From IMG/VR virus record IMGVR_UViG_3300048896_000068, positions 1-40,986 of that record: a stretch of DNA of 40,986 bases. One strand, written 5' to 3'. Both the position numbers and the translations under genes were made by a program. The notes beneath the pieces were generated by a model, which was not told the DNA's origin, did not search any database, and was given only the letters and a program-made list of their open reading frames with translations. This DNA is from a virus. Lineage: Duplodnaviria > Caudoviricetes. This document shows, piece by piece, positions 1 to 40,986 of the stretch (positions are counted from its first letter, which is position 1; each line of letters opens with the position of its first letter).

Positions 1-31
1 CACACTCCATACACGTAGTGTATGGAGTGTG
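1..31. repeat. Terminal perfect hairpin: 14-bp stem, 3-nt loop (GTA)
   Basis: 1-14 CACACTCCATACAC is the exact reverse complement of 18-31 GTGTATGGAGTGTG. Confidence 0.95.
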
Positions 32-462
32 TGCGGGGTGAGTCTAAAGCGCGTTAAGGGGTAATTACACTATATGCACGTGTTTTTCTGTGAAAAGTGA
101 GTGAGCGATTACTCACTAAAGGCAGTTGGACGTAGAAAGGGTGTATAACCATCGGTGCAATTGCACCCGGTACGGCACATCGTACAGTCATTTAGTAACA
201 GTGCTTAAGAGTGTAGGTAATCGGTATCCGGTTACATAGGCACATAGACACACAGGCTGTCAACCCTATAGTACATGGATATTGTACCACACTTTTTATG
301 AAAAGTCTAGTGGTGAGCGTTCACTCACTCATCAATATTAATTGTATATACACATGTGCTGTGTTTATATGCACACTAGAGGGAAGGTCAGACGTTGCAC
401 ATGCACGCTTTGGGGGATCCGGGGCAGGTACACGACCTAGTGGCATTTACCTAACATGTAAG

Positions 463-577
463 TGACCTATTTAGCATGAAGTGACCTATCACCAAACCCA
501 TGTTGATTGGTGTGACCTGACACGAAGAGAGATGACCTATCACCAATGCCATGCACATGGCTTGACCTGGTACGAAG
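463..577 (+). repeat. TGACCT iteron-like motifs, including a degenerate ~51-bp tandem duplication
   Basis: TGACCT at 463, 482, 513, 533, 563; TGACCTATCACCAA at 482 and 533; one inverted AGGTCA at 385. Confidence 0.85.
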
Positions 578-595
578 TGGCACTATGTGTTAGGA

Positions 596-639
596 TAAGT
601 GGTAGGTACGTGGTAGGTAAGTGGTAGGTAAGTGGTTGA
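596..639 (+). repeat. 4 x 11-bp tandem repeat TAAGTGGTAGG
   Basis: TAAGTGGTAGG TACGTGGTAGG TAAGTGGTAGG TAAGTGGTTGA. Confidence 0.9.
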
Positions 640-776
640 TATTGTTAGGAAATAGCATATAAGGGGGGTTGGTTAGAAGAGGTAGGAAGTGTGAGGAAGT
701 GTTAGGTACATGCGAGTATAATGCGTGGTACTACACGCCCATCCGATAGGGGGGTATACCCTTGATTCGCCTCTTC

Positions 777-805
777 AGTTTACACTATTTTGGGGTAAAT
801 GTCAA
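777..805 (-). promoter_or_regulatory. Outward-facing sigma70-type promoter in the left ITR
   Basis: TTGACA-17-TAAACT with extended TG; shares AAAWTAGTGTA with the late promoters. Confidence 0.7.
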
Positions 806-844
806 TAGCCGATGGTCGGGAAGTGGTTGGAAATTGGATATGTT

Positions 845-900
845 TAAACTTTAATTAAGAATTTGACATAGTAAAAGATATAGGCTAAACTTTAATTAAG
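845..900 (+). promoter_or_regulatory. Inward sigma70 promoter bracketed by 15-bp direct repeats (operator-like)
   Basis: TTGACA(863)-17-TAAACT(886); TAAACTTTAATTAAG at 845-859 and 886-900. Confidence 0.7.
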
Positions 901-997
901 GTAGAAAGTAGTTATGATATTGAAATCTACTGAATAAATAGATAAGCTAACCTATTACGTCGAACCAACTCAAACGACGAAAAAAATAAGTAGAGTA

Positions 998-1024
998 AAA
1001 GCCGGTATATCCGGCTTTATTATT
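998..1024 (+). terminator. Intrinsic terminator-like hairpin
   Basis: AAAGCCGG-TATAT-CCGGCTTT followed by ATTATT. Confidence 0.6.
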
Positions 1025-1033
1025 GGAGGTATT

Positions 1034-1183
1034 ATGTTTAATCGACATGAAAAATGCTGTAGGGGAGATTGTTATCACATGAACCCTTGTTGGTATTGTT
1101 CGAACGCTTATATTTATGTACCCATTATTATATCGATAGCAATTTGCATTAGTATAACTTTATTGGTGATTAAATGTATATAG
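1034..1183 (+). CDS. 49-aa Cys-rich membrane-anchored protein
   Basis: GGAGG RBS; MFNRHEKCCRGDCYHMNPCWYCSNAYIYVPIIISIAICISITLLVIKCI, translated by hand. Confidence 0.65.
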   Translation: MFNRHEKCCRGDCYHMNPCWYCSNAYIYVPIIISIAICISITLLVIKCI

Positions 1184-1374
1184 GATTTTTAGCAAATTCT
1201 AATTTTTTACCTGGTATGATTTGGTGGAATACAAACGTATGGATTATTTTTAGAAAAACTAAAACTTATTGGAATAGTCAAAATTATTCTTGGTATATGA
1301 TGATTGATTCAAAATATACAACTAAAGAGCAATTTAAAACTCAACAACGTCAAATTTTTTCGGTAGGGAAATAG
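1174..1374 (+). CDS. Hypothetical protein
   Basis: 66-aa ORF with GGTGA RBS; 3' end overlaps the convergent DUF2235 gene. Confidence 0.45.
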   Translation: MYIGFLANSNFLPGMIWWNTNVWIIFRKTKTYWNSQNYSWYMMIDSKYTTKEQFKTQQRQIFSVGK

Positions 1375-2299
1375 TATAATTTTTTACCCACTTTTCACGT
1401 AGTAATACAGAATCATGAATATTTGCATTTTCTGGTATTTGTCTGTGATAAGGCTTCCAGAATAACTTATAAAACCCTTTGTAGGACTCGCAGATTTTAG
1501 TAAATATATTTGGCTTAATTGTCTCTTGATATTTATCATCTAATATTAAACCACAAGCACTAGCCTTTTTTAACATCCATTGTAGTGATATATCAGATAA
1601 TCCACTTTCAGGATTTCCGCCGCCTACGTCAGCGTGTACACCTGCAAACCAGACTTGTTCAACTACTTTGTGTTCATCTGGATTTTCATTTAATAACACA
1701 GGTTTAAACATAAAACGTTTTTCGTCAATTGATAATGCATGATAGGCGAATGTGACATCAGGATATAATGTAACATCTAATGGATTTAATTTTTTATCGG
1801 CTTCTCCTCTGGAGTCAACAGTGTCCCATATACCTAAGAAGTGTATTTGACATTTGCGACATAACGAGCCTTCAAATTTAGCAGTCTCAGAGGTGTTTTC
1901 TAGGTATAGTCTAGCTAAGTATCCTATTAAATGCTCATTTCCAGGATATAAAATACCTATTTTATGTATGATGCTGGCAAATGCCCTTGCTGTATATGCT
2001 CCACGACTAAAGCCAGTAAGAAAAATTAAATCTCCTTCTTGATATGTTTGCATTAAAAATTTATATGCATCAATCAAAACATCTGCGATACCCCATCCAA
2101 ATGCTTTGCCCATTGTAGACTTTAAACTATTTTTGGTCCACTTACGAAAAAATCCATCAGTTCCCACGCCAGGATGATAGAATATAATTTGTTTTTCATC
2201 GTCAAACTTAGATAGCTTCGCAAATTTTGCAACATTGGTGAGAGAGTCACCGAAATCATTACCAGTGCCATCAAAACAGATAATAATGTTTTTAGCCAT
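1334..2299 (-). CDS. DUF2235 / Tle1-like alpha/beta-hydrolase (putative phospholipase)
   Basis: IIICFDGTGN, YHPGVGT, GFSRGAYTAR nucleophile elbow, GIWDTV, HALSIDE, WFAGVHADVGGG. Confidence 0.93.
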   Translation of the reverse strand: MAKNIIICFDGTGNDFGDSLTNVAKFAKLSKFDDEKQIIFYHPGVGTDGFFRKWTKNSLKSTMGKAFGWGIADVLIDAYKFLMQTYQEGDLIFLTGFSRGAYTARAFASIIHKIGILYPGNEHLIGYLARLYLENTSETAKFEGSLCRKCQIHFLGIWDTVDSRGEADKKLNPLDVTLYPDVTFAYHALSIDEKRFMFKPVLLNENPDEHKVVEQVWFAGVHADVGGGNPESGLSDISLQWMLKKASACGLILDDKYQETIKPNIFTKICESYKGFYKLFWKPYHRQIPENANIHDSVLLREKWVKNYTISLPKKFDVVEF

Positions 2300-2300
2300 G

Positions 2301-2525
2301 TTATTTCTCTAATTTTTTATGTAGGTCAGCAACTAATGTATTTAAGGCTTCAATAAGCTTAACACAAACTTTTATTTTATTAAAGATAGATAGACCTCCC
2401 CAAATTACGCCGATAGCGGCCATAATGGTTCCTAGTGATGCGATTGCGGGTAATCCGGCAATACTTGTAACAATAAAAGCTAAAATGCCGCCACTAAGTA
2501 GGGCTATTGGTAGAACTGGAATCAT
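2301..2525 (-). CDS. Small 2-TM membrane protein (holin/antiholin-like)
   Basis: Two hydrophobic helices; likely ATG at 2525 with GAGG RBS, overlapping the upstream gene. Confidence 0.6.
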   Translation of the reverse strand: MIPVLPIALLSGGILAFIVTSIAGLPAIASLGTIMAAIGVIWGGLSIFNKIKVCVKLIEALNTLVADLHKKLEK

Positions 2526-2946
2526 CTGTTTTTTCCTCAATTGTTTTTGCAACGGTTGCAACTCTCTGCTTAATCTTGTCTACTAAATCAAACCCACTAA
2601 AAATAGCTTTGCCGAATAATACTAAACTCACTAAGGTAATAATTGTGGTATTATCAATAGGAGTTACTACTACATGCTTACCAAATAGTTGCACTATATT
2701 TATAAATACATCGCGGATAAAGTAATTATAAACTACAATCCATTCTACGGCCCACGTAAATGCAGCATGTGCACGGTTACGAAAAGGATCAGCACTTTGT
2801 AAGTCTTCTTTATTTTGTTGTAATGCTGATGTAAGAGAGTCTAACTGTTGAAAAATACCTGCTTGTTGGCCTGGAGGTAAGAATTGCTTGACAGCATCCT
2901 TAATTTTTGATATTGTTTCTAGAGTACTTTTAATATCTAGTGGCAT
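2494..2946 (-). CDS. Holin-like protein (resembles the GTA 3TM holin family)
   Basis: NKEDLQSADPF...FTW...YNY pattern plus TM helices; RBS AAGGTGATCC. Confidence 0.6.
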   Translation of the reverse strand: MPLDIKSTLETISKIKDAVKQFLPPGQQAGIFQQLDSLTSALQQNKEDLQSADPFRNRAHAAFTWAVEWIVVYNYFIRDVFINIVQLFGKHVVVTPIDNTTIITLVSLVLFGKAIFSGFDLVDKIKQRVATVAKTIEEKTDDSSSTNSPT

Positions 2947-2977
2947 TGGATCACCTTATTGGGCACGAATAAAGGGA

Positions 2978-3006
2978 AGTATATCACATTTTACTGAGAT
3001 TGTCAA
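2978..3006 (-). promoter_or_regulatory. sigma70 promoter of the holin/DUF2235 operon
   Basis: TTGACA-17-TATACT. Confidence 0.75.
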
Positions 3007-3019
3007 CAGGGGTATATAC

Positions 3020-3124
3020 ATGTATTTTATTTTGCATAATTGCGTATTACCATTTATACTAGGGTTTGCAAGTGTGGTGATTGTTTACTTATTTTTATCT
3101 TTAATTGGAGCTTTAAACCAATGA
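3020..3124 (+). CDS. 34-aa single-TM peptide
   Basis: AGGGG RBS; ATGA coupling to the next gene. Confidence 0.5.
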   Translation: MYFILHNCVLPFILGFASVVIVYLFLSLIGALNQ

Positions 3125-3336
3125 GTATGTTATATTTTTTAGCTAATTTTACATTAGCCTTATCAATGAAGCCAGGAATGACTTTGCAAACTGATATTCA
3201 AATGCATCACCCGGAAACTTTTATAGGATGGAATGCTAAAGACCGCTGTGAAGATGCACGATCTAAACGATTACAAGCACTAGGAAGGTCTAAGAGAGGA
3301 ACACAAGAGATAGTAGGTATGTGCATGGGAAGCTAA
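3121..3336 (+). CDS. Small two-Cys protein with hydrophobic N-terminus
   Basis: GGAG RBS before ATG 3121; F..(x)..C...C pattern shared with ORFs at 14.4-16 kb. Confidence 0.6.
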   Translation: MSMLYFLANFTLALSMKPGMTLQTDIQMHHPETFIGWNAKDRCEDARSKRLQALGRSKRGTQEIVGMCMGS

Positions 3337-3370
3337 TTTTTTAAATTGAAAATTTAAATAAGGTATATGC

Positions 3371-4297
3371 ATGACTGACGAAAAACAATCAGAAACCGCT
3401 GAAGCTTGGCCTAAAATTATTTATGAAAGTGCTATTAAAAATTATATGTCTGAATATGTGCATGGTCAGCCGGAAGTTTTAGACTTATTGGCTTTTATAG
3501 GTCATATGTATACACTACAAATGTTTGCACAAAAACATGATATTAGAAAGCAATCCCTACCGAGAGTTAATGCTTTAATTACTGGACCTACCGGATTTGG
3601 AAAAACATTCACAGTTAGAAAATTTGCAGAGTCATTGAATTTACCATATAAAAAAATTGATTGCTCGACTGTTAGTGCTGAGGGATGGCACGGAACAAAC
3701 CTTTCACAATATATAGAAGAGTATTTGAATACTAATCCAAAAGGATTTGGAATACTTCATTTAGACGAAGTAGACAAATTAGTCACAAGACACCACGGAG
3801 CTAAGCAAGAGTTACAATTAAGCTTATTAGAATTACTAGATGGCGATTATCACCATATGACTGATCATTATGACAGTAAGAAAAATAAAAAACTTGACAA
3901 TGTGAATAATAGTTTGATACTATTGTCAGGAAGCTTCCAAACTCAAAGAAACGAAGAAGCATCAAAAAAACATATTGGATTTAATTATAAAATTGATATT
4001 GATAATCGACCATGGAAAGAAAAATTAGACGAATTAGGTTTTATGCAGGAATTTTCAGCAAGGATTGTATGTAGCATAGAACTTAAAAAATATAACAGTG
4101 AGCAAGTTAGAACCATTTTAACTTATACTAAACAAAGTGTTTATAATAAATATTTAAATTTATTCGGGAGGTATGAAACATTAGAACCTGAAGAGATCGA
4201 CGAGATTGTTAAAAAGGTAGAAGAAAACAAAAACGGCCTTAGAGAACTCGATAGTTTATTATTTGAAAAATATTACGAGAAAAGGCGGAATAGATGA
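3371..4297 (+). CDS. ClpX/HslU-family AAA+ ATPase lacking the N-terminal Zn domain
   Basis: YVHGQ, Walker A GPTGFGKT, pore loop EGWHG, Walker B LHLDEVDK, Q..LLELLDG, IGF loop, EF.AR, NGLREL. Confidence 0.9.
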   Translation: MTDEKQSETAEAWPKIIYESAIKNYMSEYVHGQPEVLDLLAFIGHMYTLQMFAQKHDIRKQSLPRVNALITGPTGFGKTFTVRKFAESLNLPYKKIDCSTVSAEGWHGTNLSQYIEEYLNTNPKGFGILHLDEVDKLVTRHHGAKQELQLSLLELLDGDYHHMTDHYDSKKNKKLDNVNNSLILLSGSFQTQRNEEASKKHIGFNYKIDIDNRPWKEKLDELGFMQEFSARIVCSIELKKYNSEQVRTILTYTKQSVYNKYLNLFGRYETLEPEEIDEIVKKVEENKNGLRELDSLLFEKYYEKRRNR

Positions 4298-4782
4298 AAT
4301 TAACCTTAATTGGAACTGCTGCTATATTGGCGGTAATGTCTGGTACTTTTATGTATCATAGACATAATAATGAGAATAGATATATAGATGTAGATTTTTC
4401 TAAACCAAGTTCTGAAAAAAGACTATGTGTTATGGAACATTCTAAAGCTATATACTGTACTTGGGTAACACACGGTAGAAATTCTGGAGAGCTATATGCT
4501 ACAAGATTTTCTAATGAGAACGGAAGCGGAGAATCGAGTTTAGGAAAACTAAGAGTAGGTGAGAGTTATTATGGTAAACATGGACTGAGTTATCGTCTTG
4601 ACGGTCTTGAACCAGGCAAGAATGATAATGTAAGAAGTAGAGCCATAGTAATTCATGAAGCCGACTATATAGGGTATGGACGCACTGGAAGGTCATTAGG
4701 ATGTTTGGCCGTTCCTACTGATGATATAGAAACATTGTTTAAATATATTTATACTGGCATGATTATAAAAGCACATGTGTAA
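4294..4782 (+). CDS. Murein L,D-transpeptidase catalytic-domain protein (YkuD_2-like) with N-terminal anchor
   Basis: IDVDFSKPS, VTHGRNSG, FSN..GS..SSLG, LDGLEPGKNDN, IVIH.A.Y, GRSLGC. Confidence 0.88.
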   Translation: MKLTLIGTAAILAVMSGTFMYHRHNNENRYIDVDFSKPSSEKRLCVMEHSKAIYCTWVTHGRNSGELYATRFSNENGSGESSLGKLRVGESYYGKHGLSYRLDGLEPGKNDNVRSRAIVIHEADYIGYGRTGRSLGCLAVPTDDIETLFKYIYTGMIIKAHV

Positions 4783-4788
4783 AAATAT

Positions 4789-4817
4789 TTGACATATTTC
4801 TAAATCTGATATATGAT
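4789..4817 (+). promoter_or_regulatory. sigma70 promoter for the replication operon
   Basis: TTGACA-17-TATGAT. Confidence 0.75.
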
Positions 4818-4854
4818 TGAAATTGTTTATTAATGTCTGAGGAGACAAAAAAAC

Positions 4855-5340
4855 ATGACTGAAAGTAAAATCTTAACCTCACCTGAAGGTGAAATCCTGT
4901 TTTCTAGTTTGAGATCTGCACGTAAAAATTCATTTACGGGAAATCTTGAATATTCAATGAGGATTGAAATTGACGGTGATGCAAAAGGCGCTGAGGAGTT
5001 TAAAAAAGCTCTGAAGAAAGTTAACAAAGCTCTAGTGGTCACTGAAGATTCAGAAGGCAATTCAGCGGTCAAAAAAGAGGGGAATTATATTGTCAATGCA
5101 AGAACTAAGGATCAACCTAAAGTTTTTGACAAGTCAAATGATACCCTGGAAACTGAACATATTCCTATGGTAGAAAGTGGAACCGCTAGAATTTTAGTAA
5201 CCACATTTGAAGGTAAGTCCGGGAAAGGCGGCGGTATTAATTTGGCCGGTGTCCAATTACTTGATATTACAGAGTACCAAGGAGCCGAACCAGTTGACGA
5301 AGACGAACTTAAGAAAGCACTAAAAATGAAACATGCTTAA
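4855..5340 (+). CDS. Single-stranded DNA-binding protein (T7 gp2.5/DUF2815-like)
   Basis: EYSMRIEI, P.VFD, L.GVQLL pattern, acidic C-terminal stretch; directly upstream of PolA. Confidence 0.7.
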   Translation: MTESKILTSPEGEILFSSLRSARKNSFTGNLEYSMRIEIDGDAKGAEEFKKALKKVNKALVVTEDSEGNSAVKKEGNYIVNARTKDQPKVFDKSNDTLETEHIPMVESGTARILVTTFEGKSGKGGGINLAGVQLLDITEYQGAEPVDEDELKKALKMKHA

Positions 5341-5377
5341 ATAGTTTTCTCATTTAGACATGGAAGTAATCACTTTG

Positions 5378-5422
5378 CCTGTATAGACTACTACTCTAAT
5401 TGTAGTCTGTATGGGTTTTTTT
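5378..5422 (+). terminator. Hairpin plus T7 terminator between SSB and PolA
   Basis: CCTGTATAGACTAC...GTAGTCTGTATGGG then TTTTTTT. Confidence 0.6.
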
Positions 5423-5439
5423 ATGAGGTAAAAATAATA

Positions 5440-7476
5440 ATGGCTATAGGAATAGACTTTGAAAGCTATTTGATTAGTAATGAATCACCAATTCCAAAGC
5501 CTGTTTGTTTATCGTGGGCCGAAGATAGAAAAAAAGGTTTATTAATAGGTCAAGACATGGAAAGTTATTTAAAAAAACAAATGGAAGCAAACAAAATGCT
5601 TGTGGCTCATAATGCTACATTTGAAACAATGGTAATATATCAACATTTTCCAAAACTTAGAAAACTTCTAGTAAAACATATAGAAGATGGAAACTTTTTT
5701 TGTACGCAGTTATATCAACAACTATTAGATAATTTAGATAAAAAAGAATCGGGAGATAAATCTTTAGCAGGTCTTGTTTTAAAATATTATAAAAAAGATA
5801 TATCAGAGGACAAGAAAAAACCGGATGCATGGCGATTAAGATATAGTGAGCTAGATGGTATTCCGCTTAGTGAGTGGCCTGACGAAGCAAAAGACTATGC
5901 AATCATGGACTCTGTATATGCTAGGGATATATACGAAACTCAAATGAGAACAAACCCACGAATTATTTATAAAACCCACTTGCTTGCATCATTTTGTTTA
6001 AATATGTTTGCATCAAGAGGTATACTAATTGAGAAAGAACGGGTAATAACCCTTGATAAAGAAATTAATGATATTTTAAACCCTACTTATCACAATCTAG
6101 AGTCACAAGGATTTATGAAGAGAGATAAGAAAGGAAAGCTTTCTAAAAACGTAAAGATATTACAAGAATATATTATAGAGAATTTTGACAATTTAATGAG
6201 AACCGATAAAGGCGCGGTGCAAGTATCAGGTGAAGCATTAGACTTTTACGGATTGGAAAAAGAAGATGAAATTATTAAAGCATTTAGATATATTGGACAA
6301 TATGAAAAAGCTAAGACAGCATTTGTGGCAAGGCTTAAAACGGCAGATCCAGTTATTAGGACTGGTTATAACGCTATTGTTAGATCGGGTAGAACTAGCA
6401 GCCGTGCTACGACTGCTTACCCTTCGGTCAACATACAGCAACAACCTCGTGGCCTTAAAGGTGTTACATGGGACATCAGAAATTGTTATATCCCCCGACA
6501 AGGATTTAAACTTGTCACAATCGACTATAATAACCTTGAATTACTATCATGTGCTAATCAGTTGTATTCTGTCTATGGTAAATCTAATATGTGCGACCTT
6601 ATTAACAGTGGCACTAGTCCTACTGATTTACATTCTGTTTTTGCATGTGAGTTAATGAGTTCAGATACTAAAAGGGTTATATTATATGATGAATATGTCG
6701 CAAACAAAAAGAAAGAAGGCTGGAAAGAATATCGACAAAAGGGAAAGCCAGTTACCTTGGGTGTACCAGGTGGAATGGGGTACGATACAATTCGAACGCA
6801 GTTTAACAAGGAAGGAATTAACCTACCTTTCGACATATTACAAAGATGTCAATACGAAGTTGTTGCAAGAAGACTTGTCAGAAAATACCAACAAGAATAT
6901 CCATCAATCAGAGTTAAGCGAACAGGTAAAAAAGAATGGTCAGTCGTATTTGATGAAATTGTTAAGCTCAAAAAGATTTTATTTAAATTATATCCAGAGC
7001 TTGAAATGTTTCTCAAAGAAGGCCACTTGAAATATGTTAATGGAGAATTTGGATACACTAAAAATGAGTATGGAGAATGGGAAAAGGAACCATATTACAA
7101 ATATAAAACTTTAGGGGTAGAACGGGATTACTGCACATACACGGCTTTTACTAATGGATTTTTGATGCAAGCTCCCTCAGCGGTTGGGGCAAAAAAAGCA
7201 GGGGTAAATATCTTCAAAGAGTATGCTGAATGCGATGAAGTGTACCCACTCGCTTTTATTCATGATGAATATATCTTTGAAATTAAAGACAATAATAATT
7301 TACAAAAACATGTTGACAGATGCGCCGAAATTATGGTAGACTCAATGAAGAGTGTATTGACTTCAGTCAGAGTGGCAGTAGAAGCCGAAATCAAGGACTA
7401 TTGGTCAAAAGACATTTGTTTAAGTTCCCGCAATTACTGGAAAGATAAAAACTCAACTGAATTGAAATATAAATGA
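5440..7476 (+). CDS. polA: Family A DNA polymerase with 3'-5' exonuclease domain
   Basis: ExoI IDFES, AHNATFE, YAIMDS; SGRTSS, NIQQQPR, motif A IDYNNLEL, DLH, motif B RQKGKPVTLG, motif C IHDE. Confidence 0.95.
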   Translation: MAIGIDFESYLISNESPIPKPVCLSWAEDRKKGLLIGQDMESYLKKQMEANKMLVAHNATFETMVIYQHFPKLRKLLVKHIEDGNFFCTQLYQQLLDNLDKKESGDKSLAGLVLKYYKKDISEDKKKPDAWRLRYSELDGIPLSEWPDEAKDYAIMDSVYARDIYETQMRTNPRIIYKTHLLASFCLNMFASRGILIEKERVITLDKEINDILNPTYHNLESQGFMKRDKKGKLSKNVKILQEYIIENFDNLMRTDKGAVQVSGEALDFYGLEKEDEIIKAFRYIGQYEKAKTAFVARLKTADPVIRTGYNAIVRSGRTSSRATTAYPSVNIQQQPRGLKGVTWDIRNCYIPRQGFKLVTIDYNNLELLSCANQLYSVYGKSNMCDLINSGTSPTDLHSVFACELMSSDTKRVILYDEYVANKKKEGWKEYRQKGKPVTLGVPGGMGYDTIRTQFNKEGINLPFDILQRCQYEVVARRLVRKYQQEYPSIRVKRTGKKEWSVVFDEIVKLKKILFKLYPELEMFLKEGHLKYVNGEFGYTKNEYGEWEKEPYYKYKTLGVERDYCTYTAFTNGFLMQAPSAVGAKKAGVNIFKEYAECDEVYPLAFIHDEYIFEIKDNNNLQKHVDRCAEIMVDSMKSVLTSVRVAVEAEIKDYWSKDICLSSRNYWKDKNSTELKYK

Positions 7477-7499
7477 GGTATTACTATGGATATTAATTT

Positions 7500-8117
7500 A
7501 TGATTATATTAGACATGGAACAAAGATCACCGGAGTGGTATGCTGCAAGGTTAGGGGTTTTAACTGCTAGTGCTTGTGAATATATTATGACTCCGGCACA
7601 AAGAAAAGGGTTTGTCAATAAAATGATTGCTGAAATCGTTACCGGACAGCCTGAACCTTTTCCGACTAATGAGTATATGCAGTGGGGTATTGATACCGAA
7701 GACGAAGCTAGATTATATTACGAATCTAAAACAGGAAATAAGGTACGACAAGTTGGATTTGTTTATAAGGATGAATCGGAAAAGGTAGGATGCTCACCCG
7801 ACGGATTAGTAGACAAAGGCGGATTAATAGAGATTAAATGTCCTATGTCTAAAACACATATTGGATATATGTTAGACGGACCTCCTAAAAAATATTACAT
7901 GCAAATGCAATTTCAAATGTATGTCACTAATCGGCTATGGTGTGATTTTATGTCTTTTGATCCTAGATTACCCGAAGAAATGAAATCATATATTGTGCGA
8001 ATTGATAGAGATCCTGAAACTATTTTTAAAATAGAAGCGTCTATCAAAAGCACAATTAAAGAGATTGATACATTTCTTGCTGATCATGGTCATTCCTGGA
8101 AACAAACTAAGGGTTAA
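7500..8117 (+). CDS. YqaJ / lambda-exonuclease family nuclease
   Basis: QRSPEWYAARLG..TAS, WG...E..A, CSPDGLV, IEIKCP, YYMQMQ.QM. Confidence 0.95.
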   Translation: MIILDMEQRSPEWYAARLGVLTASACEYIMTPAQRKGFVNKMIAEIVTGQPEPFPTNEYMQWGIDTEDEARLYYESKTGNKVRQVGFVYKDESEKVGCSPDGLVDKGGLIEIKCPMSKTHIGYMLDGPPKKYYMQMQFQMYVTNRLWCDFMSFDPRLPEEMKSYIVRIDRDPETIFKIEASIKSTIKEIDTFLADHGHSWKQTKG

Positions 8118-8122
8118 TTACA

Positions 8123-8701
8123 ATGCAGAAAGCTATCACGGCAACTCTTGCCACGGTATTTTTGAGTTTAGGTATTTTAGGAACTGCTCAAGCAGTATCA
8201 CCAACTAGACAAGGAGCAATTATTTTTGATAGACTAGTAGAACTGTCGCACATTCGGGATGTAGCGCCAGATACACGGGTAATAGTGGCAGATGTTCCGG
8301 GTTCATATACTAATCAGACTAGAACTATTTATATAGCACGAGAAGATATTAAATTTTGTGGTCATGATGCAATGTGTATAGCCTTTATTGTAGGACACGA
8401 ATTAGGGCACAATGTTTTAGGCCATACTAGAGGTCATAACTATTTACCTAAGTGGCAAGAATTAGACGCTGATTTATATTCTATTAAACTCATGCATTTA
8501 GCCGGTTATGATCCATGTGCAGGAATAGGGTTTTTTAAAAAAGTATTGTCACAATTTGGTAATGATGGCGGAGATCAACATCCTGATAATAAAATACGCA
8601 TAGGATATATGGAGCACTTTTGCCACGTTGGAAATATTCCAGCTCCTCAAAAACCGTGGAATGGTGTACCAGATGCACAAAACCAACAAATAAACAAATA
8701 A
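8123..8701 (+). CDS. Secreted M48-family zinc metallopeptidase
   Basis: Signal peptide (AQA); AFIVGHELGHNVLGH, QELDAD, AGYDP, HP...R. Confidence 0.9.
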   Translation: MQKAITATLATVFLSLGILGTAQAVSPTRQGAIIFDRLVELSHIRDVAPDTRVIVADVPGSYTNQTRTIYIAREDIKFCGHDAMCIAFIVGHELGHNVLGHTRGHNYLPKWQELDADLYSIKLMHLAGYDPCAGIGFFKKVLSQFGNDGGDQHPDNKIRIGYMEHFCHVGNIPAPQKPWNGVPDAQNQQINK

Positions 8702-8709
8702 GGTGATGC

Positions 8710-9552
8710 ATGAAAGGAACTAAAAGAGCAAAAGAGATTGTAGCGGCACTAAGAAAGCATGTAGATGAAAACGGGACACTGGAAATAACCGTAGATATTG
8801 AAAGCTGTCATAATGAAGTTAAAAATTATGCGTGTGCTAGAAAACAGTATGTAGGCTATGACCAAATAACAAGAGAACGAAACATCATCATGATTCAAAT
8901 TGCCCACGTCTCAGCACGTAGAGCAAAAGATGTTTATACGGTTGAGTGGGATTGGCGAAGATGGGAGGATCGGGATCGCTTTTTGCTTGAAGAGTTCCTT
9001 TATATTTTATATTCGTTTAATGACTTGATAATTTACAGTAAGAATGGTAAGAGATTTGATATTCCTTATATCACAGGTAGGTTGATGTTTTGTGGCTTGC
9101 CATCATTACCAGAATTTACACATAGAGACATCGAAGAGTTAATACGAAAGAATATGTATCTAAACTCATTTGCCTTAGATTATCTAAATAAGTTTTTAGG
9201 CGGATCTGGTAAAATTAGAATGTTTAGGGACGACTGGTTTAAAATTGAAGAAGGCGACGAAAAAGCATTATCTAAAATGCGACGATATGGTAAAAAAGAT
9301 ATTGTAGATACTAATATGGTGAAAAGAAAATCAGCTAGATATATTCCTGAGCTTCGGGCATACTGTAATATATTAGCTAATGGAACTGTTTGTCATTGGT
9401 GTAAAGAGAAAAAGATGATTTGGAAGCTGGAGAAGAGAGGTTTTAGAAGAACTCCATCTGGTAAGCGTCAAATCTGGCATTGTACTAACAAAAAACATCC
9501 AGTTACTAAGCCGGCTTGGTTTACTGAAACTAGAGTTCAGAGGTATACATAA
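8710..9552 (+). CDS. RNase H-like (DnaQ/YprB-type) exonuclease with C-terminal Zn ribbon
   Basis: VDIES, NGKRFDIP, S..LDYL...LG..GK, Y.K.D; CxxC...C. Confidence 0.8.
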   Translation: MKGTKRAKEIVAALRKHVDENGTLEITVDIESCHNEVKNYACARKQYVGYDQITRERNIIMIQIAHVSARRAKDVYTVEWDWRRWEDRDRFLLEEFLYILYSFNDLIIYSKNGKRFDIPYITGRLMFCGLPSLPEFTHRDIEELIRKNMYLNSFALDYLNKFLGGSGKIRMFRDDWFKIEEGDEKALSKMRRYGKKDIVDTNMVKRKSARYIPELRAYCNILANGTVCHWCKEKKMIWKLEKRGFRRTPSGKRQIWHCTNKKHPVTKPAWFTETRVQRYT

Positions 9553-9770
9553 TGAATGAGCGAAAAAGTACGATGTACTATCAAGAAATCATTTCATTGC
9601 TTGATAATATGGAGAGGGCCGCCGATGTAGGATCGTCAATTGGATATGAAGCAAGGAAGCTGCTTCACTTTGTAGAGCAATATGGATTTCAAAAAGCTTT
9701 AGAAGCACGTATTGATGCTGGATTCCCACCACTAGAACCACTAAACACGGATGAAAACGACGATGGCTAA
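9552..9770 (+). CDS. Hypothetical protein
   Basis: Translationally coupled ORF in operon. Confidence 0.6.
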   Translation: MNERKSTMYYQEIISLLDNMERAADVGSSIGYEARKLLHFVEQYGFQKALEARIDAGFPPLEPLNTDENDDG

Positions 9771-10287
9771 GCTACCTAGAAAATTTGTTTTTCCTTGGCC
9801 CCCTAGCATTAATTCACTTTATTGTCAAGGCAAGACACACGGACAAAAGTTTTTAACTAAAACGGGTAAGGAATATAAACAAAAAATTATAGAACTACAT
9901 GCTAATGATGATTTAGATCCAATAGCAGTACCAATAAAAGTTAGAATAGAGTTGTTCCCGCCGGATAGAAGAACTAGAGACGTAGATAACTATATAAAGC
10001 CACTTCTTGACGGATTAAAGTTTTTAGAGTTGATACAAGACGATAGTTTTATAAATACACTATTAGTTTTAAAACATCCTAAGAATTTGAAATATAATAA
10101 AGGACTAGCACTAGTCTATATAAAAGAAGATGTAGAAAGGTCAAATAGAGACGATAAAATATTAGAGTATTTAGCAGATAATGGTTTTAGTGAATCTGAA
10201 TATATGACACGATTTCATATTGAGACAAAAAGAAGTGATGAAAGATATAAAAGAGAATTAAAAAAGCTAGAAGGTGGTGATCAATGA
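9751..10287 (+). CDS. rusA: RusA-family Holliday junction resolvase
   Basis: FPWPPSINSLY, PPDRRTRDVDNYIKPLLDGL, DDS. Confidence 0.95.
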   Translation: MKTTMAKLPRKFVFPWPPSINSLYCQGKTHGQKFLTKTGKEYKQKIIELHANDDLDPIAVPIKVRIELFPPDRRTRDVDNYIKPLLDGLKFLELIQDDSFINTLLVLKHPKNLKYNKGLALVYIKEDVERSNRDDKILEYLADNGFSESEYMTRFHIETKRSDERYKRELKKLEGGDQ

Positions 10288-10457
10288 GCATCATGATAGG
10301 TATATCAGACAAAAAGGTTTATATAAATATTTACAAATCTTATACTAAAGACTTAGACCATGTTATTACTAGTAAAAAAGAGTTAGAGTCTATAATACAA
10401 GAATTGCAGCACTATAAGAATGTACTATATAATAATAATAAAAAGGATGGTGTATAA
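10284..10457 (+). CDS. 57-aa hypothetical protein
   Basis: ATGA/TAATG coupling on both sides; C-terminal motif similar to ORF 23308-23502. Confidence 0.6.
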   Translation: MSIMIGISDKKVYINIYKSYTKDLDHVITSKKELESIIQELQHYKNVLYNNNKKDGV

Positions 10458-11008
10458 TGACAGGTATAGTAATAGATAAATTTATGGACACTGTTTTTGT
10501 ATTTGCGGATGGTCGATTAACTGGTAATGATCACGGATGGATTTATTCAGATACAGATGATAAAATAAGAAAGCTTGACGAAGAAACTATTATAACTAAT
10601 TGTGGAGAAGCTCACCTTATAGATAGTTGTGAAACACTTATTTTGGAAGGCAACTTTGAACAAGAGCATTTAAATAAGGTCAAAGGCGACGGATCAGTTA
10701 TTATAGCCACGTCTGACCACATTAAAACCATTGACTTTGCTATTTTCAATGAGGATTCAGAGAAAGAAACGGTATATAGAGCTAATCTATCTACCTATAA
10801 GCACTCAGCCTTACCTATGTTCTTTGGTTCAGGTATGGAGTGTTTATCATCAGCATATGCAGCCTTAGACATGAAAGATTGTAAGACTGAAAAAGAATAT
10901 TTATCTAAAATGAAAAAAGTTTTTAAAGCTGCTTGCAGTCGGATGTCAAGTATGGGACCATTAAGACAAACAGAGTCTATAAAATTGTCTAAGGATAAAA
11001 AGAAATGA
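10457..11008 (+). CDS. Ntn-hydrolase, proteasome-beta/HslV-like protein (paralog 1)
   Basis: Thr after Met, ADGR (Asp17), DKI, CG, FGSG motifs in proteasome spacing. Confidence 0.75.
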   Translation: MTGIVIDKFMDTVFVFADGRLTGNDHGWIYSDTDDKIRKLDEETIITNCGEAHLIDSCETLILEGNFEQEHLNKVKGDGSVIIATSDHIKTIDFAIFNEDSEKETVYRANLSTYKHSALPMFFGSGMECLSSAYAALDMKDCKTEKEYLSKMKKVFKAACSRMSSMGPLRQTESIKLSKDKKK

Positions 11009-11316
11009 AATCTAAAAAGCCAGTAGGCGAGAATGTTATACACTTTAAGAAGTATCACAAGAAAAGAGAAGAAGAAAGGAAGCAGACTGTTTTAAAGTTA
11101 GAGGTGTATAAACACAAAGGCAAACTTGACTATTCATATACCATGAAGAAAGGTCCGAAGAAAAAATCAGACGCTTTTATAGCCTTTGCTCTGGCTTATG
11201 CAATTGAGGATATTGTTATGTTTAATAATGATCCTTGTGATATTTTAGAATTGACTGAAGAAATAATTATAAGATTAGGATTTGAACCTAGGAGTGAAGA
11301 AGATGAATCCGAATAA
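11005..11316 (+). CDS. Hypothetical protein
   Basis: Coupled ORF, 103 aa. Confidence 0.65.
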   Translation: MKSKKPVGENVIHFKKYHKKREEERKQTVLKLEVYKHKGKLDYSYTMKKGPKKKSDAFIAFALAYAIEDIVMFNNDPCDILELTEEIIIRLGFEPRSEEDESE

Positions 11317-11737
11317 CCCCACTTTTAGGAGAGAATGTGCATTTAGTCCAAATGGTATGTGTGATCAATCAGATAGGAAGTTTGTAGGATCTTGTAGATA
11401 TTGCTCAAAAAGATTTGGTTATCAACCTATAGAGCGACCTAAAGAAAAAGCAAAGTTTGAAGACTGTATCGTCCCTGAAGAATTTAGCCATGTGCTAAAA
11501 ATACTTAAAAATGGAGCAAAAAAATATGGCGCTAATTCTTGGTTATATGGAAATCATTTTGACGTGCATATGAATCATAGGAGCATGGCTCACCACTTAT
11601 TAGAATCTTATAGAGAATTAAGAGAGGACAAAGAAAGCGGATTAGATCCATTGCTGCATTTAGCTACTAGGGCTTTGATGGAATATACGCTTAGGGCACG
11701 AGGACGAATAGATAAAAATGGTAAGGTTATAAAATGA
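11282..11737 (+). CDS. dATP/dGTP diphosphohydrolase-domain protein (DUF5664-like) with Cys-rich N-terminus
   Basis: GAKKYGANSW, H, DKESGLDPLLHLA; likely start 11303. Confidence 0.75.
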   Translation: MNLGVKKMNPNNPTFRRECAFSPNGMCDQSDRKFVGSCRYCSKRFGYQPIERPKEKAKFEDCIVPEEFSHVLKILKNGAKKYGANSWLYGNHFDVHMNHRSMAHHLLESYRELREDKESGLDPLLHLATRALMEYTLRARGRIDKNGKVIK

Positions 11738-12069
11738 AAAAAAGTCAAGATGAGTTAGAAAGACAATTTTGGAAAGCACATAATAACAATATGATTAAAC
11801 CTTTAAAACAACCCGCCGTAGGCGGACACCAAACAAAGTTAGAATCAGCCTTAGAGCAAATGTGTAATGTAGGATCAGGAATGATTATCGCCTATGCTAT
11901 TATGGAACTATTTTTAGCTCCTATGCTTCATATAGGTATAACTCCAATTCAAAACATGTGGACCACTATTATTTTAACGACGGTTAGTGTGGTTAGAGGT
12001 TATATATGGAGACGAGTATTTAATAGGAAGCTCTATAAAATATGGGCTAACTGGATTCTAAATCAATAG
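11734..12069 (+). CDS. Conserved phage 2-TM membrane protein
   Basis: QTK.ES..E...NV.SG...SVVRGY.WRR.FN pattern. Confidence 0.7.
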   Translation: MKKSQDELERQFWKAHNNNMIKPLKQPAVGGHQTKLESALEQMCNVGSGMIIAYAIMELFLAPMLHIGITPIQNMWTTIILTTVSVVRGYIWRRVFNRKLYKIWANWILNQ

Positions 12070-12286
12070 AAATCGAAGGCTGCTTAATATCACGCCTTAA
12101 AAATAAGTAATCTCTTTCGAATGCATCAAGATTAATAGCAAAGTCAACTTTTGTACCAAAAACTATTTCCGTTAAAGTCACACTATCAGGTCTAATATTT
12201 GTAACTTCGAATGTTCCAGTGCATCCACGTTTAATTACCTTATCTCCAATACTGAAATCAAAAGGTTTTAATAGATTATCTGTCAT
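12047..12286 (-). CDS. Small KOW/SH3-like hypothetical protein
   Basis: FSIGDKV...FEVTNI. Confidence 0.6.
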   Translation of the reverse strand: MTDNLLKPFDFSIGDKVIKRGCTGTFEVTNIRPDSVTLTEIVFGTKVDFAINLDAFERDYLFLRRDIKQPSISIDLESS

Positions 12287-12450
12287 ATGTCACCCGCTTC
12301 CATATTGTAAAGTTCGTATTCTTTCATCTTTTCATCTTCAGGGAATAGGTCAGACTTATCTAGCCATTTTCCGCAATCTTCGCACTTATAAGTATCTTCA
12401 ATAAACTGTAATTTATAAATATTATCATGGTTACAACATAATTTACACAT
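12283..12450 (-). CDS. Small Zn-ribbon protein
   Basis: AGGGGG RBS before ATG 12450; CxH...CEDC. Confidence 0.6.
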   Translation of the reverse strand: MCKLCCNHDNIYKLQFIEDTYKCEDCGKWLDKSDLFPEDEKMKEYELYNMEAGDI

Positions 12451-12458
12451 AAAACCCC

Positions 12459-12674
12459 CTAAGAGTATTTTATTAGATGTATTACTATGACCAAGCAAAT
12501 TATAAATAAAACACCTACAATTATATATTGTGCAGTATGTGAAGGCGGAGCGCAATCATACTTAACAATACAAATATGATTTTTATCACACGTATCCACA
12601 AGCATTTTACATTCACTATATTTATTAGTGTTTGAATCATACGGTATAAAAATTGGTAAGAATACTGCTGGCAT
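12459..12674 (-). CDS. Small Cys-containing membrane protein
   Basis: AGGAG RBS; C-terminal TM helix. Confidence 0.6.
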   Translation of the reverse strand: MPAVFLPIFIPYDSNTNKYSECKMLVDTCDKNHICIVKYDCAPPSHTAQYIIVGVLFIICLVIVIHLIKYS

Positions 12675-12682
12675 ATAAACTC

Positions 12683-12898
12683 CTAAGATGAATATTCTAC
12701 TTGTATAAGTCTGTCATCTTCTAATAAGTGTTTTTTATAATGTGCCTTACATCCAAGTGTCTTAAGTGTCATTCCTTTTTCTACTACTTCACAGAAAAAA
12801 GCATCTTCATGAATTGAAGATTTTTGAATAACTTTTATCACTAGTCCAAATCCTAAGTGCTTTAAATACATACCTGGCTTAATATGCTCATAGTTCAT
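12683..12898 (-). CDS. Small KOW/SH3-like hypothetical protein
   Basis: IKPGMYLKH...VIKVI; AGGTG RBS. Confidence 0.6.
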   Translation of the reverse strand: MNYEHIKPGMYLKHLGFGLVIKVIQKSSIHEDAFFCEVVEKGMTLKTLGCKAHYKKHLLEDDRLIQVEYSS

Positions 12899-12907
12899 AA
12901 ATCACCT

Positions 12908-13108
12908 TTATTTGCAAAAATTGCTTTCCCAGACATCTTGTGATAATACAGTAAAATGTTTATCAAAATCTTTTTCGGCTACATCCAATTCACATGAATG
13001 TACACTATTATTTTTTAAAGTCACTCTATTATCGCTAATGTCAACTATTGTGTAAACTAATTTTGATAAGTTAAATCTGGCTTGTGTACCTACATTTAAT
13101 TTTCTCAT
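12908..13108 (-). CDS. Small KOW/SH3-like hypothetical protein
   Basis: LNVGTQ...VYTIVDI; AGGAG RBS. Confidence 0.65.
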   Translation of the reverse strand: MRKLNVGTQARFNLSKLVYTIVDISDNRVTLKNNSVHSCELDVAEKDFDKHFTVLSQDVWESNFCK

Positions 13109-13250
13109 GACACTTTCTCCTAAATACTTTCTCTCTTACTATTAATGATAGCATACTAATTTTTTAAATCAAGGGTTGTACTTTTATATTTATATGCTAC
13201 GATATGGGGTAAGGAATAAACCATTTCAGGGATTGAGAATAGGAGTATGT

Positions 13251-13451
13251 ATGCGTAACAGACAATGTAAGTTTATTATAGAATACTTTGATGAAGATAT
13301 GAATCAAGTTAAAGTTATTGAGGGTATTGGGACATATGCAGATATTAACGATACTGTCATGAATTGCAGAGGTCGAGTGGCATATGTAAGAACCATGGAA
13401 GTAAGGGAGCCAAGCATGATGGAACGCTTTAAAATGATGATATCCTCATAA
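13251..13451 (+). CDS. Hypothetical protein
   Basis: AGGAG RBS before ATG 13251. Confidence 0.6.
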   Translation: MRNRQCKFIIEYFDEDMNQVKVIEGIGTYADINDTVMNCRGRVAYVRTMEVREPSMMERFKMMISS

Positions 13452-13637
13452 ATATATGACGTATGGTCTATTGACTCCAAATATCTTTTTGCTATAGTTT
13501 GAGTATAGAGGATTGATATTTGGAGTTTGTGCCATGAGTGATAAAGACAAAAAACATCAAAAGTTGGTAGAATCAATGAAAGCATTTGCACGCAAGGAAC
13601 TAATAAGAATTAAAAAAGCTAAAAGTGCAAACGTGCT

Positions 13638-14087
13638 ATGATAAAAAATATACACCACAAGCTTTTTCATTCTAGTACGCCATTTGCATATGCAACGGTA
13701 GCAGCTTTCGTGATAGGTCTAGGAGACTTATTTGCAACATCGGCGGATCTTATATGGCTCTGGGGGGATGCATCAAGGGATTATCATACATATCATGGAC
13801 TAGTTGCAATAGGATTAGTTATTGCTGACTTGATTATGATTGCATCTTTTATTTGGTTGTATAGAGCAATTCATAAATATCTAGCAAAAAAAGAATCTAA
13901 AGAGTTGAAAACCTGTCATAGAATTAAAGCAGTCGAGGATAAGTTATCAGCATTAGAACATTATTTCGAATTTATAGAGATTGATGATGAGCAGTTATGC
14001 ACACAAGCTGGATTAGTATATTTACCAGATGAAAATTTAATCACTCTTTTAAAAGCATTTAGACATGCAAATCGAGGTGTATCATGA
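13638..14087 (+). CDS. 2-TM membrane protein with coiled-coil C-terminus
   Basis: Two hydrophobic segments, 149 aa. Confidence 0.7.
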   Translation: MIKNIHHKLFHSSTPFAYATVAAFVIGLGDLFATSADLIWLWGDASRDYHTYHGLVAIGLVIADLIMIASFIWLYRAIHKYLAKKESKELKTCHRIKAVEDKLSALEHYFEFIEIDDEQLCTQAGLVYLPDENLITLLKAFRHANRGVS

Positions 14088-14186
14088 TAGCATTTATGTT
14101 TGTTGTGGTGTCATTATTTATAGTATACCTAATGTTGATTAATACCAATAAAAATGTTAATGTGGTATTAAATGAATTAAAGAGGA

Positions 14187-14417
14187 ATGGCCGTGGCTAA
14201 AATGGTTATAAGAATGTGGTACGACGAAGAAGACAATACAGATCCCTTAACAGGTGAGTTATATGATAAATCATCTGATATGTATTATAGAGATGTGGAA
14301 ATAAATGTAGAAATGGGTAAACATGGAAATGGTGTATCTGAACTACATAGGGTTTATTCTGGGTTTTTAAAAGCTCTGGGATATCCTACTGACGATATTG
14401 ACGAGTTGATTGATTAG
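14187..14417 (+). CDS. Acidic hypothetical protein
   Basis: 76-aa ORF in operon. Confidence 0.6.
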   Translation: MAVAKMVIRMWYDEEDNTDPLTGELYDKSSDMYYRDVEINVEMGKHGNGVSELHRVYSGFLKALGYPTDDIDELID

Positions 14418-14427
14418 AGGTGATATT

Positions 14428-14721
14428 ATGATTCTTTTACAGGTAATTGCAATAGGGTTAGCTTTAGAGGGAATACCCCCGACTAATCCGCCTACTATGC
14501 ACACATTCCAGTTTCATACTAAAGCAGAGTGTGCGAGTTATAGGCAGCAGTTAAAATCAGGGTTTGATAAAACCCATGTGAATTATATTTTATCTGAGTG
14601 TCAAGAACCTACTACACAAGAGCAGAGAGATAATAAAATAGAAAAAGTTCTTGAAAAGTTAAGGCAACATGATGATCCGCCTATTATGATTAATCCCGGT
14701 TGGATAGAGGTTCCAAAATGA
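14428..14721 (+). CDS. Small two-Cys protein
   Basis: GAGGTG RBS; hydrophobic N-terminus, FHTKAEC...EC. Confidence 0.65.
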   Translation: MILLQVIAIGLALEGIPPTNPPTMHTFQFHTKAECASYRQQLKSGFDKTHVNYILSECQEPTTQEQRDNKIEKVLEKLRQHDDPPIMINPGWIEVPK

Positions 14722-14903
14722 CACACTTTCTGTTATTATTTATGATATATGGTAGCAGTCCAGCAGGTGAGAACTATCAAGTGAGTGAGAAGTTAGTGTT
14801 TTCAGATGAAAACGCTTGCTTACATGTTCATAGGGATATGTCAGAATTAAAAAGCTATGAAATATTAGCACATTGTCAGCCGATTAAAGGGGATGTAAAA
14901 TGA
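14718..14903 (+). CDS. Small two-Cys protein
   Basis: GAGG RBS; FSDENAC...HC. Confidence 0.65.
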   Translation: MTHFLLLFMIYGSSPAGENYQVSEKLVFSDENACLHVHRDMSELKSYEILAHCQPIKGDVK

Positions 14904-15052
14904 GTAAATATGTTGATATATTAGTGCACAAAGAGACTAAAGAGGTCTTAAAAGCACTTGCAGCAAAGAAAGGTGTCTCTATTGCCGAACTTATGGCGCA
15001 TTTTGTAGAAATTCTAAAAGGTGAGTTGAATAAGGCGAAGAAAAATGATTAG
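14900..15052 (+). CDS. Ribbon-helix-helix-like DNA-binding protein (50 aa)
   Basis: MSKYVDILVHKETKEVLKALAAKKGVSIAELM: beta-strand, helix, G-x-S, helix; translated by hand. Confidence 0.7.
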   Translation: MSKYVDILVHKETKEVLKALAAKKGVSIAELMAHFVEILKGELNKAKKND

Positions 15053-15218
15053 TGGATATTTATTGATTATTTACATTGCTACGAGTTCAGGCACTATTTT
15101 ATTACCTCAAGCACAAACAGTTTTTACGTCTGAATATGAATGCAAAGCAGCGGCGGATCAAGTTTTAGCACATGCTGGACCTGATACGCATACTCAATGT
15201 ATAGCGCAGGTGAAGTGA
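15045..15218 (+). CDS. Small two-Cys protein (57 aa)
   Basis: MISGYLLIIY...FTSEYECKAA...QC; translated by hand. Confidence 0.65.
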   Translation: MISGYLLIIYIATSSGTILLPQAQTVFTSEYECKAAADQVLAHAGPDTHTQCIAQVK

Positions 15219-15544
15219 TGAAAATAACTATTCAAGGTAAAACTTATGACGATAAAGAAGCTATTAGATTAGGATTAACATCTAATCAATATGTAGACGC
15301 TTTAAAAAATGCTAAACGTGTATATCAAGAAGCCAAGAAAAATAGAGAGTTAAGAAGAATAGAAAGAGAAAAAGAACTGTTTGAATTTCGATTAAAGGCT
15401 TTGAAGAGCTTAAAAGCTAAATTAAATGCCTTACCGGAATCGGGATATGAAAAAGTTATTTTAGATACACCTAAATACAAAAAGGGTGAGGGTATAATAA
15501 ATTTATGCTCTGAAATCGCTTCGATTCGATATTATCAAGAATAG
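15218..15544 (+). CDS. Basic coiled-coil hypothetical protein
   Basis: AGGTGA RBS, TGATG coupling. Confidence 0.65.
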   Translation: MKITIQGKTYDDKEAIRLGLTSNQYVDALKNAKRVYQEAKKNRELRRIEREKELFEFRLKALKSLKAKLNALPESGYEKVILDTPKYKKGEGIINLCSEIASIRYYQE

Positions 15545-15552
15545 AGGATTGT

Positions 15553-15726
15553 ATGAAAAGTTTAAAAGAATCTGTATTTTATTTTTTGGTATTTGTTGGT
15601 ATGACCTATTCTTGTGTAAGTATGTCTTATTCTGATGATGCAGGCTTAGAACATAGAGTAGCAAAACTTGAATCTGAAATGCAGCGTGTTAAACAATATG
15701 CACTAGCTCATGGGATACCAATATGA
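15553..15726 (+). CDS. 57-aa TM plus coiled-coil protein
   Basis: GAGG RBS; ATGA coupling. Confidence 0.55.
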   Translation: MKSLKESVFYFLVFVGMTYSCVSMSYSDDAGLEHRVAKLESEMQRVKQYALAHGIPI

Positions 15727-15956
15727 TAACCACATATTTATTAATGATTCATTTGATTATAGTAGATATGGATGGACATTTAAAGTCGACTAGGTCTTAT
15801 CCTGCTTCTAATTATTCCGGTTTAATATCTTGCGAATTAGGTAAGCTTAAAGATGATTCACAAGGAGCAGGGTTAATAACTCATACTAATACATATTGGG
15901 AAAATGAATTTGTAGCAAGTAAAGAATGTGTAAAAATTGAGGTTAACACTAAATGA
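15723..15956 (+). CDS. Small two-Cys protein
   Basis: YLLMIH...YSGLISC...EC. Confidence 0.6.
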   Translation: MITTYLLMIHLIIVDMDGHLKSTRSYPASNYSGLISCELGKLKDDSQGAGLITHTNTYWENEFVASKECVKIEVNTK

Positions 15957-16528
15957 TAGTAGATAAAGATTGTTGGCAAACCCCATTAGACTTATATGAA
16001 TGGTTAGATAAAAACGAGGGGCCGTTCTTTTGGGATGCTTGTTGTAATATCAAGAATTGCCTAGTAGCTGCTCAAAAAGCTATAACATGTGAAAGTAACA
16101 TATTAGAATCTCATAACTGTTTAAGTCATGATACATATGACTATTTAAAAACAGATATGATAAAAGTGTGGAAAAAAATGGCAGATCCTTATATTACAGA
16201 TGCAGGACATTGTGACGGAAAAGTCAGCGAAAATATTTTTATGAACCCTCCATATTCTAATCCAGGACCGTTTATCCAAAAAGCTTGGGAAGATTCTAAG
16301 TATTTTAAATTAATAATTTTAGTGCCAATATCAATTTTAAGTTGTAAGTACTTAGATTTTTTAGAAGATTCAGAATATTTATGTAAGCAGAATCCGACAA
16401 GAAAATGGAGAGAAGGCGTTAAGATAGTTCCACTATCACGAAGAACAAAATTTGTTCACCCTAATAAGAAATCAAGTTCACCTCCAGGAGGTTGCATGTT
16501 GATGATATTTGACCGGAGAGGTAAATGA
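15953..16528 (+). CDS. Phage-type N6-adenine DNA methyltransferase
   Basis: DCWQTP, F.WDAC, IFMNPPYS, R.KF. Confidence 0.9.
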   Translation: MIVDKDCWQTPLDLYEWLDKNEGPFFWDACCNIKNCLVAAQKAITCESNILESHNCLSHDTYDYLKTDMIKVWKKMADPYITDAGHCDGKVSENIFMNPPYSNPGPFIQKAWEDSKYFKLIILVPISILSCKYLDFLEDSEYLCKQNPTRKWREGVKIVPLSRRTKFVHPNKKSSSPPGGCMLMIFDRRGK

Positions 16529-16908
16529 TAAAAATTATTGTAGATGTTAATAGACAAGCAATAAGAAATAAATCTGGATATTTACATGCTTTACGTTTTG
16601 ACTTTATTGACTTAAACGGACAATATAGAGGGCTACAAATTCGTATGTATTCGCCTGGCCAATATGCAGATCACGACAAATTGCAAGAAGAGGAATCATT
16701 AAAGAAAATTAAGCATATAATTATATCACAGCTTGACATCAGCGGAAAAATCCGTCAAAATTATCAAAAGCTACAAACTATAGACATTGGAGATCCGTAT
16801 CAACATCAATCTATTATTAGAAATGTAGAACGACTAAATAAATTATCTGAAAGCATAGAACTAAATATAAAGGAGCAACCAGATTATGACAGTAATTGTA
16901 TTATCTAA
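16525..16908 (+). CDS. Hypothetical protein
   Basis: Coupled ORF, 127 aa. Confidence 0.65.
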   Translation: MIKIIVDVNRQAIRNKSGYLHALRFDFIDLNGQYRGLQIRMYSPGQYADHDKLQEEESLKKIKHIIISQLDISGKIRQNYQKLQTIDIGDPYQHQSIIRNVERLNKLSESIELNIKEQPDYDSNCII

Positions 16909-17410
16909 ACATGAAAATCATTATTATATGCACGCTGACGGTAGAACCTCTCAAGACTGGATGGGTATTGCTTCGGATAATTCCGTAAAAGTTCACACTG
17001 GTAAAGATTGCATCTATGGGACATGTGGTAGAGCAGCAGCAAAAGTGATTGTAAAAGCATTACTAAGTAGGACAAGAGATCCTCTTAAAATGGCTAAGCT
17101 TTTACACCATAAAGATTTTAAAGACATTTTACAGGAATCATCTACATTAGTTGCCACAAAAAAACATGGTTGTTATTCTATCAATATTAGAGGAGCTAGC
17201 CTATTTTCTCCTAAAGCGGATCATAGTATTATTACATGGGATTTAGATACATTGCCCCAAATTTTAGGATCTGGCTTTTTAAATGTTAGAACATTACTTG
17301 CACAATATGATAAGCCTACACCGGAGCAAGTCAGAAAAGCTATTGAAGATTCTTATAAGGTTAACCACACCATAGGCGGATTGATTTCAGAGGTTAAATT
17401 AAAATGTTAA
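16886..17410 (+). CDS. Ntn-hydrolase, proteasome-beta/HslV-like protein (paralog 2)
   Basis: Thr after Met, ADGR (Asp17), VKV, GTCG, LGSG, TIGG; AGGAG RBS. Confidence 0.75.
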   Translation: MTVIVLSKHENHYYMHADGRTSQDWMGIASDNSVKVHTGKDCIYGTCGRAAAKVIVKALLSRTRDPLKMAKLLHHKDFKDILQESSTLVATKKHGCYSINIRGASLFSPKADHSIITWDLDTLPQILGSGFLNVRTLLAQYDKPTPEQVRKAIEDSYKVNHTIGGLISEVKLKC

Positions 17411-17503
17411 AATTTGATGAATATGACTTGAATATTATTTTAACTAGTTTATATTTTATAAAGTTGAATTTGTTTTTAGAAAATAGCTTTGAGGTGTTTT
17501 AAA

Positions 17504-17806
17504 ATGAAAAGTAGGTTGTATGCATTTAATTTACAATTAGAATTAGATAAATATGGAAATAAGAATCTATGGATCAGTGGGGTAGACATCCCTATTTGTC
17601 AACATGACTATCAAGGCAATTATACTTTAGGTAATGGAATTAAAAGATTATTTAAAAAGTTATATGAATATGAATCGTCAGATAGGTTAAATATAACAGT
17701 TAATAGATTAGTAGACCTAGTAAAGGAATATGAAGACTCAAAAATAGATGATGAATTTAAAGAAGCTGTTGCAAAAGTCTTACAAGATTGGACAAAATTA
17801 ATTTGA
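17504..17806 (+). CDS. Hypothetical protein
   Basis: GAGGTG RBS before ATG 17504. Confidence 0.65.
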   Translation: MKSRLYAFNLQLELDKYGNKNLWISGVDIPICQHDYQGNYTLGNGIKRLFKKLYEYESSDRLNITVNRLVDLVKEYEDSKIDDEFKEAVAKVLQDWTKLI

Positions 17807-18678
17807 AACATAATAAATTATTACTAATCTTTTTATCATTCATTTTGCTTGGAGAAGCAATATTTACCGGCCTATTACCAGTTTCCAGAGGGCATTTATT
17901 CTCCCTATTATCCTCTAAGCTTCCAGGAATCTGGATCGCATTGCTTTTATACTTCCTAACTTACTTTGCTATTGACTTTTTCCAGTCTTTCAAAGGCTAT
18001 ATGGTTTTAAAAGTTTCTTTGTGGTATCGAGAGATAAGGACAAGTTCAATAGTGGAACATATTAAATTTAGAGATAATTCAAGGGAACCAGAGGACTACT
18101 TGTGGTCACTTAAACATTGCTTACCTTCAAATACACCTCAAAGGATCCAAGAAGATATTAAACTTTCTTATTGGTCACGTATAGAAGTGTGGTGTGAGTA
18201 CATTGTGAGTACAGTAATCTTAATGCAACTATTTTTACTAAATTTGAGTGAACCTACACTAATTATTTGTGCTTTAATCTATGCCTCTGTAAGCGTCTTC
18301 ATTGCCTTAAAGTTTAATCCCCGGCTAACTACTGCTGAAATATCAAGTCAGCAAGCTGAAGCCTGTTTTCGTACTAGTTTGGTTGCTTCTATTACTGACA
18401 TAGGATTACTTAGCTTTGTTAACAGTACGCTGATGAAGGCTGCTAGAATTAGGACTGAGTATTTGCTATTTACCAAGTTACAACTAGGAATAGTTGCTGT
18501 TTTACCTTATGCCATATTGATTCCTAAGTTGATGTCTGGTAGTATGGATTTAGGTACATTAGTGAAGCATCAAGCTACTTTTGCTTTAATAGTTGTAAAT
18601 GCAGCAGTATTGATTCAGATGTTCCCTAAATTGATTCAAGGTAAAGCATCTGAAACACGAGTAAAGGAGATTATATAA
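17788..18678 (+). CDS. SbmA/BacA- or YddA-like transporter transmembrane domain (no ATPase)
   Basis: Several TM helices; NTPQRIQEDI (cf. NPDQRIxED), EACFRTSL (EAA-like), LPY..L.P...SG...LG. Confidence 0.8.
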   Translation: MDKINLKHNKLLLIFLSFILLGEAIFTGLLPVSRGHLFSLLSSKLPGIWIALLLYFLTYFAIDFFQSFKGYMVLKVSLWYREIRTSSIVEHIKFRDNSREPEDYLWSLKHCLPSNTPQRIQEDIKLSYWSRIEVWCEYIVSTVILMQLFLLNLSEPTLIICALIYASVSVFIALKFNPRLTTAEISSQQAEACFRTSLVASITDIGLLSFVNSTLMKAARIRTEYLLFTKLQLGIVAVLPYAILIPKLMSGSMDLGTLVKHQATFALIVVNAAVLIQMFPKLIQGKASETRVKEII

Positions 18679-18947
18679 TGACAGCAGTAATTATAGCAGC
18701 AGCGGCGGCAGCTTCGCACATAGGCGGACATTCAGACAGTACTAGTGATGAATCCTCTAGTATGACATTTAAATATGATATATCAAAAGACGGTAAATAT
18801 ATTACGGAATGTACTTATATAGATGGCAAGCAATCTGAGTGTGCAACATTTCAATATAACCACGAAGGAACCACTTTATTTTTTGCTTTCTTTTGCTTAT
18901 TTTTATTGTTTATATTATTAGTTACAGCAAGCAGTAAGGGTAAATAA
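18678..18947 (+). CDS. Small membrane protein
   Basis: AAGGAG RBS; C-terminal TM. Confidence 0.6.
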   Translation: MTAVIIAAAAAASHIGGHSDSTSDESSSMTFKYDISKDGKYITECTYIDGKQSECATFQYNHEGTTLFFAFFCLFLLFILLVTASSKGK

Positions 18948-19147
18948 TGAGTAAAGACGGACCACACACAGACGTAAATCCGAATGTAGAACTAAAATAT
19001 TTAGTGTCTAAAGTTGAAAATTTGGTTAGTGAATTAGTTACAGATACTAATATGCACATACCTAACCATTATTGGAAACAATACAACGATAGACTAAAAG
19101 AATTAGATTTGTATATCGACACACTAGTAAAAAGGGTAAATAAATGA
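18947..19147 (+). CDS. Hypothetical protein
   Basis: Coupled ORF. Confidence 0.6.
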   Translation: MSKDGPHTDVNPNVELKYLVSKVENLVSELVTDTNMHIPNHYWKQYNDRLKELDLYIDTLVKRVNK

Positions 19148-19197
19148 TTGCAGTATTCAATCAAAGAAAATAAATGTGATTCTAAAAAGGAGGTCAA

Positions 19198-19530
19198 ATG
19201 AGTTTTATATTAGGTATGGCAGTTGGTATGCTTATGGCGGGCAATAATCAGCAAAATGTAAATAAAAGCTGTGAAGATACTGTGCAAGGCTACTATGCGG
19301 TAGTAGATGTAGAAAGAAAGCTAGAATCAGACTGGATATGGCACGATTATAAATCATTTTTTATATTTGCTAAAACTGAAAATGAATGTTATTTTAAATT
19401 AAGACAGTTAGGATCTAGTACTAAATCTGAATTTAGAGCAGACGGAACGTGTCGAGAATATACGAGGTCGGAAGGTCCGCCTATAAACGATGTAGATCCT
19501 AAGCCACTACTTAAGGAGATCCTTAAATGA
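19198..19530 (+). CDS. Hypothetical exported protein
   Basis: AGGAGG RBS; hydrophobic N-terminus, three Cys. Confidence 0.65.
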   Translation: MSFILGMAVGMLMAGNNQQNVNKSCEDTVQGYYAVVDVERKLESDWIWHDYKSFFIFAKTENECYFKLRQLGSSTKSEFRADGTCREYTRSEGPPINDVDPKPLLKEILK

Positions 19531-19609
19531 AGGTAGACTTTTTTTATGGATTTCATCCGAAAAGTGAAATTTATATTTATCATGCTAAATTTTATATAAT
19601 AGCTATGAG

Positions 19610-20143
19610 GTGGAAACAATGACCGTAGTTATAAACTTATGGGCTGGACCTGGAGCAGGTAAAAGCACTACAGCAGCAGGATTATTTTTCCAAATGAAGC
19701 ACGCTAGGTATAAATGTGAATTAGTTACAGAATATGCCAAAGAGCTTTGCTACTTTGGAAACTTGGCTTCTACTCCTCCATTAGACATTTTAAAAACTCA
19801 AATTAGAAGGCAGGAAGTTTTAAGAGATAAAGTAGACTATATTATTACAGATTCTCCAATATTACTATCTTGCATATATAATCCTAAAAACCGCTTAATG
19901 GAAAAAGTGGCGTGTAATGCGTGGGAATCATTTACTAATATAAATTTTTTCATAGATAGAACAAAGAAATATGATTTATATGGTAGAACACAGAGCGAAG
20001 ACGAAGCACTAAAGATTGATGAAAAAGTTAAATCCTTTTTAAATCGGAATCTGCTTTCTCATTATTATGTACCGGGTGATAAATTCGCTCCTTTTCATTT
20101 AATGGTTAGATTGGGGATGGCAAATGAAAAAATTAATGACTGA
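19610..20143 (+). CDS. P-loop kinase/ATPase (NadR/AAA_28-like)
   Basis: GPGAGKST, ELVTEYAKEL, IITDSP, GRTQ. Confidence 0.85.
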   Translation: METMTVVINLWAGPGAGKSTTAAGLFFQMKHARYKCELVTEYAKELCYFGNLASTPPLDILKTQIRRQEVLRDKVDYIITDSPILLSCIYNPKNRLMEKVACNAWESFTNINFFIDRTKKYDLYGRTQSEDEALKIDEKVKSFLNRNLLSHYYVPGDKFAPFHLMVRLGMANEKIND

Positions 20144-20324
20144 AGAAGAATATGCAAAATTTTGGGATACCAGACTTCTTATTAGAGATTTATTACTAAG
20201 AATTAGTAACACTCAAAATGGAAAAGAAAATAGAATTGCTATGAAGCTTAGAAGAACTCAAAGAGAATTACAAGCACTTATGTATGCATATAGACAATAT
20301 GAAGAGGATCAAGACATTGAGTGA
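20124..20324 (+). CDS. Hypothetical protein
   Basis: 66-aa ORF in operon. Confidence 0.55.
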   Translation: MKKLMTEEEYAKFWDTRLLIRDLLLRISNTQNGKENRIAMKLRRTQRELQALMYAYRQYEEDQDIE

Positions 20325-20865
20325 TATACATTACATGTTTGATATAGAATGTTTAGGCACTGGACGAGATTGCATCATAGTATCTGTAGGCGCTGTTAAG
20401 TTTAAATTAAAAACAGGTGAAATACTTGATACTCAATACTGGGATCTAGGCTTAGGAGAACAACAAAGAAAAGGTAGATCTATTGACAGTAGTACTATTA
20501 TGTGGTGGGCTAACCAATCATCAGATGCTCAATCCGCCTTGCGTGCAACAAATAGATGTGCTATAATTGATTTTATAGGACAGTTTAATAAGTTCATTCA
20601 GGAAAAAGGCTACTACTGGGCAAAGGGGACTAATTATGACCTTGAAATCATCAGTGATTTATATAAACTTTATGGACAAAAAACACCATTCAAATATTCA
20701 AAATGGCTCGATGCAAGAGTCTATTACTACACAGGTAAACAACTTGGTATACTTCCCAAATTCGAGAATGCGTGCCCTCACAATGCCCTTGACGATGCGA
20801 TATTCCAAACAAAAGTGGTGTGCAAAGTATTCGGAGCTATACAAAGCAATGTGGGAAAGTCTTGA
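20284..20865 (+). CDS. DEDDh 3'-5' exonuclease (DUF5051/Rv2179c-like)
   Basis: MFDIECLG, SVGAVKF, TIMWW..Q, WAKG..YD, HNALDDA. Confidence 0.9.
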   Translation: MHIDNMKRIKTLSDIHYMFDIECLGTGRDCIIVSVGAVKFKLKTGEILDTQYWDLGLGEQQRKGRSIDSSTIMWWANQSSDAQSALRATNRCAIIDFIGQFNKFIQEKGYYWAKGTNYDLEIISDLYKLYGQKTPFKYSKWLDARVYYYTGKQLGILPKFENACPHNALDDAIFQTKVVCKVFGAIQSNVGKS

Positions 20866-20910
20866 TTCACCATTATATAGAAACGATAGTGAAATGGATT
20901 TAGGCCCACT

Positions 20911-21093
20911 ATGAAAACTTATACCAAATTACTAGAAGAAATTAAAGACCTAAGAGAGAAATTCATATCAATTCCTCACTATTACGGGATGTTAAGACGT
21001 ATAGAAGCAGAAAACGAAGATTTGAAAAAGAGAGTTGAAAAGTTAGAATCTGAACTTAGAAAGCCAAATCCTAGATTATTAGGGCCGATGTAA
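20911..21093 (+). CDS. Coiled-coil hypothetical protein
   Basis: 60-aa ORF. Confidence 0.55.
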   Translation: MKTYTKLLEEIKDLREKFISIPHYYGMLRRIEAENEDLKKRVEKLESELRKPNPRLLGPM

Positions 21094-21221
21094 TGAAAAT
21101 ATATTGTGGATATTGTAGTAGAGAAATAAAAACTAAAATGATAACGTTTACTTTGTCAGGAACACCTAAATGTAAGAGTTGCAAGCGTAGAATAACTTTG
21201 TTAAAAAAGAAAAGGCAATAA
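21093..21221 (+). CDS. 42-aa Zn-ribbon protein
   Basis: CGYC...CKSC; TAATG coupling; translated by hand. Confidence 0.6.
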   Translation: MKIYCGYCSREIKTKMITFTLSGTPKCKSCKRRITLLKKKRQ

Positions 21222-21223
21222 AA

Positions 21224-21502
21224 ATGAATATGCTTAAATATTTCACTCTTGGATCACAGTACACACTGGGGTATAGTCACATGACAAATAAGTTGCACGA
21301 TCTGTTTCCTAAAGTAGGCGATGTATGGATAAACAGAAAAAATTGGACTGTATATCACTTAGATAAGCCGGGCGAGTGTGTTAATGGTTATTGGTGTAAT
21401 GGAAAGGGTATATTTGTTACAGAAAAATATTTAATAACAAAATGTGAGCTATTAGAAAGACCGAAAATTTGGCGTAAGGTTAAATTGTTAGATAAGGGGT
21501 AA
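21224..21502 (+). CDS. Hypothetical protein (KOW-like start)
   Basis: PKVGDVW. Confidence 0.55.
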   Translation: MNMLKYFTLGSQYTLGYSHMTNKLHDLFPKVGDVWINRKNWTVYHLDKPGECVNGYWCNGKGIFVTEKYLITKCELLERPKIWRKVKLLDKG

Positions 21503-21505
21503 AAA

Positions 21506-22108
21506 GTGCGAGAATCTTTAGAGACACAATATTTAAAAATGCTGCTTTGTAGTCAAATGGAATTTGATACTCAATACTCTAAAAATATATTAGGATTTCA
21601 TGCTGAAAAGCGTATCTGCCACTATTTAAACCATCTAGCTAAATATAGCAATGATGATGACTTCAAAGTTTTTATGAGAAATAAAACCTACCATAAAACT
21701 AAAACTGACTTCTTGATTATCATACTTTGTTTGTTAAATATGTCTGATCAAAAGCTTGATACTACTCAGACTATTACTAGTCAATCTTACAATAGTCTCT
21801 TAAAAACTATTTTCTTTAAAAAAGATGAATGGGATCATACAGCTAATCTTGAATGGAAGGATAGTATGTTTGAATCACTAAAAGTACTATATCAAAAGTA
21901 TATACACGATTTTGGTTTTATTAGCATGTCTTGGCTTGACCAAAGGCGTAAAGAGTGGTACAATAAATTAGAAACTCAAAAACTAAAAGATCACGCAAAT
22001 GATACTTTGGAATATGTTGATAAGTATGAAAAAGGTAAAAACTATGAACGTAGACGCACTGGTAAAAGAAACACTACAATCTCTACAAAGACTAAAGTCG
22101 GATCCTGA
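21506..22108 (+). CDS. Hypothetical protein (200 aa)
   Basis: AAGGGG RBS, GTG start; no motif recognised. Confidence 0.7.
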   Translation: MRESLETQYLKMLLCSQMEFDTQYSKNILGFHAEKRICHYLNHLAKYSNDDDFKVFMRNKTYHKTKTDFLIIILCLLNMSDQKLDTTQTITSQSYNSLLKTIFFKKDEWDHTANLEWKDSMFESLKVLYQKYIHDFGFISMSWLDQRRKEWYNKLETQKLKDHANDTLEYVDKYEKGKNYERRRTGKRNTTISTKTKVGS

Positions 22109-22241
22109 TTCAAACTGCTTGCATGTAGCACTATATAAAATGTTCTTTGCGGGCATAGAGTTTGAAAAGGAATATCAGCAAAAAGAATTAGAGCGTATTC
22201 GAGAAGATATAGCAGCCTATTACGCAAATAGAAAGGTATGA
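22044..22241 (+). CDS. Hypothetical protein
   Basis: AAGG RBS before ATG 22044. Confidence 0.55.
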   Translation: MNVDALVKETLQSLQRLKSDPDSNCLHVALYKMFFAGIEFEKEYQQKELERIREDIAAYYANRKV

Positions 22242-22373
22242 AATAATGATTAGACATTCGAATTATAAAGATTGGTTCCCGCCGTTGGCAGTTTCAGAGA
22301 CTAAAACCGAAGATTTAAAACAATTGGCCAAACGTATCGAAGAAGAACTTCTAAAAAGAAAGGAATAGAAAAT

Positions 22374-22574
22374 ATGAAAGTTACTAATGATAAATCCTTT
22401 ACACCATATGATATTTCTATTGAAAGTTATGACGAACATCTAGCACTATGCGATATTTTAGACTCTAAAAAGCATGAAAACTCTTGTTATAATCATAGAT
22501 CTTTTTTAAACAAACTTCAAAATGCTATCTATAAATCTAGACGGGCAGTAGAAAATATAAACATATTTACTTAA
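22374..22574 (+). CDS. Hypothetical protein
   Basis: AAGGA RBS. Confidence 0.55.
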   Translation: MKVTNDKSFTPYDISIESYDEHLALCDILDSKKHENSCYNHRSFLNKLQNAIYKSRRAVENINIFT

Positions 22575-22590
22575 CAAGAAAGGAGATTAC

Positions 22591-22863
22591 ATGAGCTTAT
22601 CTAGAGAAGATAAAAACGAAATCATTATAAGCTTACATGGTGTTTGTGAAGATATGCTCATGAATGACCGCGACAAATGCTATTCTGCTTGCAAATATAT
22701 ATTCACTCCAAATCCTCTTAATTATCAAGACAAACCAAAAAAGACATTAATGCAAACTAAAAATTATATTCGAGTTTATTATAAGGACGAATACTTAGGT
22801 ATTGCTCCTAAAGCTGATTCTAGATTTGACGAAAAAGGACAGTTTATAGAGGATAGAATATGA
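22591..22863 (+). CDS. Hypothetical protein
   Basis: AGGAG RBS. Confidence 0.6.
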   Translation: MSLSREDKNEIIISLHGVCEDMLMNDRDKCYSACKYIFTPNPLNYQDKPKKTLMQTKNYIRVYYKDEYLGIAPKADSRFDEKGQFIEDRI

Positions 22864-23078
22864 ATTTAAAACAGTTTAGACAAATTCTTAGAGAGTTGAG
22901 ACGTAGAACAAGACTATCTAAAGATAAAAAATTTTTAGATACTCCACAACCTAAACAAGATTCAGAAATATTAGATGTTTTAAGTAATACTATTTATAAC
23001 TTAGAGTGTGAACAAAGAAGAGTCAGACATTTAATTAGATCGGATTTAAACCACGTAGAAAAGTGGATAGATGAATAA
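22860..23078 (+). CDS. Hypothetical protein
   Basis: ATGA coupling. Confidence 0.55.
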   Translation: MNLKQFRQILRELRRRTRLSKDKKFLDTPQPKQDSEILDVLSNTIYNLECEQRRVRHLIRSDLNHVEKWIDE

Positions 23079-23311
23079 TGTATCTAGACTGGATCGCGTC
23101 CGGCATCGGCATTTGTGGCTGCTATTTAGTAGGTAAGGGCAAACGTTATGGATGGCTTCTATTTGCTTCGGCTTCATCAATCAATATTTATATCGGCTAT
23201 CATGCAGGGATGTTGGGGCTTGCCGCTGGTTGTGCCTGTTACTTCATGCTCGAAATCAAAGGATGGTGGTATCACCATCACCCAAAATCCGACGATAAGG
23301 AAAAAACATGA
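23078..23311 (+). CDS. Half-size PnuC-like 3-TM protein
   Basis: LDWIAS..GI.G.YL....KRYGW...GWW. Confidence 0.65.
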   Translation: MYLDWIASGIGICGCYLVGKGKRYGWLLFASASSINIYIGYHAGMLGLAAGCACYFMLEIKGWWYHHHPKSDDKEKT

Positions 23312-23502
23312 TTACCCTATATGCAATAAACACAGATTACAAGAACTTGAGGACAGAAAAAGAGGGATTTACGCGACATATAGCTGTAGAGGTGAGTGAC
23401 GGAGGAGATCTTGTTTATCACGAAATTAATTCTAAAGAAGAGTGTGAAAATCTAATACAGATTTTACAAACATTAAGTTTAAAATGTTGGGGGACCGAAT
23501 GA
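23308..23502 (+). CDS. Hypothetical protein
   Basis: AAGGA RBS, ATGA coupling. Confidence 0.55.
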   Translation: MITLYAINTDYKNLRTEKEGFTRHIAVEVSDGGDLVYHEINSKEECENLIQILQTLSLKCWGTE

Positions 23503-23738
23503 CACAAAAATTAATTAGAGTTTATACTCAATCCGGCTGTGAGCCTTGCGAACGCACAAAACAGTATCTACAAGACAAGAAAGTATATTTTAAAGAGTAT
23601 GACATTAAAGATAAAGGGAATTATTTATCATTTAGAGCATTAGGCGGAGCGTGTACACCATTAATAGTTATTAACGGGAAAAGAATCGTAGGGTTTAATT
23701 TAGAGGAGATAGAAAAAGCTTTAAAGGCATATAGTTGA
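23499..23738 (+). CDS. Glutaredoxin / NrdH-like redoxin
   Basis: VYTQSGCEPC, TP.I.ING..I.GF. Confidence 0.92.
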   Translation: MTQKLIRVYTQSGCEPCERTKQYLQDKKVYFKEYDIKDKGNYLSFRALGGACTPLIVINGKRIVGFNLEEIEKALKAYS

Positions 23739-23753
23739 CAAATACGTCAACTA
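23732..23753. terminator. Inverted repeat at the convergence of the two transcription arms
   Basis: TAGTTGAC-AAATAC-GTCAACTA. Confidence 0.5.
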
Positions 23754-23765
23754 CATGCATTATGA

Positions 23766-23900
23766 TTAACATTTGTGTTTTTGATGACTTCCTGCTCCTT
23801 TAGGGGGAGAGTGTTCATTTTTAGCAAATGCACTATTAGCTATTGTCATCATCATAACCATAACCAGAACTGCTACGCTTACGTGTTTCATTATCATCAT
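23766..23900 (-). CDS. Short secreted peptide overlapping the upstream gene
   Basis: GAGG RBS; (MMI)MKHVSVAVLVMVMMMTIANSAFA|KNEH...; signal-peptide-like. Confidence 0.45.
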   Translation of the reverse strand: MMIMKHVSVAVLVMVMMMTIANSAFAKNEHSPPKGAGSHQKHKC

Positions 23901-24060
23901 ACCTCTTAAATGGAATTGTGCTATCTTCATGACTAAACCAAGATTTAAAAAATGGCCTATCACTACTTTCTACTTTCATATGAAATGTAGGAACCAATAA
24001 TATTTGTAAAACTACTATAACCCCTACACCAAATATAAAATACTTTGCTTTATCATTCAT
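23836..24060 (-). CDS. N-terminal TM protein downstream of the endolysin
   Basis: GGAGG RBS; single TM. Confidence 0.6.
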   Translation of the reverse strand: MNDKAKYFIFGVGVIVVLQILLVPTFHMKVESSDRPFFKSWFSHEDSTIPFKRYDDNETRKRSSSGYGYDDDNS

Positions 24061-24535
24061 TGAATGCCCTCCTTACTATGCTGTCATATACTTCTTGTAA
24101 CCTTTTAGGATAATTCGGATCAGTTGCGTAACCACATTCTCTCAATTCATCAAAAGCTTCTTCAACCGATTCACTTTCTAATACAGGTTTGTATCTAGGC
24201 CGCTCCATAAGTGCCCTATGTGCTTTGAAGCAAGAAATATGGTCAGGGAACTTAGCAAACTTGGCTCTAACTTGCTTGTCTTCTCCGTCTATGTGTTCCC
24301 ATGTAGGATACTCATCATAGTCAACCCCTTCCCGGCCAAAATTACCATTTTCATCAGTCTTGGCTTTCATCCCGAATAAATTATTATCCCTTATGGCAAG
24401 CTGACTCGCTCCGCGAGGGCTATTCATATGGCTTTCATGAATACCTTGCGAAACTACTACACGCTGCATAATTGGATAATCACTATAAACTTGCTTTGCA
24501 TCTTCGACTAGATTTCGTAAAACTTTTAGATCCAT
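24053..24535 (-). CDS. Endolysin, GH73 glucosaminidase (FlgJ-like)
   Basis: Q...ES, NNLFGMK, T.E, F.K.P, GYATDPNY. Confidence 0.93.
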   Translation of the reverse strand: MDLKVLRNLVEDAKQVYSDYPIMQRVVVSQGIHESHMNSPRGASQLAIRDNNLFGMKAKTDENGNFGREGVDYDEYPTWEHIDGEDKQVRAKFAKFPDHISCFKAHRALMERPRYKPVLESESVEEAFDELRECGYATDPNYPKRLQEVYDSIVRRAFNE

Positions 24536-24547
24536 TTCTTACCTCTC

Positions 24548-24657
24548 AAAAAAGATAACCCGACTGGGTGAGGCCGTTACAACTATTATATACCTTAAGT
24601 GTCTTACTGTTTCTTATGTATGAGTAACTTTTCTTAATGCCTTGTCGGGTGTTTATC
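24548..24657 (-). ncRNA. Putative ~110-nt structured RNA or attenuator ending in U6
   Basis: Nested pairings GATA/TATC, ACCCGAC/GTCGGGT, AGGC/GCCT, GTTAC/GTAAC; begins right after the tRNA-like CCA. Confidence 0.45.
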
Positions 24658-24744
24658 TGGTTTCTCCGATGGGATTTGAACCCATATCTCCAGCACTTGT
24701 TATAATATGGCCATCTGGCGCTAACCTGATTAAGCTACGGAGAA
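24658..24744 (-). tRNA. tRNA-like gene with an aberrant 21-nt anticodon loop (anticodon not assignable)
   Basis: Acceptor TTCTCCG/CGGAGAA + ACCA; D-arm TAGCTTAATCAGGTTAGC; stem CCAG/CTGG; T-arm ATGGG-TTCAAAT-CCCAT. Confidence 0.85.
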
Positions 24745-24848
24745 ATTCTTTAAATTAGTGCCACGTTTATTCTCACCTTTGTACAAAGGCTGTGGCTTGA
24801 GGGCCTTACACGTCAAATAATTGACGCTAGTGGTAAATGGTCATTTTG

Positions 24849-24926
24849 TTAACTCAGTTCGACCTCTGAGAGATATTGGATCACCCCCTTAGTAGCAATC
24901 AATTCGTTGATAAAACTATGTTTCAT
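24849..24926 (-). CDS. 25-aa peptide MKHSFINELIATKGVIQYLSEVELS
   Basis: AGGAGG RBS just downstream of a promoter; translated by hand. Confidence 0.5.
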   Translation of the reverse strand: MKHSFINELIATKGVIQYLSEVELS

Positions 24927-24966
24927 CTTGATTAACCTCCTATTAGGGTGTCTATATTCTAAATTC

Positions 24967-24995
24967 AGCATACACTAATTTATATACTAAGTCAA
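24967..24995 (-). promoter_or_regulatory. Late-type promoter for the ncRNA/endolysin locus
   Basis: TTGACT-17-TATGCT with TAAATTAGTG in the spacer. Confidence 0.75.
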
Positions 24996-24998
24996 TAC

Positions 24999-25244
24999 CT
25001 ATTTAAGTTTTTCTAGGACGACATCCAGCTTAGTTTCAATTCTGTGTAGGTCATCTTTAATGTCTTGTATTTGCACTTGATGCACATTCATTTTTAAGTC
25101 AATAAGTTTTTCTACTTCTTCTTTCACTGATGTTTTTTCTAGTTTTAATTTCATGTTTAGCTTATCCCGTTCATTAAAGCCAATATAAAAAAGAATAACT
25201 GGAAGTAAAATAAATTTCAATAGGTCATATAAATCCACATTCAT
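24999..25244 (-). CDS. Single-TM coiled-coil protein (holin-like)
   Basis: N-terminal TM; DL.RIE.KLD C-terminus; next to lysis genes. Confidence 0.6.
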   Translation of the reverse strand: MNVDLYDLLKFILLPVILFYIGFNERDKLNMKLKLEKTSVKEEVEKLIDLKMNVHQVQIQDIKDDLHRIETKLDVVLEKLK

Positions 25245-25249
25245 TTATT

Positions 25250-26428
25250 TTACCTCGCTAAATAGTTAGTATAGTTTGTAGCGTCTAAATAGGCAACTAC
25301 CTTGTTACTTGAATCGAATAATTTTACAATCCCTGTAGGCGTTCCGCCTTCAGTAAGAGTTTCTGTTATCATATATCCGCCATTAATAGCCGGTATAATG
25401 CTTCCCTTACGACCTGCATCAAAACAAAAATCAAGTCTACTATGAATATTATCAGTATATTTAGTGATTAAGTCGGTAGGCGATTCATATATAGCAGCCT
25501 TAAAAGTTCCATCTTTGTTTTTAACCATCTGCATTTTACCGTCACCGGGCCACTTAATAGGGTTAACTAACGGACAAGTTGGATCATCATGTGACGGTGT
25601 ACAAGTTTGGCCATTTGCTTGATATGTAGCTGTTGCGTGTGAAGATGGATTTTCCCATGTGAATTGCCAGATATCAGTCAATGATATGTAATTTGTACTT
25701 AATAAATTTGTTTTATCACTATCCCCGGCAAAATCCCGTGCTTGCTGTGCTGCTCCTAGTGGGAATACGTCTATAAAGCTTCCTGGAAATCCTACCCACT
25801 GTTTACCAGGATTAAAATTCAAATAATATAAAGGATCACCCGGATCTAATGTTGGAGTGTCAGCAGTGTACCATCCTGGAGGAGGTCGCATTAATCCATC
25901 CATTCTTATATCTAATCCACTTGCTGTAGTACAGTCATACGCTCCAGTAATACCGTTTAGTGTTCCGCCATTTCGTAAGTAATATTGAGCTAAGCCTTTA
26001 GGAACCCAGTCAGGAATAAACGGAATGCCTTTTTCACCGTCGATAATATCCTTTATAGGATATGTTCCTTGATCGCCTTTTGTTATAGAAGTAATCCCAC
26101 GTCTAGGATCATTCTTGCTACCATCTTTATTTGCAGCACTGTTAGGATCGGTAGGATCTGTATTTTGTCCGCTTCCAGTATCTTTTGCCGCCGGTAAATT
26201 ATTTGCTAATGCCATATAATCTAGCCACGACTGCAAACTATTACCAGTATTTTTACCTGTTGCCACTGTTGCGCCTTTAGTGTTTGCTCCGTCTGGAGTA
26301 ACAAAAGCTATTCCGCTGACACTTTCAATTGTACTTCTTGGCACTGCTGGAGGTAATACAGATTGAGCAGGATCAATATTTACAATCTTTCTTACGTCAA
26401 CAACAAATTTATTTCTATTAATTGCCAT
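25250..26428 (-). CDS. Minor tail / tail-tip protein
   Basis: Position at the end of the tail module; G/T/P-rich. Confidence 0.6.
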   Translation of the reverse strand: MAINRNKFVVDVRKIVNIDPAQSVLPPAVPRSTIESVSGIAFVTPDGANTKGATVATGKNTGNSLQSWLDYMALANNLPAAKDTGSGQNTDPTDPNSAANKDGSKNDPRRGITSITKGDQGTYPIKDIIDGEKGIPFIPDWVPKGLAQYYLRNGGTLNGITGAYDCTTASGLDIRMDGLMRPPPGWYTADTPTLDPGDPLYYLNFNPGKQWVGFPGSFIDVFPLGAAQQARDFAGDSDKTNLLSTNYISLTDIWQFTWENPSSHATATYQANGQTCTPSHDDPTCPLVNPIKWPGDGKMQMVKNKDGTFKAAIYESPTDLITKYTDNIHSRLDFCFDAGRKGSIIPAINGGYMITETLTEGGTPTGIVKLFDSSNKVVAYLDATNYTNYLAR

Positions 26429-26438
26429 TTTTCACCAA

Positions 26439-28682
26439 TTAAAATATTATTGTTAGTTCATCATTAGGAATTGACATACTATAGCCAGTACTTGCATGTA
26501 GTACCCGTTCTTGTCTCAAATTATCAGATATAGCCGGAGCATCAACTTTGAAAAATTCTTGATATGCAGTTCTAGCAGTAGTCCCGCCGCCTGGAGCAGG
26601 TAAAAATCTATTTCCTACCATACCATTCCATGATTGAGCAGCGTCAGTAGTTGGATCTTGTCCAAAATGATTACCTAAAATCACATTAGTGTTTATAGCG
26701 TCTGGAGCATCCGCCGGAATACCAGGCAAACTCACTACTGAATTGGATGCTGAACCTTGAGATTTAAACAAGGCCAAAGTCACTGTTGTTTGTGCTTCTC
26801 CAGTATCAACATTCAAAACATGTTCTATACTATATGTTTTACCTTTTGCAATTACTGTATCAGTATCAACTCTGCAAGTATGTTTTAAATCAATATTAGG
26901 AAATAAAAACATATTTACTATAACTTTCGTATCTCTATGAGAACCTAAAATAGTAGTATATGCTTTATTAATTACTGTATATGCAGCACCTACCATGTCA
27001 TTTCTATTTAAATCTGCATTGATATAATATGAATCATTTGGGTTACCAACTACACTTGCAGTAGGACTAACAGTCAAAGCGGCAGTTCCAGCAGTTGTAT
27101 AAGTTTTATAGTTTTCCCATCTGCTAGAATCAAAGGTTGCTTCAGTTGAATACGATTCATCAGCACTAATTTCGTCATACTGAGCAATAGATTGTGGAGC
27201 AGACAAACTAAGAGAATAATTTTCTGTTACTGTTTGTGCCCATCTAAATGTACCTACCCATGTTGCTCCCATGCAATATAATGGGCCGTAGTCAGTTCCG
27301 CCGGTTATTGCGTTTGCAGTTACCACGTTTCCGTCTGCATCTGTAAATGATACCTCAGAATCTACGGTAGATACAGTTGTTTGACCTGTTAAAGGATCTA
27401 CACTTGATTCTGATGCATTAGCAGTGCTGTAAGTAAATTGTACAGTTGACCATGCTATTCCATTATACCAGCCTGATGGCCAAATAGGAATATATGTGAT
27501 CCCGCCTTTCATAGGCCATCCTGTAGAGTCAGCAGCAGTTTTAACCCTTTCCCTAAAGGTCATTGAGTATCCCCACTGCAACAACAACATAATATTTTGT
27601 GCTATAGGTGATGTCCAATGCCAAGTTCTTTGGGTATGATGTAATCGGTCATATCTATATTGGAAATTAATATTTACTTTATTTGTAACACGTCCACGAC
27701 TACCGATTTGTACTTTTGGCTTATCATAATAAACATCTGAATTTGTAAAAGTAAAATCAGGTGATGATTTAGCAAACCATGATGTAAGTGTATAATTTCC
27801 AAAAGCATCAAAGTCCACTGAATACGGGGTAGTAGAGAGCCGCTTCTCTAATTCGTCAGCAGTATCTTTGATGTTTTGGAAAATCGTATTAGAGAAATAG
27901 CCAATAGAACCAATAACACCGGGCAATTGCTCATTAACCAATTCAGTACGTCTATCAGTACATTTAAGTGTGACTTTTTTCTCTATCAAGTCTAATTCTG
28001 GAATGTCTACCACTCCAGTATAAATTCTTTGTAACCCTGCTGCTGTATGTACGTCAATAGTAACAGATTTGCCTGTATACCCTTCAGCATCTATAAATCC
28101 CGGATTTGGAATAATTGTAAATTCTGCTAATGATGCTTGTGATTCTGTTCTATCTACTTTTATTTCACCGAATACTTGGTTGTTTGGAATTTGAAAACCG
28201 CCTAGTGTGATTAAAGCGTCCCATCCAAATTTTTGTAAATGAGAAGTAACTGTGGTATCTATTACATGTTGTTCAATAGCAATTAATTCACCAACTCTAA
28301 AGTTGGCTACATTTTGTTCTATTTCAATTAATTCGCCGCTACCTGATACAGCATGAATCACAGATTGTTCTATCTGTATGTTTTCTCCACTGGCCTTTTT
28401 CCCTACTGATTGTTCAATAGTTATAAATTCGCCAGCGCCTATTACACCTACAATCTGTTCAATTGTAACTAATTCACCACGACCAATTAGTAACTCTTCA
28501 TGGTCAATAGCTCCCCAATTTATACGACGTGCATTGAGTGGGTTTTTTACAATCTCAATAGGATCGGGAACTACCCATTGTTCTAATGCAATAAGAGATC
28601 CAAAACCTGTCAAAGGCGGAGCTGGAGGAGGACCGTCGGATCCATCTATGGCTATTACATTAAGTGCGGACTTATTAATCAT
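26439..28682 (-). CDS. Large tail/baseplate protein
   Basis: 747 aa in tail module; N-terminal GE(L)IxIEQxV repeats. Confidence 0.65.
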   Translation of the reverse strand: MINKSALNVIAIDGSDGPPPAPPLTGFGSLIALEQWVVPDPIEIVKNPLNARRINWGAIDHEELLIGRGELVTIEQIVGVIGAGEFITIEQSVGKKASGENIQIEQSVIHAVSGSGELIEIEQNVANFRVGELIAIEQHVIDTTVTSHLQKFGWDALITLGGFQIPNNQVFGEIKVDRTESQASLAEFTIIPNPGFIDAEGYTGKSVTIDVHTAAGLQRIYTGVVDIPELDLIEKKVTLKCTDRRTELVNEQLPGVIGSIGYFSNTIFQNIKDTADELEKRLSTTPYSVDFDAFGNYTLTSWFAKSSPDFTFTNSDVYYDKPKVQIGSRGRVTNKVNINFQYRYDRLHHTQRTWHWTSPIAQNIMLLLQWGYSMTFRERVKTAADSTGWPMKGGITYIPIWPSGWYNGIAWSTVQFTYSTANASESSVDPLTGQTTVSTVDSEVSFTDADGNVVTANAITGGTDYGPLYCMGATWVGTFRWAQTVTENYSLSLSAPQSIAQYDEISADESYSTEATFDSSRWENYKTYTTAGTAALTVSPTASVVGNPNDSYYINADLNRNDMVGAAYTVINKAYTTILGSHRDTKVIVNMFLFPNIDLKHTCRVDTDTVIAKGKTYSIEHVLNVDTGEAQTTVTLALFKSQGSASNSVVSLPGIPADAPDAINTNVILGNHFGQDPTTDAAQSWNGMVGNRFLPAPGGGTTARTAYQEFFKVDAPAISDNLRQERVLHASTGYSMSIPNDELTIIF

Positions 28683-28685
28683 TTA

Positions 28686-29492
28686 TTAGTAAACTCTTTT
28701 TGAAAGAATAAACTTAGATCCGTTAACAAATGTATCACCGCCGACAAAGAAAAACTTAAGTGCTGTTACTGCTTCGGCAACGTCTCTAGATCCCATACCT
28801 ATGTTAAAGGTTGCTGAAATTTCTTGATAACATTCATATCTAATAGGCTTTTTAGTGGCCGCTGTGTCGACATCACGAATTTCTACGAAACCGCTTGCAA
28901 ATATCGCAGAGTTATTACTCATACCTACCATAAGTTTAATTTGAGCTTGATTAGATCCTCTGTTACCTTGGTCGCCGGCACTATAAATAAAACTTGCACC
29001 ATCATAGTAATAGGATGTATTTTGATAGGTAGGTGTTCCGCCGGTTCCTTGTCGAATTGCTAAATCGTCAGATCCAGTAGTACATTGAGCTTTTACAATG
29101 TCAATCCTATAGTCACCATCTGTTAAGCCTTCGAATTTAACTTCAGCTTGTGTGCCAGATGTAACAATGACTTTAATAGGTTGCCAGTATGGAGCTTTAG
29201 AAATTGCGTCAGCGGTAGCTCTCACTTCAATAGCTGCACCAGCACTGAATGCCGTTCCTGATGTACCTTCTTGACCTCTAACACAAGTTACTGTGTTAGT
29301 AGATAAACCAGTAACATGTATAATTTCAATATTTGAACCGTCATCAATAGTCATAGGCACAAAGTCACAAGATGCTAATGCAGTTGCAAGACCTGTTACT
29401 GATACTAAGTCAAATGTAGTTGCTGAGTTAGTTATATTGTTAGTTAATGTGGTTGTAAAGTTATTCATCAACCCACGGATAGTATTTGTCAT
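28686..29492 (-). CDS. Tail fibre-like protein
   Basis: N-terminal NN..TTL...EII.VT...T..RGQEGT...R.TA phage tail module. Confidence 0.65.
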   Translation of the reverse strand: MTNTIRGLMNNFTTTLTNNITNSATTFDLVSVTGLATALASCDFVPMTIDDGSNIEIIHVTGLSTNTVTCVRGQEGTSGTAFSAGAAIEVRATADAISKAPYWQPIKVIVTSGTQAEVKFEGLTDGDYRIDIVKAQCTTGSDDLAIRQGTGGTPTYQNTSYYYDGASFIYSAGDQGNRGSNQAQIKLMVGMSNNSAIFASGFVEIRDVDTAATKKPIRYECYQEISATFNIGMGSRDVAEAVTALKFFFVGGDTFVNGSKFILSKRVY

Positions 29493-29502
29493 TGCTTACC
29501 CC

Positions 29503-30123
29503 TTAAATGTCCGTCTCTATGACTTCATTAATAAATACGCCTATCTCAGCGTGTCCGATGTCATTTCTAACGTTAGTCACGGCATTAGTGATTCTCATAT
29601 AAACTGGCACTGCGTTTCCTACGTCTCCGTCTATTTCAGTACCTAAGTCTAGGGCCGCGCCTGGAGTTGCTGCACCAAGTGTTCCACTAGATAATGATAA
29701 TTTAATTTCAGTTGTAGCATGTTTTGGGCCTAACAATGTCCACACACACGTACCGTCAGCAACAGTAGACCCAATACTACTAGTAGGCCATGTTGGTTCC
29801 ACACTTGCGTGTGACGTTCCAGCAGTGGTACACTTATATACTTTTCCATTTGGTGATGTTGGTTCAATTTCATCACCTACTATATACGCATGTGCAGTTT
29901 GCCAAGTAGGAATAGTATCTGTTGGTGTTAAGGTTATTTGGTCAACTCCAGGATTTGAATTAGCTTGAAGCTTTTTACCTGCATCAGTGCTACCAAAATA
30001 AAAAGTAAAATCTTGTGGATTGTCAGACAGCGAGGTATTATGAACAAGTTGCAATGTCCCGCCGAACGGAGTAGTTAACCCCGAATCTGTATAAAGCTTA
30101 AAGCTTAAATCTGATAAAGCCAT
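29503..30123 (-). CDS. Virion protein with an inserted carbohydrate-binding-like domain
   Basis: WQTAHAYIVGD...VYKCTTAGTS...EPTWP...V.DGTCVW. Confidence 0.65.
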   Translation of the reverse strand: MALSDLSFKLYTDSGLTTPFGGTLQLVHNTSLSDNPQDFTFYFGSTDAGKKLQANSNPGVDQITLTPTDTIPTWQTAHAYIVGDEIEPTSPNGKVYKCTTAGTSHASVEPTWPTSSIGSTVADGTCVWTLLGPKHATTEIKLSLSSGTLGAATPGAALDLGTEIDGDVGNAVPVYMRITNAVTNVRNDIGHAEIGVFINEVIETDI

Positions 30124-30126
30124 TTA

Positions 30127-31485
30127 TTATCTCCCCGATCCTCTTGCGACATCGTTTATCTTTGTTTCAATTCGTTTATCTATAACCTGCATCATTCCAT
30201 CACTCATTTTAACTGTAATGTCAGCTTGAACATTTACTTTTGATGGATCTAGTTGTACGTGTATGACCTCTCCGGTTTTTTCATTTTTAATATATCCGGC
30301 TGCATTATTTGTTTCACCGTTAATTGTATCTATAGCCTTGTTGACATTTCCAGCAGGTGTTTTATCAATTTGTCTTTGTAGAGCGTCATATTCTTTTGTT
30401 AAACTCTGCACTGCTTGTGTATTTGTACTAACTTTGTCTTGAAATATTGTTTTCCAAGTATCTATAGAAGTTAATAAAGGTTGAAAATCTGCTGCTGCTG
30501 TGCCATTCTTACTAGCCTTAGAACCTGCGTATGTAGATGTAAATTCACCTGTAGGTGTGTGGAAATGGTCAGATATATATTGCTTTACAGACGATCCTAA
30601 GCTATATGCCACACCTAAAGAAGCAATTACTAGTTCAATTTCAGTGCCTAAAATATGCCATCCCTTAGATATTAATATTGCTCCCTCTGTCATGGCTTGT
30701 GCAGTCACTAAGGAGTCATGTTTTAAACCGCCGTAGGCGACCGCTGTATCATTAATGTTTTTCAAAACTGCTGTGATAGTTGGGGTAAAATCCGCCGCAA
30801 CATTATTTTTAAAACCTTCAAATAAAGTTTCTGTATCTGCCTTCACTTGTGTGAATGTTTTTATAGATTCTTTTTGCGTTTCTGATAATGCAGTTTTTAA
30901 AGTGTCAAATCTGGCTGCTGCCTGTGGTATGTTAGTGGCTGCGATAGCTGCTATATCTGTCCAGCTTTTACCTAGTATCTTACTTGCCAAAGCGTCACGT
31001 TCATTTGCATCAGATATTTGACCTAGTGCAGTTGCAATTGCAATGAATTGCTTATCTGGAGCTAAACCTTTTAATGTGGTTGCAGAAACGCCTAACCGAT
31101 CAAAAGCATCTGCCATTTCCTTAAGAGGTTGTTCAGCAGTTGCAAATCCTATATTTTTACCAAGATTTTTTAAGGCAATTGTAATTGTATCAACCGGCAC
31201 ACCGGCTTGTTTAGCTAGATATTCCAATTTTTGAAAATTAGCTAATGTAGTACCAAACTTTTCTGATGCTGCGGTTAAGTCTTCAATATGGGATAAGGTA
31301 CTTTCAAATACTCCGGCCAATTCCTTAAATACGAATGCTCCAGCAAAGGCACTAGCTATCTGTGAAATAGATTTAAGGGCACTACCTGCAAATGCATCAA
31401 CCTTACTTTTAGATTGTGCTAAGTCTTGTGTTAATTTTTGCGAGTTAGCCGATATATCTACAACTAACTTTGCTGCATCTGTCAT
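30127..31485 (-). CDS. Tape measure protein (short, 452 aa)
   Basis: L.VDISAN N-terminus, Ala-rich helical, F..LGV...L..L.PD.QF; follows the tail chaperones. Confidence 0.9.
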   Translation of the reverse strand: MTDAAKLVVDISANSQKLTQDLAQSKSKVDAFAGSALKSISQIASAFAGAFVFKELAGVFESTLSHIEDLTAASEKFGTTLANFQKLEYLAKQAGVPVDTITIALKNLGKNIGFATAEQPLKEMADAFDRLGVSATTLKGLAPDKQFIAIATALGQISDANERDALASKILGKSWTDIAAIAATNIPQAAARFDTLKTALSETQKESIKTFTQVKADTETLFEGFKNNVAADFTPTITAVLKNINDTAVAYGGLKHDSLVTAQAMTEGAILISKGWHILGTEIELVIASLGVAYSLGSSVKQYISDHFHTPTGEFTSTYAGSKASKNGTAAADFQPLLTSIDTWKTIFQDKVSTNTQAVQSLTKEYDALQRQIDKTPAGNVNKAIDTINGETNNAAGYIKNEKTGEVIHVQLDPSKVNVQADITVKMSDGMMQVIDKRIETKINDVARGSGR

Positions 31486-31721
31486 TTACTACCCTTAAGC
31501 AATCGTTTAAAAGCTGCTGCCCGTTCAGATAAAGACATGGCCCTGCTTTCTTCTAACTCTTTATCGTTCTTATATTTATCTAACCATTTTTGATTTTGAG
31601 TTAAATCATAAGCCATCCATTCTGATATCTCCTTACTGTCTAATTCCTCAAGAAGCTTTTTCACTGTCATCTTCAGCCTATCAGCTAAGTAAAAGCAATA
31701 ACGCTTAAACTGATGGCTCAT
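31482..31721 (-). CDS. Tail assembly chaperone, frameshift extension (gpT-like)
   Basis: LA.RL.MTV..L...S.E..EW.AY; -1 frame of the upstream gene. Confidence 0.85.
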   Translation of the reverse strand: MSHQFKRYCFYLADRLKMTVKKLLEELDSKEISEWMAYDLTQNQKWLDKYKNDKELEESRAMSLSERAAAFKRLLKGSK

Positions 31722-32074
31722 TAGTTTTTTGCTAGTTCTTCTACTTCAGTTTGTCCGATACCATTAAGCTTTTGAGCTGCTCCAAATACCTTATCAAGAG
31801 CCACGCTAGATTTTTTGCCTAACGCTTCAATCTCAGATTCATTAAATAATAGATTACCGTTTTCGTCTACCAGGCAAGCGGCAACAAATTTAGCTCTAAT
31901 ATTTGATGTGTTCATATTGTTTTTGCCAACTACCGATGTTTCGAATCGATCACGGGCAAAACCTGACATAGTAGCAAGTCTTACACTACCTCCCCATTCA
32001 GGTACTTCTAGCTCGACAAACTTACTATCTTGACTCTTTAGAATTTCATCTTTTGATAATAGCGACATTATCAC
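31721..32074 (-). CDS. Tail assembly chaperone (gpG-like)
   Basis: VPEWGG.V, RD.FE, LVDENG..LF; ends at A AAA AAC slippery site. Confidence 0.9.
   Translation of the reverse strand: MIMSLLSKDEILKSQDSKFVELEVPEWGGSVRLATMSGFARDRFETSVVGKNNMNTSNIRAKFVAACLVDENGNLLFNESEIEALGKKSSVALDKVFGAAQKLNGIGQTEVEELAKN
31724..31730 (-). promoter_or_regulatory. -1 programmed frameshift slippery heptamer A AAA AAC
   Basis: GCA AAA AAC TAA; the -1 frame reads AAA CTA ATG AGC into the next ORF. Confidence 0.85.
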
Positions 32075-32083
32075 ACCTCTAAT

Positions 32084-32164
32084 TTATTTTGGTTTACATG
32101 TACATTTTCCACATGTGATACATTTACCACACGTGGAACATATTAATAATTTTAGTTTGTCCAC
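32084..32164 (-). CDS. Possible 26-aa six-Cys peptide
   Basis: (V/M)DKLKLLICSTCGKCITCGKCTCKPK; translated by hand; weak RBS. Confidence 0.4.
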   Translation of the reverse strand: MDKLKLLICSTCGKCITCGKCTCKPK

Positions 32165-32556
32165 ACAACTGAGCCAGTAATTTTCATATTACATGTACCC
32201 TCTACAACTTTGTCTACACCCCCGGATACGTCAAACATTTTAACATATGCGTTAAAGGTTGCTATATCTCCAGAGGGCAAAGTTAAAACACATTGTCTAG
32301 TTGCATGAGCTGCTTTTGCTGAATCCATTTCTGCTTGACCTGCATCAAACGGATCTCTCATAACTGTTAAAGAACAGTTACCAAAATTTTGTAACCCCTG
32401 TCTAAATTCTTTTGCAGTAGAGGAAAGGGTAGTGATATCAATGTCACTTGCTTCGCCATCTGCAAATTTATATGATACAATTCCACCTACAGTTACAGGG
32501 CTATTTGCATCATCTGCAAAAGTGAATGTAGTTCCTTGAGCGTCTAAAACTGCCAT
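32152..32556 (-). CDS. Tail tube protein
   Basis: QGT, IDITTL.S.AKEFR.GL..FG, D.GQ, F.AYV, KITG. Confidence 0.9.
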   Translation of the reverse strand: MAVLDAQGTTFTFADDANSPVTVGGIVSYKFADGEASDIDITTLSSTAKEFRQGLQNFGNCSLTVMRDPFDAGQAEMDSAKAAHATRQCVLTLPSGDIATFNAYVKMFDVSGGVDKVVEGTCNMKITGSVVWTN

Positions 32557-32567
32557 TTGATTACCTC

Positions 32568-32972
32568 TTAATTAGCATAACAAGCATAATTTATTTGTAC
32601 AGATCCTTGAATCCAAGAATCTAGCGTTACTATTGGCAATTGATTGATTGCCCGAATTAATACTTTAATGTTTCCAGATGTTAAACTCTGTTCAGTCTTA
32701 AAGTGATCTGAGATTGCGTCAAGCTTATCTAATACTGCTGACATCCCTTTATTTTGTTCTCCAAATACATCGATTTGATATATACCTACATTGTATTGAA
32801 TCGTATCGTTTACAACTAACCTTGTTGACTTTCCAGGTATAAAAGTAGGTCTTAAATACATGGTTCCTAAAGATGGATTAAATTTTATATTAGGCCATGC
32901 AATAGGAGTGGAGCCAGATAGTAAACTTAATTTAGTGTCTAAAGCAGCCTGTGTTAATTTTAAATCAGCCAT
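32568..32972 (-). CDS. Tail terminator-like protein (DUF4128-like)
   Basis: IAWPN..F.P, YLR, G.YQIDVF; likely start 32972. Confidence 0.8.
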   Translation of the reverse strand: MADLKLTQAALDTKLSLLSGSTPIAWPNIKFNPSLGTMYLRPTFIPGKSTRLVVNDTIQYNVGIYQIDVFGEQNKGMSAVLDKLDAISDHFKTEQSLTSGNIKVLIRAINQLPIVTLDSWIQGSVQINYACYAN

Positions 32973-33381
32973 CTTTGTTTCTATCCGCAAACTTTTGACA
33001 TATAGAGTCAAACCTGATAATATTTATTCTGACCATTCCTATTGGCGCTTGCTTTTGTGAATGACCATACTCAATATACTTTGCATATGGCGCATTATTT
33101 GTAAAGAAAACATTATCGCCTAACTTGAAGCTAGCTAATCCTGCTTTAACTCTACTTTTTGCAATTTCTCCGCTAGGATCTAAGTCTCCAGTCTCTCCAC
33201 TTGGCGATTCATTAACAGTTGTTTGCCAATTCCCTCTAAGTCTACCTGTGTCTACCGGAGTACCTGTGATGATATCTGAAAACAATTCTTCATACGCTTC
33301 TTTTAACGTTTTTTCTGTTCTTTTTTTGACAGAATTTACAGCTCGTACCCATTCTTGGTTAAAATTAACCTGTCCGGCCAT
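32965..33381 (-). CDS. HK97 gp10-like tail completion protein
   Basis: TPVDTGRLRGNW, NNAPYA..IEYGHS.QAP.GMVR. Confidence 0.9.
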   Translation of the reverse strand: MAGQVNFNQEWVRAVNSVKKRTEKTLKEAYEELFSDIITGTPVDTGRLRGNWQTTVNESPSGETGDLDPSGEIAKSRVKAGLASFKLGDNVFFTNNAPYAKYIEYGHSQKQAPIGMVRINIIRFDSICQKFADRNKDG

Positions 33382-33382
33382 G

Positions 33383-33742
33383 TTATTTCCTCACTTGAAG
33401 AGTGTATATAACATCGGCACTGTTAACCCGTGTACGAAACACGTTAATTATCTTACCATAAAAATCACCAAAAGTCAAGGTATCATTAGGTGTAGGTACT
33501 TCACTCATATTATGAGCAAGTATTTTTATGTCACCTTTTTGTATTATTGTTCCGTCTATCTCATAGTCTTTATAGTCAGTGGGTACGACCATTCCAGAAT
33601 ATGAAATAGAAGTTTCCCCGAAAGGTTCGCCGGATTGCGGATTATATTCACCTTCAACATTTCTATTGAAGGATCCAGACTCTCCAAATTCTGTGATCAA
33701 TTCCTTGGCAACTGCTGCCATATCATCACTAAATTCCGACAT
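33383..33742 (-). CDS. Head closure (stopper) protein
   Basis: A..LI.EFG, IDGT.IQ.GD, Y.LQVRK. Confidence 0.8.
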   Translation of the reverse strand: MSEFSDDMAAVAKELITEFGESGSFNRNVEGEYNPQSGEPFGETSISYSGMVVPTDYKDYEIDGTIIQKGDIKILAHNMSEVPTPNDTLTFGDFYGKIINVFRTRVNSADVIYTLQVRK

Positions 33743-33743
33743 G

Positions 33744-34223
33744 TTAACCCCTTCCCACTAGGAACGACGGACCATCAATAGGATTTTTTAACACTTTCCA
33801 TAACGACGAGCTTAACTTTCTAACTAATGTTACAGCCATGTTTTTTTGATATGTTACTGATATTGACCCCACACTTACAGAGTCTTTAACTCTGGGTATG
33901 TCAGATATAGGATCAATACCTCTATCAATTGCAAGAGCTACTTCTATTTGACCTTTAACCAAGTGTGGCGGAATGCTATGGACAGTAACTAAAAAGTTAT
34001 CTATTACAACATCCCATCGCGGCCACTGCAAAGGCTGATTTCGGGTGAATTTCTCACCTTTAAACACCAAGCTTTCTATATAGTCCATAGACTTAATAAG
34101 TAACTCTTCAGGATCACCACTAATAGTAATCCCTCTTGCTGATGCATATGCTTGAAAGTCGGCTACGCTAACATATGAATTAGAGTTAACTAAATTGTTA
34201 CCGTCTTCGACTACAATTGTCAT
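33744..34223 (-). CDS. Head-tail adaptor (DnaT-like annotation family)
   Basis: VEDG....NSYVSV, DYIE, Q.LQWPR, VG.I.V.Y. Confidence 0.88.
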   Translation of the reverse strand: MTIVVEDGNNLVNSNSYVSVADFQAYASARGITISGDPEELLIKSMDYIESLVFKGEKFTRNQPLQWPRWDVVIDNFLVTVHSIPPHLVKGQIEVALAIDRGIDPISDIPRVKDSVSVGSISVTYQKNMAVTLVRKLSSSLWKVLKNPIDGPSFLVGRG

Positions 34224-34225
34224 GA

Positions 34226-34732
34226 TTATACATCCCCGATTATGATAATATCATAAAGGACGCTTGAACCACTTCCGCTGTTTGCAATTTTTAAATTGTG
34301 TGCTGTAGAATCATCTACGGCATATCCACCGGCTGAGTGAGTTGATAAGCAAATCATTCCGCCTGGTTGCACAGAAATAGTATCAGTGCCAGCGTCAAAA
34401 GGTGATGAAAATGGATTAGAAGCCGCTCCGCCTACTACAACGTTATTTACGTTATCAGTATGAGCTTGAACAATTATACATTTTACATTTGTTAATGCTA
34501 TTGAGTTACCAAAAGCATCTGTAAGTGCTGCTAAATCTAATGTCTCACTAGAAGAAGCTGTGATCGTGCGAGTATCTGTGAAGATAGCTTGTGCTTGATC
34601 TACACCTGCACCATTTGCAAACCTATTTGTATAAGTTTGACTTAAGTTATATTGACGTGTTCCTAAATCTATTGATACAGCATAAGTACCAACAACTTTT
34701 AGGTCAATACGTCCATTAAAGGTAGCAGTCAT
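34226..34732 (-). CDS. Putative virion structural protein
   Basis: Beta-rich, located in the head module. Confidence 0.6.
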   Translation of the reverse strand: MTATFNGRIDLKVVGTYAVSIDLGTRQYNLSQTYTNRFANGAGVDQAQAIFTDTRTITASSSETLDLAALTDAFGNSIALTNVKCIIVQAHTDNVNNVVVGGAASNPFSSPFDAGTDTISVQPGGMICLSTHSAGGYAVDDSTAHNLKIANSGSGSSVLYDIIIIGDV

Positions 34733-34743
34733 ATTTTATCCCC

Positions 34744-35232
34744 TTAAGAAGATGATACCAAGCTTTTAGCTTGAAGTGCTGCAATTATAGCATTTACAGC
34801 GGTTGCTATTTGTGTACCTGTTGCAGTATTGCCTATTGTAGCAATCAGTGTTTCAGGTGTTATATTTAAGTCAGTATAATTTCCAGACGTGGCAACTGTT
34901 GCAAAATCTGCACTAACTGTATAATCTGCTGCATCTTCAGCAGCCATAGTACCTAGCGTAGGCTTATTTGTCAAATCATCATAGTTGCCGGTGAAGTCTG
35001 GAGCTACATATGATTCACTAGAAGTATACGATCCAGAAACTAGAGTAACTCTATAATTTCTTGGATTATTAAATGGACCAATAACAACCACATCACTAGC
35101 AGATATTGCAGTAAATCCAGTAGGTTGATCCCCTGGATTACCAATATTTACATAATGTCCAGATGCACTAATATCAAAAGTTAAAGTAACTTGTACATCT
35201 GCGGGTAAAAAGAAAGTAGTAACATTAGTCAT
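34744..35232 (-). CDS. Head decoration/fibre protein, paralog 2
   Basis: Clear similarity to 35243-35614 plus a GNYDDL.NKP / ATSGNYTDL fibre insert. Confidence 0.65.
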   Translation of the reverse strand: MTNVTTFFLPADVQVTLTFDISASGHYVNIGNPGDQPTGFTAISASDVVVIGPFNNPRNYRVTLVSGSYTSSESYVAPDFTGNYDDLTNKPTLGTMAAEDAADYTVSADFATVATSGNYTDLNITPETLIATIGNTATGTQIATAVNAIIAALQAKSLVSSS

Positions 35233-35242
35233 AAATTAATCC

Positions 35243-35614
35243 TTATGGAGCGCTCATCAAGCCTTTTGCTATAAGAGCTGCAATTAAAGCATTTACAGCA
35301 GTTGCTATCTGTGTACCAGTAGCAGAGTTACCAATCGTAGCTGCATTAGCTTCCGGGGTAATTGCTAAACTTGAATAATTAATTTTATGAGCTGAAGCAC
35401 TAGTGTAAGAACCGTTAGTTAATACCACTTCATAGTGTTTAGGTACTGTAAACGGTCCAATGACTTTTACTTGACTTGCTGAAATTGTGGTAACTTCGGA
35501 ATGAACATCGCCTGGATCGCCAATGTTTGAATAATATCCGCTAGATAGAGCATCAAAAGTTAATGTTATTTGAGTATCAGCGGGTAAAAAGAAAGTATTG
35601 CGAGATTCTGCCAT
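35243..35614 (-). CDS. Head decoration/fibre protein, paralog 1
   Basis: Follows the capsid gene; C-terminal VNALIAAL..KGL. Confidence 0.65.
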   Translation of the reverse strand: MAESRNTFFLPADTQITLTFDALSSGYYSNIGDPGDVHSEVTTISASQVKVIGPFTVPKHYEVVLTNGSYTSASAHKINYSSLAITPEANAATIGNSATGTQIATAVNALIAALIAKGLMSAP

Positions 35615-35679
35615 TTTAAAATATGTCCTATATTAATGAGCATCCATGCTCTAAAGATCCTAGTCTGAGGTATTGAAAC

Positions 35680-36840
35680 TTATTCCACTAAAAGTGCAAA
35701 ATGTTCAGGTTTGATTACACTGTAACCCCATGCTGCTGCAACTTCGAATTTAACACGACGATATTCTTTATACATCGCAACTTCGAAGCCTAAACCACTT
35801 CTAGGATCTTGAACGGTCATAACATCTACTGCTAAGTCACCTTCTTGTGGTCGAGCCGGAGCACGAGTAACAAGATGGATCGCATTTCTTGTGAATACAC
35901 AGTTTCTTTCTGCTTTGTCAATAATGGCAATATCAGATTGTGATGCATCAAGAGATCCTCTTAAACCTGGAGCAGCAATAACAACCGTACCGCCCGAACT
36001 CATATCACCGCCAGAAGTTACCACATATTGTGAAGCTGTTGCATCACCTGAGAATGTGATAATATCACCTGCTACAATTGTACCTGAACCGTCGGTAGCA
36101 ACTACAATGCTTGTGGCTCCAACTGCGTACCCGGTAGAATCGGTTTTAAGACCTGATCCAGTACCTTTGGTATGGTGTTTTACTTGAGCAGATTCTCTTA
36201 AGCTCATGCCATGCATATCTAAGAGTACGCCTTGACGGAGCATTGTCTCATTACCTGCGGTATTTGCGCCTAAGTATTGAGCATTACCTCTAAATTGTGC
36301 ACCTGCTGTCGTTGATAAAATTGCATGCATATCACCAAGTGGAGCACCATTATCAACTAACACTTTTCTCACATTTGCAAGATCTTTATAGTCTTGATTT
36401 TTGAAAAGAGTTGTGTCAGATGGTGAAATCGCACGAGAAGCATAAATATATTGACTTGCAAGATCCGCTTCGATTTCGTTGCATAGTGTTCTCATTGCTT
36501 GAGCAAATTGATCACGTAGGATGTTTGAGTATCCTGGACCATTTGCATTCATAGCACGTTGTTCTTCACCTGCCCATCTAATAGGTACATACTTGCTTTT
36601 TGTAATAGCAATAGTATGGTTGTCTACTGTTTGGTTACCGTCATCAGGTGGCAATTGGCCTGGATTGATGTTTGAAGAGCTAGCAGAATTTGTAACAAAA
36701 CTTCTAACTGTCTGGTTCAGTGCTGCACGTTCTACGCTTGAATCCCTAGATACAGCAGGAATCATACCTACCAATTCTCTGGATACTACGTCTAACGCTT
36801 CGTACAGATCAGGTGTTAAACTAGTTAATGTATTGGACAT
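35680..36840 (-). CDS. Major capsid protein (P22 coat-like family)
   Basis: NTLT.L.PDLY.ALDVVSRELVG.IPAV; DPRSGL.FEV..Y; WG...IKPEH. Confidence 0.9.
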   Translation of the reverse strand: MSNTLTSLTPDLYEALDVVSRELVGMIPAVSRDSSVERAALNQTVRSFVTNSASSSNINPGQLPPDDGNQTVDNHTIAITKSKYVPIRWAGEEQRAMNANGPGYSNILRDQFAQAMRTLCNEIEADLASQYIYASRAISPSDTTLFKNQDYKDLANVRKVLVDNGAPLGDMHAILSTTAGAQFRGNAQYLGANTAGNETMLRQGVLLDMHGMSLRESAQVKHHTKGTGSGLKTDSTGYAVGATSIVVATDGSGTIVAGDIITFSGDATASQYVVTSGGDMSSGGTVVIAAPGLRGSLDASQSDIAIIDKAERNCVFTRNAIHLVTRAPARPQEGDLAVDVMTVQDPRSGLGFEVAMYKEYRRVKFEVAAAWGYSVIKPEHFALLVE

Positions 36841-36858
36841 TTTATAACCTCTTAGTTA

Positions 36859-37542
36859 TTAATCAACAACTTTACCGCCTTGTTTGATATAGGACATTCG
36901 TTGAACGTGATCCATACCATCAAAGCTTTTTCGATCTATTTCTTTGTTTGTGTTAGTCGCACTGCGTCCGGCACCTTGGGCACTGCCCCCACTTGATTTT
37001 ACACCTCTTAATAGAGATTTAAATTTTTCACTTTTTGCGAATTCAGCTTTTAAATCATCAATGCTTGACACTGTCAAATCGCCATTTTGATCTAAAACCT
37101 TAATTCCGTCTTCGGTATATCTTAATCTTTTATTTATAAACTCGCTTAGGAGTTCAGCGTTTGAACCATCAGCAAGATCAGATGCTATTTTCAATGATTC
37201 ATTCTTAATTTTTTCACTCGAAACTCTTTGCTGTAAATTTTGCAATTGTTCCGCTAAGGTTTTATTCTTAGATTCAGATGACTTTAACAGTTGTTCAAAA
37301 TCACCGTCCCTTTTAGCTTTTTCCATCCTTGCTTTCTCTTTAGCTTCAGACTCTTCTCTTGCTCGCTGCTTAGCTTGCTTAGTCTCTGCTAATAATTCGT
37401 TTGACTTACCTCTTAATGCTTCTACTTGTTTTTGTAAGTCTTTGATAATACTGTCTTTATCGTCTTTTGGTGTTTCTACCTCTGATGAATCTTGACTTTC
37501 GTCTGAAACTGTTTTATCATCTGTCATAATGGGATACCTCAC
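36859..37542 (-). CDS. Capsid scaffolding protein
   Basis: Charged coiled coil, SGG.A.G, C-terminal GGKVVD; upstream of the capsid gene. Confidence 0.85.
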   Translation of the reverse strand: MRYPIMTDDKTVSDESQDSSEVETPKDDKDSIIKDLQKQVEALRGKSNELLAETKQAKQRAREESEAKEKARMEKAKRDGDFEQLLKSSESKNKTLAEQLQNLQQRVSSEKIKNESLKIASDLADGSNAELLSEFINKRLRYTEDGIKVLDQNGDLTVSSIDDLKAEFAKSEKFKSLLRGVKSSGGSAQGAGRSATNTNKEIDRKSFDGMDHVQRMSYIKQGGKVVD

Positions 37543-37581
37543 TAAGGTTAATTATGTCCACTGGACAAGCATACATTGAGC

Positions 37582-37610
37582 AGTATACACTAATTTATTA
37601 AAAAAGTCAA
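37582..37610 (-). promoter_or_regulatory. Late-type promoter for the scaffold/capsid operon
   Basis: TTGACT-17-TATACT with TAAATTAGTG in the spacer. Confidence 0.8.
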
Positions 37611-37627
37611 TACCGCTCGTCGGAAAG

Positions 37628-39064
37628 TTATGATACTAATGGTTCAGTATTACCAGGATCAGCGTTCGGATCTTGTCCAACTGGAGGTAATGAAGTGTCG
37701 ATTTCCTTGTCAATTTCCTCATCCGTTCTTTCTTGGTTGATTACACCATATGCTCTCAACTGCTGTCTAAGGTCGCTAACTGCAACTAATCTATTTTGTA
37801 ACAATTGAATAGCAGCTAATATGAAGTTGGGATCTAAGTCTTTATCAAAATATTGATTGTTCAATTCTATGTCTATGTCTTCAATACCTTCTTCAGAATC
37901 TTGATAGATGTTCCCACTCATGAATCTAGCTACATATGCACAAGATAGTTCTAAGGCTTGTTCCACATTATTTGCAATCGTTTCAAGTATACTAGTTTCA
38001 CCACTATGTCTCATTTTTGCAGCGGTTGCCGTTTCTCTATCTAATTGTTTTACAATTAATCGAGCGCCTACCATTACTGCCTGTTCTTCTTTGCGTATCA
38101 TTGCTTCGTCGGCTAATTGGTTTGGAGAAGCTTGTAAAAACTCTGCTTTCCCTCCAATACCAAGATTTAATCCTTTGCGGGATCCAATTACCACACCATT
38201 AGGATTTGCTGCTTTGAATTGCTCCATAGTTAGTTCTGAAGTCATAACTAATGTAGGTTGTCCCACAATGTGTACGCTTTCTTCATAATCAGCAGAGTTA
38301 CGCAAATGTCCAACATTAAGAGCGGCAAGATCATATAAGGGTATTGGATCAATATCTGAGTCATTATCTTCGCTACCAATAAAAATAAATGGGATGTATT
38401 CCCATGGATTACCGTTTGCGTCTCTAGGAGTATAAAACATTTGACGCTCTAATTTTTCACCGTCATATACTTCTTGTGTATAAATTCCATTATTCAATCT
38501 TAAAACTCTATACTGACATTTCTTTATCCACTCAAAGCCGTCTTCTCCTAACTCTGAATACTCTTCTTTTAATACTACTAATGTCAATATTGGCATACCG
38601 TCAACCATTTTTTCTTGCCAATTAATAATACTTTCTGCTGTATAGGTATATATTCTAGCTTTTAAGTTTTTCAGTTCTATTTCTGCTTTTGTCAGACCTT
38701 CCTCTGATGCTGGATAGTCCACAAGAATTCCGTATCTACCAGTCATTAAAACTTCACCTACACATTCTTGAGCTAGTTTTTTTAAGGGCATTCTAAACCC
38801 TGTTGCATCAGTTAATAAATATTCTATTTCTGATGGCAATTTAATAATTGGTTCACGTCTAAAAACTGCGCCTACTAAACCAGCTTTTGTTCTTGCTGTA
38901 AAATTAGTAAATTGTGCATCGTCTTTATATTTTTTACATCTTTCTGGATCTGTTACATCTATATCTTTAATATATTTTTTTGCATCGCTTTTAACAACGT
39001 CACGAACTAATGTCCAAGCTTTACACCATTGATCATAATCAGGTCGTTTTGCATTGACTGGCAT
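37628..39064 (-). CDS. Portal protein (DUF4055-like)
   Basis: GR.G.LVDYP, Y.AESIINW, IPF.F.G, N.GH..NSADYEE, GQPT. Confidence 0.92.
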   Translation of the reverse strand: MPVNAKRPDYDQWCKAWTLVRDVVKSDAKKYIKDIDVTDPERCKKYKDDAQFTNFTARTKAGLVGAVFRREPIIKLPSEIEYLLTDATGFRMPLKKLAQECVGEVLMTGRYGILVDYPASEEGLTKAEIELKNLKARIYTYTAESIINWQEKMVDGMPILTLVVLKEEYSELGEDGFEWIKKCQYRVLRLNNGIYTQEVYDGEKLERQMFYTPRDANGNPWEYIPFIFIGSEDNDSDIDPIPLYDLAALNVGHLRNSADYEESVHIVGQPTLVMTSELTMEQFKAANPNGVVIGSRKGLNLGIGGKAEFLQASPNQLADEAMIRKEEQAVMVGARLIVKQLDRETATAAKMRHSGETSILETIANNVEQALELSCAYVARFMSGNIYQDSEEGIEDIDIELNNQYFDKDLDPNFILAAIQLLQNRLVAVSDLRQQLRAYGVINQERTDEEIDKEIDTSLPPVGQDPNADPGNTEPLVS

Positions 39065-39068
39065 TTAA

Positions 39069-40334
39069 TTAATTTCCTCTTAGATAATCCACTGGAATAT
39101 GTATAACAGGCTTTCTCACAGGCATTTCGTAGGCTATTATATATCCAGTTGCATCATTTTGATGATCCTTACCACTTTTCTTGTCTGGCTCTCCGTTTTC
39201 ACTATACGCTTGTTGTAACAAACAGTCTGAAACGGTAGGACACAAAAGCTTATTGATATATAATTTACCTGAACTAAATGCTTGGTTGACCGCTATTATT
39301 CGATCCTTCACTAAAGGATTTTTTCTAGGCGCTCTAATTTCAAATCCTGCTTGTTGCAACAAAGCAATGTCACTAACACTTGCATTTGTAGAATGTCTAC
39401 TCACGCCCGAAGCATCAGGATAACAAATAATATGATGACCTAAAAATCTTTCTTTTAATATTTTAATCATCGCCGGAGTATCATAAATATTTTTAAGTTC
39501 GTCGACTACATGAAGTTCTTTATTACCATTTCTCCATACTGCAATAGTAGCAGCCATCTTGGTGACGTTAAAATCCATACCCACAAAAAGATTTTCATTA
39601 GGTAACATTTTTTCTGTACTATTATGAGCGTCTTTATCATATGATTTATAAACTGCACCTGATTGTAAGTTTACAAACTCACCTTCGATATACGCTTTTA
39701 CTAATTCTTTGTCATAAGAATCTTCTAGAGATTTAATATAATCATCTGGTAAGAACGGATTAGAATAACTAGAAGCTCTAACCATTTCGTAGCCATCAGC
39801 TTGTTTAGTTACCCATCTATCATACATGAAATTAAATCCTTCAGGTGTAGAATATGCACAAACTCTATTCATTGCACCAGGAACATGTATTTTTTGTCTA
39901 TTTCTACCTAAAATTTTATTCCATGCTTCATTAGCTTGTTTTATTGGTAAAATGTCTATTTCGTCTATATGAGATCTATATGATTCATAGCCTACGATTC
40001 TTTCGGGACTGTCTAACGACCTTAAAATAAAATTTCCAAATTGTGATGTTTTAGTTTCAATTAAATTTTTTGTTTGATTATAATCATATTCAATACCGAA
40101 ATCAGACAATTTCAACATCAATCGAGGAGCTAATATCAATCGAACAAGATCATAAGTAGGCGCATATAGTGCTATTAAAGCATCTTTACTAATTGATGCA
40201 TCAATAATAGCTTGATTGCACATTGTTTCAGACTTACCAGATCCATAACCGCCTACAAATGCAGGATACTTACAAGTCAGCGAATGAAACGCCGCTTGTG
40301 GTTCAGTTACTCGCATTTTAATTGATTTAGGCAT
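39069..40334 (-). CDS. terL: Terminase large subunit
   Basis: GGYGSGKS, YAPTY, IDE, STPEGF, SNPFLP, GMDFN, PDASG, DH..DA.GY. Confidence 0.96.
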   Translation of the reverse strand: MPKSIKMRVTEPQAAFHSLTCKYPAFVGGYGSGKSETMCNQAIIDASISKDALIALYAPTYDLVRLILAPRLMLKLSDFGIEYDYNQTKNLIETKTSQFGNFILRSLDSPERIVGYESYRSHIDEIDILPIKQANEAWNKILGRNRQKIHVPGAMNRVCAYSTPEGFNFMYDRWVTKQADGYEMVRASSYSNPFLPDDYIKSLEDSYDKELVKAYIEGEFVNLQSGAVYKSYDKDAHNSTEKMLPNENLFVGMDFNVTKMAATIAVWRNGNKELHVVDELKNIYDTPAMIKILKERFLGHHIICYPDASGVSRHSTNASVSDIALLQQAGFEIRAPRKNPLVKDRIIAVNQAFSSGKLYINKLLCPTVSDCLLQQAYSENGEPDKKSGKDHQNDATGYIIAYEMPVRKPVIHIPVDYLRGN

Positions 40335-40375
40335 GTGAGATTTATAATACCTTATTATGGATAATGTAAGATTTA

Positions 40376-40690
40376 TTATACTTTATTTGGGATTATCTCT
40401 ACTGTTATTGCTTCAAAGCTGTCATCTATTGATAACTCTTCTTTAGCTTTTGGCAATTCGTCCCATTTACCTAAGCATTTTAGCCAGTAAATAGCGGACT
40501 GCACATTTCCATCCATAGCCATCATATAAAGATGGTTTGCTACTTCTACCGTTCTATTTATCGCTGCTGTGTTAATTGTTTCTGAGTGTTCAGCCATTAG
40601 AGCATCTTTAGTGACACCGAAGTATTTAGCAATATCATTAGCTGATATACCAGCTTCGGCTAAATCTTTAACAGTTCTAATTCTACTCAT
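40376..40690 (-). CDS. terS: Terminase small subunit (HTH)
   Basis: LA..G.S..DIA.YFGV, LY..A..GN....IYWLK; likely start 40690, downstream of the promoter. Confidence 0.8.
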   Translation of the reverse strand: MSRIRTVKDLAEAGISANDIAKYFGVTKDALMAEHSETINTAAINRTVEVANHLYMMAMDGNVQSAIYWLKCLGKWDELPKAKEELSIDDSFEAITVEIIPNKV

Positions 40691-40724
40691 AAGATATACA
40701 GCCTTTGAAAGACAGATAGGGAGT

Positions 40725-40753
40725 ATTATAGCATAAATAAAGTTTATTGTCAA
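40725..40753 (-). promoter_or_regulatory. Consensus sigma70 promoter for the packaging operon
   Basis: TTGACA-17-TATAAT with extended TG. Confidence 0.85.
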
Positions 40754-40909
40754 GCTATTTTTTAATGAGTACTTATCTGTATCTATTTTGGTACAATATT
40801 GAGTACATATATGTAACACAAAACGCCTATTTTTAAACATATTTATAAAACGTGTATAGAAATCGTGCTTTTTTAAACATGTGGCAACTTCCCCACACTA
40901 ATGCAAGAT

Positions 40910-40986
40910 AACCACTTCCCGACCATCGGCTATTGACATTTACCCCAAAATAGTGTAAACTGAAGAGGCGAATCAAGGGTATACCC
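40910..40986. repeat. Right copy (77 bp visible) of the inverted terminal repeat, including an outward promoter at 40933-40961
   Basis: Exact reverse complement of 752-828. Confidence 0.95.

Follow-up and report, generated by a model that had tools for sequence, protein, structure and literature searches.

A terminase-encoding tailed phage with a long inverted terminal repeat and a putative hairpin tip

How does a tailed phage with a full terminase come to carry an inverted repeat at both of its ends, and what form do those ends take? The question is raised by IMG/VR record IMGVR_UViG_3300048896_000068 (Duplodnaviria; Caudoviricetes), which IMG/VR classes as 'linear' and 100% complete, and whose positions 1 to 40,986, the whole stretch analysed, we call the window. 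A first-pass annotation, made from the letters alone, described a 14-bp fold-back around GTA at the start of the window and a final 77 bp that are the reverse complement of 752-828. Both descriptions are correct: the reverse complement of 1-14 recurs exactly at 18-31, after a GTA loop (15-17) that is closed by a C-G pair, and 40910-40986 (minus strand) is 100% complementary to 752-828. We regard these last 77 nt, a length that would match the usual assembler k, as the stub of a second copy of an inverted terminal repeat (ITR). The contig represents the 811-bp body of this repeat (18-828) by a single collapsed copy, as unitig depths in two sequencing runs indicate.

Seven soil metagenome runs are listed for the phage; we compared five of them (X1-X5), as contigs, the other two (X6 and X7) representing small shares. 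X1 and X2 possibly represent the source sample itself, and all of X1-X5 perhaps belong to one campaign. The graph of X2 contains one 40,141-nt unitig, both of whose ends overlap 799-828, and a separate 803-nt repeat unitig (26-828) at a depth of 25.7 versus 18.1; the repeat unitig of X1 is 811 nt long (18-828), at a depth of 24.6 versus 16.4. Base 828 runs on into the side of the small terminase gene (terS) in X1, X3 and X4, and into 829 in X5, and the junction between repeat and unique sequence falls on the same base across all five runs.

The first-pass annotation expected a depth of about 2x over 1-828, but the measured ratios are 1.50 (X1) and 1.42 (X2), values that GC bias could shift. 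For comparison, we simulated fragmentation with inserts of 250-550. Two terminal copies then give a ratio of 1.46-1.76 if tip fragments are lost and 2.08-2.20 if they are kept, an internal repeat gives 1.98-2.02, and one repeat copy gives 0.76-0.90. The repeat is present in more than one copy, both repeat-unique junctions occur, and coverage is lost at the tips. Because the junction unitigs and the depth ratios match the simulated case of two copies with tip loss, we take repeat-unique-repeat as the best reading of the molecule, with a length of about 41.7 kb and depleted tips. The earlier claim that both ends carry 1-828 thus stands insofar as both sides are joined to the repeat, in the five assembly graphs and in a syntenic relative, but its extent is revised, since the repeat consists of an 811-bp body (18-828) and the loop. 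We consider it very likely that the ITR is real. Its sequence gave no match in a blastn search of 1-900 against 50,697 phage records, nor at the nucleotide level against the loci of relatives of the phage's DNA polymerase (PolA), and the single Rfam match within 1-1400 lies far under its cut-off.

The syntenic relative, G001, is the closest among the whole records examined, with identities of 61% for PolA, 60% for the large terminase (TerL) and 73% for the capsid protein. It has inverted repeat stubs at the orthologous places, one immediately upstream of terS and the other past the AAA gene. The stub is 123 nt long, which is likely to be the k of that assembler, because 123 nt is the end overlap of G005 and G028 too. 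The tip of G001 is unseen, so that the putative hairpin has one example and the ITR two. Among 23 other whole records, G001 is the one with an inverted end repeat; 11 have direct repeats (in one case, G006, via a tandem array), 10, many of them fragments, have none, and one (G021) has a 19-nt local match. Of the related contigs, in which the first pass suggested looking for the same end structure, G001 has its inverted repeat at the same place, and more distant kin (11 of 23 records) assemble as circles.

In a TerL tree (FastTree, 33 sequences, midpoint root) the window and G001 are sisters (0.94), and the same clade holds G027, G028 and G031, all of them without PolA and with direct repeats. 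We noticed no change in TerL that was specific to the two ITR phages. The unannotated non-structural ORFs common to both comprise only an HslV-like protein, a 103-aa ORF and an 81-aa ORF, and the Holliday junction resolvase RusA, found also in the direct-repeat relatives G005 and G028, is not specific to ITR phages. The ITR looks confined to a small clade; that it arose from circular-map ancestors is only suggested, given a midpoint root and two ITR genomes.

We now turn to the tip. The terminal fold-back (1-31, plus strand), with its 14-bp arms 1-14 and 18-31, has a DNA folding energy of -14.1 kcal/mol, and it is the sole perfect palindrome with arms of at least 10 and a loop of at most 10 in the 40,986-nt window. 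It is known from one assembly only, in which the second arm is just 14 nt long, and the contigs, as distinct from raw reads, show a GTA loop and no TAC loop. As a control we took 753 distinct ends of loci, many but not all of them contig ends, one of which has a terminal fold-back with an arm of at least 10. This is the 3' end of L209, a distant PolA-family contig, with a 17-bp fold-back and a 14-nt loop, which could be either a chimera or a further end of the fold-back kind. A scan of viral contigs for the tip motif yielded 49 matches, none at a contig end, which we attribute to chance.

Of the 64 triloops tested in GCNNNGC, the GNA class alone gave exonuclease-resistant mini-hairpins, GTA being the weakest GNA (PMC13037366). 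The C-GTA-G loop of the window belongs to this class, its second pair being A-T as against the GC-GNA-GC of the tested mini-hairpins. The tip should also leave a trace in an assembly graph: by simulation at k=31, a long palindrome or a flip/flop tip gives base 18 two predecessors, and so a branch. The X1 repeat unitig starts at base 18, matching this prediction, whereas that of X2 starts at 26, so the X1 start may be chance. No contig continuing past the tip is listed in the 68-82% of X1 and X2 that was read, with short records filtered. In the two low-depth runs X3 and X4, contigs both end exactly at 170, where a small ccg-GTA-cgg stem-loop lies beside a 14-bp palindrome (154-167), and two contigs of X3 meet at 387/388 with no shared bases; these stops possibly mark a preferred end or nick, or else a fragmentation bias. 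With indirect support from the X1 start at 18 and the C-GNA-G loop, we favour a hairpin or palindromic tip, whose ends would be covalently closed, and think it fairly likely that the fold-back is biological.

The repeat contains several short features of putative function. The palindrome GTGAG-N6-CTCAC, a candidate protein-binding site, occurs twice (101-116 and 313-328). Five direct TGACCT repeats within about 105 bp (463-568, plus strand), out of 14 on the plus strand of the whole window, may form an iteron-like or TerS-binding array. They are followed by an 11-bp tandem repeat (596-639, plus strand) in a G-rich, C-poor tract (42 G and 2 C in 601-700). A sigma-70-like promoter match, TTGACA-17-TAAACT, faces outward to the tip (777-805, minus strand); such sites are not enriched, at 7 versus 5.0 +/- 2.7 in shuffles. 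By eye, the G001 repeat has TTGACA-17-TATGTT in the same orientation, and an alignment of the two repeats gave no convincing homology. The longest ORF in the repeat (298-465) matches no protein family.

The siphophage structural set is present, with TerL, portal, major capsid protein (MCP), tail tube and tape measure. As first reported, the phage encodes a PolA (5440-7476, plus strand), a terminase (TerL, 39069-40334, minus strand) and RusA (9751-10287, plus strand). PolA is a divergent family A DNA polymerase with a 3'-5' exonuclease, located between a Gp2.5/Enc34-like SSB (4855-5340) and a YqaJ/lambda-type exonuclease (7500-8117), both on the plus strand. The DxDN..K and downstream DD motifs of RusA, which we take to be catalytic, align with E. 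coli RusA (1q8r, E=2e-12), and the enzyme looks intact in its sequence. TerL matches Salmonella phage TerL, such as that of VSiP, at 56%, and it keeps all the acidic residues conserved in its family, including D254, D307, D390 and D394; since it matches no PDB sequence, its catalytic residues are assigned by conservation only. A degenerate TerL nuclease was looked for and not found, the acids of the nuclease domain being kept. The ORF that precedes terL and abuts the repeat (40376-40840, minus strand) is likely terS; it matches the G001 ORF in the same place at 43% and has a weak HTH match and no PHROG match. Genes run inward from either end of the window, and the cumulative GC skew converges in the same way.

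PolA belongs to a large uncultured family: of 7,994 scored candidates, 282 are related to it at E<=1e-30. Its identity to cultured phages is only about 22%, closer relatives (63-87%) occur in the protein database, and none of 9 candidates in GTDB contigs proved to be a relative. The phages with related PolA carry varied cargo: PrkA and DUF444 in G006 and G008, SpoVR in G008, a GroEL-type chaperonin in G003, and ParA, TetR and OmpA-like genes in G005. Relatives of the MCP (43-57% identity) are spread over varied bacteria and so point to no host.

The first pass had recognised neither a protelomerase nor a protein-primed PolB, and domain searches agree. When the window and G001 were searched in all six frames, neither genome matched protelomerase (PF16684) or tyrosine recombinase (PF00589) at E<=1; nor did either match PolB2 (PF03175), a weaker negative, since no genome of the positive control passed the cut-off. 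None of the three families occurs among the 77 window ORFs. No RepA primase-helicase or ParA/B was found among the 77 ORFs, the window has no integrase match, and no phage ligase is annotated. DnaB_C, Toprim_2 and Prim-Pol are each absent from the window and its PolA-family kin (0 of 5 genomes, ITR or circular-map, including G004, G005 and G008). We dropped the idea that a missing primase and helicase point to self-priming, because the direct-repeat relatives G004, G005 and G008 do without them too.

Two further candidates for a role at the ends were rejected: the AAA gene as a helicase, as it is ClpX/HslU-like, and the ORF at 10457-11008 as an end-processing enzyme, as it is HslV/proteasome-like. 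The ClpX/HslU-like ATPase (3371-4297) and two HslV-like peptidases starting Met-Thr (10457-11008 and 16886-17410) are likely, judging by their sequences, to form a phage-encoded ATP-dependent protease; an HslV-like gene adjoins the ATPase in G001, and a Clp protease lies near it in G004. The window also carries unusual envelope-related cargo, namely a Tle1-like phospholipase, a YkuD L,D-transpeptidase, and SbmA/BacA-like and PnuC-like genes (1334-2299, 4294-4782, 17788-18678 and 23078-23311), as well as tandem paralogous small virion genes at 34742-35597 (a 101-nt repeat, 77% identity, 499 nt apart). The ORF at 21506-22108 has a weak NCBIfam match only.

Known end systems offer several points of comparison. 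In poxviruses and rudiviruses, ITRs and hairpins go with head-to-head concatemers and a proposed viral Holliday junction resolvase (PMC5062984, PMC9415595). Like Poxviridae and Rudiviridae (SIRV2), the window has long inverted repeats on both sides of the genome and a Holliday junction resolvase that the virus itself encodes, but it belongs to a tailed siphophage that encodes a terminase, a portal protein and PolA. Its resolvase is RusA rather than the RuvC-type A22 of poxviruses, its hairpin tips are putative, and no Rep nickase or primase is recognised in it. By analogy, the ends likely work as poxvirus or rudivirus ends do, in a terminase phage. N15, phiKO2 and PY54 are not known to have a long ITR, and their virion DNA is cos-ended. 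They are tailed phages with hairpin-ended DNA, the hairpins being found on the prophage and dependent on protelomerase (PMC5062984, PMC13230959), whereas the window has no match to a protelomerase, integrase or ParA and its repeat adjoins terS. The ITRs of phi29 are 6 bp long and bind terminal protein (bioRxiv 10.64898/2026.10.21.760668). The window shares with phi29-type phages the inverted repeats at both genome ends, but it has an 811-bp repeat and PolA, and neither a PolB2 nor an annotated candidate for a terminal protein. Such 5' terminal proteins are poorly conserved. T7, itself a PolA phage, forms a hairpin in its concatemer near the genome end during end duplication; it differs in having direct repeats at its ends and in forming the hairpin as a transient intermediate.

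The nearest described case is Matilda, a Burkholderia jumbo phage that, with Sarumanvirus, is lytic and terminase-encoding and has long inverted repeats hidden as k-mer stubs (bioRxiv 10.64898/2026.10.21.760668). The two repeats of Matilda (1.5 and 18 kb) are unrelated to each other and each surrounds a terminal segment that flips, and the word 'hairpin' is absent from its main text (bioRxiv 10.64898/2026.10.21.760668). The window, by contrast, has one repeat flanking the entire genome, and a fold-back end, with no segment listed past the tip. In the literature covered, which is incomplete, we found no ITR or hairpin terminase phage described that lacks a protelomerase.

We tentatively favour, at a probability of roughly 0.4, a hairpin-tipped genome with an 811-bp ITR whose ends are regenerated by RusA cutting a head-to-head cruciform. 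The 41.7-kb genome would be linear, its tips being closed or nicked hairpins through the C-GTA-G loop. PolA and SSB would copy inward from the repeats, a direction that the converging genes and GC skew suggest, and also round the tip, which would yield a 1,625-bp palindromic head-to-head junction with a GTA/TAC centre. This junction would extrude as a cruciform, and cutting by RusA, plausibly acting as an analogue of A22, would produce flip and flop hairpin ends. Sealing would fall to the host ligase, since the phage has none annotated, and the terminase would package unit-length DNA starting from the repeat adjoining terS. The resolving enzyme may be either RusA or TerL: TerL is a real competitor because its nuclease domain looks intact and because RusA occurs in direct-repeat relatives. 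The retention of the nuclease-domain acids, needless for an enzyme that packages without cutting, counts against the favoured reading.

It is important to consider a symmetric, cos-like cut of the same palindromic junction between the same ITRs by the terminase. The cut would leave a 31-nt self-complementary overhang or a nicked hairpin, which would fold and then be sealed or extended after entry. The position of the repeat beside terS in both the window and G001 agrees with such a cut, as do the intact acidic residues of TerL and the direct repeats and palindromes of the repeat as candidate TerS-binding sites, and the 14-nt arm at the contig start would follow if the DNA were nicked at a constant point 14 bp from the loop. 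Open ends, however, normally keep their tip fragments in ligation libraries, which predicts a ratio of about 2.1-2.2 rather than 1.42-1.50, for a library type that is unrecorded. Moreover, the TerL kin G027, G028 and G031 have circular maps, no TerL change is specific to the two ITR phages, and cos overhangs are not known to be as long as the 31-nt stagger. Symmetric cutting by TerL is the strongest alternative, although an unlikely one; taken jointly, resolution by RusA and cutting by TerL are probable.

It is less likely still that the ITRs are real and the fold-back is a rare library chimera, with open or blocked ends upheld otherwise, such as through recombination of one repeat with the other. 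A single assembly supplies the fold-back, the arm is short, X2 stops at 26, a similar structure exists at the control end L209, and the stops of X3 and X4 at 170 may hint at another preferred end. Yet the fold-back lies exactly at the dead-end tip, X1 starts at 18, a C-GNA-G loop would arise by chance in an estimated 1 case in 32, and no protein-primed PolB was found that could copy open ITR ends.

We also consider improbable a circular or circularly permuted map with no special ends, packaged by headful as in the TerL kin, in which the repeats form an internal 1.6-kb palindrome or surround an unassembled spacer. A de Bruijn graph can not separate a hairpin end from a palindromic junction, and the TerL kin do have direct repeats. 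An internal repeat with a spacer, however, predicts a depth of about 2.0 and one fixed unitig start, whereas the repeat unitig begins at 18 in X1 and at 26 in X2, in neither case with a listed neighbour. In bacteria, a long perfect palindrome is unstable; a palindrome without a spacer, subject to snap-back loss, is the form of this explanation that survives.

Very improbable, in our view, is the making of hairpins by a telomere resolvase that is host-encoded or unrecognisably divergent. The many small ORFs without annotation leave room for one, as do MCP relatives in varied bacteria, but PF16684 and PF00589 have no match at E<=1 in either ITR genome, few unannotated non-structural ORFs are shared between them, and the centre here is an odd 3-nt loop, whereas protelomerase targets are perfect even palindromes. 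Finally, ITRs occur in 5% of gut phage representatives, an excess treated as possible artefact among Caudoviricetes contigs (PMC9610469), but an assembly or amplification artefact here, or a single copy with a flipping unique region, is largely refuted by junction bases that agree across five runs, a depth above 1 where a single copy would give 0.76-0.90, and the matching layout of G001, a separate record at about 60% protein identity.

In one published view, protein priming is the way in which ITR-bearing Caudoviricetes replicate (PMC9610469). Because this phage joins a real 0.8-kb ITR to PolA and a full terminase, some such ITR contigs, at the least, mark a different strategy at the ends. 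On balance, we think it somewhat more likely than not that it is a lytic terminase phage whose unit-length ITR virion DNA, hairpin-closed or folding, is made without protelomerase by RusA or the terminase. It would then represent a new class of Caudoviricetes ends: in circular-map ancestors the region upstream of terS would have been duplicated in inverted orientation, and databases would conceal such genomes under the labels 'linear' or 'k-mer ITR' contig. The circular-map sister phages with close TerL provide its natural comparison. If the tips are hairpins, the portal-terminase motor has either to cope with closed ends during loading and ejection or to produce them, and the DNA would enter the cell without free ends, which may bear on escape from RecBCD-type nucleases.
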